The notes under the pieces: model-generated | Seen by the model: only the letters and a program-made list of their open reading frames with translations | What the model was told of the DNA's origin: nothing | Databases searched by the model: none | Part shown: positions 1 through 64,000 of the stretch, piece by piece | Layout: each line of letters begins with the position of its first letter | How positions within the stretch are numbered: the stretch's first letter is position 1 | IMG/VR virus record: IMGVR_UViG_3300028364_000013 | Reading direction: 5' to 3' (one strand) | Length of the DNA stretch: 64,000 bases | DNA from: a virus | Lineage: Duplodnaviria; Caudoviricetes | Program-made: the position numbers and the translations under genes

Positions 1-2
1 AC

Positions 3-2126
3 CCAAGTCTTCACGAAGGTGTAACTTATGAATTTGAAGGTGGATGGATTGAGCATGCTCGTTTTGGAAAACAGATGAACTCTAAAGCTGTATATGAAGT
101 TCCACCAAACACTAAAGAAGGCCTTAAGGCATATCTTGCGTCAAGTTTCTTTCCAGGAATTGGTCCAGTTATCGCAAATCGAATAATCAAGCATTTTAAA
201 AATGATGATGTCATAAGAGTGTTTAACGAAGACATCGAACTGCTTCTTGATGTTCCTGGAGTTTCTAAAAAGAAGTTAGAAGCAATCAAGGAGTCATGGG
301 AGGCAAACAACGAAATAAATGAAATAATGATGTTCCTTCAGCAATTTGGTATTACCACTGTATATGCTGCAAAGATTTATAAGCATTATGGAAAAGGTTG
401 TGTTGCTCAAATCAAAGAGAGACCTTATGAGATTGCAAGAGATATTAAAGGAATAGGATTCAAGTATGCAGATAAAATTGCTCTTGAAGTTGGTGTTGAG
501 CCTGATAGCGAAGAGAGAATAAAAGCCTGCATTATGCACATCCTTGAATCTGGTAGTCTTGATGGTCATTGCTATTTATTAAGAGAGCAAATTACTATTA
601 AGTCAACCGAATTACTTGGAGTTGACATTAGACCCCAAGTTGAGAACATCTTAAAGTATATGATTCAAGAAAAAGATATTTTAACAATATATCTTGATGA
701 TGAAGAAAACGAAACAAGGTACTATTCTAAAAAGCTTTATTATAATGAAAAAAAATGTGCCAACAGAATTGGAGAACTTTTATTAAATCACAAAAACATT
801 GAAATATCTGAAACAATAATTGAAACTGGCAAATTAAGTAATGAACAAAAAGAATCAGTTTTTGGAGTTATATCTAAAGGGGTTTCAATATTAACTGGAG
901 GCCCTGGTTGTGGAAAAACATATACAACAAAAACTATTGTTGAAGTATTGTTGAAATTAGGTAAAAACTTAGCGGTTTGTGCTCCTACAGGAAAAGCTGC
1001 ATTACGTAGCACATCAGTTATTGGATTTGAAGCTTCAACTATTCATAGACTTCTTGGTTGGGACCCAGAGAGTTTTGGATTTATGCATAATGAAAATAAT
1101 CCATTACCATTTGATTTTATAATAACAGAAGAAGCTTCGATGATTGATATAAATTTAATGTCATCATTTTTAAAAGCAATACCTGACGAATGTCAGATAT
1201 TATTTGTTGGAGACCACAATCAATTACCCCCTGTAAATGCTGGAGCACCATTTAGAGATATGATAGAAAGCGAAATTGTTCCAACATTTAAACTTACTGA
1301 AATTTTTAGACAAGCTAAAAACTCTGAAATCATAACTTCAGCACATGATATAAATAATGGAATAATGCCTGTAATCAAAAATCCTTTAATAAATCCAGAG
1401 ATTTGGAAAGATGGAACAGATTGTATGTTTATTGACTCTGGAGTTGGTGAATATGGAAGGCCGAATAGTGAATATCCAGAGCGGTCTTCTCTTAGATATG
1501 GTATGGATGTGGTGGATATGATTAAAAACATTTACACTAAAACTATAAAAAAGTACTATAACACAGATGATATTCAAATATTAATCCCAATGAAAGTATC
1601 TGATTTAGGAACTATTAAAATAAACTCAATTATTCAAGAAACAATAAATCCACTAAAAAGAGGAGATGAAGAAATAAAAATAGGTGATAAAAAATTTAGA
1701 AAAAACGATAAAGTAATCCATATACAGAATAATTATGACCTTGAGGTTTTTAATGGAGAAATAGGAAAGATAATATTAATTGATTCCATTTCTGGTTTTT
1801 GTGAAGTAGAATTTGATGGGGGTAAAATAATTAAATATAAAAAATCAAATATGATTGAACTTGAACTTTCGTTTGCCGTTTCAATACATAAATACCAAGG
1901 CAGTGAATGTTCTTGCATAATATTACCAATAATGCCAACATACAACAGAATGCTTGAGAGAACTTTAATCTATACTGGAATCACTCGTGCAAAAAAATTG
2001 TGTATTTTTATTGGCAAAAGAGAATCGTTGCAAAAAGCTGTTAATACAGTTAATTCATCTAAAAGACAAACTTCTCTTAAAGAACTTTTAATTGAGTCTG
2101 ATATGGTAAATTCACTTATCCCTTAA
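3..2126 (+). CDS. recD2: RecD2/TraA-like SF1 helicase (5' end outside window)
   Basis: HhH N-terminus (FPGIGPVIA), Walker A GGPGCGKT, TIHRLL, VGDHNQLPP, SIHKYQGSE, YTGITRAK. The frame is open from base 3 (PSLHEGVTYEFEGGWIEHARFGKQ), so the ATG at 75 is not the true start. Confidence 0.92.
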   Translation, partial: PSLHEGVTYEFEGGWIEHARFGKQMNSKAVYEVPPNTKEGLKAYLASSFFPGIGPVIANRIIKHFKNDDVIRVFNEDIELLLDVPGVSKKKLEAIKESWEANNEINEIMMFLQQFGITTVYAAKIYKHYGKGCVAQIKERPYEIARDIKGIGFKYADKIALEVGVEPDSEERIKACIMHILESGSLDGHCYLLREQITIKSTELLGVDIRPQVENILKYMIQEKDILTIYLDDEENETRYYSKKLYYNEKKCANRIGELLLNHKNIEISETIIETGKLSNEQKESVFGVISKGVSILTGGPGCGKTYTTKTIVEVLLKLGKNLAVCAPTGKAALRSTSVIGFEASTIHRLLGWDPESFGFMHNENNPLPFDFIITEEASMIDINLMSSFLKAIPDECQILFVGDHNQLPPVNAGAPFRDMIESEIVPTFKLTEIFRQAKNSEIITSAHDINNGIMPVIKNPLINPEIWKDGTDCMFIDSGVGEYGRPNSEYPERSSLRYGMDVVDMIKNIYTKTIKKYYNTDDIQILIPMKVSDLGTIKINSIIQETINPLKRGDEEIKIGDKKFRKNDKVIHIQNNYDLEVFNGEIGKIILIDSISGFCEVEFDGGKIIKYKKSNMIELELSFAVSIHKYQGSECSCIILPIMPTYNRMLERTLIYTGITRAKKLCIFIGKRESLQKAVNTVNSSKRQTSLKELLIESDMVNSLIP

Positions 2127-3092
2127 TGTTCTATATTTATAAAACTCTTGTGATTCTAATTGTTTAAAATTTAATAAATTTAAAACTATTTCAGGAGAAT
2201 TGTTATACAAATCCACAAAATAAATCTCTTTATCAATTTTCCATAAAATTATTAATCCAATATTATTTTCTTTACAATATTTTTCTTTTATTTTATCTCT
2301 TTTCTGTGTCTCTTTTAATTTTTCGATTCCACCGAAATATTCAACAGATTCAAAATGTTGATTTCCATGATATTCTATACACACATTTTGTTTTGGCAAA
2401 TAAAAATCAAATTTTAAATGCAAAATATATTTACAATCATTAAATTTTTTCTCACCTTCCAACTTTACCATGTTTTCTTTTAAAATTTTATAAATCATTT
2501 TTTCTCCATTTGAAAACTTGCACTTAGGACACCCATCGCCTCTTTTATGTGCGTTAGGGGTTTGCTTAAAATCACCATGATTTGAACATATGATAGATAC
2601 TTTTTTCATACAATTATCATAATTAACTTTTGAGTAATCATATTTATCTCCATGAACTAATTTAGAATCAGATATAAACTCTTTCAATGTCAATCTTGAT
2701 TTATTTGCATTTAATTTAATTCCACACTTTATACAACCATATTTTAAATGATTTTTAGGAGTTTGTTTAAACTCTCCATGTTCTGGACAAATAATTTTTA
2801 CTGCTTTTAAAGAATTGTTGTATTGAACTAGAGAGTAATCGTATTTATTTGTATGTATATTCCTCACCTTTTTAATAAATTCTTCAGTCGTTATATTTTT
2901 GTTAACACATTTTGGACACCCCTGTCCTCTAAAATGTTTTTCTGCAGATTGTTCAAAAATACCATGTTCTGAACAAATAATTTCAACCTTCAATTTACTC
3001 CCTAAATATTCAACAAGTGAATAATCATATTTGTATTCATGAATTTTATTTGACCTTTCTGTAAACTCTTCTGTTGTTAGTTTTACTGACAT
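2112..3092 (-). CDS. Free-standing homing endonuclease: Cys/His repeats (CxxHGxFxQ...GC.KC) plus C-terminal PD-(D/E)XK/Vsr-like nuclease
   Basis: Three YDYS.V.Y...IICxxHGxF repeats, then KFDFYLPKQNVCIEYHGNQH; overlaps the recD2 3' end convergently. Confidence 0.8.
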   Translation of the reverse strand: MSVKLTTEEFTERSNKIHEYKYDYSLVEYLGSKLKVEIICSEHGIFEQSAEKHFRGQGCPKCVNKNITTEEFIKKVRNIHTNKYDYSLVQYNNSLKAVKIICPEHGEFKQTPKNHLKYGCIKCGIKLNANKSRLTLKEFISDSKLVHGDKYDYSKVNYDNCMKKVSIICSNHGDFKQTPNAHKRGDGCPKCKFSNGEKMIYKILKENMVKLEGEKKFNDCKYILHLKFDFYLPKQNVCIEYHGNQHFESVEYFGGIEKLKETQKRDKIKEKYCKENNIGLIILWKIDKEIYFVDLYNNSPEIVLNLLNFKQLESQEFYKYRTLRDK

Positions 3093-3093
3093 C

Positions 3094-3246
3094 TTAAACT
3101 CCTTTTTCTAAAGACTCTCTAATAACCTCTGATACTTTAACTATTCTCTTTTCTTCATTACTACGCTTAATAGCCTTTTCTACGTATTTCTGGTATAACT
3201 CATAACTCAGTCTAACGCTCAAGTGTTTATCAATTGTTTTTTTCAT
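3094..3246 (-). CDS. Ribbon-helix-helix (CopG/Arc-like) protein, 50 aa, absent from ORF track
   Basis: Manual translation MKKTIDKHLSVRLSYELYQKYVEKAIKRSNEEKRIVKVSEVIRESLEKGV; stop 1 nt before the HEG ATG; TATTTATA motif upstream (3274-3281). Confidence 0.65.
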   Translation of the reverse strand: MKKTIDKHLSVRLSYELYQKYVEKAIKRSNEEKRIVKVSEVIRESLEKGV

Positions 3247-3303
3247 TGTAATATTGTATATTTGTGTTACAATTATAAATAGTAATAAAAATAAAAATCA
3301 TAT

Positions 3304-3492
3304 ATGAATAGAAAACCACTTGGATATTGGACAAAAGAATTATATCATGAAACAGCTCTAAAGTGTGATTCAAGAAGTGAGTTTCAAAAAAAATATAGTG
3401 GAGCTTATCAAGCTGCTTATAGCAATGGTTGGCTCGATGAAATTTGTCCCCATATGAGACGATACAAACCTGCGTTATCATTCCAATCATGA
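3304..3492 (+). pseudogene. Remnant of HEG-associated DNA-binding repeat
   Basis: KPLGYWTKE...SRSEFQKKYSGAYQAAYSNGWLDEICPHM, a repeat typical of phage endonucleases; no nuclease domain; runs into the recD2 remnant. Confidence 0.5.
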
Positions 3493-3704
3493 CTCAATAC
3501 TCAAGAATGCTTTATAGAAATTTATTGTACACAGGACTTACAAGAGCAAAGAAGTTGGCTGTATTTGTTGGACAACGTAAGGCGTTTAATATGGCGATTG
3601 ATAATGTTGACCCAAGAGCAAGACAAACCTCCTTAAAAGAGCTGTTAATTGAGACTGGGATTATAAAAAAAGGAGTTAATCTTTTACGACAACTCCTTCT
3701 TTAA
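3471..3704 (+). pseudogene. recD2: Orphan displaced C-terminus of recD2
   Basis: CVIIPIMTQYSRMLYRNLLYTGLTRAKKLAVFVGQRKAF...RQTSLKELLIE aligns with the intact gene end CIILPIMPTYNRMLERTLIYTGITRAKKLCIFIGKRESL...RQTSLKELLIE. Confidence 0.85.
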
Positions 3705-4056
3705 TATCTTTAATGTACTGTTCCTTTGTGCCTTCAAGTTCATTATATTCCTCTTCTGATACAAAATCGCAATCTACAAATTCAAGCTCAATCTTTTTTA
3801 ATATCGCCTGCCTGGCTTTCATCTTAGCGAAAAAAGCTGCCCTGGCTGGTATAAACATCTCATACTCTTTATGACTCTCTTGTGGGTTTAAAGGGTCGTT
3901 AACCTTTATAGTAAACTTTACAAAGTACATCCTGTTCTTTAAAGCTCTCTCTTTACGAACTTTCTTTTTCTTATATGTACCAAGCTTCCACTTCCTAAAG
4001 AGGTCGAAGAATTTTAAAATAAACTTAGGTAAATTTGAAGGTTCGTTTTTTGTCAT
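3676..4056 (-). CDS. Hypothetical protein
   Basis: 126-aa ORF in the minus-strand gene run. Confidence 0.6.
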   Translation of the reverse strand: MTKNEPSNLPKFILKFFDLFRKWKLGTYKKKKVRKERALKNRMYFVKFTIKVNDPLNPQESHKEYEMFIPARAAFFAKMKARQAILKKIELEFVDCDFVSEEEYNELEGTKEQYIKDIKEGVVVKD

Positions 4057-4059
4057 TTG

Positions 4060-4458
4060 TTATTTTGCTAAAAAACCTTCAAAATTAGATTTTATATTAT
4101 TTAATTGAGCACTGTCTTTTATGTAATCAAGAACCTCACCGTCTTCAATGTTGTATGGTATTGCAAACAAGTCAAAAACTCCATCTTCAAATGAAAATAT
4201 TGCAACATAATCATTATTAATGTCTCCACCTTTAGGGAAATCAAGAGATAAATACACTCTTTTAGCGCCATTGTTTTTGTATTCTGCAAACCTCCTATAA
4301 CAAGAAGCAACATCACCACCTAATGCTAATGCGTTTATTTCAAACTTATTATCTTTTGTTTCTACAAAAAGTTGAAATGGGTAATGACCATAACAATTGC
4401 TATTTTCAATGAAATCTATTTTCACCATTGATTCTACAAATTCTTCTACTGTATTCAT
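4060..4458 (-). CDS. Hypothetical protein
   Basis: 132-aa ORF, tight packing. Confidence 0.65.
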   Translation of the reverse strand: MNTVEEFVESMVKIDFIENSNCYGHYPFQLFVETKDNKFEINALALGGDVASCYRRFAEYKNNGAKRVYLSLDFPKGGDINNDYVAIFSFEDGVFDLFAIPYNIEDGEVLDYIKDSAQLNNIKSNFEGFLAK

Positions 4459-4475
4459 TTTTATAAATTTAATTT

Positions 4476-4766
4476 TTAAACAAAATTTGCTCCTCCTTTA
4501 TAGAAAATATAATGAGATTTACAAGGTAATTGATAATTCCCAACACTTGGTTGCATACTTATATTATCATTTGAATCTAATTGGTAACTCCACTCTCCTT
4601 TTCCCAATGGCATAACCGTCTTACTACCGCATCCACACATACATTTATGAATAGATACGCTGTAAATGTCAGAAATGTAAATTACATTATCTTCAAATTC
4701 ATTAAAATCAGGCATGGTTTCCACTTTTTTATATGTTACCTCTATCCTGTTTTTAGTTTTTTTCAT
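4476..4766 (-). CDS. DUF6527-like Cys/His protein
   Basis: HKCMCGCGSKTVMPL, SMQPSVGNYQLPCKSHY motifs. Confidence 0.6.
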   Translation of the reverse strand: MKKTKNRIEVTYKKVETMPDFNEFEDNVIYISDIYSVSIHKCMCGCGSKTVMPLGKGEWSYQLDSNDNISMQPSVGNYQLPCKSHYIFYKGGANFV

Positions 4767-5035
4767 TTATTCTTTATAAATTCAATTAAAGCTTTTTTGC
4801 TTAGTATGATTGTATCTTCAAGTGATGCTGCTAAAAGATTGTCGGGAGTATTTTCTTGCAAATATCCAAGGCCAGTTACAAGCCACATGGCTCCATCATC
4901 AACTTTTACTTCCGCAGCGTTTCCACCTTGTGTTTTTTTTAATGTTCCAATAAGCTTGTGTACGTTTTCGTCTAAGACCAAATTGTCATATTGCAAGCCT
5001 TCAAGTTCTTTGTCTTTCATAATTTCTCTTTGCAA
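4763..5035 (-). CDS. Hypothetical protein
   Basis: 90-aa ORF downstream of an ECF-type promoter (5078-5105). Confidence 0.6.
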   Translation of the reverse strand: MQREIMKDKELEGLQYDNLVLDENVHKLIGTLKKTQGGNAAEVKVDDGAMWLVTGLGYLQENTPDNLLAASLEDTIILSKKALIEFIKNK

Positions 5036-5103
5036 AAAAATACAAAGAAAAATTATGAAAGTAAAGAACTTATCCCATTATACGAAAAAAAAATAAAAAT
5101 GTT

Positions 5104-5673
5104 TTATTCTACTCCTAAATCATTTCTCTCTCTATCGAAAAAGTAGTCTCTCGCAACCTGTGAGATGTATTTATTAATCTCCTTTGGCTCAAGTCCAGCG
5201 TCAGCAATAACATCAAGCTCTTCCTTCATAACGTCATTAATTACCATTCTAAGGTAATCACCAAGCTTCGCTCTGTCAACATGCCCTCCGTTGATTAAAT
5301 CAAATGTTTCTGAAAGCATTTGTTCTAAACGCCAATTTGGAGTAACCTTATTTACAGTCTCATGAATTTTATTAAGCTTCTCATTATCAACAACCTTAAG
5401 TGTTTTTACTTTTGACGCACCAGCATGCTTTTCACCTTTGGATTTAAAAATATGTCTTGACCCATCTTCCATTAGACAGGAAAAGACAATCCCTTCACCA
5501 ATCCCTATTTCTTCAAATTCTTTTGCAACAGGACATTCATTTTCAACTTCAAGAGTCATATTAATTATATCATTCTGCACAATATCTGGTCTATTGAAGT
5601 CAATATCCACTTCGTAGGTCTTGAAGTCTTCAATATTATAAATTTTATTTTCTGGTGAACTTAAATTTTTCAT
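5104..5673 (-). CDS. RNA ligase (Rnl2-like), C-terminal part of split gene
   Basis: Nucleotidyltransferase motif IV GEGIVF and motif V FKSKGEKH; continues the 6629-7246 fragment. Confidence 0.75.
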   Translation of the reverse strand: MKNLSSPENKIYNIEDFKTYEVDIDFNRPDIVQNDIINMTLEVENECPVAKEFEEIGIGEGIVFSCLMEDGSRHIFKSKGEKHAGASKVKTLKVVDNEKLNKIHETVNKVTPNWRLEQMLSETFDLINGGHVDRAKLGDYLRMVINDVMKEELDVIADAGLEPKEINKYISQVARDYFFDRERNDLGVE

Positions 5674-5680
5674 GTTTATT

Positions 5681-6577
5681 TTATTTTGTTTTTTTACAAT
5701 ACCAGCCAGTATATTTTAACAAGCCTTTTTTTTCTAACCTTTTTTTGTTTGACCCTAAATTATTATAAATAGGCTCTCCTTTTTCTCTATATGACTTCTT
5801 AAACGCTCCATATGGTAAGTTATTTTTTTTGCAAAATTCTGTAAAATTTTCATTTAAAATGTGATACTTTTTCACATGATTATTATCATATATAAAATAC
5901 TCACTTTTATTAAAATTAACCCCCTTTGTATATCCAACTAACTCTCCAGAAACATATCTTTTATCATCTACTCTAACTTTTAAAACATTACCATTTTTAT
6001 CTCTCACTGTAGCAATTCCAACATTAACTGACATTAGATTGTCGTCATTTGCATATTCTTCTTTACTAACTCTTTTTTTCTCTCCAGTTACATTGTCAAT
6101 AACACTAACTAATCCATTTTTTTCAAAAGTCCTTGTTAGTTGTCCATTTTTAATTCTTTCATCATCATTATTGACTTGAAATGTATTTCCATCTTTATCA
6201 AAAACAGCTATTTTATTTTTTGCAACTCCAAATAAAGAATCATCTTTATCAAAATCTTCTTTTTTTATTTGCCTTCCATTTAAAGAAACATAACCTTTTC
6301 TAAAACCTCCATGACCACCTAACTTTAAATTATAAGTATCATCTCTTTTTATAAAATCTTCATTAACAATTTTTGATTCCATCAATTTCATTTCATCTTC
6401 ACTTTCACAAAAATGTAAAATCCTTTTTTCAAAATTATCAATACCATATTTATTAATAACACGTTTTATATAAAGTCCAGACCCCATATAACCATCATCA
6501 ATATTTATTGTCTTGTGATACCCAACATAAACCATGTTGTTAATCTTATTTTTTATTTCATAAATTGTGTAAAACAT
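5681..6577 (-). CDS. GIY-YIG homing endonuclease
   Basis: [31 protein letters not shown]; own TATTTATA motif (6589-6596). Confidence 0.85.
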
Positions 6578-6628
6578 ATTCTTTTTATTATAAATATCAA
6601 TAAAAAACAGAATACTTACACCAGGCCA

Positions 6629-7246
6629 TTAATTAATTTTTGTCACTACCCAATATGAAGATACTTCCTCATTAAATGGATATACTTTAGCATGGCTAAA
6701 TATAAAAGAGCTTTTCTCTAAATTAGAAATTCCAACATTTTTTTGAATTCCCTTTCCAACCCATTCCATGCATAGCATTATTGTATTTTCTTTTAAATCA
6801 ATATCATTATGTATAGCAAGAGATTTAATCAAATCTATAAAAACTTCTTTTTTTGATTCTGCGAACCAAGCAAAACCTGCATTGTCATTTGTTTCTAATT
6901 TTTTAATTCCCAATATATTTTTTGAAAATTTAGTTTTTTCTCCCTCGTCTTCAACTGTAATATTTGTTTTATCATCAAAAGAAATTTTATATAAAACCTC
7001 TGGAACTGGTGTAATTATTTCATTTTTAGATTGATACCATACCCCTGAAATATCATTATAACAAACTGCTGCAAATGTACCATGTAATTTTATGGTTCCT
7101 TTAAATTTAAGATTAGGTTTTTTAATAGAAGGGTCATATATTGCCTTTCCATTATCATCAAGCCCAGTAAATCCTGCTCTATCGCAAACGCTTTTTACAA
7201 CATTTCTATATTGACCTATTGATGCTGCTGATATAAATTTTTTCAT
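6629..7246 (-). CDS. RNA ligase (Rnl2-like), N-terminal part of split gene
   Basis: Motif I-like KLHGT, QSK, DNAGFA, motif III EWVGKGIQK. Confidence 0.75.
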   Translation of the reverse strand: MKKFISAASIGQYRNVVKSVCDRAGFTGLDDNGKAIYDPSIKKPNLKFKGTIKLHGTFAAVCYNDISGVWYQSKNEIITPVPEVLYKISFDDKTNITVEDEGEKTKFSKNILGIKKLETNDNAGFAWFAESKKEVFIDLIKSLAIHNDIDLKENTIMLCMEWVGKGIQKNVGISNLEKSSFIFSHAKVYPFNEEVSSYWVVTKIN

Positions 7247-7806
7247 AATTTTATTCTTTTATTTGTTGAAAGCCAAAGCTTTGGCTCTGTGTTTCTAATT
7301 AATTCATTTAATTCTTCAACCTTGTTTGCAATATCTGGATGGAAGTCTGAAAGAGACTGGTCTTCAGTGCAATACTCTTCATTAAGCTCGTCAATGTTTA
7401 TTTCAGATATGTGAACTTGCTTTTCGCAATGCATAAGCTCTAATTTTTTGATGTCCACTTCATTTTCTTCACAATATTCAACAACATCTTCCATGTCTGA
7501 GAAGAATTTATCATCATGTCTCAAGCACATCATTGACTCTCCATCCCATTCAACTTCTTCTAATTTTAGAAAATTTTCATGAGAAGACTTGGATACGCAG
7601 AAGTCACATTTAGTGCGAGTCTTTTTTATAACAGCTCCACAATCACATTTTGTATGAGTGCTATTTGCATACCTTGCTCTTCTTTCTCCTGCTTCACCTT
7701 TTCCATGATAAAGCCCGTCTGGACCAGTCCAACCTTCAAGGTTTGTTCTGTACTCTACCAAATTAGGGTCGTCATACATTCTTATTTCATCTTTTACTTC
7801 ATCCAT
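7243..7806 (-). CDS. Conserved-looking phage hypothetical protein with Cys cluster
   Basis: 187-aa ORF, THTKCDCG...CDFC. Confidence 0.6.
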   Translation of the reverse strand: MDEVKDEIRMYDDPNLVEYRTNLEGWTGPDGLYHGKGEAGERRARYANSTHTKCDCGAVIKKTRTKCDFCVSKSSHENFLKLEEVEWDGESMMCLRHDDKFFSDMEDVVEYCEENEVDIKKLELMHCEKQVHISEINIDELNEEYCTEDQSLSDFHPDIANKVEELNELIRNTEPKLWLSTNKRIKL

Positions 7807-8477
7807 GGCTTCTTAATTTCGTATTCTCTTCTAATTACTAAAAGCGTATCAAGACAATCTTGAACTGCTTTGTGCGTCACAATCTTTGGAACTCCTGCTC
7901 TCTGAAGACAATCTCCAAGCCCTGGAGGGGTGTCATCATTATACCAATCAACATACATACTTGTAGGGTCGATTGTTCTGTGGCGCAAGTTTATATACTG
8001 ACTCCACTTGGGAATAATGTCAATAAACTTTCTATCGAAAGCATCAAAATTCTTTCCAGCTGGAGTAATCACAAATGGAGCCTGACTATATTTGTTTGCT
8101 TCAGATATAGCTTTTTCAAAATCACTCCCTTCAATTTTACCAAAGTGAGGATATAGGAAATCAAAGAAATCTTTAGCTAAATCCTTCAGAGAGATGATTC
8201 CATGATGCTTGTCATACGCATCTTGTTCTTCACCTCTTCTGTATGTTTCACGCTTAGCAAGAATTTCAAATATCCTCGCATTCATGTTGATGGCAAATGC
8301 TCCTCCAGTGTATTGCTCGTGTCTGATGATTCTATTATACTGAGGAAGGTCTTCCATCGCCAATATATTGTTTGTATCTTCAATTACAGCTCCGAACTCA
8401 ATTATTTGAAGCTCTTCTACAGTTCCGTTTTTTCCTGGGACTCCAGTTGTTTCTATGTCTATCACAGTATAAATCAT
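7794..8477 (-). CDS. DEDD 3'-5' exonuclease (DnaQ-like)
   Basis: VIDIETTG, AGKNFDAFD, HKAVQD. Confidence 0.8.
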   Translation of the reverse strand: MIYTVIDIETTGVPGKNGTVEELQIIEFGAVIEDTNNILAMEDLPQYNRIIRHEQYTGGAFAINMNARIFEILAKRETYRRGEEQDAYDKHHGIISLKDLAKDFFDFLYPHFGKIEGSDFEKAISEANKYSQAPFVITPAGKNFDAFDRKFIDIIPKWSQYINLRHRTIDPTSMYVDWYNDDTPPGLGDCLQRAGVPKIVTHKAVQDCLDTLLVIRREYEIKKPWMK

Positions 8478-8482
8478 GATTT

Positions 8483-9223
8483 CTAATTTTTAATTATTTT
8501 ATATTGTCTCTTATGTATTTCTACTTTATCAAGCACAAATTTAGTACTAATTGCTTGAACAAACAAATTAAAAGCATCATCTTTATCAATAACAATAATT
8601 TCAACTGGTTTAACATTACCATCAACCCATTGAATCTTTTTCCATTGCTCATTAGAATAAGTCCCATCAGTTTTGGGCATCTCACCTTTACACACTTTCA
8701 AAGTGAAGTCACTCTTAATTTCAATAAATCTATCTCCAAAGTCAAAATCTGGAATGTATTGTCCATGAGGTGTTTTAAATTTTTTTCTATTTGGTTTTGG
8801 CAAATCAACTCCGTCATTAATTAACCTCTGAAGATATGCTACCTCATAAGAACCAAGAACCTTTCCAGCTTTTGTATTAAAAGTTCTTGACTTACCTATA
8901 ACTGGAAGTCTATCTTCTTTGTCCCAAGCTTCAATTCCACTTTTAGAAATCTGTTCTTTCGACTTTTTAGAATGTTTCCTTCCAGTAAATCCTTTAGTTG
9001 GACCATATACTTCTCTGTTTTTTTTGCAAAGGTCACTCTTGCTAATTTTTGGAACTTTCCATTTATCAAGCCAATATGTTATTGAAAAATCACTTCTATC
9101 AAACAGATTTCCTATATATTTTGCCCCCCTATGCTCTTTTGAATAAAGTTGTATGATTTCTTTTTTTTCTTCTGTAGAAGGCTCTCCCTTTCTTTTATAG
9201 TAAACTCTCTTTCTAACTTGCAG
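8483..9223 (-). CDS. HEG-like protein: HTH + NUMOD3-like + PD-(D/E)XK; no ATG/GTG/TTG start upstream of 8803
   Basis: Frame is open far upstream of the called ORF: PSTEEKKEIIQLY...FTGRKHSKKSKEQIS...GSYEVAYL...YIPDFDFGDRFIEIKS. Confidence 0.65.
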   Translation of the reverse strand: MQVRKRVYYKRKGEPSTEEKKEIIQLYSKEHRGAKYIGNLFDRSDFSITYWLDKWKVPKISKSDLCKKNREVYGPTKGFTGRKHSKKSKEQISKSGIEAWDKEDRLPVIGKSRTFNTKAGKVLGSYEVAYLQRLINDGVDLPKPNRKKFKTPHGQYIPDFDFGDRFIEIKSDFTLKVCKGEMPKTDGTYSNEQWKKIQWVDGNVKPVEIIVIDKDDAFNLFVQAISTKFVLDKVEIHKRQYKIIKN

Positions 9224-9295
9224 CCACTTTGGGCAACCACAAGAAAGATAGATGGAGTTATTTATGAAGGGAACATTAATAAAGGAGAAGATTAA
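9200..9295 (+). pseudogene. C-terminal remnant of an HNH-type endonuclease
   Basis: Manual translation VNSLSNLQPLWATTRKIDGVIYEGNINKGED*, resembling the NLQPLW...N..K end of phage HNH proteins. Confidence 0.5.
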
Positions 9296-9669
9296 TCTAA
9301 AATTATAATAGAATCTATTTGTTTTCTGGTCATATTGACTCTTGAAACTTGAATTAAAACCTCATCTCCAAGCCTATAGCTATCTCCATTATTAAAATCG
9401 TTTATACAATAGTTTTCTTCATCAACAAATAGATTATTGGATTTTAGCCAATCTTCTGAAACCATTGTATCACATCCATTTTCTATTATTTCTATAAAAA
9501 CACCAAACGAATTTACACTGGAAATAATTCCTTTAAATTTCTCTCCAATTTTACTCTTCAGAAACTCGCACTGCTTGTACTTAATGGATTCTCTCTGTGC
9601 TTTAGCAGCTTTTTGTTCTTGTTCACTTAGATGTTCGCACATTTGTGATAATTGTGATTTATTATACAT
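9292..9669 (-). CDS. rnr: RNase R C-terminal part (end of RNB domain + S1 domain)
   Basis: CEHLSEQEQKAAKAQRESIKYKQCEFLKSKIGEKFKGIISSVNSFGVFIE; ATG overlaps the integrase stop (TAATG). Confidence 0.85.
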   Translation of the reverse strand: MYNKSQLSQMCEHLSEQEQKAAKAQRESIKYKQCEFLKSKIGEKFKGIISSVNSFGVFIEIIENGCDTMVSEDWLKSNNLFVDEENYCINDFNNGDSYRLGDEVLIQVSRVNMTRKQIDSIIILD

Positions 9670-10472
9670 TATATAGGTAAATTTACTTTATTTAACATTT
9701 TATTTGAGACATGGGTATATATCTCAGTGGTTTTAGATGATGAGTGACCCGCTATCTTCTGAATAATTCTAAGGTCTGTGCCGCTTTCCAATAGATTTGT
9801 GAAAGAAGAATGGCGTAGTGTGTGAATTGAAGAGTTGTTGTCAATATACTTCTTATATATTTTCTGACAACTACCAACTGAATACTGGTCATAATTTTGA
9901 CCATTAAACAAATAAGTTTTTGGCCTATATTCTTTCCAATAATACCTCAACAACTGCAGCACATAGTTCGATAATGGTACAACCCTATCTTTTCTTCCCT
10001 TAGCATTTTTAATATAAATCAACATTCTGATGGAGTCAATATCTTCTATTTTTAAATTAACAACTTCTGATACACGAAGACCAACTGAATACGTTAAAGT
10101 CAATATTGCTTTATGTTTTAAATTTTCAATCTTTGATAACTTATCTTTAATCAATTCTCCATCTATAACTTTTGGTAACTTCTTTTCTTTCTTTGGCCTC
10201 TTAAAAGATACTTTATCATACTTTTTATTGAGCCCAAACTTATAAAGAAATCTAATTGCGTTAATAACTTGATTTTGTTTTGATATAGAAGTGAAATTAT
10301 AATTATTAAGATATAACTGAAAATCTTTTGAATTGAGGTGAATTATTCTTTTATCACCGCACCAAGTAATAAATTGCTTGATGTAATGGGTATAAATGTC
10401 CTTGGTTCTTTCAGAGTAGTTTAAATATATAAACTTTTGTTCACAAATCTTTACAATTTTTTGATTTAACAT
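9669..10472 (-). CDS. Tyrosine recombinase (XerD/IntI-like, SAM-like N-terminus)
   Basis: Intact catalytic set: GLRVSE (R), AKGRKDR (K), HTLRH (HxxR), AGH, TEIYTH (Y). Confidence 0.92.
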   Translation of the reverse strand: MLNQKIVKICEQKFIYLNYSERTKDIYTHYIKQFITWCGDKRIIHLNSKDFQLYLNNYNFTSISKQNQVINAIRFLYKFGLNKKYDKVSFKRPKKEKKLPKVIDGELIKDKLSKIENLKHKAILTLTYSVGLRVSEVVNLKIEDIDSIRMLIYIKNAKGRKDRVVPLSNYVLQLLRYYWKEYRPKTYLFNGQNYDQYSVGSCQKIYKKYIDNNSSIHTLRHSSFTNLLESGTDLRIIQKIAGHSSSKTTEIYTHVSNKMLNKVNLPI

Positions 10473-10489
10473 CTTATATCAATTTAATA

Positions 10490-10531
10490 ATCAATGATTT
10501 ATAAAAAGGTGTTTATATATAGTCGTTATGT
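10490..10531 (+). other. attI-like half site next to the integrase 5' end
   Basis: gtttatatatagtcGTTATGT: R' core with an attC-like arm but no complementary partner arm. Confidence 0.55.
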
Positions 10532-10693
10532 GGCATTATACCACCACATCTTTTTTGTGATTTTGTGTTTTTTAACTAATTCCTTCGTATGTTCTTTAAT
10601 ATCTTCGTAATCTTTTGAAACTTCATTCAATTTTTCACAAAAAGATACGTAACAATCGTATTCATCATCAATTCTACTTATACTACTTCCCAT
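10526..10693 (-). CDS. Cassette 1 ORF, 55 aa (absent from ORF track)
   Basis: MGSSISRIDDEYDCYVSF...KMWWYNAT*; stop lies in the GTTA core. Confidence 0.55.
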   Translation of the reverse strand: MGSSISRIDDEYDCYVSFCEKLNEVSKDYEDIKEHTKELVKKHKITKKMWWYNAT

Positions 10694-10704
10694 AATTTAA
10701 CGCC

Positions 10705-10825
10705 ACATAACAACGTATATAAAACATTGCTTTAGTGGTCTTTTATTTAGTTTATTAATAATTCAAAATTTGTTGTTTATCTGTTAAGTTTCGGTTGGCA
10801 ACGTTTCATATACAAAACGTTGTGG
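10705..10825 (+). repeat. attC-like site 1
   Basis: ACATAAC..gtatataaaacattgc / gcaacgtttcatatac..GTTGTGG. Confidence 0.8.
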
Positions 10826-10830
10826 TGCAT

Positions 10831-11139
10831 TTAGAAAGAAAGTGCTTCACCTGCAACAACACCAGGGTCGCCATATTTACCTTCATCTTCTTCATCAAAG
10901 TTTTGTATAATTTGAAGAGCCTTTTTATACTTCATAAGGCGTTCAGTTAATGTCTGTTTTGCAAGTTCAATCCATTCACCATTTGGCGAGTGCTTGCAAC
11001 ATAAAATTCCGTTAATCACTTTTTCTTGATAATACATAGTTAAAAAACGCACCACAACAATGTATAACAGCAATAGCGGGTTGTAGTGCTTAATTTTAAC
11101 ACCATTGCTTCTAATTAATATTCTGTTTAATTCAATCAT
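10831..11139 (-). CDS. Cassette 2 hypothetical protein
   Basis: Bounded by GTTGTGGTGC / GCACCACAAC. Confidence 0.6.
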   Translation of the reverse strand: MIELNRILIRSNGVKIKHYNPLLLLYIVVVRFLTMYYQEKVINGILCCKHSPNGEWIELAKQTLTERLMKYKKALQIIQNFDEEDEGKYGDPGVVAGEALSF

Positions 11140-11183
11140 TTGTGCTTTCTAATCCGCTACTGCGGTTATACTCAGCGTTATAA
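11052..11183 (+). repeat. attC-like site 2
   Basis: CCACAAC..gtataacagcaatagcgg / ccgctactgcggttatac..GTTATAA. Confidence 0.8.
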
Positions 11184-11387
11184 GTCATTTAGAACTTCAA
11201 TTCTATGTGGTTCATAATCAATAGGAGTTATATAATACAAACAAGGTATGTTTTTACTCAAACCTCTCATTCCAATCATTACGTCAGAATCATTTTTATA
11301 ATCTACTTTGTCAGATAAAAAACGACTTATAACATCAGCTATATGTAACACCTTTCCATCTTTATCAAATATTTCTAATTTATCCAT
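11178..11387 (-). CDS. Cassette 3 hypothetical protein
   Basis: Bounded by GTTATAAGTC / GACTTATAAC; starts in the attC3 loop, stops in the core. Confidence 0.6.
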   Translation of the reverse strand: MDKLEIFDKDGKVLHIADVISRFLSDKVDYKNDSDVMIGMRGLSKNIPCLYYITPIDYEPHRIEVLNDL

Positions 11388-11457
11388 TGTTTCAGTATTT
11401 TAAGTTAGTATAGTAATCTATCAAGGTCGGCACTACACATAGCCCAAGCGGTTAGGT
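11327..11457 (+). repeat. attC-like site 3
   Basis: TTATAAC..gctatatgta / tacacatagc..GTTAGGT. Confidence 0.75.
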
Positions 11458-12057
11458 TTAATATTCACTAAGTTTAATGCTACCTTCAATCTCATTTCCC
11501 CAAGCATCCCATCCTTGTCTAATATTTCTGGAGAACAATTCTAATTTATTTCCTTTAGATACTTTTTCAATAAGTTCATAAAAGAAGTCTGGTTTTTTTG
11601 AATGGCAAGGGTAGCCGTTTACATATTGTCTTTTTTCTTCAAACCAAGTTCCGTTTATTTTTTCATTTACCAATTCATTAACCTTGCCTTTGGTTGCAAA
11701 AATTAAGTATTCAGTAGACACTTTAAAAGTTCCACCCATTCCGCTACCTATTGGTTTTTTACACCATACAAGGGTTGTAGAGTATTTAAAACCCCAAGCC
11801 TTTACAACTTCTTCCGCTTTCATTAAATACTTATTTGTAACCCACAAATACAAATGACAATTATCAGCAGTCAAGTTTTTAATAGGCAGGTTTACTATGT
11901 CTTCAAATTTCATTGTGTTATAAGGCAAGTCTGCAGACTTATCGCTTTTTGGATTAAACACTTGTACCCCATTTTCTTTTTTGTAACCACCGCTTAATGG
12001 TCTCCCTGCTTTTTGCTCCCAAGCTGGGTCTGCATATATTATATTGTATTTATTCAT
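11458..12057 (-). CDS. Cassette 4: MT-A70 family methyltransferase
   Basis: IIYADPAW, CHLYLWVT, WGFKY, HSKKP, LELFSR, GWDAWGNE. Confidence 0.88.
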   Translation of the reverse strand: MNKYNIIYADPAWEQKAGRPLSGGYKKENGVQVFNPKSDKSADLPYNTMKFEDIVNLPIKNLTADNCHLYLWVTNKYLMKAEEVVKAWGFKYSTTLVWCKKPIGSGMGGTFKVSTEYLIFATKGKVNELVNEKINGTWFEEKRQYVNGYPCHSKKPDFFYELIEKVSKGNKLELFSRNIRQGWDAWGNEIEGSIKLSEY

Positions 12058-12087
12058 ATTTATTCTTTAAAATCCGTTCATACTAAA

Positions 12088-12141
12088 ACCTAACAATGTG
12101 TAAAACGGCATTAAAACGACCGTTTACACTAGGCGTTGTAA
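12088..12141 (+). repeat. attC-like site 4 (54 bp)
   Basis: ACCTAAC..gtgtaaaacgg / ccgtttacac..GTTGTAA, one extrahelical A. Confidence 0.8.
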
Positions 12142-12156
12142 GTAATTGGTTTTTAC

Positions 12157-12381
12157 CTACTGCGTATCTGCATAAGCACATTCATTACATTTTCTTTCCA
12201 CATATACAGCAGTGTTTTCGCAACTATCACAAACCAACTCCGTACAACACCGTGTATAAATAATAGCTTGCTTATTTCTGTCTTTTAAGATTACGTAAGC
12301 TTCATCGCTTATTTTGTTATCTTGGTGCAACCTATCAAGTGTAAATCCTGTTTGGATAAGTTGGTTATTTGTTTCGTTCAT
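12157..12381 (-). CDS. Cassette 5 hypothetical protein (Cys-rich C-terminus)
   Basis: Starts inside the attC5 loop. Confidence 0.55.
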   Translation of the reverse strand: MNETNNQLIQTGFTLDRLHQDNKISDEAYVILKDRNKQAIIYTRCCTELVCDSCENTAVYVERKCNECAYADTQ

Positions 12382-12437
12382 TTTTATAAAATTTAGTTGT
12401 TATTAATCGCTACTATTCATACACAAATCAGTTGTAG
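12242..12437 (+). repeat. attC-like site 5
   Basis: GTACAAC..gtgtataaataatagc / gctactattcatacac..GTTGTAG. Confidence 0.75.
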
Positions 12438-12443
12438 TGAATG

Positions 12444-12635
12444 CTACAATCCTACCTTTGATTTAAGTTCAGATATTGACATCCAGCTTTTAATTGATTT
12501 TGGTTGAACCCAATCGCTTTCCATGTCTGCTTTGAACATTCCATCTTTGTAATAGGCAAATTCAAGTACTCCACTAATATGTTCAACCAACACCCTTGTC
12601 ATATTTTCGGGTAATTCTAAATCTGTATTTTTCAT
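12444..12635 (-). CDS. Cassette 6 hypothetical protein
   Basis: Bounded by GTTGTAGTGAATGC / GCACTCACTACAAC (13/14 complementary). Confidence 0.6.
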   Translation of the reverse strand: MKNTDLELPENMTRVLVEHISGVLEFAYYKDGMFKADMESDWVQPKSIKSWMSISELKSKVGL

Positions 12636-12670
12636 TTCAATTATACATTTAAGTTAATAATCCGCACTCA

Positions 12671-12735
12671 CTACAACACTTTGTATAGTGCATAGCTCGT
12701 GCCTCACTACGACACCATACAAGATGCCGTTGTAG
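12671..12735 (+). repeat. attC-like site 6 (65 bp)
   Basis: CTACAAC..ttgtatagtg / caccatacaa..GTTGTAG. Confidence 0.78.
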
Positions 12736-12747
12736 GTAATAAATTTA

Positions 12748-12930
12748 CTACTCTTGTGGTTCAAGAATGTCATAAGCATCTCTTATACATCCTTTTAATG
12801 TTGTGGCAACTGTTTGCATCCTAAAAGCACCGTTGTAATCTTCGGCTTTTATCTTATCATCAATTAAGCCTTGTAAATGTTGCCACTTGGTTTGCCATTC
12901 TTCAATCTGTTGTTTCAATTTATCTTCCAT
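12748..12930 (-). CDS. Cassette 7 hypothetical protein
   Basis: Bounded by GTTGTAGGT / ACCTACAAC. Confidence 0.6.
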   Translation of the reverse strand: MEDKLKQQIEEWQTKWQHLQGLIDDKIKAEDYNGAFRMQTVATTLKGCIRDAYDILEPQE

Positions 12931-12972
12931 TATATTTTTAAGTTTAGTGTTTCAATTCTGCAGGATTACTAC

Positions 12973-13028
12973 CTACAACAAAGGCTATAAAGCCATACAA
13001 GTACAGGCTCATAGCCTAGACATTATAT
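12973..13028 (+). repeat. attC-like site 7 (core variant ATT)
   Basis: CTACAAC..ggctataaagcc / ggctcatagcc..ATTATAT. Confidence 0.7.
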
Positions 13029-13038
13029 GCAATAAAAA

Positions 13039-13314
13039 TTACTTACGTCTTGGGTCTTCATCACACCATAGTTTATAACAATTAACTTTTCGCTTTATTA
13101 ACCGTGCTTTGTCTTGGATTTCTTCAAGGTTGGTAGCTGTTAATATAGCATCTAATGACACACTTCCACCACTACTGTCATCTAAATATCTTCCAAGCCA
13201 AACACTACCTTCGTCCGCTAATTCGTGCATTTTTGCATAATCAGGGAAACATTCTTTTACTTCTTTAATTAATTTTTGTGAGTACATAATCGTAATTTTA
13301 AAAGCATATAACAA
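13039..13314 (-). CDS. Cassette 8 hypothetical protein
   Basis: Bounded by (A)TTATATGC / GCATATAAC; true start may be internal (MYSQKLIK). Confidence 0.6.
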   Translation of the reverse strand: MLYAFKITIMYSQKLIKEVKECFPDYAKMHELADEGSVWLGRYLDDSSGGSVSLDAILTATNLEEIQDKARLIKRKVNCYKLWCDEDPRRK

Positions 13315-13434
13315 CGTGTATATTTTATTGCTACATACCGCCTATCTAAAGGCTTGTTAATATTTATTCAGTTCTGTTCTTATTTAAAGTTTATTGATAC
13401 CTATACGCAACAAAGCATACACAAACCGTTACCA
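13306..13434 (+). repeat. attC-like site 8
   Basis: ATATAAC..gtgtatattttattgc / gcaacaaagcatacac..GTTACCA. Confidence 0.75.
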
Positions 13435-13438
13435 AACA

Positions 13439-13729
13439 TTAAATAACTTGGTACATCATTCCTGCAACTTGTGGCCCGTGTGTGTCATACGCTTTATCAT
13501 AAGCATCATTACTATCTTCTGCCTCTATTTCAAACGTCCATCCGTCTTTCCCTTCTGATTCAAACCAGAATAAATAACGTTTGGTAACACTATCTATAGG
13601 TAATGTCTGCCCTAGCTTTAGTGCTTGTAAGCGAAATTCAAATTCGTTTAAGAACTCTTGGTCTGTTGGTGTTCCTCCGATACCCTCCATTCCTTTTACT
13701 ATGTCAATTACTTTTTCTGATATATTCAT
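13439..13729 (-). CDS. Cassette 9 hypothetical protein
   Basis: Bounded by GTTACCAAAC / GTTTGGTAAC; N-terminal half encoded in the attC9 loop. Confidence 0.6.
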   Translation of the reverse strand: MNISEKVIDIVKGMEGIGGTPTDQEFLNEFEFRLQALKLGQTLPIDSVTKRYLFWFESEGKDGWTFEIEAEDSNDAYDKAYDTHGPQVAGMMYQVI

Positions 13730-13786
13730 GATTAATTTTTAGTTATTTAAGTCGGGCAAAAAATACCCATAGATTTAACGTTAGCA
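13582..13786 (+). repeat. attC-like site 9 (205 bp)
   Basis: TGGTAAC..tctataggta / tacccataga..GTTAGCA. Confidence 0.7.
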
Positions 13787-13787
13787 T

Positions 13788-14036
13788 TCATAGTATTTGC
13801 CTTTCATCTATTGGTTTTTGGCATTCAATACAGTAAGGCGTACCATTTTCATCATTATCTCTACCTTTAGCCTGTGAGCATCGGCAAAATAACGAAATGC
13901 TAACATCAGGTATGGAGCAGTTTTTTACTCGCTCCTGGTCACATTCATTCCACACCTTCAACAGTGCTTGTTGTACGCTTGTACTATTGGGATAAGCTGT
14001 TTCAGCCTGTATCTCTTTTATTCTTTCAGTTGTCAT
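13788..14036 (-). CDS. Cassette 10 hypothetical protein (Zn-finger-like C-terminus)
   Basis: Bounded by GTTAGCATT / AATGCTAAC; CRC...CIEC. Confidence 0.6.
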   Translation of the reverse strand: MTTERIKEIQAETAYPNSTSVQQALLKVWNECDQERVKNCSIPDVSISLFCRCSQAKGRDNDENGTPYCIECQKPIDERQIL

Positions 14037-14096
14037 ACAATAAAGTTTAGTGTTTCAAATCCGTAAAAAATCCGCTCCATACCCCTAGCGTTATAT
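13898..14096 (+). repeat. attC-like site 10
   Basis: TGCTAAC..ggtatggagc / gctccatacc..GTTATAT. Confidence 0.8.
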
Positions 14097-14161
14097 GCAA
14101 TGCTACGTTATCACTTCGTATTAAGTTTCATCATAACATTCCCTTTGTTTTTCCACCGAAC

Positions 14162-14725
14162 TTATAATTCTAAATCCATATTAAATGGTTTAAAATTATT
14201 ATCTTCAATCATTTTCCTAACTCTTGGATGAAATTTATAAAATATTGAATTTGGTAAATCAATATCCCAATCCATCACGTCTATTAATTTGTTAATAATT
14301 CTACCTTGGAATATTTCATCTACATTTTCTATAAATAATTCATCAAAAGGAAAATGGACATTTCCAAATGTTGAATACATTTCAACCCAATCTAATATTT
14401 CTTTTTCTAATCTACTGTAATCATATCTAACTAAATCTTTTACTAATAGTTCGTTTTCACTATGTGCTATTATCTGACCACCATAGTCTAATAATTCTTT
14501 TCTATAAAGTTTCTTATGATTATCAGATATTTCTTTATACATTTTCTCAGGCATCTCACTACCATTTTCTATGTTTTTATTAACAAATGTTAAAAACTCT
14601 TTATCATCCCATAAATCATCTGAACTTGGTTCATAATTCATATCCTTTAAATTGCCATCTTGGTCAATATATGCTTCATTCAAATATTCACGTATAGTCG
14701 TTGCTATAAATTTTCTTAATTCCAT
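14162..14725 (-). CDS. Cassette 11 hypothetical protein with own TATTTATA motif
   Basis: MELRKFIATTIREYLNE N-terminus; cassette bounded by GTTATATGC / GCATATAAC. Confidence 0.7.
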   Translation of the reverse strand: MELRKFIATTIREYLNEAYIDQDGNLKDMNYEPSSDDLWDDKEFLTFVNKNIENGSEMPEKMYKEISDNHKKLYRKELLDYGGQIIAHSENELLVKDLVRYDYSRLEKEILDWVEMYSTFGNVHFPFDELFIENVDEIFQGRIINKLIDVMDWDIDLPNSIFYKFHPRVRKMIEDNNFKPFNMDLEL

Positions 14726-14841
14726 AATAATAAATAGTTTAATCTATATATAAATAATCACTTTTTAATATTCCACCCACAAAAATAAAACAAAAAGGCT
14801 TCGTTCTTCGTATCAGCATTTGTGGTTAAAATCCGCACAGC

Positions 14842-14859
14842 ATATAACAAGTGTTAGTT
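14842..14859 (+). repeat. Collapsed attC-like site 11
   Basis: ATATAAC-aagt-GTTAGTT: both cores present, stem and loop missing. Confidence 0.6.
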
Positions 14860-15111
14860 GCAATGCTGTGGGTTTTTGCAACCTTCGTAGTGTTCCATAT
14901 CGCTTCCGTAACCGTTATACCACAAAACATATTCGCAATTTCTAACTTTTACTATTTGTAAGTCTGCCTTCCATTTAGGGTTGCTTATGTACATTTCTCT
15001 GTTATCTTTTTCTTGCTCAATATTTTCTTTGGTTTCATCTCCACAAGAAGAAAGCACAGCAACTAACACAAAATATAGCGTATAACTTAATTTCGTTCTT
15101 AAATTTTTCAT
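14854..15111 (-). CDS. Cassette 12 putative lipoprotein
   Basis: Hydrophobic signal ending VAVLSS-C; bounded by GTTAGTTGC / GCAACTAAC. Confidence 0.6.
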   Translation of the reverse strand: MKNLRTKLSYTLYFVLVAVLSSCGDETKENIEQEKDNREMYISNPKWKADLQIVKVRNCEYVLWYNGYGSDMEHYEGCKNPQHCN

Positions 15112-15192
15112 CTGTTCTGTTTTTAAAGTTTATTAATTATTAAAAGTTTTGTGCTGTTTTTGTCGTTACACACCATATTCAACACGTTATCG
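15061..15192 (+). repeat. attC-like site 12
   Basis: AACTAAC..aatatagcgtataac / gttacacaccatatt..GTTATCG. Confidence 0.7.
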
Positions 15193-15204
15193 GCAAATGC
15201 TACA

Positions 15205-15378
15205 TTACTTCTTCGTATCAATATTTACGTTAGAAGTTTTTATTTTTTGCCCACGCTCTTTGATTAACTTACGTATTTCAGTTTCACATAAGTTTTTACG
15301 ACTTCTACCATCTTCTTTAGCAATAGCATCAAGAATATCAGTTTCATCTCTATCTAAATGTATTTCTATTCTTACCAT
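15205..15378 (-). CDS. Cassette 13 RHH/Arc-like protein, 57 aa (absent from ORF track)
   Basis: MVRIEIHLDRDETDILDAIAKEDGRSRKNLCETEIRKLIKE; TAATG coupling to the upstream ORF. Confidence 0.65.
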   Translation of the reverse strand: MVRIEIHLDRDETDILDAIAKEDGRSRKNLCETEIRKLIKERGQKIKTSNVNIDTKK

Positions 15379-15695
15379 TAATCAATCATTTTAATTGATG
15401 AGTATGCAATGTTCCAAACCTCTCCATTTTCTCTTTTACATTTAACTTTCTTTGGATTTAGTTTTAAAACTTCCCAAATTTCACCTTTAAATTTATCACT
15501 AGCAACGGAAACTATGTCTCCTACTTTCAAATCGGTTTTTGATTTTTCTTTCCGTTCCAATTTAATTTGATATTCTTGTTCACGAATAAGTCTATTTGCA
15601 TCAGCAATTACTTTGTTCAATTCATCTAATGATAATCCAGTCAAGTCTATTTTACTTTCAGTATTTATCGTTGCCAGTTCTTGTAGTAAATTCAT
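15378..15695 (-). CDS. Cassette 13 hypothetical protein (coiled-coil + SH3/KOW-like)
   Basis: DLKVGDIVSV...IWEVLKLNPKKVKC; own TAAGTTTG promoter at 15731-15738. Confidence 0.6.
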   Translation of the reverse strand: MNLLQELATINTESKIDLTGLSLDELNKVIADANRLIREQEYQIKLERKEKSKTDLKVGDIVSVASDKFKGEIWEVLKLNPKKVKCKRENGEVWNIAYSSIKMID

Positions 15696-15851
15696 CTTAT
15701 TTTGTTTTAGTGTTATAGTTAATCATACGACAAACTTACGATAAAGTTTCGTATAAACCAAATCTTTTTCAATTATTTTTCTTCCGACCCTAAAAAATAA
15801 AAACTTATTTAGTGCTTCGTATTGAAATTAAGATAGATAATCCGCATCAGC

Positions 15852-15916
15852 CGATAACATTTTGTATATTTCAGTTTGCGAAAAGCAAACCGATAACATA
15901 CAATTTGCCGTTACCC
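15852..15916 (+). repeat. attC-like site 13 (65 bp)
   Basis: CGATAAC..ttgtatatttcagtttgc / gcaaaccgataacatacaa..GTTACCC. Confidence 0.78.
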
Positions 15917-15922
15917 TTAATA

Positions 15923-16420
15923 CTAGACATCTGTTTTCATAAAAGACATCCAATGCGTATTTGAGCGTTTACCTGATTTGTGTCCAAATAATGGTTGATG
16001 GCCAATGGCATTTAATATTTGAGTAACTGTAATTTGGGTTTCGTTCCATTTGAATATTAAAGTCCCATAAGGCTCTAAAACTCGCATACATTCATTAAAT
16101 CCAGTTTTTATATCTAATTCCCAAGTAGGTAATAAAACACCATACTTTTTAGCCATCCAACTGTCTTTTCCTAACTTATTTAAGTGTGGTGGGTCAAATA
16201 CTACCATTTTGAAAGTATTGTCTTTAAATGGCATATCTCTAAAATCAACCTCAATATCAGGTTTAACCTCTATTGTTCTAATTCCAGTATTTACGCTACT
16301 ATCTTTTACTTCTACGGTTTCCGTTCTTATGTCAGCAAATAAAACATTAGGGTTTGTTTTGTCAAACCAGAACATTCTACTTCCGCAACAAGCATCTAAT
16401 ATTTTTTTATCTGTATTCAT
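15923..16420 (-). CDS. Cassette 14: class I SAM-dependent (putative DNA) methyltransferase
   Basis: ILDACCGSRMFWF, VVFDPPHL, GTLIFKW. Confidence 0.85.
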   Translation of the reverse strand: MNTDKKILDACCGSRMFWFDKTNPNVLFADIRTETVEVKDSSVNTGIRTIEVKPDIEVDFRDMPFKDNTFKMVVFDPPHLNKLGKDSWMAKKYGVLLPTWELDIKTGFNECMRVLEPYGTLIFKWNETQITVTQILNAIGHQPLFGHKSGKRSNTHWMSFMKTDV

Positions 16421-16454
16421 TATTCAAATTTCGTTTTTAATCAACCCGTACTAA

Positions 16455-16521
16455 GGGTAACAATTTGTATAATGCATAATTTGTAAAAACAAATTCCGAC
16501 ACCATACAATAGCCGTTAGCG
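16455..16521 (+). repeat. attC-like site 14 (67 bp)
   Basis: GGGTAAC..ttgtataatg / caccatacaa..GTTAGCG. Confidence 0.78.
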
Positions 16522-16528
16522 GTAATGG

Positions 16529-16759
16529 TCAGACGTTGTATCTAACAGCAGATGCCATTGCTATCAACAATAGTATTCCTGTTATAATAGCACCATCTGT
16601 TCCGAACATTTGTCCTATACAAAACATTACACCACCTGCCAATATTGTTGATACAAACATATACCATCCAGTTCCACTTTTAGGCTTTAATAAACCACTA
16701 CCGCTAACAAAGGGTTTATTAAATGGCTCAGTTTCGTTTTTCAAATTATCTTTTTCCAT
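16529..16759 (-). CDS. Cassette 15 two-TM membrane protein
   Basis: Bounded by GTTAGCGGTAATGG / CCACTACCGCTAAC (16695-16708); its attC lacks a right arm. Confidence 0.6.
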   Translation of the reverse strand: MEKDNLKNETEPFNKPFVSGSGLLKPKSGTGWYMFVSTILAGGVMFCIGQMFGTDGAIITGILLLIAMASAVRYNV

Positions 16760-16859
16760 ATTTTAAAGTTTTATGATTCTAATTAATTTTTGTGCGTAAA
16801 GTAACATTAAGTTAATTATCATAAAATATGATGAAAGTATATCTAAAAAAATAAATAAG

Positions 16860-18422
16860 CTATTGTCCGCCATTCATATAATACCACAATAATCTATGAC
16901 TCAAAATATCGCTGTATCTTCTTATTGGTGATGTAAAGTGACTATAGTGCTTGAATCCGAGTCCATAGTGACCAATTATTTGAGTTGAATAAACTGCTTT
17001 CGACATTGAGCGAATAGCTAACGTTGAAATCATTGCTTCCTCACCACTTCCAGACGCTTTCTTCAACATCTCGTTGAGAGATGCTTTGGTAGCTTCCATG
17101 CTTCCTGAAGTATTAAAGTGATAACCGAACTGAGATACGAATAAACTTAACTCATGCAGTTTCTCTTCACTTGGAAGGTCGTGTGTTCTATATACGAATG
17201 GCTTGGTAAGTCCGTGTGCATAAGTTGCAACATACTTGTTAGCCAATAACATGTACTCTTCAATAAGTTGATGAGCATCTGCAGATTCATGAAAGAAAAC
17301 ATCTATTGGAACATTGTCCTCATCAAGAACAAAGTTTGGCTCTCTTCTGTTGAAGGTGACCGCTCCATCTTTAAATCTTTTCTTTCTAACTTTCTTTGCA
17401 ATGCCATTCAATATTTTCACACAATCGAATACTCCCATCCCTGGTGGAACGCTTTCTATTCTGTCGGCAGTTCCTTCTATAATCTCTTGCGCTTCTTCAT
17501 ACGTCAATCTACAATCAGAGTTGATTACAGTCTTCTTGAAATTGTGCTTAACAACTTCTCCATCTGGAGACATCTGAAAGATAACCGAGAATGTCAGTTT
17601 TTCTTCATTTGGTCGTAAGCTACAGATTCCATTAGAAAGCCTCTCTGGGAGCATTGGAATACATCTATCAACAAGATAAACTGAAGTCGCTCTTCTAAAT
17701 GCTTCCTTATCCAATTCACTTCCTGGTCTAACATAATGTGTTACATCAGCAATGTGAACTCCAATCTCGTAATTCCCATTATCCAATTTCTTGAATGATA
17801 TTGCATCATCAAAATCTTTTGCACTGTCTGGGTCAATGGTGATTGTCAAATCTCCACGCATATCTCTACGCTTAAGAATCTCCTTTTCAGAAATCTCAAC
17901 TGGAATGTCTTCAGCTTCTTTCATAACTGCATCAGAGAAATCATAATCAATATTATGCTTAAACATAATGCTGTTCATTTCAGTCTCGTGAGTTTCAGCT
18001 GCGCCAATCACTTTTGTGACAATACCTTTTGGGCTTTTGTCCTTCTTGTGCCATCGGTGCAATTTAACAACCACAACCTCTCCATCCTTAGCGCCATTTA
18101 GGTGCTCCATTGGAACATAGAAATCTACTGGCATCTTACCTCCAGAAGTTCTAACAAAAGCAAATCCCTTTTCTTCATTGATGTCAATTACACCAGAGAA
18201 TTCAGTTTTGCTTCTATCTTCAACTCTTTCTACTATACCTTGTTCTCCAGTACCTTTTCCGCTTTCGTCTTTAACAATTGACACTGTGACCTTATCTCCA
18301 TGAAGAGCTTGGCCTGTATTTTTTTTGTGAATGAACAAATCATCATTGCCTTCTAATATTAAGTAAGCATGACCGTTTCTTATAAACTCTATTGTTCCTT
18401 CAGTTTGTTTTAATTTTTTCAT
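16860..18422 (-). CDS. rnr: RNase R N-terminal part (cold-shock domains + RNB catalytic domain)
   Basis: ALHGDKV, TIDPDSAKDFDDAIS (catalytic Asp), HIADV, IEEYMLLAN, HFTSPIRRY; stops at YYMNGGQ* before the S1 domain. Confidence 0.92.
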   Translation of the reverse strand: MKKLKQTEGTIEFIRNGHAYLILEGNDDLFIHKKNTGQALHGDKVTVSIVKDESGKGTGEQGIVERVEDRSKTEFSGVIDINEEKGFAFVRTSGGKMPVDFYVPMEHLNGAKDGEVVVVKLHRWHKKDKSPKGIVTKVIGAAETHETEMNSIMFKHNIDYDFSDAVMKEAEDIPVEISEKEILKRRDMRGDLTITIDPDSAKDFDDAISFKKLDNGNYEIGVHIADVTHYVRPGSELDKEAFRRATSVYLVDRCIPMLPERLSNGICSLRPNEEKLTFSVIFQMSPDGEVVKHNFKKTVINSDCRLTYEEAQEIIEGTADRIESVPPGMGVFDCVKILNGIAKKVRKKRFKDGAVTFNRREPNFVLDEDNVPIDVFFHESADAHQLIEEYMLLANKYVATYAHGLTKPFVYRTHDLPSEEKLHELSLFVSQFGYHFNTSGSMEATKASLNEMLKKASGSGEEAMISTLAIRSMSKAVYSTQIIGHYGLGFKHYSHFTSPIRRYSDILSHRLLWYYMNGGQ

Positions 18423-18425
18423 GTT

Positions 18426-18686
18426 TTATTTTCTATTTCTACAGTCAACTTCTGTTGCTGTTATCACTTGATGCATAGAAACCCATACATCATTTCCCGC
18501 CTCGTCATTACCTCTTATGTAACCATCATGCACGCTTCCTCCATAAACCCACATTGCACTTCCATCCACAAGTTGGACATCAAGCCTTGTTTTACAGTCA
18601 TAAGAGTTTGTTGTTTTACCGACACCCTCACAAGAATTTAATACAAATGTAAGCAATGCAAAGCAGATAATAAGTAAATTTTTCAT
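18426..18686 (-). CDS. Putative lipoprotein
   Basis: Signal ending FVLNS-C. Confidence 0.6.
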   Translation of the reverse strand: MKNLLIICFALLTFVLNSCEGVGKTTNSYDCKTRLDVQLVDGSAMWVYGGSVHDGYIRGNDEAGNDVWVSMHQVITATEVDCRNRK

Positions 18687-18708
18687 TTTTTATTTTTTGA
18701 TTCTTTTG

Positions 18709-18737
18709 TTTATACGTTTTTTATGGAAGAATGTTCC
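18709..18737 (-). promoter_or_regulatory. ECF-type promoter upstream of lipoprotein-rnr-cassette run
   Basis: GGAAC-N16-CGTATAA on the minus strand. Confidence 0.65.
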
Positions 18738-18745
18738 TAAAACCT

Positions 18746-20317
18746 TTAATAATTTATATTCTCTGGTCTCATTTGAGGGAAAAATAACACATCTTGAATT
18801 GATTTTTGTTCAGTTAAAATCATTACCAATCTATCAATTCCAATACCAAGACCTGCAGTAGGAGGCATCCCATATTCCAATGCTCTCAAGAAATCTTCAT
18901 CCATACCCATAGCTTCATCATCACCTGCTCCAGCAAGACGAAGTTGCTCTTCAAACCTTTCTCTCTGGTCAATTGGGTCATTAAGCTCACTATAAGCATT
19001 AGCAACTTCTTTACCATTGATTACAAGTTCAAATCTTTCAACTATGCCAGCGTCTGTTCTATGCTTTTTAGCAAGCGGAGACATCTCAACTGGATAATCG
19101 TATACAAACGTTGGTTGAATCAATTTAGGCTCAACAAACTCTCCGAAAATTTCATCAAGAAGCTTCGCTCTACCCATAGAGTTATCAACATGGATTTCAT
19201 GACCAGCAAGAAATACTCTAAGCTCATTATCTGTCATGCTCATTGCTTGACATCCAGAATATCTTTCAATCGCATCAAAGAACTTTATTTTTTCGAATTC
19301 TCCAAAGAAGCTAATTTTATTCTCTCCGAACACAGCTTCAACATCATCAACAATTGAGAATGCTGCTTTTTTTACAATCTGCTCACAAAAGTCCATCATC
19401 CACATATAATCTCTATTGGCTGCGTACAACTCAACTTGAGTAAACTCTGGATTATGGAACCTGCTCATTCCTTCGTTTCTGAAATCTTTAGCAAATTCAT
19501 ACACTCTTTCGAATCCTCCAACAATCAACCTCTTAAGATATAGCTCATTGGCAATTCTCAAATAAAGAGGAATGTCCAATTTATTGTGATGTGTCATAAA
19601 AGGCTTTGCGGTTGCACCACCATGAATTGGCTGTAAAACTGGAGTCTCAACTTCCATGAAAAATTCTTCATCCAATACTTCACGTATTGTTCGAATTATT
19701 CGTGTTCTATCTCTAAATACTTTTTTTGAATCTGGGTTTACCACAAGGTCAACATATCTTTGACGATACTTCATCTCTTGGTTCTCAAAAGAATCGTGAA
19801 CATTTCCTTCCTCATCTTTCTTAACAGTAGGAAGAGGTTTTAAAGACTTAGAAAGTATTGTAAACTTTGTTGCACGAATAGTTAGTTCACCAGTTTGAGT
19901 GACAAACATTTTACCTTCAACACCAACAAAGTCACCAAGGTCAACCAGTTTCTTAAAAACTGTATTGTACATTGTTTTGTCTTCGTCTGGACAAAGCTCG
20001 TCTCTTGAGATGAACACTTGCATTCTTCTTTCTGAATCATCTTGTAATTTAAAGAAAGATGCTTTTCCCATTATGTTCTTACTCATTAGCCTTCCAGACA
20101 ACTTAACAGTCCTTCCCATGTGCTCAATTTGAAGTTCTGTCGAAAAATGTTGAAGCGTATCAAACATTTCCCAAACACTTGTACAATCATATCTTATACG
20201 AGCTCCATTCTCAACATCATTGATAAACGGCTCAGCTGGATAAGGATTAATACCCAGGTCAATCATCGCTTGAAGATGCTCTCGTCTTACTATTTCTTGT
20301 TCTGATAATTTACGCAT
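18746..20317 (-). CDS. lysS: Lysyl-tRNA synthetase (class II)
   Basis: OB anticodon domain, YRQRYVDL, FMEVETPVL, YLRIANELYLKRL, FRNEG, GLGIGIDRL. Confidence 0.96.
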   Translation of the reverse strand: MRKLSEQEIVRREHLQAMIDLGINPYPAEPFINDVENGARIRYDCTSVWEMFDTLQHFSTELQIEHMGRTVKLSGRLMSKNIMGKASFFKLQDDSERRMQVFISRDELCPDEDKTMYNTVFKKLVDLGDFVGVEGKMFVTQTGELTIRATKFTILSKSLKPLPTVKKDEEGNVHDSFENQEMKYRQRYVDLVVNPDSKKVFRDRTRIIRTIREVLDEEFFMEVETPVLQPIHGGATAKPFMTHHNKLDIPLYLRIANELYLKRLIVGGFERVYEFAKDFRNEGMSRFHNPEFTQVELYAANRDYMWMMDFCEQIVKKAAFSIVDDVEAVFGENKISFFGEFEKIKFFDAIERYSGCQAMSMTDNELRVFLAGHEIHVDNSMGRAKLLDEIFGEFVEPKLIQPTFVYDYPVEMSPLAKKHRTDAGIVERFELVINGKEVANAYSELNDPIDQRERFEEQLRLAGAGDDEAMGMDEDFLRALEYGMPPTAGLGIGIDRLVMILTEQKSIQDVLFFPQMRPENINY

Positions 20318-20318
20318 T

Positions 20319-20513
20319 TTAATCTTTTTTATTTAGATTTGACAATCTAAGGTTTTCAAGTTTAAGTTTTTTAATCTCTTCAAACTGCTCTTCAATTTGC
20401 TCTTCAGCAACATCAAGTGCTTGGTATACAAATTTTACAGTCTGATATGGCAATCGCATCTCAGGCTTCAATAACTTTCTTGAATTAATAGTTTCGTCCA
20501 TAATTACATTCAT
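20319..20513 (-). CDS. Hypothetical protein
   Basis: 64-aa ORF in operon-like run. Confidence 0.5.
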   Translation of the reverse strand: MNVIMDETINSRKLLKPEMRLPYQTVKFVYQALDVAEEQIEEQFEEIKKLKLENLRLSNLNKKD

Positions 20514-20516
20514 AAC

Positions 20517-21383
20517 TTATTCTTTTAATTGACCTTGCATTGCTGCGTAATACTCTAAACAATTTTGACCTGGAGAAAGTCCAGATACTTGTCCATCTCC
20601 AGTTTCAATAATCATCCACATGCCGTTTTCCATCTCAGCTATGTCAATCGTGAAGAAGTTGCTATCAATTTCGCAAGCTATCTCTTCAACAAAATCAATT
20701 GTTTCATCATTTGGAGTGCTGTGTTCTACTTTAACGTTAGAGTTTTGAGAACTTGAGATTAATCGTCTGTCATAAAAGAATAATCTATATTCATTTACAT
20801 TTTCTCCATATTTTTTCAAGTCAACAAACTCTTTAAAAACAAGACCTTCACTAAACAACTCTCCTCTATGTTCAACAAACTCCTCTACTTTCTTGAAGAG
20901 GTCTTCTCCACTGATTCCAGTATTCATTCTGAACAAGCCTGGGACTCCTTTTGCAGACTTAACAAAATCTTTCATTAAGAAGTCTTTATCTCCAAAAAAT
21001 TCAGAAATGTCTTGAAGAATGTCAGCATCCCACTCTTTAATGAAAATAGCTTTTGACGTGTGGTCTTTTGTATAATCATAAGACTCTGGGAAGTGATGAC
21101 AATTTTTGTATTGTTCTGGTGTATTCACAAGAACGTAGCCCAGTTCTTCAAGAGTTTTATATAACTCTTCGTACTGAGTTAGGTTTAACATCCAACTCCT
21201 TAATACAAGAGATGTTTTATCATCTATTTGAAATATGTTAGATTTAAACTCTCCTCTAACAAACTCATCATGACTAAACAAAAAACAATCATGACCCTGC
21301 AGTTTTGCAGCGTGATGTTCCTCTATGTAACAGTCATCAACTTTTTTATTGTCAAGTTCATGACATGGGAATAATATCTTCAT
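20517..21383 (-). CDS. ATP-grasp domain protein (DUF4343/R2K-like)
   Basis: MKDFVKSAK, EYRLFF, FFTIDIAE, IIETGDGQVSG. Confidence 0.75.
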   Translation of the reverse strand: MKILFPCHELDNKKVDDCYIEEHHAAKLQGHDCFLFSHDEFVRGEFKSNIFQIDDKTSLVLRSWMLNLTQYEELYKTLEELGYVLVNTPEQYKNCHHFPESYDYTKDHTSKAIFIKEWDADILQDISEFFGDKDFLMKDFVKSAKGVPGLFRMNTGISGEDLFKKVEEFVEHRGELFSEGLVFKEFVDLKKYGENVNEYRLFFYDRRLISSSQNSNVKVEHSTPNDETIDFVEEIACEIDSNFFTIDIAEMENGMWMIIETGDGQVSGLSPGQNCLEYYAAMQGQLKE

Positions 21384-21429
21384 AAGTCCAGGATTTTATA
21401 AGTTATACGCAAAAATAAGAAATTTGTTC

Positions 21430-21687
21430 TTAAACTTTATCGAAAATTCTTGCTTCTAGGTGAGATAGTTGTCTTTTGAATCCGTCATAGCAAAACGTTT
21501 TATCTTTTGCATGTTTTTTAAGAGTTTCAAAATTGATGTACATGTCTCCGTTTGGAAGTGACTTGTCCCACTTTGTGGCAACATAGTTTCTTCTTTTAAG
21601 AATCTCTGGAACATCTTGCGAGAATTCCACATTATTTGTAACTCTATCAGCAAGTCCAGGATACTCGTAAATAAGCGTGTGGTCCAT
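21430..21687 (-). CDS. Hypothetical protein
   Basis: 85-aa ORF. Confidence 0.55.
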   Translation of the reverse strand: MDHTLIYEYPGLADRVTNNVEFSQDVPEILKRRNYVATKWDKSLPNGDMYINFETLKKHAKDKTFCYDGFKRQLSHLEARIFDKV

Positions 21688-21725
21688 CTTTATAGGATGA
21701 ATAAAAAAAAAGAAAAAACAGAAGT

Positions 21726-21771
21726 TAAGTTAAATTTATTTTATATATTTGCATATAATAAATTTAACTTA
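21726..21771. repeat. Perfect 15-bp inverted repeat, 16-nt spacer
   Basis: TAAGTTAAATTTATT...AATAAATTTAACTTA. Confidence 0.8.
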
Positions 21772-22238
21772 GGGGAAGTTGCTTTCCTCCCAACCACGAC
21801 AAGTCGATGATTGGGTTTCCGCAACTGTTTTATGAAACTTGGTGCTCCTCCAGAGTGAGAATCCATTGTAGGGAAGTATAACCAATTGTAGTGAAATGGC
21901 TCGTACTCAAAAGTTATTGGTTGTGAGTCCATTTCTTCATTTCCATCAAATATGCACAATACGAAGCTCCACCCTTTATAATGAGTTTCAAAGAAATTAA
22001 TCAACTCTCCATCAATTTCTGGACCAAGAGCTCCAAGTCTTTCTACAATCTCTCTAACATCTTCTGAAATTAAGACATCATACATTCCAAGATTAAATCT
22101 ATCAAAACTTTTTGACTTCATGCTAAACCCTCTTGAGCGAATTCCATGGCTTTCATCATATTCAAGATGAGCTTGGTTCTCTATGTCTTTTAAGAACTTG
22201 CTGTAATCAGTCGTATCCATGAACCACTCTTTTTTCAA
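21741..22238 (-). CDS. Hypothetical protein
   Basis: 165-aa ORF. Confidence 0.6.
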   Translation of the reverse strand: MKKEWFMDTTDYSKFLKDIENQAHLEYDESHGIRSRGFSMKSKSFDRFNLGMYDVLISEDVREIVERLGALGPEIDGELINFFETHYKGWSFVLCIFDGNEEMDSQPITFEYEPFHYNWLYFPTMDSHSGGAPSFIKQLRKPNHRLVVVGRKATSPKLNLLYANI

Positions 22239-22289
22239 CTTACCTGGGATTGCCAGTTATGAATTGTATTTTTCTTCTTTCTTCCCACT

Positions 22290-22925
22290 TTATTTTGCAA
22301 CGTCAACTTCTTTGTATAAAAGTTTCATTTTTTCTTGCACTTTATCTTTCTCTTTTACCAGATTGATAACTTTATCCTTCAAAATACCTCTTGCTTTTGA
22401 ATAATTTGATTTAGATGTTCCCTCAGCTATTTCAAGTTTATTTGCAATATCCTTATGAGTCATATCTTCAAACAACTTCATATTGAATACAGCTCTATAA
22501 CAAGGCGACAGCTCTTGAATTAGTCCTAAATATTCTTCTGGCGTTATTTCAGAAGTGTTGATGCCTTCTATTTCGAAACCATCTCCTTCTGGCTGTGTAA
22601 CTAATGATTCGTGGTCTACCACATTTGAATCTTCTAAGAAGAATGTTTTTTTATTTCTTCTTATAGCATCTATGGCTGTGTTTGCAACTATTTTTCTTAT
22701 CCAACCTTCAATGCTTCCACTCTTTTCAAAGTTGTTTATTTTTGCAAAAACTTTTACGAAAGCATCACTTAATACGTCTTGAGCAGCATCTGCATCTTTT
22801 ATGTATCTCATGACAACTACTTTCATTTTTCCATGAAACTCTTTGAACAAAAGTTCTTGGCAATTTCTTTTTCCAGAAATACAACCATCTATAATTTGTT
22901 CTATACTCTTTTCTCTTTTGAACAT
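22290..22925 (-). CDS. ECF sigma factor
   Basis: Region 2 (AQDVLSDAFVKVF...GSIEGWIRKIVANTAID) and region 4 (YRAVFNM...THKDIANKLEIAEGTSKSN). Confidence 0.9.
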   Translation of the reverse strand: MFKREKSIEQIIDGCISGKRNCQELLFKEFHGKMKVVVMRYIKDADAAQDVLSDAFVKVFAKINNFEKSGSIEGWIRKIVANTAIDAIRRNKKTFFLEDSNVVDHESLVTQPEGDGFEIEGINTSEITPEEYLGLIQELSPCYRAVFNMKLFEDMTHKDIANKLEIAEGTSKSNYSKARGILKDKVINLVKEKDKVQEKMKLLYKEVDVAK

Positions 22926-22927
22926 CT

Positions 22928-23152
22928 TTATTTCCCTTCCTTTTTAGGATTCGATTTCATCTTACTTCTGATGATTTCTCCAAGAATGAAGAAAATAACA
23001 CCCCAAGCAAAAAAGAAAAAGTGACCTGCAAACACCAACAAAATCATCCAAGGGTTACCCATCCATGACTTTCTGTGTCTGAAGTAATACGCTCCAGTTA
23101 TTACAACTGCAATTGCTAATACAATCCAAATTGATAATCCTGATACAATCAT
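22928..23152 (-). CDS. Small two-TM membrane protein
   Basis: Two hydrophobic segments; directly upstream of the ECF gene. Confidence 0.6.
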   Translation of the reverse strand: MIVSGLSIWIVLAIAVVITGAYYFRHRKSWMGNPWMILLVFAGHFFFFAWGVIFFILGEIIRSKMKSNPKKEGK

Positions 23153-23183
23153 TGTTTTAAATTATTAGTTAATAGATATTTAG

Positions 23184-23211
23184 TTATACGTTAAAAACAT
23201 AATAATGTTCT
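23184..23211 (-). promoter_or_regulatory. ECF-type promoter upstream of the ECF sigma operon
   Basis: AGAAC-N16-CGTATAA. Confidence 0.65.
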
Positions 23212-23219
23212 AAAACATA

Positions 23220-23969
23220 TTATCCTGGAGTCACATCAGCCCTTCCAGCGTCAGTAGAATGACTTCCAGAAGACATTTTTGCTCCCTCATTAGAAACAGC
23301 GCTCGAACCTATGGAACCGTTTTTAATTCTTTCAAGAAGAACTCCCATCATTTCTTGTCTGGCAACTAATTCTTTAAAATCAGTTAAAAAACTTATTTCC
23401 TCTTGAGCTGCAGTTTCATAACCATCGTCAAATGATTCATCACCAGATTTTTCCTCAATCCCAGTTTTAAGTTTCTTCATTCTTGCATTAAGCAACGAAA
23501 AAACTTCTGCAAACTCTTTAGATATAGACTCTTCATCTTCTTCTTCTGAATCTTCAAAAATATTTACCGTTTCAATGTTAACTGGAGTATTGAAGTCGTA
23601 TTCTTTTACAATCTTCTTATAGTTCTTGCAAGCTTGGCTTCTAAGCCCATTTTCTTTAGACCAAACATCATTCTCAATTGATTCAATGACTTGCTCTTTT
23701 AAACCTGGACTTTCAAGTAAATCATACCCAGAGTGCATGCAAATTGCTCCAAGAATTTGATAGCCGATATTCATATCTTCTTCATCTTCAATCCCAACAG
23801 TGTCAATCATCTCTCTGATTTTCGACATGTTTTTAGCCAAGTTCTTGCTTGTGATAGCTTTTGGCTTATCATTTCTTCCATACTCCTTTGTCTTGCAAAG
23901 TTCGTAAATATTTTCTTTCCATTCAAGAGGAGCATCTCCTCCATAAATACTTTCATTCCACCAACCCAA
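23220..23969 (-). CDS. Hypothetical protein
   Basis: 249-aa acidic ORF starting MGWWNESIYGGDAP. Confidence 0.65.
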   Translation of the reverse strand: MGWWNESIYGGDAPLEWKENIYELCKTKEYGRNDKPKAITSKNLAKNMSKIREMIDTVGIEDEEDMNIGYQILGAICMHSGYDLLESPGLKEQVIESIENDVWSKENGLRSQACKNYKKIVKEYDFNTPVNIETVNIFEDSEEEDEESISKEFAEVFSLLNARMKKLKTGIEEKSGDESFDDGYETAAQEEISFLTDFKELVARQEMMGVLLERIKNGSIGSSAVSNEGAKMSSGSHSTDAGRADVTPG

Positions 23970-23997
23970 AATTTCTAAGTTTTAATTAATAATTTAT

Positions 23998-24615
23998 TTA
24001 ATATTTCCAAACAAAACCCCCAGCAGTTTTTGCTCTATTGCACAATACATTTGATATTGAATTTGAGTGGATTTTCAAAGATTCTGAAGCTATCTTGCTT
24101 GAATTCCATTCTTTTACAAATTCCATTTCTTTGGTATATTGCTTTACCTTCTTATTATTATATTCTATAGATGCTTGTATAGCTTGAGGCGCTGGCTTAG
24201 TACCTTTATTCGCCAAAGAGATTCTTTTTTTTGTGTCCTCTGTTTGACTATGACCTGTTGAGCCATATCCACCATTTGAGGTGTTGACTAAATCAAAACC
24301 CCAACCTCTAAATTGAGCTATCCAATTAATTTCGAATAATTCCCAATTTTCTCTATACTCTTCAGATAAAAAATTAATTTCAGGCCTTAACCCTCTTTTA
24401 GTTAAATTATTTATCCATCTATAAAGCTTACTTGGCTTTCTCTTGGTTAATCTACCTTCAAATTTTGTTACAGCTCTTTTTGCCTCACAAACATGACCAT
24501 TAAGCCTTTTAGATAGTGTTATCCATGTTTTTCCAATGTATTTTATTTCTTTTGTTTCTGGGTCAGATAAAGTATAAAAAAATACTTTATCTTTTTGTGG
24601 AGTAATTCTTTTCAT
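23998..24615 (-). CDS. GIY-YIG homing endonuclease with NUMOD3/NUMOD1-like domains
   Basis: FYTLSDP...YIGKT, EINWIA, GHSQTEDTKKRIS, KTAGGFVWKY; likely start 24615 just after TATTTATA (24619-24626). Confidence 0.85.
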   Translation of the reverse strand: MKRITPQKDKVFFYTLSDPETKEIKYIGKTWITLSKRLNGHVCEAKRAVTKFEGRLTKRKPSKLYRWINNLTKRGLRPEINFLSEEYRENWELFEINWIAQFRGWGFDLVNTSNGGYGSTGHSQTEDTKKRISLANKGTKPAPQAIQASIEYNNKKVKQYTKEMEFVKEWNSSKIASESLKIHSNSISNVLCNRAKTAGGFVWKY

Positions 24616-24664
24616 ATCTATAAATAGATACAAAAATTAGAACTTTATTCCACCAACCCATAAT

Positions 24665-24937
24665 TCATAATTCAATCAAATCTTTTTGTAATCTTTTAAT
24701 TACCTTTTCAATGCTCTTTTTGTCATTTTTTATATTTATAAACAAATTCTCCTTTTTAGCATTTGGACTTCCGATGTTTCTAATTGTATTTTCTTCAAAA
24801 TACTGAAAACATATATTTAAAAAATCGTTTGTAACATCTTCTTTATCTCCAATCCACATGCCTTTTTTTCGGTCCTGTCTTCCTAAGTAAACTTTTTCTG
24901 TTAAAGGAGAATAGCCTATCCCTTTTCTTGTGCTCAT
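24665..24937 (-). CDS. Hypothetical protein
   Basis: 90-aa ORF with TAGATTTG promoter at 24964-24971. Confidence 0.6.
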   Translation of the reverse strand: MSTRKGIGYSPLTEKVYLGRQDRKKGMWIGDKEDVTNDFLNICFQYFEENTIRNIGSPNAKKENLFINIKNDKKSIEKVIKRLQKDLIEL

Positions 24938-25214
24938 AGCAATTGTCTTTTTTAAGTTCAGGACAAATCTAATGAAAATTTATTAAACTGAAAAACTTTA
25001 TCTACCATAATCGCTAAAATCATCATAACTATTCTCCTTCATCCTTTTAAATGCAGAGCTTATTACAGTTTCGTCATGACGATTTAAAACAAAACCTACA
25101 CAAAGTCCAACGATAATTATGAACAATATAATCATTGTGGTTCTGACACTTCCATTTGAAGGTTCTGCTGTTAAATAATCAAAGTCAGCGAACTCCTTCC
25201 TTTCAAATCCAGAT

Positions 25215-25318
25215 TTACAGGGACTGACAGTTAAAAATCAGGACGAACTGCCAACATTGGTTGGAGTGATGACTCCTGAAGCCCATCCCATCGGCTTTGC
25301 CGTGGGTGGGTAGTTCAC
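25215..25318 (+). mobile_element. IS200/IS605 right-end remnant (tnpB tail / omegaRNA 3' scaffold)
   Basis: Encodes KNQDELPTLVGVMTPEAHPIGFAVGG*; hairpin CCCATCCCATCGGC-TTT-GCCGTGGGTGGG; ends in TTCAC. Confidence 0.7.
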
Positions 25319-25345
25319 ATTCAGTTCTTTCATAATAAGCCTCTT

Positions 25346-25756
25346 TTACAGAAGCTCATCGAATTTTTTTAACCAGCCAGGCTTGGTTGTATCTACTGAG
25401 CTTCCTTGTGTAAATTTATTAATCAACTCTCTATCTCTGAAGTCGTCATCCAAGTGAATATCTATTTCAAGATTAAGAATGATTTTGTATTTCATTTCTC
25501 TATTAGTAAATAGAATTTTTTCTTTAGGAAGCACTATGTTTAATTCTTCAAGAAGGCTGTAAACCTTTTGGTGCTCATTCTTTAGGCCTTTTGTAGAATG
25601 TTCTGGACCATATCTTCTTGTAATCAAATACAAGTCAACATCATCATCTTCTGATAACTTCTTAAACAGTTTTTGGACCTCTTCTTTGTGTGGATTTTTA
25701 CCACCATCAAAATGGTCATCAAGATTACCATCGTAATCAAAAGATATTTTTTTCAT
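25346..25756 (-). CDS. HAD-superfamily-like protein
   Basis: ISFDYDGNL, LITRR, HLDDD. Confidence 0.65.
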   Translation of the reverse strand: MKKISFDYDGNLDDHFDGGKNPHKEEVQKLFKKLSEDDDVDLYLITRRYGPEHSTKGLKNEHQKVYSLLEELNIVLPKEKILFTNREMKYKIILNLEIDIHLDDDFRDRELINKFTQGSSVDTTKPGWLKKFDELL

Positions 25757-25816
25757 AGTACAAGTTTAACATTTATTGATTATAAATGCAACATAAAAAT
25801 AAAACTTACTTTTTAA

Positions 25817-25985
25817 TTACACATCTTTGTATTTAAAAATATACCCTTTTTTTGATGGTTCTCCAGATTCTAACAATTTTCTAAATTCTTTATTTATTAG
25901 ACCAGAAAATCTATAAGCTTCTGTAGTTGTTTTACATTCTTTTATTATATTTTTATTTATATCATAAATATCAATTGGCTTAGCT
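25817..25985 (-). pseudogene. NUMOD1-like HEG C-terminal remnant
   Basis: KPIDIYDINKNIIKECKTTTEAY...KKGYIFKYK; the called ORF's upstream part runs through divergent promoters. Confidence 0.45.
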
Positions 25986-26109
25986 CTTTTATAAATAAAA
26001 ATAGAAACATTTTTTATTTTTTTACGTATAACTAAATGAAATACTATTTCTACCCTCACAAAGAACTTGAAGAGCTTGTGTTTCCAAATACCTTACCAGA
26101 AAACAGATA

Positions 26110-26547
26110 ATGAAAGATAAAGAAAATAACGAAGATGTAATATACACATTAAGTGAACTTGCAGATTCATATGTCAACAAAGACATTGAGACAATGGATG
26201 AGTGGATGGCTATGATGAGCGATGAAGAATTAGCTGTATTTCATAGAATGTGCAACAAAGAACCTCTTAGCAGAAGTGAAGAAGAAAACTATGAAATAAG
26301 CAAATTTTCTCTCATTCTCTATTGTAGAGAGCTTGGCTTAAAAGAATTAGCTGTAACTCCTGAATTAATGGGAAAAATTACTGGACACTTTGGTATCAAC
26401 ATAATTGTTGAATCACTTAGAAGGAAAGGATTGGCTGAAACTGAAGGTCCATTGTTGCTATATAAAGAAACTAAAATTACTCTCACTGGAAAGGGCAAAG
26501 AGTACCTTGAGGACAATACTTCAGAAGAAAGTGATGAAGAAAATTAA
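26110..26547 (+). CDS. Hypothetical protein
   Basis: 145-aa ORF after an ECF-type promoter (26004-26031). Confidence 0.65.
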   Translation: MKDKENNEDVIYTLSELADSYVNKDIETMDEWMAMMSDEELAVFHRMCNKEPLSRSEEENYEISKFSLILYCRELGLKELAVTPELMGKITGHFGINIIVESLRRKGLAETEGPLLLYKETKITLTGKGKEYLEDNTSEESDEEN

Positions 26548-26602
26548 TAAAAACAGAACATTCTTACTGGATGTTACGTATAACAAGTGCTAAAATTATA
26601 TT

Positions 26603-26911
26603 ATGGCTGAAAAAGAAACACCTATAAACCCTAAAATTAGAGTTAAACTCCAAGAGTTAATAGAATCAAACACTATTAGGTCTGGTGCCGCCTTTCATAT
26701 AGATGAACTTGATGAGGATGGTTTTAGCTATGCTCTTAATAAAGGTTTTAAACTAACTCCAAGAGAAGCTGGCGCAAATTGCGAAAATGCTCTTAAAGAG
26801 GTTATTAAGAAATCTACAAAGAAAATCAGAGGAATGATTGACTCAAAAGAGTTAAAACAAAACATTTTTCTTAAAAGATTTAATGAAACATTTGAAATAG
26901 AGACATTATGA
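26603..26911 (+). CDS. Hypothetical protein
   Basis: 102-aa ORF after an ECF-type promoter (26556-26583). Confidence 0.6.
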   Translation: MAEKETPINPKIRVKLQELIESNTIRSGAAFHIDELDEDGFSYALNKGFKLTPREAGANCENALKEVIKKSTKKIRGMIDSKELKQNIFLKRFNETFEIETL

Positions 26912-27198
26912 AATCAAGAGAAGAACAAATTAAGTTTATCATAGAGCAGATGGACTTTGATAAAATTAACAAAGTAATGGATTTCCTTGGATGGACTTGG
27001 AGGTGCGATGCCGAAGGGAGAAGAACTCCAACAGCAAAAGAGCTTAAGATTGCTGCTGTGCATTGTATCAATCAAGCTTGGGATTCTGAAGACAAAATCT
27101 ATAACTCTGGAGGTTTTGAGTGCGAAGTAATCAATGGAATAATTGAGTTGAAATTCGTAATCGAAAGAGTAAATCCTCTATCTGAAATATTTGGCTAA
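26908..27198 (+). CDS. Hypothetical phage protein
   Basis: ATGA-coupled; MDFDKINKVMDFLGWTW. Confidence 0.6.
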   Translation: MKSREEQIKFIIEQMDFDKINKVMDFLGWTWRCDAEGRRTPTAKELKIAAVHCINQAWDSEDKIYNSGGFECEVINGIIELKFVIERVNPLSEIFG

Positions 27199-27553
27199 AC
27201 ATATGGACTTTTTAGAAAAACATAAAACTGAGGTAGATATATTATTTCAAATTACCAAAAAATACATTAAAGATAAATTTGATGTAGAAATTGTTGATTT
27301 AGAATCTATCAAGAATAAATCGAGAAAAAGACCTCTTGTATATTCCAGAAAAATAATTATGGTAATTTTAATGGAGGTGTATAATAACCAAAAATACACC
27401 CAGGAGCAAATTGCCGAAGTTGTTGGCTTGGACAGAACTTCTTTAATACATCACTGTAAAACACATCTAAATGATTATAGCATTCTCAAAGGCTATAAAG
27501 AAGAGTATGATGTTATGAGAGATGAATTCCTTGAAAAAATAAAAGAATGTTAG
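27191..27553 (+). CDS. DnaA domain IV-like HTH protein
   Basis: IKNKSRKRPLVYSRKIIM...TQEQIAEVVGLDRTSLIH. Confidence 0.6.
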   Translation: MAKHMDFLEKHKTEVDILFQITKKYIKDKFDVEIVDLESIKNKSRKRPLVYSRKIIMVILMEVYNNQKYTQEQIAEVVGLDRTSLIHHCKTHLNDYSILKGYKEEYDVMRDEFLEKIKEC

Positions 27554-27834
27554 AAGATTATAGGTCAATAATGAAAGAGAACTGGCAATCAAATTTTGCT
27601 GGGATTATGTTGCCAATATACATTGTTTCAATGGTATTATCACTAATATTTAGAGAAAGCATAGTTGTTTCCATTATTGTTGGCGCAGCATCTCTTTTAT
27701 TTGCTGTTTCTTTGTGGCTCGTTATTAAGGTTAGGCATAAAGAAAAAATGGCAGAACTCGACAAGTGCAGAAATTCATTTGTTTCAAGATATGGTGAAGA
27801 ACCAAAGACTTTTAAAGAAATGAGAAAAGACTAA
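27547..27834 (+). CDS. Membrane protein
   Basis: Two hydrophobic segments. Confidence 0.6.
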   Translation: MLEDYRSIMKENWQSNFAGIMLPIYIVSMVLSLIFRESIVVSIIVGAASLLFAVSLWLVIKVRHKEKMAELDKCRNSFVSRYGEEPKTFKEMRKD

Positions 27835-28147
27835 CCTTGTTTATTAACTGGAAAGTTTTCTACTTTATTATTCGCATCAATTACAAGTATTGGAATCTCT
27901 CCAAAACCTAATTCTATTGCAGCATAAGCTCTATGCCTTCCATCGTGGTCAATTACCACATCTCCATCAACATATAGAGTTGGTGGGTCGATTTCTTTTC
28001 CAGATTTCATGTGAATTTTCAAATCTTCTATGTTTTCAATAGTTTCTTCATCCATTTTAAGCTCTGGAACTAATCTTAAAAAAATCATTGGGACTTTTAT
28101 AGAAAATCTTTCCACCTCTTTTTTTTATAATCTGAATCACCATACAT
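27831..28147 (-). CDS. ParB-N/sulfiredoxin-like protein, 5' end apparently frameshifted
   Basis: IDPPTL...DHDGRHRAYAA; ATG at 28147 follows TATTTATA (28165-28172) but needs two homopolymer corrections to reach the called frame. Confidence 0.6.
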
Positions 28148-28178
28148 TGGTGGGTCAGATAATGTATAAATAATAACC

Positions 28179-29081
28179 TTATTCATTTATACGCAAATCT
28201 TTCTCGATTAATTTCCTGATATAATCAGACACGTTTGTGTTTCCAATTTTATCAATCATCTTATCATATATATCTTTCTTAATCCTAAGATTTAATCTAT
28301 AAGACTCTGGTTTACTTTTATCAACAAAAAGCCCATGTAATTCAACATCAATAGCATCTTTGCTCCCAAGTGTTTTACACATACTATCATACCATTCTTT
28401 GTTGTTGTAGTTTGGGTTATCGGTATAGTCAAAGCTAAGGTGAGAAAAATCTACTTCTTCTCTAATAGACTGAAACCAAACATCATAAAAGAAGTTAATG
28501 CCATTTGTAGATGAGTAAATAATTATTTTTGGGTTATTCGTAAAATCACTAATTAATGTGGTCCAAATTTCTTTTGCTTCTTTCATAAAAGCTACCTCAT
28601 CCATAATAACCATATCAAATCTATACCCTCTAAGTGCGGATGGACTTGCAGGAAGAGCTTTTATATAGCTACCATTATCCAGTCTTATCTCATCTTTATT
28701 ATCTTTAACAAAATTATCTTCCCAGTGAAATATATCGTTTGAATAGCTCTGTAGTATTATTCTTACAAGCTCTATAAATCTAACAGCCTGGTCTTTTTTT
28801 GGGCATATTATAGCTATGGATTTATCAAAAGAGAAGATAAGCTTCCAGGCGCAGTATGCAGCTGAAAGAGATGTCATGTGCATTTGCCTTGACTTCTTTG
28901 TTACACTTAAGTTGTTTTCATGTATGTGTCTTAGGAACTTTTCTTCAAAGTCCATCATCTCAAGATATTCACACTTCCAGGTTTTATTGTTTATACCCAA
29001 CCTGTTCTCTTTAATGAATTTAATTGGGTCTTCTGAGTACTCTCTGTGTTTAATTATTTCTGCTTCTTTCATAATTGTCAT
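28179..29081 (-). CDS. Terminase large-subunit ATPase-like domain fused to C-terminal RHH, no nuclease domain
   Basis: KKSRQMHMT (Walker A-like), LDNGSYI, LRGY, VIMDEVAF (Walker B), SSTNG; ends YRLNLRIKKDIYDKM...NVSDYIRKLIEKDL. Confidence 0.7.
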   Translation of the reverse strand: MTIMKEAEIIKHREYSEDPIKFIKENRLGINNKTWKCEYLEMMDFEEKFLRHIHENNLSVTKKSRQMHMTSLSAAYCAWKLIFSFDKSIAIICPKKDQAVRFIELVRIILQSYSNDIFHWEDNFVKDNKDEIRLDNGSYIKALPASPSALRGYRFDMVIMDEVAFMKEAKEIWTTLISDFTNNPKIIIYSSTNGINFFYDVWFQSIREEVDFSHLSFDYTDNPNYNNKEWYDSMCKTLGSKDAIDVELHGLFVDKSKPESYRLNLRIKKDIYDKMIDKIGNTNVSDYIRKLIEKDLRINE

Positions 29082-29131
29082 ACAAGCTTTTTTTTACTTG
29101 TCATACATAAATAGTTTTAGAATTTATAAAC

Positions 29132-29250
29132 GAAACATTTAGACTTTAAATTCGTATAACAAAAGCAATTTTATTTCCTTAATTTTGAGTTATTAACATG
29201 TTGATAACTTTTTGAAACAAAATAAAACATTTTTAATTTCAAAACGTATA
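29132..29250 (+). promoter_or_regulatory. Two tandem ECF-type promoters upstream of the RpoD-like gene
   Basis: GAAAC-N16-CGTATAA (29132-29159) and AAAC-N16-CGTATA (29225-29250). Confidence 0.6.
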
Positions 29251-29281
29251 GTAGTCAGACAAAACAAAATCTAAATAGAAT

Positions 29282-30220
29282 ATGAGACAACTGAAAATTA
29301 CAAAATCAATCACAAATCGTGATTCAGAATCATTTAACAAATATCTTGCAGAAGTAAGTAACATTGGAGACGTTATCTCTCCAGAAGAAGAAATAGAACT
29401 CGCTAAGAGAGTTAGAGCTGGTGATGAAAAAGCTGCAGAAAAATTAATTAAAGCCAATCTTAGATTCGTTGTATCAGTTGCTAAGCAATACAGTGGAAAA
29501 GCTCCTCTTTCAGATTTAATTCAAGAAGGAAACATTGGAATGATTAAAGCTGCTCACAAATTTGATGAGACAAGAGGTTTTAAATTTATATCATATGCTG
29601 TATGGTGGATTCGTCAATCTATATTGCAATCAATTGCTGATGATGGAAGGATGATTAGATTGCCTTTAAATAAGCTCGGTAATCTTAATAAAATTAAAGC
29701 TGCGATTTCTGATTTGAATCAACACCTGGAGAGACAGCCTACCGAAGAAGAGATTTCTGAATTCCTTATAAAACAGGAGTTAGAAAAGGGTGTTCACACA
29801 TCTGGTCCAAGCAAGGGTCAACCAAAAGGAGATGTTTCAAGGTTTACTGTTGAAAAGATTAGGTATGCGCAAGATGAAGGTCAAACAATGAGCTCTATTG
29901 ATGCTCCTATGACAACTGATTCAGACTCAGGAACAATGAGCGACTTAATAGAGGGAGAAGATGAGCATGACATTAATAAAGTTCTTAAAAACTCTGACCT
30001 ACAAGTTGAACTTAAGAGAATAATGCAAAGCCTTACTTATAGAGAAAAAGATGTCTTAATATTATATTTCGGATTATTCGGAACAGCTCCAATAAGTCTT
30101 GAAGAGATTGGTATTAAGTATGACCTTACAAGAGAGAGAGTTAGACAAATTAAAGAAAAAGGAGTTAGGAGATTAAAGAGTAGAATTAGAAATACTTCTC
30201 TAAAAGAGTATGCTCGTTAG
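29282..30220 (+). CDS. RpoD/SigA-like sigma-70 factor, Bacteroidota type
   Basis: MRQLKITKSITNR, ANLRFVVSVAKQY, DLIQEGNIG, FKFISYAVWWIRQSI, LTRERVRQI. Confidence 0.93.
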   Translation: MRQLKITKSITNRDSESFNKYLAEVSNIGDVISPEEEIELAKRVRAGDEKAAEKLIKANLRFVVSVAKQYSGKAPLSDLIQEGNIGMIKAAHKFDETRGFKFISYAVWWIRQSILQSIADDGRMIRLPLNKLGNLNKIKAAISDLNQHLERQPTEEEISEFLIKQELEKGVHTSGPSKGQPKGDVSRFTVEKIRYAQDEGQTMSSIDAPMTTDSDSGTMSDLIEGEDEHDINKVLKNSDLQVELKRIMQSLTYREKDVLILYFGLFGTAPISLEEIGIKYDLTRERVRQIKEKGVRRLKSRIRNTSLKEYAR

Positions 30221-30264
30221 AACATTTTTATTACATTTGTGTATAACCTAATAATAGTTATTTT

Positions 30265-30666
30265 ATGAATGAAGGCAAAAGAGTAATGAAAATTGGTCTG
30301 GACATCCATGGTGTCTGTGATGCAAACCCAGAATTTTTTGTTGAGCTGTCAAAATTATTTGTCAACTCAGGACATGAGGTGATTATAATCACTGGAAGAA
30401 TGAAATCTCATGGAGCTATAGAAGAAATTGAAGAAATTGGAATATCATATACCAAATTTTATTCCATAGTTGATTATCATATTGAAATGGGTACAGAAGT
30501 GATATACGATGAAAAAGGAAACCCGTGGATTGATGATGACTTATGGAATCGTACAAAAGCAGAGATTTGTGAAAAAGAAAATATAGATTTTCATATTGAT
30601 GATTCTCCAATTTATGGTCAATATTTTAAAACTTCATATGCACAAATTATTATAAAAAAAGACTAA
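30265..30666 (+). CDS. HAD-superfamily (5'-nucleotidase-like) protein
   Basis: IGLDIHGV, IITGR, FHIDDS. Confidence 0.65.
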   Translation: MNEGKRVMKIGLDIHGVCDANPEFFVELSKLFVNSGHEVIIITGRMKSHGAIEEIEEIGISYTKFYSIVDYHIEMGTEVIYDEKGNPWIDDDLWNRTKAEICEKENIDFHIDDSPIYGQYFKTSYAQIIIKKD

Positions 30667-30752
30667 CTTTTATATTTCCACACATATTTGTATGCCGTTT
30701 TCCTTTCACGCCTACAAACCTTTGCTATAACATTTATTTATAAATTTAGAAT

Positions 30753-31454
30753 ATGAAAAAAGAGGACTTCACAGAACTTCTAACCGACTTGTATTTAGCA
30801 TATAATCCAGACTTTATTAAGTATGTACCACAGTTAGTTGAAAAATATAATAGAATTGAATTTGATGCAGTTCACAACGTTCTCATGAAATATAATCATG
30901 AGTCATACAATTACTACGATGCCTCTAAATCAACTGATGACTATATCCACTCTCTAATAAAAGATTATAGCGAAGGTAACAAATCGTTAAAAGGATTTAC
31001 TGTAGAAATGCAGATTTTAAGAAATAAAGAAGAAGAAGCTGGAAAGTCTGAAGAACAAAAGAAACTTGAGGAGGCTGCCAACAAAAAAGCTCAAGAAGAA
31101 CTTTCTGGAATTAAAAGTCAAATAGGAGAATCTGAAAAAAAGATAATAGACGCTCAAGAAAAATTGGATGCAAGATTAAAAGAAATAAATCAGCAACTTG
31201 AAAACACTGAGCCATTAGTTCAAAAAGCTTCTATATATGATGATGTAGAAATTTCTATTAAATCTAACTATACAGACTCAGAACTTGAACTCCCGAACAA
31301 AGAGGTTCTTGCTGGGCTTGGAAAAGGTACCAGACTAATTGTTCCAGATAAAAACGGAAAGATGGTTGGACTTATAGTTGAGGAGATTCTTTATGATTGT
31401 ATTTCCCATCCAATGGGAACTCCTATTGTAGAAATTATAATCAATAAACATTAA
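30753..31454 (+). CDS. Coiled-coil hypothetical protein
   Basis: 233 aa, central K/E-rich helix. Confidence 0.65.
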   Translation: MKKEDFTELLTDLYLAYNPDFIKYVPQLVEKYNRIEFDAVHNVLMKYNHESYNYYDASKSTDDYIHSLIKDYSEGNKSLKGFTVEMQILRNKEEEAGKSEEQKKLEEAANKKAQEELSGIKSQIGESEKKIIDAQEKLDARLKEINQQLENTEPLVQKASIYDDVEISIKSNYTDSELELPNKEVLAGLGKGTRLIVPDKNGKMVGLIVEEILYDCISHPMGTPIVEIIINKH

Positions 31455-32272
31455 TGGCCAAGGATGGTAAAATAGAATATGTAGAAGTTGAAGGTATTAA
31501 GTGTGAAATTAAGAACCCTAAGAGAAAGGCAATCTCTCAATATTATCAAGAAAGTCTTCGTGGAGAAATTGATAACTATATAGGCTCAATAGACCGTTGG
31601 TCTGAAAGCTCAAGAGCATATAGAGACAGTCTCAAAATAAATGTTATAATTGCACCTTTTGTTTTGGGATGGCTAAGAAAACCAGAAGACGAAGATGAAT
31701 ATCTTGTAATAAAAGGATACATGACTTTGGAAGAGCTTCAAAAAAAGAGAGACAAGGCTTCAGGAAAAAAAGTAACGAGAAAAAGAAAGCCAGCAGTTAA
31801 AAAAGCTGAAGAGACTATAATAGCAAAGAAACCTGTTGCTCCTAAAAAACCAACTGTAGCATCAATAGCTAAAAAACCAGCAACTAAAGGGCTCACAAAG
31901 GGGCCAGTTAAAGCTGAAGAAAAAGCTAAACCAGCTATTAAAAAGACTGTAACTACCAGAAAATCAGCAATTAAGAATGGGGCCACAAAAGGGCCAGTAA
32001 AGGGCTCAGCTAAACCAACTGCTGCAAAGCCAGTAGCAAAAAAACCAACTGTTGCAAAGAAGGTTGTTGCAAAGAAGCAGGATTCACCTATTAAAAAAGC
32101 AGCATCACCCAAGATTGTAACTACCAGAAAACCAGCTGTTAAAAAAGTTGTAGAAGCGAAAAAGTCAGTTATCACAAAGAAACCAGTTGTTAAAAAGCAG
32201 GATTCTCCAGTAAAAAAAACAGTCATAAAAAAAGCCGCCCCTAAGGCAGCTTCTAAAACTTCTAAGAAGTAA
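31454..32272 (+). CDS. Protein with histone H1-like K/A/P-rich tail
   Basis: About 170 residues of KKP(A/V)xK repeats after a globular N-terminus. Confidence 0.75.
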   Translation: MAKDGKIEYVEVEGIKCEIKNPKRKAISQYYQESLRGEIDNYIGSIDRWSESSRAYRDSLKINVIIAPFVLGWLRKPEDEDEYLVIKGYMTLEELQKKRDKASGKKVTRKRKPAVKKAEETIIAKKPVAPKKPTVASIAKKPATKGLTKGPVKAEEKAKPAIKKTVTTRKSAIKNGATKGPVKGSAKPTAAKPVAKKPTVAKKVVAKKQDSPIKKAASPKIVTTRKPAVKKVVEAKKSVITKKPVVKKQDSPVKKTVIKKAAPKAASKTSKK

Positions 32273-32464
32273 TTATTTTTTAGAATGTTTCTCTAACAAG
32301 TGAGCATTCAAAAGCATGACTGCTGAGCTATCATCTTCTGCAACTACTGTCCATGTTGGAGTTTTTACTGTAAATGGGTCCAATAGTTTTGGATTGCTGT
32401 TTACAGATTCTTCTTTAGTGAAAAGTATATCCCCATTTCCACCTTCATATAAAACGTATTTCAT
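32273..32464 (-). CDS. Hypothetical protein
   Basis: 63 aa with TATTTATA motif at 32480-32487. Confidence 0.55.
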   Translation of the reverse strand: MKYVLYEGGNGDILFTKEESVNSNPKLLDPFTVKTPTWTVVAEDDSSAVMLLNAHLLEKHSKK

Positions 32465-32498
32465 AGCTATTGATTTGTATATAAATAGATAATAAAAT

Positions 32499-32861
32499 TT
32501 ACCTTATAAAGAACTTCTGAGTATATAAACCTATTTTTAGGACATATATACCTTGTGGCAATCCTTCTGTGTAAACAACGTCTTCGTTTCCGTTTCTAAC
32601 AATCTGCCCCATCATATTATACAGTTCGAAGTTAGAAGGACTTGATAGATAAATGTTATTGTCACCACTCTTAGAATATGTGTAAAATATTTGACTCTCA
32701 TTTTGAATTGCTATCACGTCAAAAGTTTCTTTTTCTCCATCATAATCCACTTGAGAAAGTCTATAATAAGTGTATGATATAAATGGCTTCACATCTGTGT
32801 ATTCATACCTAATTGTTGATGCGCTGTTTCCTGCGCCTTTAACAGTAGATAATGTATTCAT
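32499..32861 (-). CDS. T9SS type-A C-terminal-domain protein (likely N-truncated)
   Basis: GAGNS..YEYTD..TYYRLSQVDYDG and LYNMMGQIV..LPQGIYVLKI..KFFI; no signal peptide. Confidence 0.7.
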   Translation of the reverse strand: MNTLSTVKGAGNSASTIRYEYTDVKPFISYTYYRLSQVDYDGEKETFDVIAIQNESQIFYTYSKSGDNNIYLSSPSNFELYNMMGQIVRNGNEDVVYTEGLPQGIYVLKIGLYTQKFFIR

Positions 32862-32866
32862 TATTC

Positions 32867-33136
32867 TTAATTATGTTCGTGATTGTGTTGACACTTCTTG
32901 TGGTGTCTATAGTCTTTGATTCCTATTACTAAAGTAAGTATCCCAATTACACCCCAAACTAAAGCAAAGAAAGGGCTGTGCATCACCTTTTCAATCCAAC
33001 TACTATGGTCGTGCTCATGAACGTGTTCTGTAGAGTAAGCAACCAAAAGCATTGATTGAATGAATTGAATTATATGAAACATTCCATGAAGAAAGTTTAA
33101 CACACCAACAGATATTAATATTAAAGAGCGTTTCAT
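32867..33136 (-). CDS. His-rich two-TM membrane protein
   Basis: HVHEHDH loop, HHKKCQHNHEHN tail. Confidence 0.6.
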   Translation of the reverse strand: MKRSLILISVGVLNFLHGMFHIIQFIQSMLLVAYSTEHVHEHDHSSWIEKVMHSPFFALVWGVIGILTLVIGIKDYRHHKKCQHNHEHN

Positions 33137-33549
33137 TACTTAGTTTTTAAGGCGTTTTCTTGAATTATACCCATCAACAAAGAATTGTACAACTCTAATT
33201 CCTCATTCTTCTTAATCAATTTTACATTTACATCTATAATTGAATCACGAGCGTTCTCTGTAGTTTTTATGATTCCATCTCTGCTATCAGTAAATTCAAA
33301 TATAGAAAGAAGCGTATCTCCTACCTCATGCTTGTAGTTTGTGTAATAAAATACACTTCCAGAGTTAGTCTTTAACTTAACTCTATAAGGATAAATACTT
33401 TGCAGACAATCTGAACAATTTGATGACTCTACTGTCTTTTCAACTTGCTCAACCACAAGACTGTTCTCAATTGAAGCTTCTCCTTCTGGGCCACAAGATG
33501 TAAATAATATAGCCACTAATAATACTGATAATAATTTAAACTGTTTCAT
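33136..33549 (-). CDS. Putative lipoprotein
   Basis: Signal ending AILFTS-C. Confidence 0.6.
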   Translation of the reverse strand: MKQFKLLSVLLVAILFTSCGPEGEASIENSLVVEQVEKTVESSNCSDCLQSIYPYRVKLKTNSGSVFYYTNYKHEVGDTLLSIFEFTDSRDGIIKTTENARDSIIDVNVKLIKKNEELELYNSLLMGIIQENALKTK

Positions 33550-33611
33550 TTTCTGTTTTTAATATTGGCTCAGCATCTTCAAAGACTACCTCTACCTTGT
33601 TTATAATTGTG

Positions 33612-34538
33612 TTAATTAAAATCTTCTTGCAATTTCCATAGAGGACCAAAAGGGGTTGGAATTCTACTATAAGTAAACTCTTTATCTTTAGTAAATATTG
33701 GCGGAGCTATTATTGACCAACGACTTCTAATTACTTTACCAGATGGTCTTTTGTTTTCTGGAATATTTTTCAAGTCAATTATAGCTTCATAATTTTCTCT
33801 ACAAATAAACCCACCCCTTTTAAACCTTACTGGGTAATCATTCCAATTAACCCCTTTTTGAGTCATCATCATATCTTGCATTTCATTTGTAGATTTTTTG
33901 TGAAGCTCTTTGTGAGAAAATAATGACTGTGCTGCCATTGAAATTGAATTCCTTGTAGCGTCTTGTTGCCTCCAAACAAAACAATTATGAACTTCATATG
34001 GGTCAGAAAAACACATAACTCTTGCATCAAAAAATGCAAGATTTGAATTAATTGGCATATAATTTATAAACGAAGAAATATCATCTCTTACAACTTCTAA
34101 ATTTGTTCCAACTTCATAATGCTCTCCAATAGTTTTATCATTTTCCTGTACTATATTTGTTTCAGGACCACAAAAATATCTAAACATTCTAAGTTGATTA
34201 AACTTAGCTGAAGCCATAGAAGCAGAAATAGATACTATTTTTTGAACTTGATTTTTAAATAATGGTTGAGCACTATCAGAACCAACAGTAGTTATAAAAA
34301 TAGAAATTTCATCAGATTGAACGTAAGCAAACTTAGCGCCCTGAAGATTCTCACACAAAAACCTTGCTGTCTCATCCATATCAGATGAAAATGCCTCATC
34401 AAATGGCCTTTTTAAACCTTTAGTGTAAGTGTGAAATGCCTTTCCATCTAGTCGAATTACTAAATAACTCCTAGGTCCCAAATAAGACCTGCTACTAAAC
34501 TCATAATTTTTCATTCTATCCCCTAAATCATCTTTCAT
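33612..34538 (-). CDS. tRNA(His) guanylyltransferase Thg1
   Basis: DRMKNYE, IRLDGKAFH, AYVQSDEIS, FFDAR, WRQQDATRNSI. Confidence 0.92.
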   Translation of the reverse strand: MKDDLGDRMKNYEFSSRSYLGPRSYLVIRLDGKAFHTYTKGLKRPFDEAFSSDMDETARFLCENLQGAKFAYVQSDEISIFITTVGSDSAQPLFKNQVQKIVSISASMASAKFNQLRMFRYFCGPETNIVQENDKTIGEHYEVGTNLEVVRDDISSFINYMPINSNLAFFDARVMCFSDPYEVHNCFVWRQQDATRNSISMAAQSLFSHKELHKKSTNEMQDMMMTQKGVNWNDYPVRFKRGGFICRENYEAIIDLKNIPENKRPSGKVIRSRWSIIAPPIFTKDKEFTYSRIPTPFGPLWKLQEDFN

Positions 34539-34648
34539 ATTTTATGTTTTTTTAATATTATACGTAAATTAAAAATAAATGTTTCAACTTCATTGTAGAG
34601 AAAATGATGTATTTATAAAATTTTACATATTTATATAAAAACAAAAAT

Positions 34649-35452
34649 ATGAAACAATTAGAAGATGGTATTGAAAATCAGATAATAAAATTATACAAAG
34701 AAGGTATGAGTAATAAAAATCTATCAATTAAATTTAATTTACATAGAACTACGATTCAAAGATTGTTAAAAAAAGAAAAAATAAAATTACATAAAAGAAA
34801 AAGCGATTTAGTATGTAATAAAAGTTTCTTCATGTCTTATACAAAAGAAAGCTGTTACTGGGCTGGGTTTATATTAGCCGATGGATATATTAGAAAAAAC
34901 AGCAGTAATCTACACATTAAACTACATAAAAGAGATTCTAATCATCTAATTAATTTTTTGAGATGTTTGGATATATTGGAATCAGATATTTTAAACATGG
35001 TTAAATACAGAGAAAATGATAAAGAAAACTATTGTTATATAGATTTACATATTGATGAATTTATTATTGGATTGAGAGATTTGTTTTCAATAGTTAATAA
35101 AAAATCTTTAACTGCTAAAATAGATAATAAAATTCCAGAAAATATGCTAAAACATTTTATTAGAGGTTACTTTGATGGAGATGGGAGTATAAGTTCTGTG
35201 AGAAAAATATATCCTGTAATATCTTTTACTGGAACTCTGGAAGTTTTAAATAGTATTATTGATTTTTGTTCTAAAAACAAATTAAAAGAAAACCATAAAC
35301 CTAAAATTTATATTAGGTATCACAATATAGTGGGTTCATTCGCTTACTATGGTAAGGATTTTATAAAAAAATATTATAATTTATTATATGAAGATTCTAA
35401 TGAAAAAATTGAATTAAAAAGGAAAAAGGAAAAAATAATATCTTTTTTATAA
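34649..35452 (+). CDS. Free-standing LAGLIDADG homing endonuclease with N-terminal HTH
   Basis: YWAGFILADG and HFIRGYFDGDG; TATTTATA motifs at 34610 and 34628. Confidence 0.88.
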   Translation: MKQLEDGIENQIIKLYKEGMSNKNLSIKFNLHRTTIQRLLKKEKIKLHKRKSDLVCNKSFFMSYTKESCYWAGFILADGYIRKNSSNLHIKLHKRDSNHLINFLRCLDILESDILNMVKYRENDKENYCYIDLHIDEFIIGLRDLFSIVNKKSLTAKIDNKIPENMLKHFIRGYFDGDGSISSVRKIYPVISFTGTLEVLNSIIDFCSKNKLKENHKPKIYIRYHNIVGSFAYYGKDFIKKYYNLLYEDSNEKIELKRKKEKIISFL

Positions 35453-35548
35453 TAATAATTTACACCAATCACCCATTGTTTCAAATTTCATATTAATTCT
35501 TATTTTGTATAGTCAATTTGTTATACGCAATAAAAACAAAAATGTTCT

Positions 35549-35585
35549 AAAAAAAACGCCCTCATTTCTGAAAGCGTTTTTATTT
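35549..35585. terminator. Putative intrinsic terminator
   Basis: AAAAAACGC...GCGTTTTT hairpin with A and T tracts. Confidence 0.5.
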
Positions 35586-35652
35586 TTATTAAAATTAAGT
35601 AATTTATGTAGATGAATCAGCAATAACGCTTCCAGCTCCAAGATTAACAGAA

Positions 35653-36231
35653 TTAATATTTCCTTCTTGTTGCAGTAACAATTATTTCACCAAAAACTTT
35701 AGATAAATAATCACTTGAATTGTTGTTAACTAATTCTATATAAGCATTAAAAACAGCAGCAGCCTTTGTATCAAACGCATCTTTACCAATTCTTTTAGAA
35801 TCATATGCAGACTTTAATCCAGCTATTGTATCTGTTGCTTTTTCTGCCAAAGCATTAATACCATCAATATAACCTTTTATCTCGATATCTTGAAGGATGG
35901 TGTCATAAGAATCAGCAGCCTCTTTAGAGAGTTCTAAAATAGCATCTTTAGACACACTCTTTACTTCTGCAAAAGTAGCGTTTGTAGTTGTGTTAAACCC
36001 ACTTCTAATAAAGGCAACCTTTTCTCCAAATGGAGGCGTACTTCTCCATAGTGAAGCATATACTTCTCCTCCAGAGTTTAAAACTTCTTGTTTGTTTAGA
36101 ACTAAGTTTGGATTATTTATATCTTCTATAACAGTCCATACTCCAGGTTCTATGTTTAAGATTATATTTTCTCCTTTTTTATTAAGAGTTGAAATCTTCG
36201 ATATTCTTCTTGTTTTTATAGCTACTAACAT
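35653..36231 (-). CDS. Hypothetical protein
   Basis: 192 aa with TATTTATA motif at 36245-36252. Confidence 0.65.
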   Translation of the reverse strand: MLVAIKTRRISKISTLNKKGENIILNIEPGVWTVIEDINNPNLVLNKQEVLNSGGEVYASLWRSTPPFGEKVAFIRSGFNTTTNATFAEVKSVSKDAILELSKEAADSYDTILQDIEIKGYIDGINALAEKATDTIAGLKSAYDSKRIGKDAFDTKAAAVFNAYIELVNNNSSDYLSKVFGEIIVTATRRKY

Positions 36232-36265
36232 GATTTGTTTTTATTATAAATAAAAAACAAATTAA

Positions 36266-38182
36266 TTAAACTCTAACTATTACTAAACAAACATCATCAA
36301 CTTGTTCGTTCACCCCCATCCAAGCATCAAAGTTTTTTTCTAAAATTTCCTTTTGAACTTCTACTGGCTGGTCAATGTTTTTTTGTATTTCTTTTTTTAA
36401 GTTTGCTGTTTTATACTTCTTGTTTTTATCTCCACCAAACTGGTCAACATAACCATCACTCATAATATAAATACAATCACCCTCTTCTAATTGAAGTTTA
36501 TGGTTAGTATAGACAGAATCAATGTCTCCAATATAATTTTTATCAGACTTAACTTCTATTAAATCTCCACTTTTCTTAAAAAGATATAAAGAGTTAAATG
36601 CTCCAGAGTATTCTAACTCTTTTGTTTCTAAGTCAAGAGAACAAAGAGCTATGTCCATACCATTCTTTGTATCGTTGTCAGAGAATGCATCATAAACATA
36701 CTTGCTTAAGTGGTCTAAAATTTCAGAAGGTTTTGTCATCCCTTTGACTTTAACAGAATCATTTAGAGAATTGTTTCCAATCATACTCATCATTGCTCCT
36801 GGAACTCCGTGACCAGTACAATCTGCTGCAGTAAATAAAAATTTGTTTTCATTTTTATGGAACCAATAGAAATCTCCAGACACAATATCTTTTGGCTTAA
36901 ACAAAATGCTTGAGTTTTCATAAACATCTTTAATAGTCTCCTTTTTTCCAAAAATAGAATCCTGTATTATTTTAGCATAATTAATGCTATCTGTAATTTC
37001 TACTTGTTGGTGAGTTATTTCTTCTGTAAGTCTAATCTGCTTTTTTCTTGAACGCTGTACTAAAAACAACATCGAAAGGACTATAGCAGCAATAATTGCT
37101 GTTAAGAATATTGCAATGTTTCTTTTCTTAATTTCAGACTCCTTCAAAAGGTTTTCGGTATTAAGAATTTGAATCTCTTTTTCCTTTTCGTTTGTTCTAA
37201 ATTTAGTTTCTGCTTCCAGTATATCCTGGTCATTACCCTGCTTGTTTAAAGAGTCTGAAATAACCTGATACTTTTCAAAGAACTCTAAAGACTTTTTATA
37301 GTCTCCAGTTTTCTTATATAAATCATGAGCGTTATCAAATAAGTTTTGAGATAAAATAATATAATTAGCCTCCTTCTCTTTAGCTAAAGCAAGAGTTAAA
37401 TACTTTTCAGACTTACTGTAATCTTCAGTTAAATTATAGAAGTCTGAAAGCTCCATTTCTATATATGCAATTAACAAGAAGTATTCAATTTCTTTCGCCA
37501 ACTCATACGCTTTGAAAAAGTGTTTCTCAGCATTTTTATAGTCTTTTTTATTTTGATATACGAGACCTATATTATTGAAGATTTGAGCAGAAACTTTTTT
37601 GTTATCAGTTTTGTTCGACTTTTCTAAAGCTAAATAATAATTCTCAAGAGCCAATTCTAATTCTTCAATTTCAAGATACACATTTGCTAAAAATCTTAAC
37701 GAAGAACAAATCAACTCATCATCTCCCATGTTGTTAGAAATATCTAAAGAGTACTTTGCATAGTCAAGAGCTTTTACAAAATCTCCTTTGTGCTGAAATG
37801 TAATAGACAAAGAAATAAATAAATCATGCTTTTCTCTCTCTACATTTACTTCATTCTTAAGCAAATCTTGCGAGCTCATATATAACTCAACAGCTTTATC
37901 ATAAAGACCTAAGTCACTTTGTAGGTCAGCAAATTTATTTATAACACAAACTTCATCTTTTTTGTTACCACTGTTCTGAGCTAATTTAACCCCTAACTCG
38001 AAATATTCATAACCTAAATCAATATCTTTTTTAGAATAGGCAAAGTCTAAAATGCTCTTAACATTCTCAATCTTCTGAGAATAAGTAGTAGAACTATTCA
38101 AATCAGACTTCATTTCTTCTAAACCCTTTGAAAAGGTGATTATAGAAATAAAAACAAGCATTAATGTTAATAGAGTTTTCAT
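36266..38182 (-). CDS. TPR-sensor / SpoIIE (PP2C, RsbU-like) membrane phosphatase
   Basis: Signal peptide, TPRs, TM helix, then PKDIVSGDFY, ADCTGHGVPGA, GMDIA, SDGYVDQFGG, QVDDV. Confidence 0.9.
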   Translation of the reverse strand: MKTLLTLMLVFISIITFSKGLEEMKSDLNSSTTYSQKIENVKSILDFAYSKKDIDLGYEYFELGVKLAQNSGNKKDEVCVINKFADLQSDLGLYDKAVELYMSSQDLLKNEVNVEREKHDLFISLSITFQHKGDFVKALDYAKYSLDISNNMGDDELICSSLRFLANVYLEIEELELALENYYLALEKSNKTDNKKVSAQIFNNIGLVYQNKKDYKNAEKHFFKAYELAKEIEYFLLIAYIEMELSDFYNLTEDYSKSEKYLTLALAKEKEANYIILSQNLFDNAHDLYKKTGDYKKSLEFFEKYQVISDSLNKQGNDQDILEAETKFRTNEKEKEIQILNTENLLKESEIKKRNIAIFLTAIIAAIVLSMLFLVQRSRKKQIRLTEEITHQQVEITDSINYAKIIQDSIFGKKETIKDVYENSSILFKPKDIVSGDFYWFHKNENKFLFTAADCTGHGVPGAMMSMIGNNSLNDSVKVKGMTKPSEILDHLSKYVYDAFSDNDTKNGMDIALCSLDLETKELEYSGAFNSLYLFKKSGDLIEVKSDKNYIGDIDSVYTNHKLQLEEGDCIYIMSDGYVDQFGGDKNKKYKTANLKKEIQKNIDQPVEVQKEILEKNFDAWMGVNEQVDDVCLVIVRV

Positions 38183-38253
38183 ATTATAAATTTATTGGTT
38201 CTATCTTGTTATACGCAATAAATTCAAAAATGTTCTATATAATCATAAATATC

Positions 38254-38850
38254 TTATTGAGCTACAATGAAATTTAATTCAAAATTCTCCTTCTCTACAT
38301 TGAATTTCTCAAGTTCAAATAATCTAAATCCGTTGATGCGGATGTCAGTAGGAAAGAAGCACTTCCAACCTTGACTCATACCTTTATGAATATAATAGAA
38401 GAACGCAATTTCTCTTTTTCCTTCCTCATTCTTATATCTAATTGCAGCAGTATCATTTGTCATGAAAACATGCTCACTAAATTTAAAGCCTGGCTTTTTA
38501 CCAATTGATTCAGTTGCTTTTTCTCTAAAGTTATCAATATCTAAAACATCATCAACTACATTCCATGTTTGACCAGTTATCTTGATTATCTCGAAACATC
38601 TAAATCCAAATATGTGATTATCTGTAGGAAAAAAATATTTCCAGTAATCCTCATCATATTAAAATAGAGCCAGAGCATCTTTTGTGCTTGTTTTATTGAA
38701 CCTTACAAAAGCTGAATGGTCAGACAGAGCATATCTACTTTTTATCGTGAAATCTTCTCCATTCACATTTCCTACTCTATTCTTTTTAGAGAAATTCTCA
38801 GCTACCTTCTGAATTCTCTTATCTAAATCTGTTGCTAATTTTTTCTGCAT
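38254..38850 (-). pseudogene. Single gene with an internal in-frame TAA (38659-38661) and an internal domain duplication
   Basis: The frame continues ALALF*YDEDYWKYFFPTDNHIFGF into the 38254-38463 ORF, which repeats IAFFYY...WKCFFPTDIRINGF. Confidence 0.7.
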
Positions 38851-38851
38851 A

Positions 38852-39823
38852 TTACGTTAGTGGCAATTCTCTTCTTGCTCTTTTTATATTGTTTTTAATC
38901 ATAGGGACTCCAGACTGAACTGCTTCAAAGAAAGTTTCCTTATCTTCCAATACTGGCATAATTACATTATTGTAAATTGCTGCCTCTGCATTGAAAAACC
39001 AATATACACTCATAAGTGGAGATACGAATACATCCGCTTTCTTTTCATCTGGAAACATATGGTAATCACCAAACTCTCCTTCAGCTGCAGGAATTATTCT
39101 TGTTTGAACGTGAGACTTTCTATGTCCTGGTTGATTCCAGACATGTTCACAAGCCTGCTTGTACTGTTGGAAGCAATCCATGAAAGAAACAAGACTACAG
39201 CTTCCATAGAAACCTCCTTGCTTTGTTATCTGTGCCATATTCTCAAGAGCAAGATAATGACTTAACTTTTCTTCAGTCTCAGTTCCAAACCCAACACAAG
39301 ATAAAATCTTTGTTGGTACGTCAGCATTCTTAACAGCAGCTAACGTTAATGTATCTTCTAACATTGTTCCACTTCCATCTTCATTCCCTTTCATTATAGA
39401 ACTCATACCCGCTTCAACAAGAAGTATAGCATCTATCTCAAGATGCTTTATAAGCATATTAAGTGAATTAGAATATTCTTTCACACTCTGGTCTCTCTTA
39501 AACATCCATATTGGAACGTCTTGATTTCTTGCATCTCTAAACCAACTTGAAAGATATGCTTCTGGTAAATTTTCAGAAGGAGTTTTTAAATTCCCACTAA
39601 CTCCTACACAACCAAGTGCTATAGGAATTGTTTCAACATGTTGATTTATTTCCACCCAATTGGATTGGGTATAATTTGCCAAATGTAATCCCATTTTCAT
39701 TTTTTCAAGAGTAAAATAGATTGGAAGACTTGAAAACACATCAACTCCTCCTCCAGCTCCAAGTATTAATATATTTTTAGACTTTTGTAACTGCATCACT
39801 ACAGGAATAGGTAAATTCAACAT
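38852..39823 (-). CDS. DUF1152 family protein
   Basis: GAGGGVDVFS, GFGTE, HVQTRI, VSPLMSVYWFF. Confidence 0.75.
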   Translation of the reverse strand: MLNLPIPVVMQLQKSKNILILGAGGGVDVFSSLPIYFTLEKMKMGLHLANYTQSNWVEINQHVETIPIALGCVGVSGNLKTPSENLPEAYLSSWFRDARNQDVPIWMFKRDQSVKEYSNSLNMLIKHLEIDAILLVEAGMSSIMKGNEDGSGTMLEDTLTLAAVKNADVPTKILSCVGFGTETEEKLSHYLALENMAQITKQGGFYGSCSLVSFMDCFQQYKQACEHVWNQPGHRKSHVQTRIIPAAEGEFGDYHMFPDEKKADVFVSPLMSVYWFFNAEAAIYNNVIMPVLEDKETFFEAVQSGVPMIKNNIKRARRELPLT

Positions 39824-39907
39824 AATAATTTATTTTATACAAAAATATTGATTTAATATCAATTTTCAAAATTTTAACATATTTATATATGTATTAAAAT
39901 ATGTATT

Positions 39908-40138
39908 ATGAAAAAAAGAAAACTAATATCTATAACTCTTGATGAGTCTACTATTAATATTTTAGAAATTTTATCAAAAAAAGAAAATATTAATAAGTCA
40001 AGATTTATAGAAAATCTGATTTTAAATAAAACGTCTTCTGATGAAAATTACATTTACGCTTCAAATTCTGCGGGGCCAATAGCAATTCCAATATCAGAAA
40101 TTATTAGCAAAGTAAAAAAGGCAATGAAAGATGAATAA
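39908..40138 (+). CDS. RHH/CopG-like protein
   Basis: KLISITLDESTINILEILSKKENINKSRFIENLI; TATTTATA at 39880-39887. Confidence 0.7.
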   Translation: MKKRKLISITLDESTINILEILSKKENINKSRFIENLILNKTSSDENYIYASNSAGPIAIPISEIISKVKKAMKDE

Positions 40139-41255
40139 TTTTAAAAAAACAATAAAAGAAAAGATAGATTCTGGAAATCACCGATTTTTAACTAAAGAGA
40201 TTCAAAGAGATAATGAATTTTTAAAATTTATAAATTTAGAAACAAAGTTTTTAGATGAAAAATTATCTTATACTCCAACAATACAACAAAGAGTATGGCA
40301 TGTATATAATAATTCAACAAATATAAACACTTGTAGAGAGTGTGAAGGTGAAGTTAATTTTATAAAACTGTCAAGAGGATATTCATTAACATGTTCAATA
40401 ATTTGTAAAAATGGTCCAAAAACTCAAGAAAATATTAAAAATTCATTAATTGAAAAATATGGATTTGAAAATGTTGGGCAAATTCCAAAAGTGAAAGAGA
40501 AGATAAAAAACACATTAAACGAAAAATATGGAGTTAATAATGTTATGGATATTAATGATGTTAAAATTTCTCATAAAAAATCAATAAACAAATCAATATC
40601 AGAACGTGGAGAATCAATAATAAATAAGAGAATAGAAACAGTTATGTCTGAATTTGGAGTTGATAATATTTCAAAACTAAAATTAATTAAAAATAAAAAA
40701 TCAGATACTTGTTTTAAAAATTTTGGTGTTAATAATCCTATGCAAAATATAGATATTAAAAATAAGGTAAAATTAACTAATCAAGATAGATATGGAGGTA
40801 ATTCTCCAATGTGTAGCGATTTTGTTAAGAACAAATCAATTAAAACAAGTTTAGAAAAATATGGAGTTCCATATCCAATGCAAAATGAGCATGTTTTCAT
40901 GAATAATCAAAAAAGTAGATTCAAGAAAAAAGAGTACATATTTCCCTCTGGAAGAATTGAATTAATTCAAGGATATGAAAATAAATCTTTAGATTTATTG
41001 ATTTGCGAATATGAAGAAGAAGATATTGTTGTTAATGATTTAAAAATTATGAATTTAATAGGAGAAATATGGTATACAGATTCACTTGGAATTAATCGAA
41101 GATATTTTCCAGATATATACATCATATCTGAAAATAAAATAATAGAAGTTAAAAGCAGTTGGACTTACAAGATAGATGAAGAAATAAATAAACTAAAAAT
41201 GCAAGCAGTAATTGATGCCTGCATTAATTTTGAATTTAATATATTTGAGTCCTAA
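40131..41255 (+). CDS. HEG-like endonuclease with (E/D)KYGVxN repeats and C-terminal PD-(D/E)XK domain
   Basis: Repeats EKYGFENVGQ, EKYGVNNVM, EKYGVPYPMQ; RRYFPDIY...IIEVKS. Confidence 0.75.
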   Translation: MNNFKKTIKEKIDSGNHRFLTKEIQRDNEFLKFINLETKFLDEKLSYTPTIQQRVWHVYNNSTNINTCRECEGEVNFIKLSRGYSLTCSIICKNGPKTQENIKNSLIEKYGFENVGQIPKVKEKIKNTLNEKYGVNNVMDINDVKISHKKSINKSISERGESIINKRIETVMSEFGVDNISKLKLIKNKKSDTCFKNFGVNNPMQNIDIKNKVKLTNQDRYGGNSPMCSDFVKNKSIKTSLEKYGVPYPMQNEHVFMNNQKSRFKKKEYIFPSGRIELIQGYENKSLDLLICEYEEEDIVVNDLKIMNLIGEIWYTDSLGINRRYFPDIYIISENKIIEVKSSWTYKIDEEINKLKMQAVIDACINFEFNIFES

Positions 41256-41282
41256 TGTTTATTTAGGTATCTGATTTTAAAT

Positions 41283-41675
41283 TTATAGACTAGCCTCATA
41301 ATTGATGTAATCTGAATTATTTTCAATTATTATAAGCTCAAATTGCAATCCATCAAATTCATTAATTAAATCATTTTCTAATTTAATAAATGCATCATTT
41401 AAAATTAAATACGAATCTTTATCATAACCCTCTGGAAGTGGTATTTTTACATATCCAGACAAAATTGTTTCAGACTCTGTAATTCTACAACAAGGAATTG
41501 TTATGTATTTTATTGGAAATACCTCTTTAATAAAAAATTCTATTTCATCAATATTATATCCATTTGAATTTTTAATACTAATACCAAAATTACCTTCAAA
41601 CATTGGCGAATATGCATTCACATTATTTTTACAGTAAACTATATTTTTAAATTCTTCTAAAGTTAATTGTTTCAT
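41283..41675 (-). CDS. Hypothetical protein
   Basis: 130 aa. Confidence 0.55.
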   Translation of the reverse strand: MKQLTLEEFKNIVYCKNNVNAYSPMFEGNFGISIKNSNGYNIDEIEFFIKEVFPIKYITIPCCRITESETILSGYVKIPLPEGYDKDSYLILNDAFIKLENDLINEFDGLQFELIIIENNSDYINYEASL

Positions 41676-41701
41676 ACATTTTAATTTAAATTCATGATTT
41701 T

Positions 41702-43189
41702 TTAATAAAATTCTTTTGATTCTATCATTTCAATTTTATATCCAAGAGTATCTTCTATTTTTTTTGATATAAACTTACTTCCTTCATTAAATTCAGGTGC
41801 TACTATACAACCTTCTTTTTCATCTAAAGCTATTAAATAAGTTAATAGCTGACTCACATCGTGTGGTGTACATCTTTGGTTTTTTAATTCCCAAGGACTC
41901 CCATCAACAAGGAAATCGACTTTTACACCTAATTTTTCTATAACAAACTCCTTTTCGATTTTCTTATTTCTATACAAAGATGTTGGAGAAGTCAATCTCT
42001 TTTCAACTACGTCTTGCAAAGTTTTTTCATTAACAAGATTTGATATATTTTTTTTCAAATAATCATTTCTCATTAAATTACTTTTGTATGGGTTTTTATA
42101 CTTATCTTCTTTTGAACTAATTACATCCCTACTACCATCTCCATTAGTTAAAAATAATATTATTTGTTTAATAATTTCACTAAAATCATCATTCTTTATA
42201 ATATCATTTTTTGTAGAAGTAGTTTTAAACCCTTCAAGCAAAACTAATTCACCCCTAATTTGATTATACCATGATTCACGGGTTCCATATAACCCAATTT
42301 CATCCAATTGATGGAATTTAATAATCCTATCATTCATTATTAAATCCAGGCCCGCTGACCTACTTGAAAATGCATAAACTTCATTAACAGTGTTTCCTCC
42401 TGACTTTATTTCATAATCTGATTTAATTAAACCTATCCTTTGGAATTCATCCTCTGTTTTTGGAGAATATCCAAAAACAAGTTCTACAATAGATTTATTA
42501 ACTCGAAATTTATGACGAACCAAAGGTTCGTTTATACCACCTCTCCATGGATTACAATAAAAAGGTCTAACTGATTCTGTATTTATTGAATTTATTATTT
42601 CTCCATCTAATATTGTATTTATTTTAATATTTAAACAATTCTTGTCAATCCATCTCCTATATCTTGACCCAAGTTGTTTAGATAATCTCTTCGTTTTTGC
42701 AAGGTGATTCCTTTTTGATATGTCTACAAAGTTATTATTTTCAACATTAATACAAATTTCAGTTCCACTATTAAATGTTTTATTTTCTAAATTATATACT
42801 GATAAATTAAAGCTGAAATCACAAATTCTAAATCCATTTTCACTTAAATGTTTGCTATCAAAATATTCCAACTCACCAAGGGTTGATATAGATTGTTTGA
42901 ATCCTAATCCATGTTCATTTAAACTGGATTTGGTTTGCTTTCCAGCTGGATTAAAACAAATTGGAATACTACTATATTTTATACCAGAAGCATCATCTTT
43001 AATGATAAGTTTATCACATTTTTCTGTATTATTATTAATAAAAAATAAAATTTCAACATTTACCCTATCATTTAATCTTGCTGCAATTGAATTATCTATA
43101 AGCTCTGAAAGGGCTTCATCAAATGAATATGTATTATTTCCAAGTTCTTGAAATATATTATCTGATGGAATTATTTGTATAGTTTCCAT
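41702..43189 (-). CDS. MORC-like GHKL ATPase with C-terminal PD-(D/E)XK nuclease
   Basis: ELIDNS, IKDDASGI, HGLGFK, GTEI; C-terminus VDFLV..ELK...QLLTY. Confidence 0.75.
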   Translation of the reverse strand: METIQIIPSDNIFQELGNNTYSFDEALSELIDNSIAARLNDRVNVEILFFINNNTEKCDKLIIKDDASGIKYSSIPICFNPAGKQTKSSLNEHGLGFKQSISTLGELEYFDSKHLSENGFRICDFSFNLSVYNLENKTFNSGTEICINVENNNFVDISKRNHLAKTKRLSKQLGSRYRRWIDKNCLNIKINTILDGEIINSINTESVRPFYCNPWRGGINEPLVRHKFRVNKSIVELVFGYSPKTEDEFQRIGLIKSDYEIKSGGNTVNEVYAFSSRSAGLDLIMNDRIIKFHQLDEIGLYGTRESWYNQIRGELVLLEGFKTTSTKNDIIKNDDFSEIIKQIILFLTNGDGSRDVISSKEDKYKNPYKSNLMRNDYLKKNISNLVNEKTLQDVVEKRLTSPTSLYRNKKIEKEFVIEKLGVKVDFLVDGSPWELKNQRCTPHDVSQLLTYLIALDEKEGCIVAPEFNEGSKFISKKIEDTLGYKIEMIESKEFY

Positions 43190-43197
43190 ATAATAAT

Positions 43198-43815
43198 TTA
43201 AGATTTTAACATTATTTTTCTATCCTTCAATTCGAAGAAAGACCTTGCACAAGCTTTAACATCCGCAAGAGCATCGTGAGCTCCATCAAACCCTTCATCA
43301 AACAATTTGTTGTGAAGTTCATCAAGAGAAGGCCATTTATATGTCCCGTATCTAAAAGGTTTCATTTTGCAATAATTTGTTGACTCTTGCATTGTACACA
43401 TTTTTCTTGGCTCTTCCTTAAACTTAAGGTTTGTTCTAACCATCTCACATCCAATAATCATTTCATCAAATTTCATGTTGTGAGCAATCAGATAATCGCT
43501 ATTATCAACTTCTTTTACAAAATCCTTAATAAGCTTTTTTAACTCAACCCCTTCTTTCTCACATCTCTCAGTTGACATATTATTTTCAACAAAGAAATTA
43601 GGATTCTTGTTACCTTCTTTTGTAAGCTCTTCTACAGTAGGAATGGTCCAACCGTCTGGTTTAATTAGCTCGCATCGTTCGCTAATCATTTTACCTTTCT
43701 TATCGTATACCTGCCAAGCAAGTTGCGTTATTCTTGGCCAATTGTCTGTGTCTGTAACTGGAGCCTTCCAGTTTTTCGGGAGACCTGTTGTCTCTGTGTC
43801 AAAAAAAATGTACAT
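43198..43815 (-). CDS. DNA polymerase III epsilon-like DEDDh exonuclease
   Basis: FFDTETTGLP, IAHNMKFD, AHDALADV. Confidence 0.9.
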   Translation of the reverse strand: MYIFFDTETTGLPKNWKAPVTDTDNWPRITQLAWQVYDKKGKMISERCELIKPDGWTIPTVEELTKEGNKNPNFFVENNMSTERCEKEGVELKKLIKDFVKEVDNSDYLIAHNMKFDEMIIGCEMVRTNLKFKEEPRKMCTMQESTNYCKMKPFRYGTYKWPSLDELHNKLFDEGFDGAHDALADVKACARSFFELKDRKIMLKS

Positions 43816-43817
43816 AA

Positions 43818-44450
43818 TTATTGTTTTAGTTGTTCTCTTATTTTTATCGCTTCTTCGTAGTCTTCATTCACAAGCGCTTTCTCAAGCAGCTCATTAAGAT
43901 TTATCACTTCACTAACCACTGTTGGTTGTGAAAAACCTTTTCTTATTTCCAGATAATTTACGACCTCTTCAATCATTTCATTATCAAATCCAGTTAAGTC
44001 ATGCTGAACTAAATAGTCTGCATTCTTTTTTACCCATGAATTGAATTGTTCAGTTGACTCTGATTTTTCATCAGAATCTTTATCTTTAGATTTCTGCCAC
44101 CATTCTTTTTCAGATATATTATATCTATTTGGCTTGCTTTCTTTTTGATATATTTCTGAATAATAACCTGTTTTAGAATAAACACTTTCTAAGAAAGAAT
44201 GAATAAACTTAAAACCTCCATTTCCACCATACTTATCTACAACCTTGAATTCTGGGAAAAATGTTGCATTATAATTATCAAGCAAGAATTTCATTTCGTA
44301 TTCTTGCTCGTCTACGGTCATGACTATTTCTATTAAATCTTTTTTGTTATAATGACTCTTTTTGATACCAAGTATTCTGAATGAGACCTTTTTTCTATTT
44401 TCAGCCTCTTTAAACTTTCTTCTTTGTCCATGTTTTTGTATATTTGTCAT
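43818..44450 (-). CDS. Hypothetical protein with C-terminal UVR (UvrB/C) motif
   Basis: LEKALVNEDYEEAIKIREQL. Confidence 0.65.
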   Translation of the reverse strand: MTNIQKHGQRRKFKEAENRKKVSFRILGIKKSHYNKKDLIEIVMTVDEQEYEMKFLLDNYNATFFPEFKVVDKYGGNGGFKFIHSFLESVYSKTGYYSEIYQKESKPNRYNISEKEWWQKSKDKDSDEKSESTEQFNSWVKKNADYLVQHDLTGFDNEMIEEVVNYLEIRKGFSQPTVVSEVINLNELLEKALVNEDYEEAIKIREQLKQ

Positions 44451-44535
44451 ATCTCTTAATGCAAATGTAAAAAAAATTTATGGATTAGACAACATTTTAT
44501 TTTAAATTACGTATAAAAACTGCTAACACATATAT

Positions 44536-45114
44536 ATGAATCAGAATAACAACACACAACAAAGCGCTACACCAAACTTGGATAAATATGCCAGGAACTT
44601 AGTGAGAATGGCAAAAAATGGAAAACTTGACCCTATTATAGGTCGTGATGATGAGATTAGACGGATACTTCAAATACTTTCTCGAAGAACAAAGAACAAC
44701 CCTATTATTACAGGTGAATCTGGAGTAGGTAAGACAGCGGTTGTTGAAGGTATTGCTCATAGAATTGTCAGAGGCGACATTCCAGAGAACTTAAAGGACA
44801 TCATTATATATTAACTTGACCTTGGAGCTGTAATGGCTGGAGCAATGCACAAAGGAGAGTTTGAGCAAAGACTTAAAGGTGTAATCACAGAAGTTTCAAA
44901 TTCAAATGGAAGGTTCGTACTTTTCATTGATGAAATCCACACAATGGTTTCAGCTGGAGCTGGAGGCGGTGCTGTTGGAGCAGCTGACCTTGTTAAGCCA
45001 GCCCTTGCAAGAGGAGAGATGAGAACGATTGGAGCAACAACTCTTAATGAGTATCAGAAGTATATTGAGAACGATAAAGCTCTTGAGAGACGTTTTCCAA
45101 GAGTAATTTACTGA
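44536..45114 (+). pseudogene. clpB: ClpB/ClpC AAA1 fragment with internal TAA, truncated
   Basis: [54 protein letters not shown] then stop. Confidence 0.85.
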
Positions 45115-45251
45115 GACACACAGAAGAACATAATTACTCTCCTGACATCAACAAGAAATCCATCACTATCTGGAAGGTTTAGGTTAAACATATCCTCTGG
45201 TACTGGGAATCTGTTTCTTTGTCCTGTATCGAAAAAATTACTGGTCTCCAT
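45108..45251 (-). CDS. Small ORF, 47 aa, possibly truncated
   Basis: [22 protein letters not shown]...; TAATG coupling to 45251-45778. Confidence 0.35.
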
Positions 45252-45778
45252 TATTTCAATTTATAACCTTCGTACACCAAGAAAGAGTATTCAGTGTCGT
45301 CAACAAAAAGACCTTCGAATTCGTTTAGAAAATCCATATTTTCTTCACTTGCTTCAAAATTGTTTCCTTTTAAAAACTCTTCTGCTTCTTCTTCGTCACA
45401 ACCATAACCTGACACAAGACACAATAAATCATACTCTAAATCACTTATGTTTCCACTACTATGATTTCCACCATAGTCTTCAGTGCTTAATTGTAAACCC
45501 CAACTACCTTTGCAGACTTTTAATTTATCTAACGCAGCAGTAACAAGTGGTAAAAATGGATTCTTGGCTTTGATTGTTTCTACGTGTTTGGTGTTACCAT
45601 CAGCATCGCCAATCATGTAATAAACAGTAAATCTATAACTCCTCTTTACTACTTTTTTCTTTGGCACTTTAATAAGACCTAACGCTTTTTTATCGTCTTC
45701 CGTTAGCTTGGCCATCGCAGAATCAATAGCTGCTTGTTTTTCTTTTGTTGTCATAACTTTTTCTTTTTTATTCCCCAT
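45251..45778 (-). CDS. Hypothetical protein
   Basis: 175 aa. Confidence 0.65.
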   Translation of the reverse strand: MGNKKEKVMTTKEKQAAIDSAMAKLTEDDKKALGLIKVPKKKVVKRSYRFTVYYMIGDADGNTKHVETIKAKNPFLPLVTAALDKLKVCKGSWGLQLSTEDYGGNHSSGNISDLEYDLLCLVSGYGCDEEEAEEFLKGNNFEASEENMDFLNEFEGLFVDDTEYSFLVYEGYKLK

Positions 45779-45832
45779 TTATTATCATAAGGCGAAGTTA
45801 CAAAATTTTCTTCTATTTATAATAAAAAATAC

Positions 45833-46762
45833 ATGAAAAAATTAACAAAAAAAGAATTTATATCCAGAAGCAATGAAATACACAACAAATTTTATGACTA
45901 CCCTCTTATTGAATATAAAAACCAAAATACAAAAGTGATAATTATTTGCCCAGAACATGGAGAATTTGAACAGCGTCCAGACCATCACTTAGCAGGAAGG
46001 GGTTGTAAATTTTGCGCACAAAGCAATAAAAAAAATGATGATACCAGAAAACAACATGCTTCTAATTTTATAAAAAGAGCCACCAAAAAGTGGAATGGTA
46101 AATATGACTATTCCAAAATTGATTATACAACAGCAAGAAATAAAATAATAATTATTTGTCCAGAACATGGAGAACTCCTTCAATCTCCAGACACACACCT
46201 TAAACATGAATGCTTAAAGTGTTCTATAAAAAATCACCCAAACCATCAGAAAAGAACTACTGAAGAATTTATTATCAAAGCCAAAAATATTCATGGAGAT
46301 AGATATGATTATTCCAAAGTAGACTATAAAGGAAATAGAGATAAAGTAGAAATAATTTGCAAAGAGCATGGTTCATGGTGGCAGACTCCTTATAACCATT
46401 TACAAAATAGAGGCTGTAGATGTTGCACCAATAGGTCTAAAGGTGAAATAAAAGTAGAATCACTCCTGAAAGAAAGTGGTATAAATTTTATTAGAGAGAA
46501 AACTTTTGATGATTGTAGAAATCCAAAATCTGGAGCCAAGTTAAAATTCGACTTCTACATTCCAGAAAAAAACTTATGCATTGAATATGATGGTCGCCAA
46601 CATTTTGTCCCAGTTGAAATATGGGGTGGAGAATTAGCTTTAAAAGAAACTAAAAAACGTGATAAAATAAAAAATGGATATTGTCGCAAAAACAATATCC
46701 ATCTCATAAGAATATTCTACAAAGATAATATATCAAAGAAATTATTTTCCCTGTTCTCTTAG
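45833..46762 (+). CDS. Free-standing HEG, paralog of 2112-3092
   Basis: CPEHGEF repeats; KFDFYIPEKNLCIEYDGRQH; TATTTATA at 45814-45821. Confidence 0.82.
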   Translation: MKKLTKKEFISRSNEIHNKFYDYPLIEYKNQNTKVIIICPEHGEFEQRPDHHLAGRGCKFCAQSNKKNDDTRKQHASNFIKRATKKWNGKYDYSKIDYTTARNKIIIICPEHGELLQSPDTHLKHECLKCSIKNHPNHQKRTTEEFIIKAKNIHGDRYDYSKVDYKGNRDKVEIICKEHGSWWQTPYNHLQNRGCRCCTNRSKGEIKVESLLKESGINFIREKTFDDCRNPKSGAKLKFDFYIPEKNLCIEYDGRQHFVPVEIWGGELALKETKKRDKIKNGYCRKNNIHLIRIFYKDNISKKLFSLFS

Positions 46763-47236
46763 GTCGTTTCTTACTTTAGTAAGAACTTCTCCTAACCAAT
46801 TATCCCCTTGCCAATTAGCTTTGTCTTGAATCAATGGATTATCCGCTGACATACCTACACCCCACCGTTTATCATATGGACTCGCTTCGCAAAGCTCTTT
46901 ATCTCCAGTTGCCATAAGCTCTTCTTTCATCTCAGGGTTCTGAGAGAACTTTGCTACGTTAGCATCATAAACTACTTCTTTACACACAGCTACCCACTTG
47001 GTATCATCATAAGGAGTTACCTCTCTACCTAATTTCTTTTGCACTCTTGGATGGTCAGCTTTCATAATCTTTTCAGCAGTAACCTGGTCACCAAAAAGCA
47101 TAGCTTTCTTGTACATCATGTATTGTTCACAGTGCGTGAAGGTTATTCCATCAATAACGAACTTTGACTTAGCCCAATTTGACATTGTACCGCCCCAAAA
47201 GAAAGCGAACTCTTCTTTGTTTGTTTTTGTTTCCAT
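46742..47236 (-). CDS. NADAR (YbiA/DUF1768) family hydrolase
   Basis: EQYMMYKKA, KKLGREV, AKFSQN, EASPYDKRWGVG, GDNWLGEVL. Confidence 0.9.
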   Translation of the reverse strand: METKTNKEEFAFFWGGTMSNWAKSKFVIDGITFTHCEQYMMYKKAMLFGDQVTAEKIMKADHPRVQKKLGREVTPYDDTKWVAVCKEVVYDANVAKFSQNPEMKEELMATGDKELCEASPYDKRWGVGMSADNPLIQDKANWQGDNWLGEVLTKVRNDLREQGK

Positions 47237-47322
47237 AATAAATATTTTATTTACAAATATAGATTTTTTAATTAAATTAAAAAAACTTTCATCTATTTAT
47301 TAGTATAACAAATGCTATACAA

Positions 47323-47469
47323 ATGAAAAATAAAGAAAAAGACGTAGTTTGGCCAATTAGAATGAAGCAAACTTTAAAAGATAAATTTAAAGCTCATTGT
47401 GACAAAAAAGGATACTCAATGAATAAAAGAATGAAGGTGTTAATTGAAAATGATATAAAAGATGCCTAA
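47323..47469 (+). CDS. RHH/Arc-like protein, 48 aa (absent from ORF track)
   Basis: MKNKEKDVVWPIRMKQTLKDKFKAHCDKKGYSMNKRMKVLIENDIKDA; overlaps the HEG start. Confidence 0.7.
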   Translation: MKNKEKDVVWPIRMKQTLKDKFKAHCDKKGYSMNKRMKVLIENDIKDA

Positions 47470-47920
47470 AAAATTAACAACTAAATCTTTTATAAAAAAG
47501 GCTAATAAAATTCATGGAGATAAATATGACTACTCATTAGTTAATTATATTACAAACAAACTAAAGGTTATAATTATTTGTCCAGAGCATGGAGAATTCG
47601 AACAACCTCCACATGGTCACTTAAAAGGATATGGATGCTATGAGTGTGGTAAGAAAATTAGCCGAAAAGTAACAACTTATGAATTTATTGAGAGGTCTAA
47701 AGAGATTCATAACAATAAATTTGATTATTCTTTAACTGAGCTCAATGGTGTTATGAATAAAGTTAAAATAATTTGTCCAAAACATGGAGTTTTTAATCAA
47801 GCTGCTTATGGACACCTCTCTGGTAGAGGTTGTAATACTTGTAAAAGTTCAAACGGAGAAGAAACAAAAAAATATGGATTAAAAAGAAAGATAGATAAAT
47901 TTTATAAAATTATTGAATGA
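47462..47920 (+). pseudogene. Truncated HEG (repeats only, nuclease domain lost)
   Basis: Two CPxHG repeats; diverges after TCKSSNGE, where paralogs begin the nuclease domain. Confidence 0.7.
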
Positions 47921-48611
47921 TTTTCAAATTCTTATTTTCATCAACCTCAAAAACAAATGGCTTATTTGTCATTTTATATCTATGATTTAAAACTGATACA
48001 TTAAAATAATGAATTTCATCTACAAGCTCATGTCCATATGCCTCGTGAATATGACCTGAAACAAAGCATATTGGCTTAATTTCTCTAACTTTTTCAAGTA
48101 GGTCGCTACAACCAGGAGTTGACCCATCCATGCACCTATCTAAAACACCTTGAACTGGGCCATGCGATATTATAATATCTGTCTCAGGCTCAATAAGTTC
48201 CCAATGTTTTTTAATATCTTCTCCACGCTCAGCATTGAATGCCCAATTATAAAAGAGGGGGGTCCAAGGGCTACCAAAAATCTTCAACCCTTCAATAATT
48301 ACTGTTTCGTCTTCAATATAAATTAACTCTTTTTCTTTGCTCAATGTCTTTGCATCTACTAATCCAGCCTCAATAGAAGTGCAGTGATTTCCTGCAATCC
48401 AAATTTTGTGCTTTATATTTGGAACTGATGCGTACCAATCAATAAAATTCAAAACACTCCGAATATTTTGGTGTGGGTTTTTATATGTACCTGCATCTCC
48501 AGCAAATATTGCTATGTCTATACCATCACTTGGTAATGTTAATTCCTGCTCTTTTCCGTGAGTGTCAGAAAATAACACAATCTTAATTGTTTTTTTTATC
48601 CCATTTTCCAT
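47910..48611 (-). CDS. Metallophosphoesterase (calcineurin-like)
   Basis: SDTHG, AGD, AGNH, ISHGP, SGHIHE. Confidence 0.88.
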   Translation of the reverse strand: MENGIKKTIKIVLFSDTHGKEQELTLPSDGIDIAIFAGDAGTYKNPHQNIRSVLNFIDWYASVPNIKHKIWIAGNHCTSIEAGLVDAKTLSKEKELIYIEDETVIIEGLKIFGSPWTPLFYNWAFNAERGEDIKKHWELIEPETDIIISHGPVQGVLDRCMDGSTPGCSDLLEKVREIKPICFVSGHIHEAYGHELVDEIHYFNVSVLNHRYKMTNKPFVFEVDENKNLKIIQ

Positions 48612-48661
48612 TAAACAAATTTACGATTTTTATTTGATAATTAAAAATTTTTATACTATTT

Positions 48662-49750
48662 ATGAATATAAAAATAATCAAAATGAGTAAACGTAAGAAA
48701 AACCTTCATAATATTTATATTTATACACTCAAAGAAAAAGGTGTAGATAAAATAAGGTATATAGGAAAAACTAATAATATAAAAAGAAGACTTCGTGAAC
48801 ACCTAATTGAATCTGTTAAATTAAATAAATCTCACAAACATAAGTGGATTAATTCTGTCTTAAAAAATAGTGGAGAAATAGAAATTAATGTTATTGAGAT
48901 TGTTAATTATAAAAATTGGGAAGAAAGAGAAGTCTATTGGATAAACAAAATTGGTATTTCTAATCTGACAAATTATATTATTGGAGGAAGTGGTGGCAGA
49001 CCTGTTATTGACTATATATCATATGATGATGCTAAAAAGTGGATTTTAGACAACAAAAAAGATGTTGATAAAAAATATAAATGGGATTATTTTTGTAAAG
49101 AAAATGAATTCCCTTATTTTTTACCAAAATGTCCAGAAAAAGTATATAAACAAGAATGGAAGGGGTATGGAGATTTTCTTGGAACTGGAAACAAATCAAA
49201 TAAAGCTATTTCTGAAAATTTTTTAGATTTCAAATCTTCTAAAAAAATAGTATCTAAATTTAATATCAACAATCAAAAAGAATGGATTGTTTTTTGTGCA
49301 TCTGGTAAAAAACCAAAAAACATACCTTCTAATCCTCAGAAAATATATAAAAAAGAATGGAGTGGCTATAAAAACTGGCTCTCAAGTGATAAGTTTTCAA
49401 ATAGAAATAAAATAACTTATGAAGAAGCTAAAAAAATTGCTCATTCTTTAAGATTAAATACATACAAAGAATGGGTGGAATATTTTAAAAACAATAAATT
49501 AGAAAAAATACCTTTTAATCCGCAAAGAACATATAAAGAAAATTGGGAAGGTTGGAAGGTTTGGCTTGGCTCAAAAAGTAGATATATGGATTATGAAAAA
49601 GCAAAAAATATATCACAAAAAATTAATTTAAAAAATAGAGAAGAATGGTTTAAGTATTTTGATGATAATAAATTAATAGACATCCCAAAACATCCACAGT
49701 CAGTTTATTTTGATAAATGGATTAGTTGGAAGGATTGGCTTGGAAAATGA
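48662..49750 (+). CDS. GIY-YIG endonuclease with tandem P..Y..EW.GW repeats
   Basis: YIYTL...YIGKT, EREVYWI; repeated PSNPQKIYKKEW. Confidence 0.82.
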   Translation: MNIKIIKMSKRKKNLHNIYIYTLKEKGVDKIRYIGKTNNIKRRLREHLIESVKLNKSHKHKWINSVLKNSGEIEINVIEIVNYKNWEEREVYWINKIGISNLTNYIIGGSGGRPVIDYISYDDAKKWILDNKKDVDKKYKWDYFCKENEFPYFLPKCPEKVYKQEWKGYGDFLGTGNKSNKAISENFLDFKSSKKIVSKFNINNQKEWIVFCASGKKPKNIPSNPQKIYKKEWSGYKNWLSSDKFSNRNKITYEEAKKIAHSLRLNTYKEWVEYFKNNKLEKIPFNPQRTYKENWEGWKVWLGSKSRYMDYEKAKNISQKINLKNREEWFKYFDDNKLIDIPKHPQSVYFDKWISWKDWLGK

Positions 49751-49756
49751 TTAATT

Positions 49757-50227
49757 TTATGCTAAAAGATAATGCCCAGCTCCTGGTTTTATTTTCTCCA
49801 ATTGTCTATAGGCACTTGATGAAATGTGAATATACATTGGGTCACATGGAATCATTATTATATTCATTTCAGGAAACTGGTCCCAACAGAAATGACTGCT
49901 ATTATATTCATAATCGAAATCATGCCCATTTCTAAGGCCACGAATAACAACAACTCTTTTGCCAGTTTCTTCCATTTTTTCCCTGACATATTCTGTCAAG
50001 AAACCTTCATAACCCTCCACCGTTGCAGATGGCAATTGATTCCTTACAGTTTCAACTCTGCTATATTTATTAACATCTAAATAATTAGGTGTTTTATCTG
50101 GATTGACTCCAATAGCAATAATTACATTGCCTTCTCCAAAAATTCTCTCAGCTTTTTCTAAGATATTTTGATGCCCCACCGTAAATGGATTAAAGCTTCC
50201 TGGATATATTGCTATTGTGCCCTCCAT
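49757..50227 (-). CDS. coaD: Phosphopantetheine adenylyltransferase-like (HxGH)
   Basis: AIYPGSFNPFTVGH, IRGLRN..DF.YE, ISSS; start moved to MEGTI (50227). Confidence 0.8.
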   Translation of the reverse strand: MEGTIAIYPGSFNPFTVGHQNILEKAERIFGEGNVIIAIGVNPDKTPNYLDVNKYSRVETVRNQLPSATVEGYEGFLTEYVREKMEETGKRVVVIRGLRNGHDFDYEYNSSHFCWDQFPEMNIIMIPCDPMYIHISSSAYRQLEKIKPGAGHYLLA

Positions 50228-50228
50228 C

Positions 50229-50978
50229 TTATTTCTTGTTCTTATTCTTTCCATAAAGAATTCCATCACAACAACCATAAGTTTTAGCTTCTTTGGCAGT
50301 CATCCAATGGTCACGGTCACAATCAGCATAAACTTTGTCATACTTTTGACCTGTGTGGTGAGCAATGATTTCATAAAGCTCAACTTTAAGCTTTTGAATT
50401 TCTCTTGCAGTGATTTCAATGTCAGAAGCTTGTCCTGATGCTCCACCAAGCGGTTGGTGCTGCATGAATCTTGCGTGAGGAAGTGAATATCTCTTTCCAG
50501 GTTCTCCAGCACACGCAAGAACGTAAGCCATTGAAGCTGCGATTCCAGTATTAACTGTTACGATGTCTGGTTCAACAAAATTCATTACATCATAAATCCC
50601 AAGACCAGCATACACGCTTCCTCCTGGAGAGTTTACATAAATTGTAATATCTTTTCTTGCATCAACTGATTCTAAGAACAATAGTTGAGCATTGATAATG
50701 TTAGCTACCATGTCATCAATTCCTGTTCCTAAGAAGATGATTCTGTCCATCATTAACCTTGAGAATACATCCATTGCTACAGCGTTCATTTGACGTTCCT
50801 CAATAATGTTAGGAGTCATGCTGGTAGGCATAATAATCCCACCTGGGAGGTTTGTAGCTTTAGAAGTAATTTCCAAAGGGTTCTTGTTAATGATTGTTGT
50901 GTACTTGTCAAAAGTAGTGCTTGATACACCATGGTCTCTTGCAAATAACTTAAAGTCTTTTAAATCTTTTTCGTTCAT
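50229..50978 (-). CDS. clpP: ATP-dependent Clp protease proteolytic subunit
   Basis: DVFSRL..DRIIFL, YVNSPGG, AASMA (Ser), HQPLGG (His), DRD. Confidence 0.95.
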   Translation of the reverse strand: MNEKDLKDFKLFARDHGVSSTTFDKYTTIINKNPLEITSKATNLPGGIIMPTSMTPNIIEERQMNAVAMDVFSRLMMDRIIFLGTGIDDMVANIINAQLLFLESVDARKDITIYVNSPGGSVYAGLGIYDVMNFVEPDIVTVNTGIAASMAYVLACAGEPGKRYSLPHARFMQHQPLGGASGQASDIEITAREIQKLKVELYEIIAHHTGQKYDKVYADCDRDHWMTAKEAKTYGCCDGILYGKNKNKK

Positions 50979-51052
50979 TTTGTCTATTTATTAATTATCT
51001 CTATGCAAATGTATCATTATTCAATGACACTTACAAATTTATTTATTAAAAA

Positions 51053-51775
51053 TTAAATTTTAGTAAAATTAGGTTCAGTATATCCAATTGACTTCATAAC
51101 TTTATTATCTTTATCTCTTTTAATAATCCAATATTCTCCTACTTTCTCATAATAGCAATCTATTACGCTACCCATCTTATTGGGATGTGTTCCAAGAATA
51201 TATGCCTCAACAGAATCTTTAGCTTCTTGCTCTGTTTTACAAAACTTTGAGAAATTTGAGTTCATTACTTCTTCAAAGTCTTCGTTAAACTTTTCTTTAA
51301 TTCCAGCAAAGTGAATTAAGTTTCCCATAACGACTCTCATATCAGCACACGCATCTCTAAACTCATCTAAGTCGCCTTCTTCTTTTTTGTTATCACTATT
51401 TTTAAGATTTAAAAGCGCTTCCTGAAATGTTTTTACTGATGTCGTTAAAAACTCTTTGAAGTCTATATATGAAGCAGCCTCTGCCGCTTCAGTCAACTCT
51501 TCTAAAACTAAACCAAGTGCAAGCTGTAACTTATCACTATCTGGAAATTGTGGTTTTTCAGGAGATTCTACCCCAGCCAATGTAAGCCAGTCTGAAATTC
51601 TTTTTTGTTCATTCATCTTCTTTTTTTTATAAATTTCTACTAATTCTGGGTCTAATTTAAACTCATTCCCTTCTAGCTCCACTATCAACATTCCATCTTG
51701 TTTTATGCTGACAACTTTAACACCCATAGATTGGTCACCAATATCACAAACCCAGTCTCCTTTTTTAAATTTCAT
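51053..51775 (-). CDS. MazG-like/PRA-PH nucleotide pyrophosphohydrolase with SH3-like N-terminus
   Basis: LEELTEA, DACAD, EVMNSNFSK, KVMKS. Confidence 0.7.
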   Translation of the reverse strand: MKFKKGDWVCDIGDQSMGVKVVSIKQDGMLIVELEGNEFKLDPELVEIYKKKKMNEQKRISDWLTLAGVESPEKPQFPDSDKLQLALGLVLEELTEAAEAASYIDFKEFLTTSVKTFQEALLNLKNSDNKKEEGDLDEFRDACADMRVVMGNLIHFAGIKEKFNEDFEEVMNSNFSKFCKTEQEAKDSVEAYILGTHPNKMGSVIDCYYEKVGEYWIIKRDKDNKVMKSIGYTEPNFTKI

Positions 51776-52040
51776 TTTTTTCTAAATTGTAATTATTATG
51801 TTTTACATGAAACTTTGCTGCTTCATATTTCTTTAATTCGAGCCATTGGTCAAATGGAATTTTCAAAGTCTTAATCTTGCCTATGTCATTTCTATAGTCA
51901 TTCTTAAACATCATTTGAGCAACTCTCATGTCAACAAGAAAATCTAACTGAATGAAATTAAATGGCTCACTTTCTTTTTCAATTTTTTCTTTCCATTTTT
52001 CAACCTCTTTGTTGACTGGATTCATTTTCATATTTATCAT
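51765..52040 (-). CDS. Hypothetical protein
   Basis: 91 aa. Confidence 0.55.
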   Translation of the reverse strand: MINMKMNPVNKEVEKWKEKIEKESEPFNFIQLDFLVDMRVAQMMFKNDYRNDIGKIKTLKIPFDQWLELKKYEAAKFHVKHNNYNLEKNEI

Positions 52041-52876
52041 ACTCCCATTTTTTCTTCTATTACAAAACTTGTCCCTTGAATTATCAAAGAAGTAGATGCC
52101 ATAGTTGGATTCATTTGATTGATTCTCTCAATTGTATCTTGACCATGATGATAAGTATACAAATTACTAAACTTATCTAACACTGGAACCAGCAAGTCGA
52201 AATGTGTATGTGGATTTTGCTCATGAACCAAAGATGTCATATCGTGAAATATAAACACATTTTCTGGTTTATCATAAACAAAAGAATAATCCTCTGGGCT
52301 CATTAGATTTATAATCGGAATGTTTATATCTCCACTATAAATTAAAACAGCATAATCATCTCCAGTAGAAAAATGAAAAAGCAGCCCTGAGTTAGGAAAA
52401 TTATCAACTGGCCAGTGGTTATTTGAAGTATCTATCTTTGTGATGCTAATAGCTTCATCTTCAATATAAACATTGTCTACATTAATTGTATACTGCTCTT
52501 CTGGGTGTCCAGTTATCTTAAGATATTGCTTTAAATAAACAGCAACAGCTGGAGAACACTCGATTGCTGTAACAAGATTATGAACATAATACCTATCATA
52601 AATTAATGTTGACAACCCTGAAATATGGTCAGAATGTGTATGAGTAATAAACACTCTATCTATCTCTTTGGTCATTTTCTTTTTTTTCAAATACACATAG
52701 GAAGTATATCCACAATCAATTAAAAATATTTTACCTAATTGTGTTTCAAAAATAGCGCTTGACTCACCTTCTTCTACATCAAAAGCTCCTCCAATTCCAA
52801 GGAACTTTATATCTAAAAGCTTCTTTCCTTTCGTTTTGTTTAAATAATAATCAGTTCCTTTTTTAATATCAAACAT
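52037..52876 (-). CDS. Metallo-beta-lactamase-fold hydrolase (RNase Z-like)
   Basis: FLGIGGAF, LIDCG, THTHSDH, YSGD, HTHF. Confidence 0.8.
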   Translation of the reverse strand: MFDIKKGTDYYLNKTKGKKLLDIKFLGIGGAFDVEEGESSAIFETQLGKIFLIDCGYTSYVYLKKKKMTKEIDRVFITHTHSDHISGLSTLIYDRYYVHNLVTAIECSPAVAVYLKQYLKITGHPEEQYTINVDNVYIEDEAISITKIDTSNNHWPVDNFPNSGLLFHFSTGDDYAVLIYSGDINIPIINLMSPEDYSFVYDKPENVFIFHDMTSLVHEQNPHTHFDLLVPVLDKFSNLYTYHHGQDTIERINQMNPTMASTSLIIQGTSFVIEEKMGV

Positions 52877-52969
52877 TTGTTTTTTTTTAATTCATAGCAA
52901 ATTTAATAATTAATTATTGATTTTGCAAAAAATTTTATATTTATTAATATACTCACGAAAACCATATAA

Positions 52970-53881
52970 ATGAAAACCTTACAAACCAATATTACTTATA
53001 TATATAACCTATCAAGCTCTGATGAGCCAAATAATGTTAGATACATAGGGAAATCAGATACTCCAAATATAAGAATAAAAAAACATATACAAGAATCAAA
53101 GAGACTTAATTCAACCCACAAACACAGGTGGATTAATAAAAAGATTTCACAAGGATATGAAATTAAGATTAATATTTTAAAAATAGTAAACAAAATGTTT
53201 TGGAAAAATGCTGAAATATTTTTCATAAATTCATTTCAAGATTATGATTTAACAAACTTTGCAAAAGGAGGAAATGGTGGATGTCCAAGCAAGTACACCT
53301 ACTCATATAGTGATACTAAAAATTGGATTAAAAAAAATATAAACGCAAATAGCAGTAGAGAATGGTTTAAATTAACTAAAGAAAATAAAATACCCGACTT
53401 TATTCCAAATGCACCACAAGATGTTTACAATAAAGAGTGGATTAGTTGGAATGACTTTTTAGACTCTAATAACAAGAAACCATCAGATTATAAATATATT
53501 ACATTAAATGAATCTAAAAAATATGTTAATGAAAATTTTAAAGTTAAATCTAAATTAGAATGGAGAGACTTAGTTTTGAGTGGAAAAATACCAGAATCAA
53601 TACCAAGCAGACCAGAAAGATATTACAAAAATAGAGGTTGGACATCTTGGGGTGATTTTTTTGGAACTGATAATAAAGGAACTCATAACGTAGAATATCT
53701 AAATTATAATGATGCAAAAAAATATGTTCAAAACAATTTTAAAAATATAAAAACAGAAAAGCTTTGGAGAGAATTAGTCAAAAACAAATTAATACCAAGT
53801 TTTATCCCAGGAACACCGCAGAGATATTACAATAAAAAGGGGTGGATTAATTGGTATGATTGGTTTGGAAAATCATTCTGA
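52970..53881 (+). CDS. GIY-YIG endonuclease, paralog of 48662-49750
   Basis: YIYNL...YIGKS; repeated P..P..YY...GW..W.DF. Confidence 0.82.
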   Translation: MKTLQTNITYIYNLSSSDEPNNVRYIGKSDTPNIRIKKHIQESKRLNSTHKHRWINKKISQGYEIKINILKIVNKMFWKNAEIFFINSFQDYDLTNFAKGGNGGCPSKYTYSYSDTKNWIKKNINANSSREWFKLTKENKIPDFIPNAPQDVYNKEWISWNDFLDSNNKKPSDYKYITLNESKKYVNENFKVKSKLEWRDLVLSGKIPESIPSRPERYYKNRGWTSWGDFFGTDNKGTHNVEYLNYNDAKKYVQNNFKNIKTEKLWRELVKNKLIPSFIPGTPQRYYNKKGWINWYDWFGKSF

Positions 53882-54025
53882 CCACCATTTTATTTTTGGC
53901 CTTATGTGTAATCTATGATGATTAATAGAGCTCAAAACTCTTATGAAATGACTAAGTTTATATTTTGGATTACCACTATATTTAACTTTATACTCTTCAT
54001 ATAAATCTGAAAGACTTTTTTTCAT
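53873..54025 (-). CDS. Small ORF, 50 aa
   Basis: MKKSLSDLYEEYKVKYSGNPKYKLSHF..., directly after argS. Confidence 0.4.
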   Translation of the reverse strand: MKKSLSDLYEEYKVKYSGNPKYKLSHFIRVLSSINHHRLHIRPKIKWWSE

Positions 54026-54029
54026 AATA

Positions 54030-55244
54030 TTATACCTTATCTACCAAAAACAACCCAAGTTTCTTCATCCCCAACTCTAAATCCTCTTTCAAAGTGCTGA
54101 ACATCACTTCGTTTTCTGGATTTCCTTTAATTGTATGTTTAGAATACAAGCTATTAATAAATTTACAATGGTCAACAAGACCTAAGAACAAAATATTAGG
54201 CTGAAGGTTAATCATTGATTTCATATACTTAAACTGAAGGTCAGTACTGTTAAATGTGTCTGTCTTCATTCCTCGAACTCCTGCAGAAGTTAATCGTGCA
54301 AGTGTGTATGATAAATAAAGCCCTGGAGAATTCTTTGGATTATCAAGCATCTTCATGTTAATATTCTTATCCTTGGTTGGGTCAATTTTAATAATAAACC
54401 CAGCAAGCACATTGTACACAAGCTCCCAATCATTATTAAACTTCTCAAGACAATCTTCTATGATGTCTGAAAAATAAATAACATTCCCATCTCGACTGGA
54501 CATTTTTGCTCCAGTAACTTTAACAAGACCAAGACCAATGTGATTTGTGGTTGGATGAAACTTCTTAAGAGTTCCAAAATGATTATTTTGCTCATGACCA
54601 GTTAAATACAAAGTAGGGGCATTAAGCTTTTTGGCCAATGCCATATCTTGATAGAAGTAACTTGTTGAGCCATCGCTCTTAACTCCTACAATCTTTTCCT
54701 CTCCAGTATCAAATACCTTGGTTCCTTCATATTTACCTTCTCCGCCCTTCAATAGGTCTCCAGTATATTTCATGTTAGATGCATAGAATACATCGCTTAC
54801 ATCAAGACCAAATGTCTCACAGTACGTTTCATACATATTATACGCTTCATGCTTCTCAACTTTACCTTCAAGCGTATCTCCAAGAATAGAAATAAACTTC
54901 TCGCCAACTTCCATATTTTGAAATGTCTTAGCAAGAATAAAATTGGACATGTGACCAACGTGAAGATGTTTATTTAGATTTGGACTGAATCCATCAACGT
55001 ATTTATATTGACTAAATTTCTCAAAGCATTCTGAAATATCAAAGTTCTTTGGCACCAGAATGTTTGTGTAAGGTTTTGAGTCCTCCAATCGAAAACCCCA
55101 AGAATTAGCCCATTCAACTATTTCTTGACTTGCTTCTCCATATACACATAATCCAAATGAACCATCTTTGGATGGAGTAGTTCGAATATCATTTATGTTA
55201 ATCTTTTTCATATTATTTATCTCTTTCGTGAATTGGTATTTCAC
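54030..55244 (-). CDS. argS: Compact arginyl-tRNA synthetase-like protein
   Basis: SPNLNKHLHVGH (HIGH), KSDGS..Y, KMSSRDGN (KMSKS), LYLSYTLARL. Confidence 0.8.
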   Translation of the reverse strand: MKYQFTKEINNMKKININDIRTTPSKDGSFGLCVYGEASQEIVEWANSWGFRLEDSKPYTNILVPKNFDISECFEKFSQYKYVDGFSPNLNKHLHVGHMSNFILAKTFQNMEVGEKFISILGDTLEGKVEKHEAYNMYETYCETFGLDVSDVFYASNMKYTGDLLKGGEGKYEGTKVFDTGEEKIVGVKSDGSTSYFYQDMALAKKLNAPTLYLTGHEQNNHFGTLKKFHPTTNHIGLGLVKVTGAKMSSRDGNVIYFSDIIEDCLEKFNNDWELVYNVLAGFIIKIDPTKDKNINMKMLDNPKNSPGLYLSYTLARLTSAGVRGMKTDTFNSTDLQFKYMKSMINLQPNILFLGLVDHCKFINSLYSKHTIKGNPENEVMFSTLKEDLELGMKKLGLFLVDKV

Positions 55245-55842
55245 CTAAATTTAACTTATCATTTTGAGCTAATTCTATTAAATACTTAGATTGCTCCTCA
55301 TACATTCCCATGCACTTGGTTCCATACTGCTTTGGGTATTCATAATCCTCTTCAAATCTTGGGTAGAAATTCAAAGCTGTTCCTATTGTCATGTGAAGAC
55401 CAAAGTAAGGCCTTGCATTCAATCCAAGCTCCTCTCTAATTGATTGCAACTCATCCCTATATTCATAAGGAACAGTTAGCCACCAGTTAAGATAGTCATG
55501 TTTTCTATTCTTAATTCCCAAGAATGGGTCAACGTGAACAACGACATCAATTCTTTTTCCATCCCACTTCTTCTTAACTTTCTCCCAGTCTCCATTCATA
55601 TCAGAAGCTCTATCATTTACAAAAGTGACATGAGCATCTCTTAAAGGGCTCTGAAGAGGAAGGTTGTAGCGTTTCTTGATGAACCAAGCGTAATAATCTG
55701 AAATACCTTTCTCATTCATACCAAGGTCTGGCTCAAGCATAACCATGGCAGTCTTCTTCCACTCACCTTGCCTTGATTGCTTGGATGTCATCTCCTTTGG
55801 GTCGAATAATATTGTACCTGTTATTTTAATTACGTTTTCCAT
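55213..55842 (-). CDS. Putative 2H phosphoesterase
   Basis: Two HxT motifs, AHVTF and LHMTIG, about 80 residues apart. Confidence 0.6.
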   Translation of the reverse strand: MENVIKITGTILFDPKEMTSKQSRQGEWKKTAMVMLEPDLGMNEKGISDYYAWFIKKRYNLPLQSPLRDAHVTFVNDRASDMNGDWEKVKKKWDGKRIDVVVHVDPFLGIKNRKHDYLNWWLTVPYEYRDELQSIREELGLNARPYFGLHMTIGTALNFYPRFEEDYEYPKQYGTKCMGMYEEQSKYLIELAQNDKLNLGEIPIHERDK

Positions 55843-55873
55843 TTCTGAAATATAAATATTTAATTTTTAAAAA

Positions 55874-55903
55874 CAAAAAAGGGCCCGATTTACGAGCCCT
55901 TTA
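55874..55903. terminator. Putative intrinsic terminator
   Basis: AAAGGGC...GCCCTTT hairpin. Confidence 0.45.
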
Positions 55904-55933
55904 TATACCTTGAATCCAGTGGGTAGAGATATG

Positions 55934-56425
55934 TTAGACTTTCTTGTGAATTGTCCAGATACCTCTACCTTCTGTATTAAAAGTGGTATAATCACTCTCA
56001 TATTTTAAAATTATTCCAGTTTTAAGAGTAAAGCTCATTGTGAAATCTTCTCCTGTTACTGTAAAAACAGCGCAATCAGCAACTGGAGCAACTTCTATGT
56101 TTTTTACAACTGTTGTGTCGCCATTGAATACCATTTCGCCTCCAATATATTCTGGAGTATCAAATATAATACAACTTAACCCAGCAATCTTCCTTCCATT
56201 AGAAAGGGTTACAGTTTCATCATCTGTACAAACCCTTGTTTCAATATCGTACCCTGAAATGTCGCAAGCCCCTACTAAGTAAGGTAGCGTTCCTTCTGAA
56301 GTATAAGTATCAGTACCAGTTGATTGATATACTGTCCAAGTTATTGTTGAATCTGTTTTAGATGCGCTTTGAGCATCAGTGTTTGCTGACATAATCAGCG
56401 CAAGCAATAGTAAAAGTGTTTTCAT
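55934..56425 (-). CDS. Secreted hypothetical protein
   Basis: Signal peptide MKTLLLLLALIMSANTDA. Confidence 0.6.
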   Translation of the reverse strand: MKTLLLLLALIMSANTDAQSASKTDSTITWTVYQSTGTDTYTSEGTLPYLVGACDISGYDIETRVCTDDETVTLSNGRKIAGLSCIIFDTPEYIGGEMVFNGDTTVVKNIEVAPVADCAVFTVTGEDFTMSFTLKTGIILKYESDYTTFNTEGRGIWTIHKKV

Positions 56426-56427
56426 AA

Positions 56428-56835
56428 TTATTTTGTTAGAATTGCGTCAGCCTTAGTTTTTACAACATTCATATCAGCGTTCAACCCTTTGAACCCTCCC
56501 ATGATTCTTCCGATGTGGTTTGCACCACCATCAACAAGTTCTTTAAGTTTCTCATCAATTTCAGCATCAGACATTTGCTTTGGCAAGATAGAATCAATGA
56601 AAGCAATCTCCACATCAGTAAGAGAAGGGTTTCCAGTCTTATCAATAGCTTCACTGTTCTTCTTAAGCATTTTTTTAAGCTCCTTAGATACCTCATCATC
56701 AGAAATATTCTTAGGGTCTTTCGACTCTCTTTCAATTTCACCTTTGATAGTTCCGATTACATTCTTCAAATCAAGCTCCTTAGCTTTGTAAGCGTCAGTG
56801 AATGCTGTTTTGACCTGTTCAATTAAAGTTGACAT
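56428..56835 (-). CDS. GatB/YqeY domain protein
   Basis: AYKAKE, IKGEI, LPKQMS, IGRIMG, ADM. Confidence 0.8.
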   Translation of the reverse strand: MSTLIEQVKTAFTDAYKAKELDLKNVIGTIKGEIERESKDPKNISDDEVSKELKKMLKKNSEAIDKTGNPSLTDVEIAFIDSILPKQMSDAEIDEKLKELVDGGANHIGRIMGGFKGLNADMNVVKTKADAILTK

Positions 56836-56899
56836 ATTTTTTATTATTTAAGGCGAAGTTAAAACAAAAATGTTAACCCGCAAAATTTATTTATAATTA
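56764..56899. repeat. Direct repeat copy 1 (yqeY promoter + 5' end)
   Basis: Matches 58186-58322, including the identical TCAATTAAAGTTGACATATTTTT stretch. Confidence 0.85.
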
Positions 56900-56901
56900 T
56901 T

Positions 56902-58005
56902 TTATTTAAGCTCTAAGGCTATGTTGGCAATCTTTCTAACTTGAGAGCTATTAAGACCATCAACTTCTTTTTTCAACCTTTTAATAAGGTCTGGATATTG
57001 ATGCTCCAGTTCTTCATAAGAAAGCTCACCCTCTGGATAAATCATTTCTGATATTGAATCCTCTTCTTCTTCCCAGACAGCAATGTCTCCATTACTTATG
57101 AACATAAGGTCTCTTTTGTCAAGTGGCTCATTCAAAATGTGCTTCTTAAAATACTTGAAGAACCTATCTCCAGATACAGCAAAAAGAGTGTCATACTTCT
57201 CTGAAAGTCCACCCATCTTAACATTGTAGTGTGTTTGAATCCTGGCTTCTTTAAGAGCTTTTCCTCCTTTCGATATTGTCGAGTTCTTAATAACTTTATA
57301 GTGAGTCATCATATCAATGCCTTCACTTTCAATTATATTTCCAACTGCAGTAAGCAAAATATTAACCCTACCAACAGCAAGCTTGTGGTCAGGTCGAAGC
57401 CTTACTATGAATTCATCATGACTAATGAAAACAAAATCATCCTCTTCAAAATCATGACCTTCAATTAACGCATCAACAATTTTTACAATGTTGCTATGCT
57501 GTCTTCTTTGAAGTCTCTTAGGATTTGTGTTTCCAAACACATATTGTCTAAATGACTTTGACTTAGAAAGAGTTGGATGCACGTCCATTTGCAAGCAAAA
57601 ATCTTCCCAAGAACTTCCAAGAACTCCAAAAGAGTCAAATGTTTTAAGGGCGCTGTAGTTTGCTGACTTGAAATCTATAGAAATCAAATATGTATCATCA
57701 TTATTTTTAATTACATCCTTTGTTCTTAATTTATCTGACATCTCCCAGTTCATAAGATTTTTATGAGGCTCAGAGTTGATGATGAAGTTTTTAAGAAGAG
57801 GCAAAGCATAGTCAAGCTTGTAAGACTTTGCGCTTTTATACCCAAGCTCTTCAACATCTCTCTCATATTGCTCAAACTCTTTTACAAGAAGACCAACCCC
57901 AGCATAAAAAGGAGATTTCATCATCGTATCTAAGTAATACTGATAATACTCCTCCACTGGGAAGTTAACTTTAAATAATTTCTGAAATTCTGCTATATCT
58001 TTCAT
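56902..58005 (-). CDS. Minimal family-A-polymerase-like palm protein
   Basis: LISIDFKSANY (motif A-like), RQYVFG, FISHDEFIV (motif C-like). Confidence 0.5.
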   Translation of the reverse strand: MKDIAEFQKLFKVNFPVEEYYQYYLDTMMKSPFYAGVGLLVKEFEQYERDVEELGYKSAKSYKLDYALPLLKNFIINSEPHKNLMNWEMSDKLRTKDVIKNNDDTYLISIDFKSANYSALKTFDSFGVLGSSWEDFCLQMDVHPTLSKSKSFRQYVFGNTNPKRLQRRQHSNIVKIVDALIEGHDFEEDDFVFISHDEFIVRLRPDHKLAVGRVNILLTAVGNIIESEGIDMMTHYKVIKNSTISKGGKALKEARIQTHYNVKMGGLSEKYDTLFAVSGDRFFKYFKKHILNEPLDKRDLMFISNGDIAVWEEEEDSISEMIYPEGELSYEELEHQYPDLIKRLKKEVDGLNSSQVRKIANIALELK

Positions 58006-58185
58006 TATGCGTCTATTGCTTCTTTTGCTCCTTCTGGAACATTGTTTTCAATCTCAACAACTATCTTTCTAAATAAAGCTGAGTCATGGTCTCTACTTGA
58101 CTCAATATCTTTAGATTCTATAATTCTGTTTTGCCCACCGAACCATTGGAAAATTGTATTCTCTTCAGTTCCATAACAATCCAAT

Positions 58186-58322
58186 CCTTAACTCAAGATT
58201 CTTTGCCTTGTAGGCATCAGTAAATGCTGTTTTGATTTTTTCAATTAAAGTTGACATATTTTTATTATTTAGTAGCGAAGTTAAAACAAAATTGTTAACT
58301 TGCAAAATTTATTTTTAATTCT
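58186..58322. repeat. Direct repeat copy 2: truncated yqeY 5' end (MSTLIEKIKTAFTDAYKAKNLEL...*) fused to an unrelated C-terminal remnant
   Basis: Manual translation; diverged duplicate of 56764-56899. Confidence 0.8.
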
Positions 58323-58328
58323 GAATTT

Positions 58329-59858
58329 TTATAAATTTTTTAATAAAAATTCTTTTTTAGAAAGCTTTGCATTTATTTCACTCTCAATCTCTGCCTCAAG
58401 GTTCTCAATAAGTTCTCCAATATTAGGAATCTTAATTTTTATATCATTCAATCCATTCAACTCTTCAACTTCTGGAATTCCATTTACTCTTGATGATGAA
58501 ATAATATCCTCTGATGGATTGAACCCGTAACTTCGAAGCTCTGTTATCAGCTGAGTCAAATTAACTCTATCATCTTCATTACTCTGAATTACATTTGGAA
58601 TAATTATATAAGCATATGGCTTATTGAATAGGTGTAAGTCATCTGGAGTTATAATTCCCTCCTGTAGTTTTTGTCTATCGTCTTTATCAAGGCGTGCGGC
58701 TCTACCAAAAGTTTGAAGGAACTTGCTTTTATTTAAAGTTCTTAATGGCATAATTCCAGTGAAGCCATTAATAGATATTCCTTCAGCCATTGTATCGTAA
58801 TGAAGAACAATTATTTTCTTTGATTTATTGTTTTCATCCTTCTTTAAATTCTTTAAAAAGGTTTGTCTCCTAAATTTTTCTCCATTAATATCATTTCCTA
58901 TTTCTTCGTGTGATGCAATGGAATAAATGTCAACCCCATCCTGTCTAAGCATTTTGTATTCTTTGCTTGCAATAAACTTTTTAATATCTCCAGTACCTTT
59001 CACAGAAATTAAAATCTTTGGACTTAATTTATCGCCAATAGCAGCTCCGTGTTGATTAAAAGACTCATAGATAATCTTGCTAATGCTTTTATCATAATCC
59101 ATGCTATTATAAACATCATCTGTCTTAACGATATGCAATCGAGGACGTATCATTTTTCCAAGCGCAATGGCCTCTCGTGGAATCATTTGATAAAGTATGT
59201 TTCCATACAATTTTGCATTATTCATACCACGACCACTATCAGAAGGGGTATTGATTAAAGTTGCTGTAAAGAAATAACAACGAGAAGAAGACATTGTGTG
59301 CAAAATATCATGAAACTGTTCCTGAACAAGGTAATGAGCCTCATCATTAAGGATAATTGATATTGGTTGCTTATAAAGCTGTTGTCTAGCCATTTCAATT
59401 TTATCAGCAGAATTATATGTCGAAAACATAATCAAGGGAAGTTCCTGTTCCTTGGATTTTTTCATCATATCCTTGATACCATCAACTGATGTTCCAGAGC
59501 CTATTTCTGAAAAAGGAATATCGTGACCATCAACATTAGCCTCCACTCTCATTGCTTCAAGTTCGGATTCTTCTGTCTTTCCACCTGAGTGTACAAAGGA
59601 ATATCTTGCTTCGATTCCATAGTGAACAAGAAATCCATACACCTCTTTAAGAAGTTGGTATGTTAAAAGAATTCTTGGCGCATTGATTACATACATTCTA
59701 AACTGGTCTGGGTTCATCGCAATGTCATTTGCAATAATTGCAGCCTGGCAAAATGTCTTTCCCGTGCCTGTCGGAAGACATATAATTCCCTTGTAATTGT
59801 AAAAAGTAGTTGTAACCGAATCCTTTTGGTAAGGATATAGCCTGTCTAATACATTCAT
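58329..59858 (-). CDS. SF2 (ResIII-like) helicase
   Basis: LPTGTGKT, DEAH, FTAT, EGIS, QTFGRAAR. Confidence 0.88.
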   Translation of the reverse strand: MNVLDRLYPYQKDSVTTTFYNYKGIICLPTGTGKTFCQAAIIANDIAMNPDQFRMYVINAPRILLTYQLLKEVYGFLVHYGIEARYSFVHSGGKTEESELEAMRVEANVDGHDIPFSEIGSGTSVDGIKDMMKKSKEQELPLIMFSTYNSADKIEMARQQLYKQPISIILNDEAHYLVQEQFHDILHTMSSSRCYFFTATLINTPSDSGRGMNNAKLYGNILYQMIPREAIALGKMIRPRLHIVKTDDVYNSMDYDKSISKIIYESFNQHGAAIGDKLSPKILISVKGTGDIKKFIASKEYKMLRQDGVDIYSIASHEEIGNDINGEKFRRQTFLKNLKKDENNKSKKIIVLHYDTMAEGISINGFTGIMPLRTLNKSKFLQTFGRAARLDKDDRQKLQEGIITPDDLHLFNKPYAYIIIPNVIQSNEDDRVNLTQLITELRSYGFNPSEDIISSSRVNGIPEVEELNGLNDIKIKIPNIGELIENLEAEIESEINAKLSKKEFLLKNL

Positions 59859-59863
59859 GATTT

Positions 59864-60451
59864 TTATATTTCTTTAACAATTTCTCTAACTTTATTCCAG
59901 AATGGCATATTATTATCTACCATTGACTTAAGTTGCTTATATCCAACACATCGAACTTTGCTCTTAAACATCTCCTGGTCTGTGTAAAAGTGAAGACCCT
60001 CAGCGGTTGTAAACACAAAGTGACGATAATTCTTTGGATTATCATTGTCTGATACAACGTTGTGTGCGAGCATTCCATCTGAGAATAGATTGGATAGGTG
60101 GTCAATGTTTGAGGTCAGCAGAGACTGTGTATTGGCTCTGAATTTAATTTGAACCACACATGGTTCCATCTTAATATTAACTCCAATTCCATCAACTCCA
60201 TTATCATTTGATTGAACTGGCGAATAGTTATATACTCCAAGTCTGCTATCAACTGGATGAAGTGCAAGAAGAAGTTCAATGAAAAATTCAAACCCATCTC
60301 CAAGGTACATATTTGATTCATATCTTGCTGGGTCAATTAAAGAATGCTCTTCAAGTCTTTTCATAAAAGCAGACATTCTATTGACACCTTCAAATAGGCC
60401 AGCAAGGTCGTGAGACTTTGTTTGGAATTGATGTTGCAGATTGATTTTCAT
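59864..60451 (-). CDS. Putative Mrr-like PD-(D/E)XK nuclease domain protein
   Basis: GDGFE, DNGVDGIG, VVQIKFR. Confidence 0.55.
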   Translation of the reverse strand: MKINLQHQFQTKSHDLAGLFEGVNRMSAFMKRLEEHSLIDPARYESNMYLGDGFEFFIELLLALHPVDSRLGVYNYSPVQSNDNGVDGIGVNIKMEPCVVQIKFRANTQSLLTSNIDHLSNLFSDGMLAHNVVSDNDNPKNYRHFVFTTAEGLHFYTDQEMFKSKVRCVGYKQLKSMVDNNMPFWNKVREIVKEI

Positions 60452-60501
60452 AATTTTCTTATTGGTTCTAACTTGTTATACGCAGATAATAAAAAAATGT
60501 T

Positions 60502-60714
60502 TCACACCCAGACAGGACTTTCAACTTCAAATCCTAATAATTCAATATCAAATGACTTCTGAGTTCTTTGCTCCAGCGGCAAACAGTTCCATTCTTTGAT
60601 TAAGTCTCTTGAGTGACAATATCTCTCAAAGTCTGTCATTGACATATATTCATGGTACGACAAGAAGTGTCCTGCCATCTCAATCATATCCTCTTGTGCC
60701 AATTTAATCTCCAT
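60502..60714 (-). CDS. Hypothetical protein
   Basis: 70 aa after an ECF-type promoter (60721-60748). Confidence 0.55.
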   Translation of the reverse strand: MEIKLAQEDMIEMAGHFLSYHEYMSMTDFERYCHSRDLIKEWNCLPLEQRTQKSFDIELLGFEVESPVWV

Positions 60715-60757
60715 AATTTATTATACGAAGAAATTAAATAAATGTTTCAAATATGCA

Positions 60758-60787
60758 AAAAAGTCAAACTGTGGAGCTTGACTTTTT
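60758..60787. terminator. Hairpin copy 1, AAAAAGTCAA-N10-TTGACTTTTT
   Basis: Perfect 10-bp stem; identical copy at 61923-61952. Confidence 0.65.
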
Positions 60788-60811
60788 GTTAAATTAAGAA
60801 TTTTGGACGGA

Positions 60812-61348
60812 TTATTTTTTTATCATAAGGACTTGATTATGTTCATATGAGGAGTCAAAGTTATCTGGGCCAAAAATATGGAAATTATCTTTAAAATTAT
60901 CAAATGCATTTGAATATAATTTCATTCTTCTTGGCTCTGCTGAAAACATTATCCTATCTTCATTGTGTTTTTCTGAGAAATAATTAATAAGCCAAACTAG
61001 GTGGGATAAAATAGCAAATTGTTCATGCACTCCAGTTATCTGACTAAAGGCTACGCTGTTGTTTGGATTCTCATCTGAACTATAAAAGTTTACTGCATAA
61101 AAACCTATTATGCCATCATCACTTAATGACTCCGCTGATGCCTCTATTACATCTTGATTTTTTGTTTTTACTTTTGTCTGCTTAAGGGATAAATAATATA
61201 CATTTCCATTTTCTGTTTTAAAACCATATTGAAATTCTGACCCCATATCAAATTCCTCAAAAAAAGGTGGTTCTGTTGCTGTGGTAACAGTTTCAGTGAA
61301 CAAGAGTTCACTTAATAATTTTCTCACTTCTTCTCTTATATTTTTCAT
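60812..61348 (-). CDS. Hypothetical protein
   Basis: 178 aa, N-terminus MKNIREEVRKLLSELLFTE. Confidence 0.65.
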   Translation of the reverse strand: MKNIREEVRKLLSELLFTETVTTATEPPFFEEFDMGSEFQYGFKTENGNVYYLSLKQTKVKTKNQDVIEASAESLSDDGIIGFYAVNFYSSDENPNNSVAFSQITGVHEQFAILSHLVWLINYFSEKHNEDRIMFSAEPRRMKLYSNAFDNFKDNFHIFGPDNFDSSYEHNQVLMIKK

Positions 61349-61351
61349 AAT

Positions 61352-61849
61352 TTACAAATTTAAAACTGATGTTGAACCTGTTTTTTGTGTTTTAAAACTT
61401 GAGCTCTCTTTTATAAAGTCTCTATTTTTTTTCCAAAAAGATAGATTATTCAATTTATCATTTGCTCCTCCCCAAATATAATCGTACTTATCTTTAAAAT
61501 ATCCTCTTTCAAATTGGATGAACTTTGACCCTAGTCCAATTCTCTGAAAGTCTGGGTGGATGCAGAATAAAGCGCCATGAAGACCTTTTTTTCCCTCATA
61601 ATAAGCAGCCTCATCCTCAAGCCATGCATGGCAAATATTAGACTCACAAAGAGAGTGAAAGCCAACTCTATTTCCGTCAACAAGCATAACAAGGTCATCT
61701 TCATCAAATCCGTGATTTAATATTGAATCAGCTACAAATTCTAAAGATAAAAAACTATCAAATGGTTTAAATGTTCTTAGAATTAATCTCGCAACTCCAA
61801 ACCTATCTTTGTTTGTTGCTTTTCTTATTGTATATTCAAATGGTTCCAT
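61352..61849 (-). CDS. GNAT acetyltransferase
   Basis: IHPDFQRIGLGS acetyl-CoA motif; TATTTATA at 61854-61861. Confidence 0.75.
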   Translation of the reverse strand: MEPFEYTIRKATNKDRFGVARLILRTFKPFDSFLSLEFVADSILNHGFDEDDLVMLVDGNRVGFHSLCESNICHAWLEDEAAYYEGKKGLHGALFCIHPDFQRIGLGSKFIQFERGYFKDKYDYIWGGANDKLNNLSFWKKNRDFIKESSSFKTQKTGSTSVLNL

Positions 61850-61922
61850 TGACTATAAATAGATTTATTTTAAAACTTTTTCTGAGTGTAAATTGGTGAG
61901 ATTTAAGATGGTGCTTAAAAAT

Positions 61923-61952
61923 AAAAAGTCAAACTGTGGAGCTTGACTTTTT
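61923..61952. terminator. Hairpin copy 2
   Basis: Identical to 60758-60787. Confidence 0.65.
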
Positions 61953-61982
61953 TAAATTAGAATTATGTTGTTTTATGAATTT

Positions 61983-62300
61983 TCAACCATTAAAAGAATA
62001 CAACTTACAATTATTTAAGTCTAATAAATCATTAGACTTATTTTTATCTCCATCAGTTCTGAAATATTTATTATCTACAAGAATAACCTCTGTTCCATCA
62101 CTTGTCATCATTTCAAATTCAACAGCATCTTTACTGTTTTTCAACTCATTAATTACATCAATAAGTTCTTGTTTTTCTCTAACTTTATAATGCATTTTAC
62201 CAGTTCCGTCTGATAAAACAGCGTTTTCATCATAAACTCCAATTTGTTCAATAATGCCATCTTCATTTAAGATTGTGCATTTAAAAATTAACCTTTCCAT
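61983..62300 (-). CDS. DUF3892-like protein
   Basis: KYFRTDGDKNKSNDLLDL; TACATTTG promoter at 62323-62330. Confidence 0.55.
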   Translation of the reverse strand: MERLIFKCTILNEDGIIEQIGVYDENAVLSDGTGKMHYKVREKQELIDVINELKNSKDAVEFEMMTSDGTEVILVDNKYFRTDGDKNKSNDLLDLNNCKLYSFNG

Positions 62301-62401
62301 GTTTTATATTTTTTTATATATGCAAATGTAAAGCTATTTTGTTTATCCTGCAATTAAATCATTAATTATTTTTTTAATGTCTTTATTTTTATAGGAAATT
62401 C

Positions 62402-63307
62402 TTAATAGTTGGATGTTCTAAACATATTATTCATATTAATCAAAGTTCTATTTGACTCAGGAAGAGTATCAAAATAATTTTTTATTTTTTTTGAATAATT
62501 ACATAAATCAATAATGAAAAAAGACATAATTATATTTGAAAATTCGAGGGCAAACCTTGTTATTTTATCATCGTCATTAGAAATATTATAAATATCTACA
62601 AATTGAATTGACGACAAATAAGTTGGATGAGTACATGTGGAGAGGTAAGTGTAAAATTTGCTAAGTCCAGAAAAATTAACACCAGACCTTTCAAATAATT
62701 CTTGCCATCCAACTTTTTTTGCTGAATCAGAATTTATTACAACTTTCCAGTTATTTTTATCAACATTTCTTAAAACATCTTGTGACTTTGTTGTTAATAA
62801 ATTAAAAAAACTGTTTAAGGTTATTTGTGATTTTATGTTTTCTATTTCCAACCTTTCCGTTTCCTTTTTTTCTATATTTTCTTGAGTTGTTGCTGAATAT
62901 GTTTGTCTATTTTTCAATCCAGACATTTTCCAAACAAGATATTTAAGCTCTTTTTCTTCTTCTGAATTTTGCTGAATCATAATGTTATTAAAATTACAAA
63001 AGGATTCAAATTGAGCTCTAACTAAACTCCAAGTAGAAAATGGGTCTGTCATTGTGAGTTTAGCATAATCACACTCGTAGTCAAAATTATTAGCTGAATT
63101 CATTATAGAAATTGATTTAAGGGTAGATATTTTAAAAGTATTAAACACATCTCTATCTAAATCGGAAAAATCATTATTATCAATACAATTAAAAATTGCA
63201 ATAGATGTGTTAGTTATCAACTTATTAGATTTTAGTTGCCTTTCTATTGTTTGTGGGTTTTGTAATTTTAATAGTTCATTTTGTGTTTTTAATGATGGAT
63301 TTTGCAT
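62402..63307 (-). CDS. Hypothetical protein (DUF5677/HEPN-like helical fold possible)
   Basis: VRAQFE...YTYLSTCTHP. Confidence 0.5.
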   Translation of the reverse strand: MQNPSLKTQNELLKLQNPQTIERQLKSNKLITNTSIAIFNCIDNNDFSDLDRDVFNTFKISTLKSISIMNSANNFDYECDYAKLTMTDPFSTWSLVRAQFESFCNFNNIMIQQNSEEEKELKYLVWKMSGLKNRQTYSATTQENIEKKETERLEIENIKSQITLNSFFNLLTTKSQDVLRNVDKNNWKVVINSDSAKKVGWQELFERSGVNFSGLSKFYTYLSTCTHPTYLSSIQFVDIYNISNDDDKITRFALEFSNIIMSFFIIDLCNYSKKIKNYFDTLPESNRTLINMNNMFRTSNY

Positions 63308-63562
63308 ATTCTAAATTTATAATTTTTTGTCTCAATTAAATATACGCAAATTTAACACTTTTGTTTCAAAAAAACCAAATCTTTTTTAAATAAAAAATTT
63401 CCAACACAAATTAATGCATTGGAAATAAGTGTTTTAAAGAATATTATTTTTCTTTAGTCTATGAATTGTTTGTTAAATCTGAAATCTATCATTTATTTTT
63501 AAAATTTTTGTAAAAACTTTCCATATTCAAATAAAGAGCATCAGTGAAAATATGAGGCTCTA

Positions 63563-64000
63563 TTAAAAATTTAGGTATTTTTTTTCTCTACAAGAACAGA
63601 ATTTATTTTTAATACATTCACCGATAAGCCATTTAATTAACTTAATTCTTATTTTAAAGTTCATTTCTTTTTTGTTAAAAATAACAATCGTAGAAAAATC
63701 AAAAGTGCTTTTGTCTTCTGTATTAATTGGCTTATTAAGTACAAGTGTAACCATTTTACCTTCTTCTCCTTTAAAAAACTGAGTAAATACTTTGAAGTAA
63801 TATTTATTATTAGAATATTTTATTCCATTTTTGTTGTTATCAGCATAATACCAAATAACTTTTGTTTTAGCATTCACTAAATCATCACCTTCAAATTCAT
63901 AGTCTCTTATTGATATTTTATTTGTTAAGTATTCAACAAGTTTAAAAAATAACCAACTAATCAACATAGGAAATAATATTTTTGCGATTAACCATTCAAA
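63563..64000 (-). CDS. Hypothetical protein, probably extending beyond the window
   Basis: Frame is open from 64000 into the called ORF (63563-63967). Confidence 0.5.
   Translation of the reverse strand, partial: FEWLIAKILFPMLISWLFFKLVEYLTNKISIRDYEFEGDDLVNAKTKVIWYYADNNKNGIKYSNNKYYFKVFTQFFKGEEGKMVTLVLNKPINTEDKSTFDFSTIVIFNKKEMNFKIRIKLIKWLIGECIKNKFCSCREKKYLNF

Follow-up and report, generated by a model that had tools for sequence, protein, structure and literature searches.

In the 64-kb window (the whole stretch of phage DNA analyzed, 64,000 nucleotides), the minus-strand gene at 9669–10472 encodes a tyrosine recombinase that lacks the I2 insertion of integron integrases (IntI) and stands at the head of an array of cassettes with attC-like sites. 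We consider it probable that this enzyme is the recombinase of an integron-like platform made up of integrase, attI-like site, and cassette array, that it belongs to an I2-less lineage related to IntI, and that it acts by folded-strand exchange.

The gene was assigned as an insertion-less, IntI-related integrase from its open reading frame (ORF), Pfam and NCBIfam matches, a family alignment, and an AlphaFold2 model. The 267-aa product carries PF13495 (3.7e-12) and PF00589 (1.7e-32), the domain pair of simple tyrosine recombinases, and its catalytic residues R133, K158/K161, H217, R220, H243, and Y252 are fully or almost fully conserved among 27 aligned family members. The protein reaches none of the curated NCBIfam models. 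It scores 152.6 bits against the IntI model TIGR02249 (cut-off 265), in a match of two stretches, and 100.2 bits against NF011946, integron integrase IntI (cut-off 435); the archaeal XerA, XerD, and XerC models give 169.5, 145.7, and 140.9 bits against cut-offs of 220, 329.6, and 335, respectively. Among solved structures the best sequence match is the archaeal XerA of Pyrococcus abyssi (4a8e, 1.2e-34). A Foldseek search with the AlphaFold2 model (pLDDT 89.1) ranks VchIntIA (2a3v) first, with an E value of 5.6e-14 and a TM score of 0.75, and XerA below it. Since these scores fall beneath the IntI cut-offs, intI-based screens would likely miss enzymes of this kind; the intI_Cterm model of IntegronFinder describes a segment that the phage protein lacks, so that a match to it is unlikely.

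In the MAFFT alignment and the two-piece HMMER matches, the site that holds I2 in true IntI corresponds to codons P184 to N190 of the phage gene (9903–9923, minus strand), where nothing is inserted; residues 174–192 of the recombinase read LLRYYWKEYRPKTYLFNGQ. The MAFFT-aligned stretch at residues 150–226 spans 76 aa in the phage enzyme versus 123 aa in IntI1. Its equivalent is likewise 123 aa long in five true IntI proteins of Bacteroidota-type genomes, 76–84 aa in insertion-less relatives, and 88–90 aa in XerC/D. The first of two gaps relative to IntI, approximately 32 aa after P184, corresponds to the ALPxALxRKYP helix (I2) of IntI, and the second, approximately 10 aa after F189, to the IntI hairpin that follows I2. 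With HMMER, residues 18–172 and 210–261 of the query align to residues 17–174 and 260–311 of the VchIntIA chain, leaving 37 residues between the two pieces in the phage protein versus 85 in VchIntIA, while Pyrococcus XerA (4a8e) aligns with the recombinase end to end. By tblastn, residues 5–255 extend over 301 codons of IntI1 at 25.7% identity. TIGR02249 positions 181–253 are skipped in three complete relatives as well. We also searched the AlphaFold2 model for an extra helix and found none; helix 169–182 and a loop are all that lie between strand 163–166 and helix 199–209. The sequence-only reading of the window had proposed that the recombinase lacks the IntI-specific I2 insertion, and both the sequence comparisons and the predicted fold confirm this: the alignments to IntI1 and VchIntIA that it had suggested contain no I2-equivalent segment, and I2 and the hairpin after it are absent from the phage recombinase. 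A 320-aa relative from Chlorobiaceae (L169, G007:C2:973-1785) matches the IntI model over positions 3–179 and 233–314; with approximately 53 model positions skipped (180–232), this protein may be a form that has part of the insertion.

An attI-like region (10473–10524), delimited by a junction that is conserved in related loci, separates the first cassette core from the start codon of the integrase. Read on the minus strand, the last cassette ends in ...ATAAC and is followed by GAC-TATATATAAAC. The array itself, delimited from the unit list and the junction sequences, occupies 10525–16759 and comprises approximately 15 cassettes. Its units (10525–16708, plus strand) run from GTT plus 6–7 unit-specific bases to the exact reverse complement of these bases plus AAC, and each is followed by a hairpin site of 4–191 nt; the array accounts for 8 of the 10 exact units detected across the 64-kb window. 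Because the boundaries of shared units fall there, we define a cassette as GTTy...y'AAC together with the hairpin after it (plus strand), with the crossover just before GTT. The integrase is encoded on the strand opposite to the GTT-to-AAC reading and beside the first core, which is the canonical integron geometry. The exception is that phage cassette genes are antisense, reading toward the integrase and often starting inside the site; in the window, all cassette ORFs are on the minus strand with this orientation.

A compact attC-like site at 12666–12740 (plus strand), delimited by its junction sequence and arm alignments, illustrates the organization: ...CTACAAC, ACTT, a TGTATA stem, a loop, a TACAA stem, GAT-GCC, and GTTGTAGG. 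Three extra bases lie beside its GTT core, and the stem has no conserved single-base bulge. Junction sequences identify further compact sites at 15847–15921 and 16450–16526. At 14837–14864, only 4 nt (AAC-AAGT-GTT) separate two cassette cores, representing either a minimal or a collapsed site. Contigs of four lake metagenomes were compared with 9000–17500; the source assembly breaks at several sites in this interval, and alternative neighbors begin near 12426, 13588, 14883, and 16523. We rejected the joints between these contigs as evidence of excision, because the sides of the joints are only 20–27 letters long and all come from contigs. One piece of an attC-like site (13617–13729) has approximately 80-fold depth in the probable source metagenome, compared with 16–20-fold beside it, and carries nine differences; this type of site is therefore repeated elsewhere in the sample.

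Relatives of the recombinase are numerous in metagenomes, where they form more than 100 clusters at approximately 80% identity on contigs of up to 364 kb, and 107 are found on viral contigs. We fetched 80 viral loci and scanned them with the strict detector of exact units used on the window. Upstream of the integrase this detector recovered 241 units in 457 kb, versus 14 in 664 kb downstream; homologs of the integrase are thus associated with such arrays, and the lack of association that the sequence-only reading had named as refuting its proposal does not hold. In many loci the contig ends a few hundred bases upstream of the integrase, probably because assembly broke where the sequence is variable. 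Nearly all related phage loci share a junction, y'ATAAC followed by TAT(T/A)ATATATA, 45–60 nt upstream of the integrase start. The three complete relatives (288–362 kb) contain no PF00589 gene besides the integrase.

Comparison of all upstream regions against each other by blastn revealed whole units that are common to different contexts. On the coding strand, the homology of these shared blocks starts at TAAC|G and ends at TAAC|, so that the crossover can be located only to within the TAAC(G) that they have in common. A 960-nt cassette, 99.9% identical in two phages, lies beside the attI-like site in locus L023 and 2.4 kb from the integrase in locus L012, and its order relative to a block of 1828 nt is reversed between the two loci. 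Furthermore, cassettes that are 97–100% identical occur in phages whose integrases are only 61–67% identical. The cassettes are thus discrete mobile units that have been exchanged exactly at the GTT/AAC core. The cores themselves are diverse, with 118 distinct 10-mers in which positions 6–10 are nearly free, and each matches the other end of its own cassette exactly, although an exact match is built into the detection of units. Judged from these sequences, pairing rather than sequence appears to be what is conserved in the cores. Among cultured phages, relatives at approximately 37% identity are present in Polaribacter phage Freya and Cellulophaga phage Ingeline. Two Freya isolates, Freya_10 (L240) and Freya_6 (L241), are 99.9% identical over 5.9 kb, and their sole difference is the segment directly upstream of the integrase, 3.2 kb in Freya_10 and 0.44 kb in Freya_6, where the strict detector finds one unit. 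The Freya isolates are a possible laboratory model of cassette turnover.

For an analysis of site architecture, the 5′ arm of each site was aligned with the reverse complement of its 3′ arm, and arrays beside true IntI served as the control. The procedure for scoring bulges and wobble pairs is our own and was validated only by its recovery of the known bulges and gene orientation in true IntI arrays. Counted over sites that are not independent (arrays hold near-identical sites, and related phages have sites in common), an L'' bulge is present in 41 of 44 true IntI sites (mean, 1.8 per site; sites mostly bulged in 11 of 11 loci) versus 16 of the 104 sites of all insertion-less classes. These 104 divide into 26 cellular sites, 3 of them bulged (mean, 0.15 per site; 1 of 13 loci with mostly bulged sites), and 78 phage sites, 13 of them bulged (mean, 0.26 per site; 3 of 38 loci). 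Extrahelical bases are accommodated by the I2 part of IntI (PMC4792948); as both I2 and these bases are missing here, enzyme and site have changed together. One feature is common to all three site classes: the unpaired spacer is 3–4 nt longer on the crossover-side arm.

The stems of insertion-less sites carry mismatches that are strongly asymmetric between strands: the G·T form, which is A·C on the complementary strand, falls on the favored strand in 148 cases and on the opposite one in 24. This bias is found in phage sites (107 versus 14) and cellular sites (41 versus 10), with true IntI sites evenly divided (6 versus 6). As set by the crossover and the spacer asymmetry, the G·T-favored strand corresponds to the bottom strand of integrons. 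In phages it carries the cassette genes (55 of 60 sites), whereas in cells these genes are on the complementary strand (24 of 26 sites). Because the same strand is favored despite the opposite gene direction, an explanation at the level of RNA is excluded. The G·T/A·C asymmetry would have no meaning in duplex DNA and therefore argues for a folded single-strand substrate; a point against this reading is that G·T pairing is weaker in DNA than it is in RNA. The separate mechanism envisaged by the sequence-only reading thus holds in part: the sites lack extrahelical bases, but the geometry of integrons is kept.

Insertion-less enzymes are also encoded in cellular genomes. With an alignment of 12 family sequences as the query, 185,579 species genomes were scanned, which yielded 80 loci, mostly in Bacteroidota, at 38–56% identity; one more locus, at 80% identity, lies on a 2-kb contig of a metagenome-assembled genome. 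The cellular loci contain 107 units versus 27.6 in shuffled sequence, and 12 loci have at least three units versus 0.55 expected from shuffles, so the homologs are associated with arrays in cells too. Insertion-less integrases head canonical-looking arrays of 8 units in Flavobacterium difficile (L166), 10 units in a Chitinophagaceae genome (L101), and 4 units in Desulfitobacterium sp. Sab5 (L098). These three integrases are 371–385 aa long and are directly followed by sense-oriented cassettes. A Bacteroidales genome (L097) encodes a 266-aa integrase in the phage layout, and in all four proteins the match to the IntI model is split in two, the insertion being absent. An N-terminal extension of approximately 100 aa is present in most cellular enzymes, whose genes precede the array and share the orientation of its sense cassettes; the phage layout is confined to a short clade that comprises loci L090, L095, and L097 together with the phages. 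Each of the five cellular genomes checked (G004–G008, including the hosts of L166, L101, and L098) encodes separate XerD and XerC proteins, and genomes without an IntI match above the cut-off are among those in which insertion-less relatives head arrays. The PGAP annotation of a plasmid relative from Chryseobacterium sp. SNU WT5 (44% identical) is "site-specific tyrosine recombinase/integron integrase". On the L098 chromosome (locus 8969–14091), the hairpin sites are compact, with 62–65 nt between cores, and this organism belongs to Bacillota. To our knowledge, complete integrons have been reported as almost absent from that phylum.

Reference sequences of true IntI were taken from a family search across the phylum of Flavobacterium difficile (401 sampled genomes), since the use of IntI1 as a search seed gave IntI1-like proteins only (at least 75% identity), too uniform a sample. 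Full-length IntI above the TIGR02249 cut-off is encoded by 113 of these 401 genomes (L181–L210, L224–L239), many with canonical arrays. This count is far above the near-absence of complete integrons from Bacteroidetes that was given from complete genomes in 2022 with IntegronFinder 2.0 (PMC9024848). The model NF040815 was considered as a marker of the array-linked family and rejected: it matches in 375 of the 401 genomes, mostly to housekeeping Xer-like proteins of approximately 300 aa, and does not discriminate.

We built a careful maximum-likelihood tree of 74 proteins, with XerC/D as the root. IntI and all insertion-less enzymes form one group apart from XerC/D (support 100/100), within which true IntI is monophyletic (100/100) and all 49 insertion-less proteins make up the sister half (95/79). 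The short clade that holds the phages (100/100) lies outside IntI, and in no tree, careful or quick, does the phage clade fall inside IntI. The insertion-less enzymes score higher against IntI (92–124 bits) than against the XerC/D of their hosts (51–93 bits). A larger quick tree places four insertion-less proteins, two of them array-linked, beside IntI, and the branching inside the IntI-related group is therefore unsettled. As the outgroup is without I2, the most economical history is a single gain of I2 on the stem leading to IntI. The phage enzyme accordingly belongs to a lineage separate from IntI, as had been surmised from the window.

How the platform might operate can be outlined from these features. 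The enzyme most likely excises and inserts cassettes by one strand exchange at the GTT/AAC core, in a reaction that it would itself catalyze. It would act on each attC-like site as a folded "bottom" strand, the strand that encodes the cassette genes in the window's phage, and the single strand exchange would presumably be resolved by replication. The hairpins, being free of extrahelical bases, resemble plain duplex. Strand choice appears to be cued by the asymmetric unpaired spacer, 3–4 nt longer on the crossover-side arm, and by mismatches that would pair as G·T on the bottom strand and clash as A·C on the top strand. By parsimony, I2 would never have been present in this lineage. The analysis shows that the enzyme has no I2, that it is associated with arrays, that exchange occurs at the core, that bulges are lacking, and that pairing is strand-asymmetric; the last of these argues for the use of folded single-strand substrates without I2.

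It is unlikely, in our judgment, that the enzyme instead runs the array as a classical Xer-like recombinase on duplex sites, with two exchanges across a short overlap. Such an enzyme would be expected to be Xer-sized and without I2, as this one is, and no solved structure matches it better in sequence than XerA (4a8e); extrahelical bases are missing from the sites, only 4 nt separate the cores at 14837–14864, and IntI itself retains weak double-strand activity (PMC4792948). Sequence-specific duplex sites, however, would not have core arms that vary freely while each remains complementary to the other end of its own cassette (the exactness of the match comes from detection). Nor would duplex sites give meaning to the strand asymmetry of 148 versus 24 in G·T and A·C mismatches, and the crossover-side spacers differ among sites, so that a second, homology-dependent exchange would be blocked.

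We regard as quite unlikely the proposal that a true integron integrase lost I2 secondarily, so that the lineage would be degenerate and neither a sister group nor an ancestor of IntI. In the careful tree IntI is sister to a group of all 49 insertion-less proteins (95/79), and I2 is missing from the outgroup too, making one gain shorter, yet one quick tree does nest IntI among insertion-less proteins. VchIntIA is the nearest fold, the scores against IntI exceed those against the hosts' XerC/D, and the asymmetry of the site spacers is common to the true IntI arrays of the same phylum, all of which would suit a loss. Decay, on the other hand, fits poorly with a large, intact, and conserved family of more than 100 clusters at approximately 80% identity that retains all catalytic residues, and sites that have changed in step with the enzyme fit a working system. 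Finally, it seems highly improbable that the phage uses the integrase for its own lysogeny or for resolving genome multimers, while host IntI enzymes move the cassettes. Full-length IntI is widespread in the phylum of the likely hosts (113 of 401 sampled genomes), and IntI1 can recombine phage-derived attC sites, one of them from a Polaribacter phage (PMC9892861). The array, however, is always on the same side of the integrase, directly after the conserved junction 45–60 nt from its start; bulged bases, which are present in the IntI sites of that phylum, are missing from the phage sites; and insertion-less relatives head arrays in genomes without an IntI match above the cut-off.

The integron-like platform that we favor resembles IntI integrons (IntI1; VchIntIA, 2a3v) in having an integrase, an attI-like site, and an array, with a GTT start complementary to the cassette end, exchange at the GTT/AAC core, and hairpins with R and L stems and an unpaired central spacer. 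Unlike these integrons, it has an enzyme 47 residues shorter (no I2 or hairpin) that scores below the IntI cut-offs and lies outside the IntI clade, sites without extrahelical bases but with a strand bias in G·T/A·C mismatches, and antisense cassette genes. The insertion-less platforms of Bacteroidota and Bacillota (L166, L101, L098, and L097) share with it the enzyme group, core, spacer asymmetry, bulge-free sites, and wobble bias; they differ in mostly having the N-terminal extension of approximately 100 aa, an upstream integrase, and sense cassettes. XerC/XerD and archaeal XerA are similar in size, in the pair PF13495 and PF00589, and in catalytic residues, whereas the phage enzyme falls below every Xer cut-off, is set apart from the XerC/D of the same genomes by a long branch (100/100), and has no dif context. 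A precedent in mode of action is XerCD on the folded single-stranded attP of phage CTX (an IMEX), in which I2-less recombinases perform a one-strand exchange on a duplex-mimicking hairpin without extrahelical bases (PMC4792948, PMC7790495). CTX, however, uses host enzymes, and the whole phage enters dif without an array, whereas here the phage has its own enzyme and many cassettes. Lastly, the phage CALINs of Qi et al. (2023, PMC9892861), including one in a Polaribacter phage, likewise comprise attC-type sites and cassettes in phage genomes. They were reported as attC clusters "lacking an integrase", that is, without an integron integrase, whereas a dedicated integrase of another lineage heads the array in more than 80 phage contigs here.

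Integron surveys define the integron by the I2 domain. We found no description in the literature of insertion-less integron integrases that head arrays, whether in Bacteroidota, in giant phages, or elsewhere. Smyshlyaev et al. described an "integron-like" subgroup of recombinases in which the insertion is "not fully conserved" and did not link it to arrays (PMC8138268). According to Escudero et al., I2 is necessary for cassette capture, and both I2 and single-strand recombination are exclusive to IntI (PMC4792948, PMC7790495); this published requirement and exclusivity count against our preferred explanation. The same authors speculated on a Xer-like ancestor and a viral origin of integrons (PMC4792948, PMC7790495), and no evolutionary intermediates of integrons are known (PMC7790495, PMC4792948). 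We tentatively propose, giving it slightly less than an even chance, that the capture of hairpin cassettes needs no I2: a large sister lineage of IntI, spread over Bacteroidota, some Bacillota, and phages, would recombine bulge-free single-stranded hairpins, with the strand set by G·T/A·C mismatches and spacer asymmetry, and I2 and extrahelical bases would be a later refinement of the IntI branch.

If this proposal is true, the I2-less systems would be the "missing intermediates" of integron origin, with giant phages among their carriers, and the system of this giant lake phage would make that origin directly testable. Integron-type gene capture would extend to phyla and phages in which integrons count as rare, and some integrase-less attC clusters would be explained. 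Systems with and without I2 and bulges would also provide a natural pair for studying how the choice of strand and the exchange of single strands evolved. To the phage itself, the platform is a store of small accessory genes exchanged among distant relatives.

The platform is flanked in the window by two parts of an RNase R gene. A C-terminal piece with an S1 domain, identified from the ORF list and the sequence, lies at 9292–9669 (minus strand), and its ATG overlaps the integrase stop codon (TAATG); the N-terminal part, identified by tblastn against related loci, lies on the far side of the array at 16860–18422 (minus strand). RNase R is undivided in three related loci (L067, L068, and L040), where it lies 1–5 kb from the platform, and the split is therefore peculiar to the window's phage. 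It thus seems that RNase R was invaded by the platform, or by one end of an array, in this phage alone. As the flanks differ and RNase R is undivided in related phages, the platform is not fixed in one gene. Elsewhere in the window, a motif of approximately 30–40 nt, consisting of (T)GTTATACGCAA, an A-rich run, and AATGTT, recurs between genes at 21402, 23183, 34556, 35504, 38192, 60459, and 60719 and may be a phage promoter or regulatory site.
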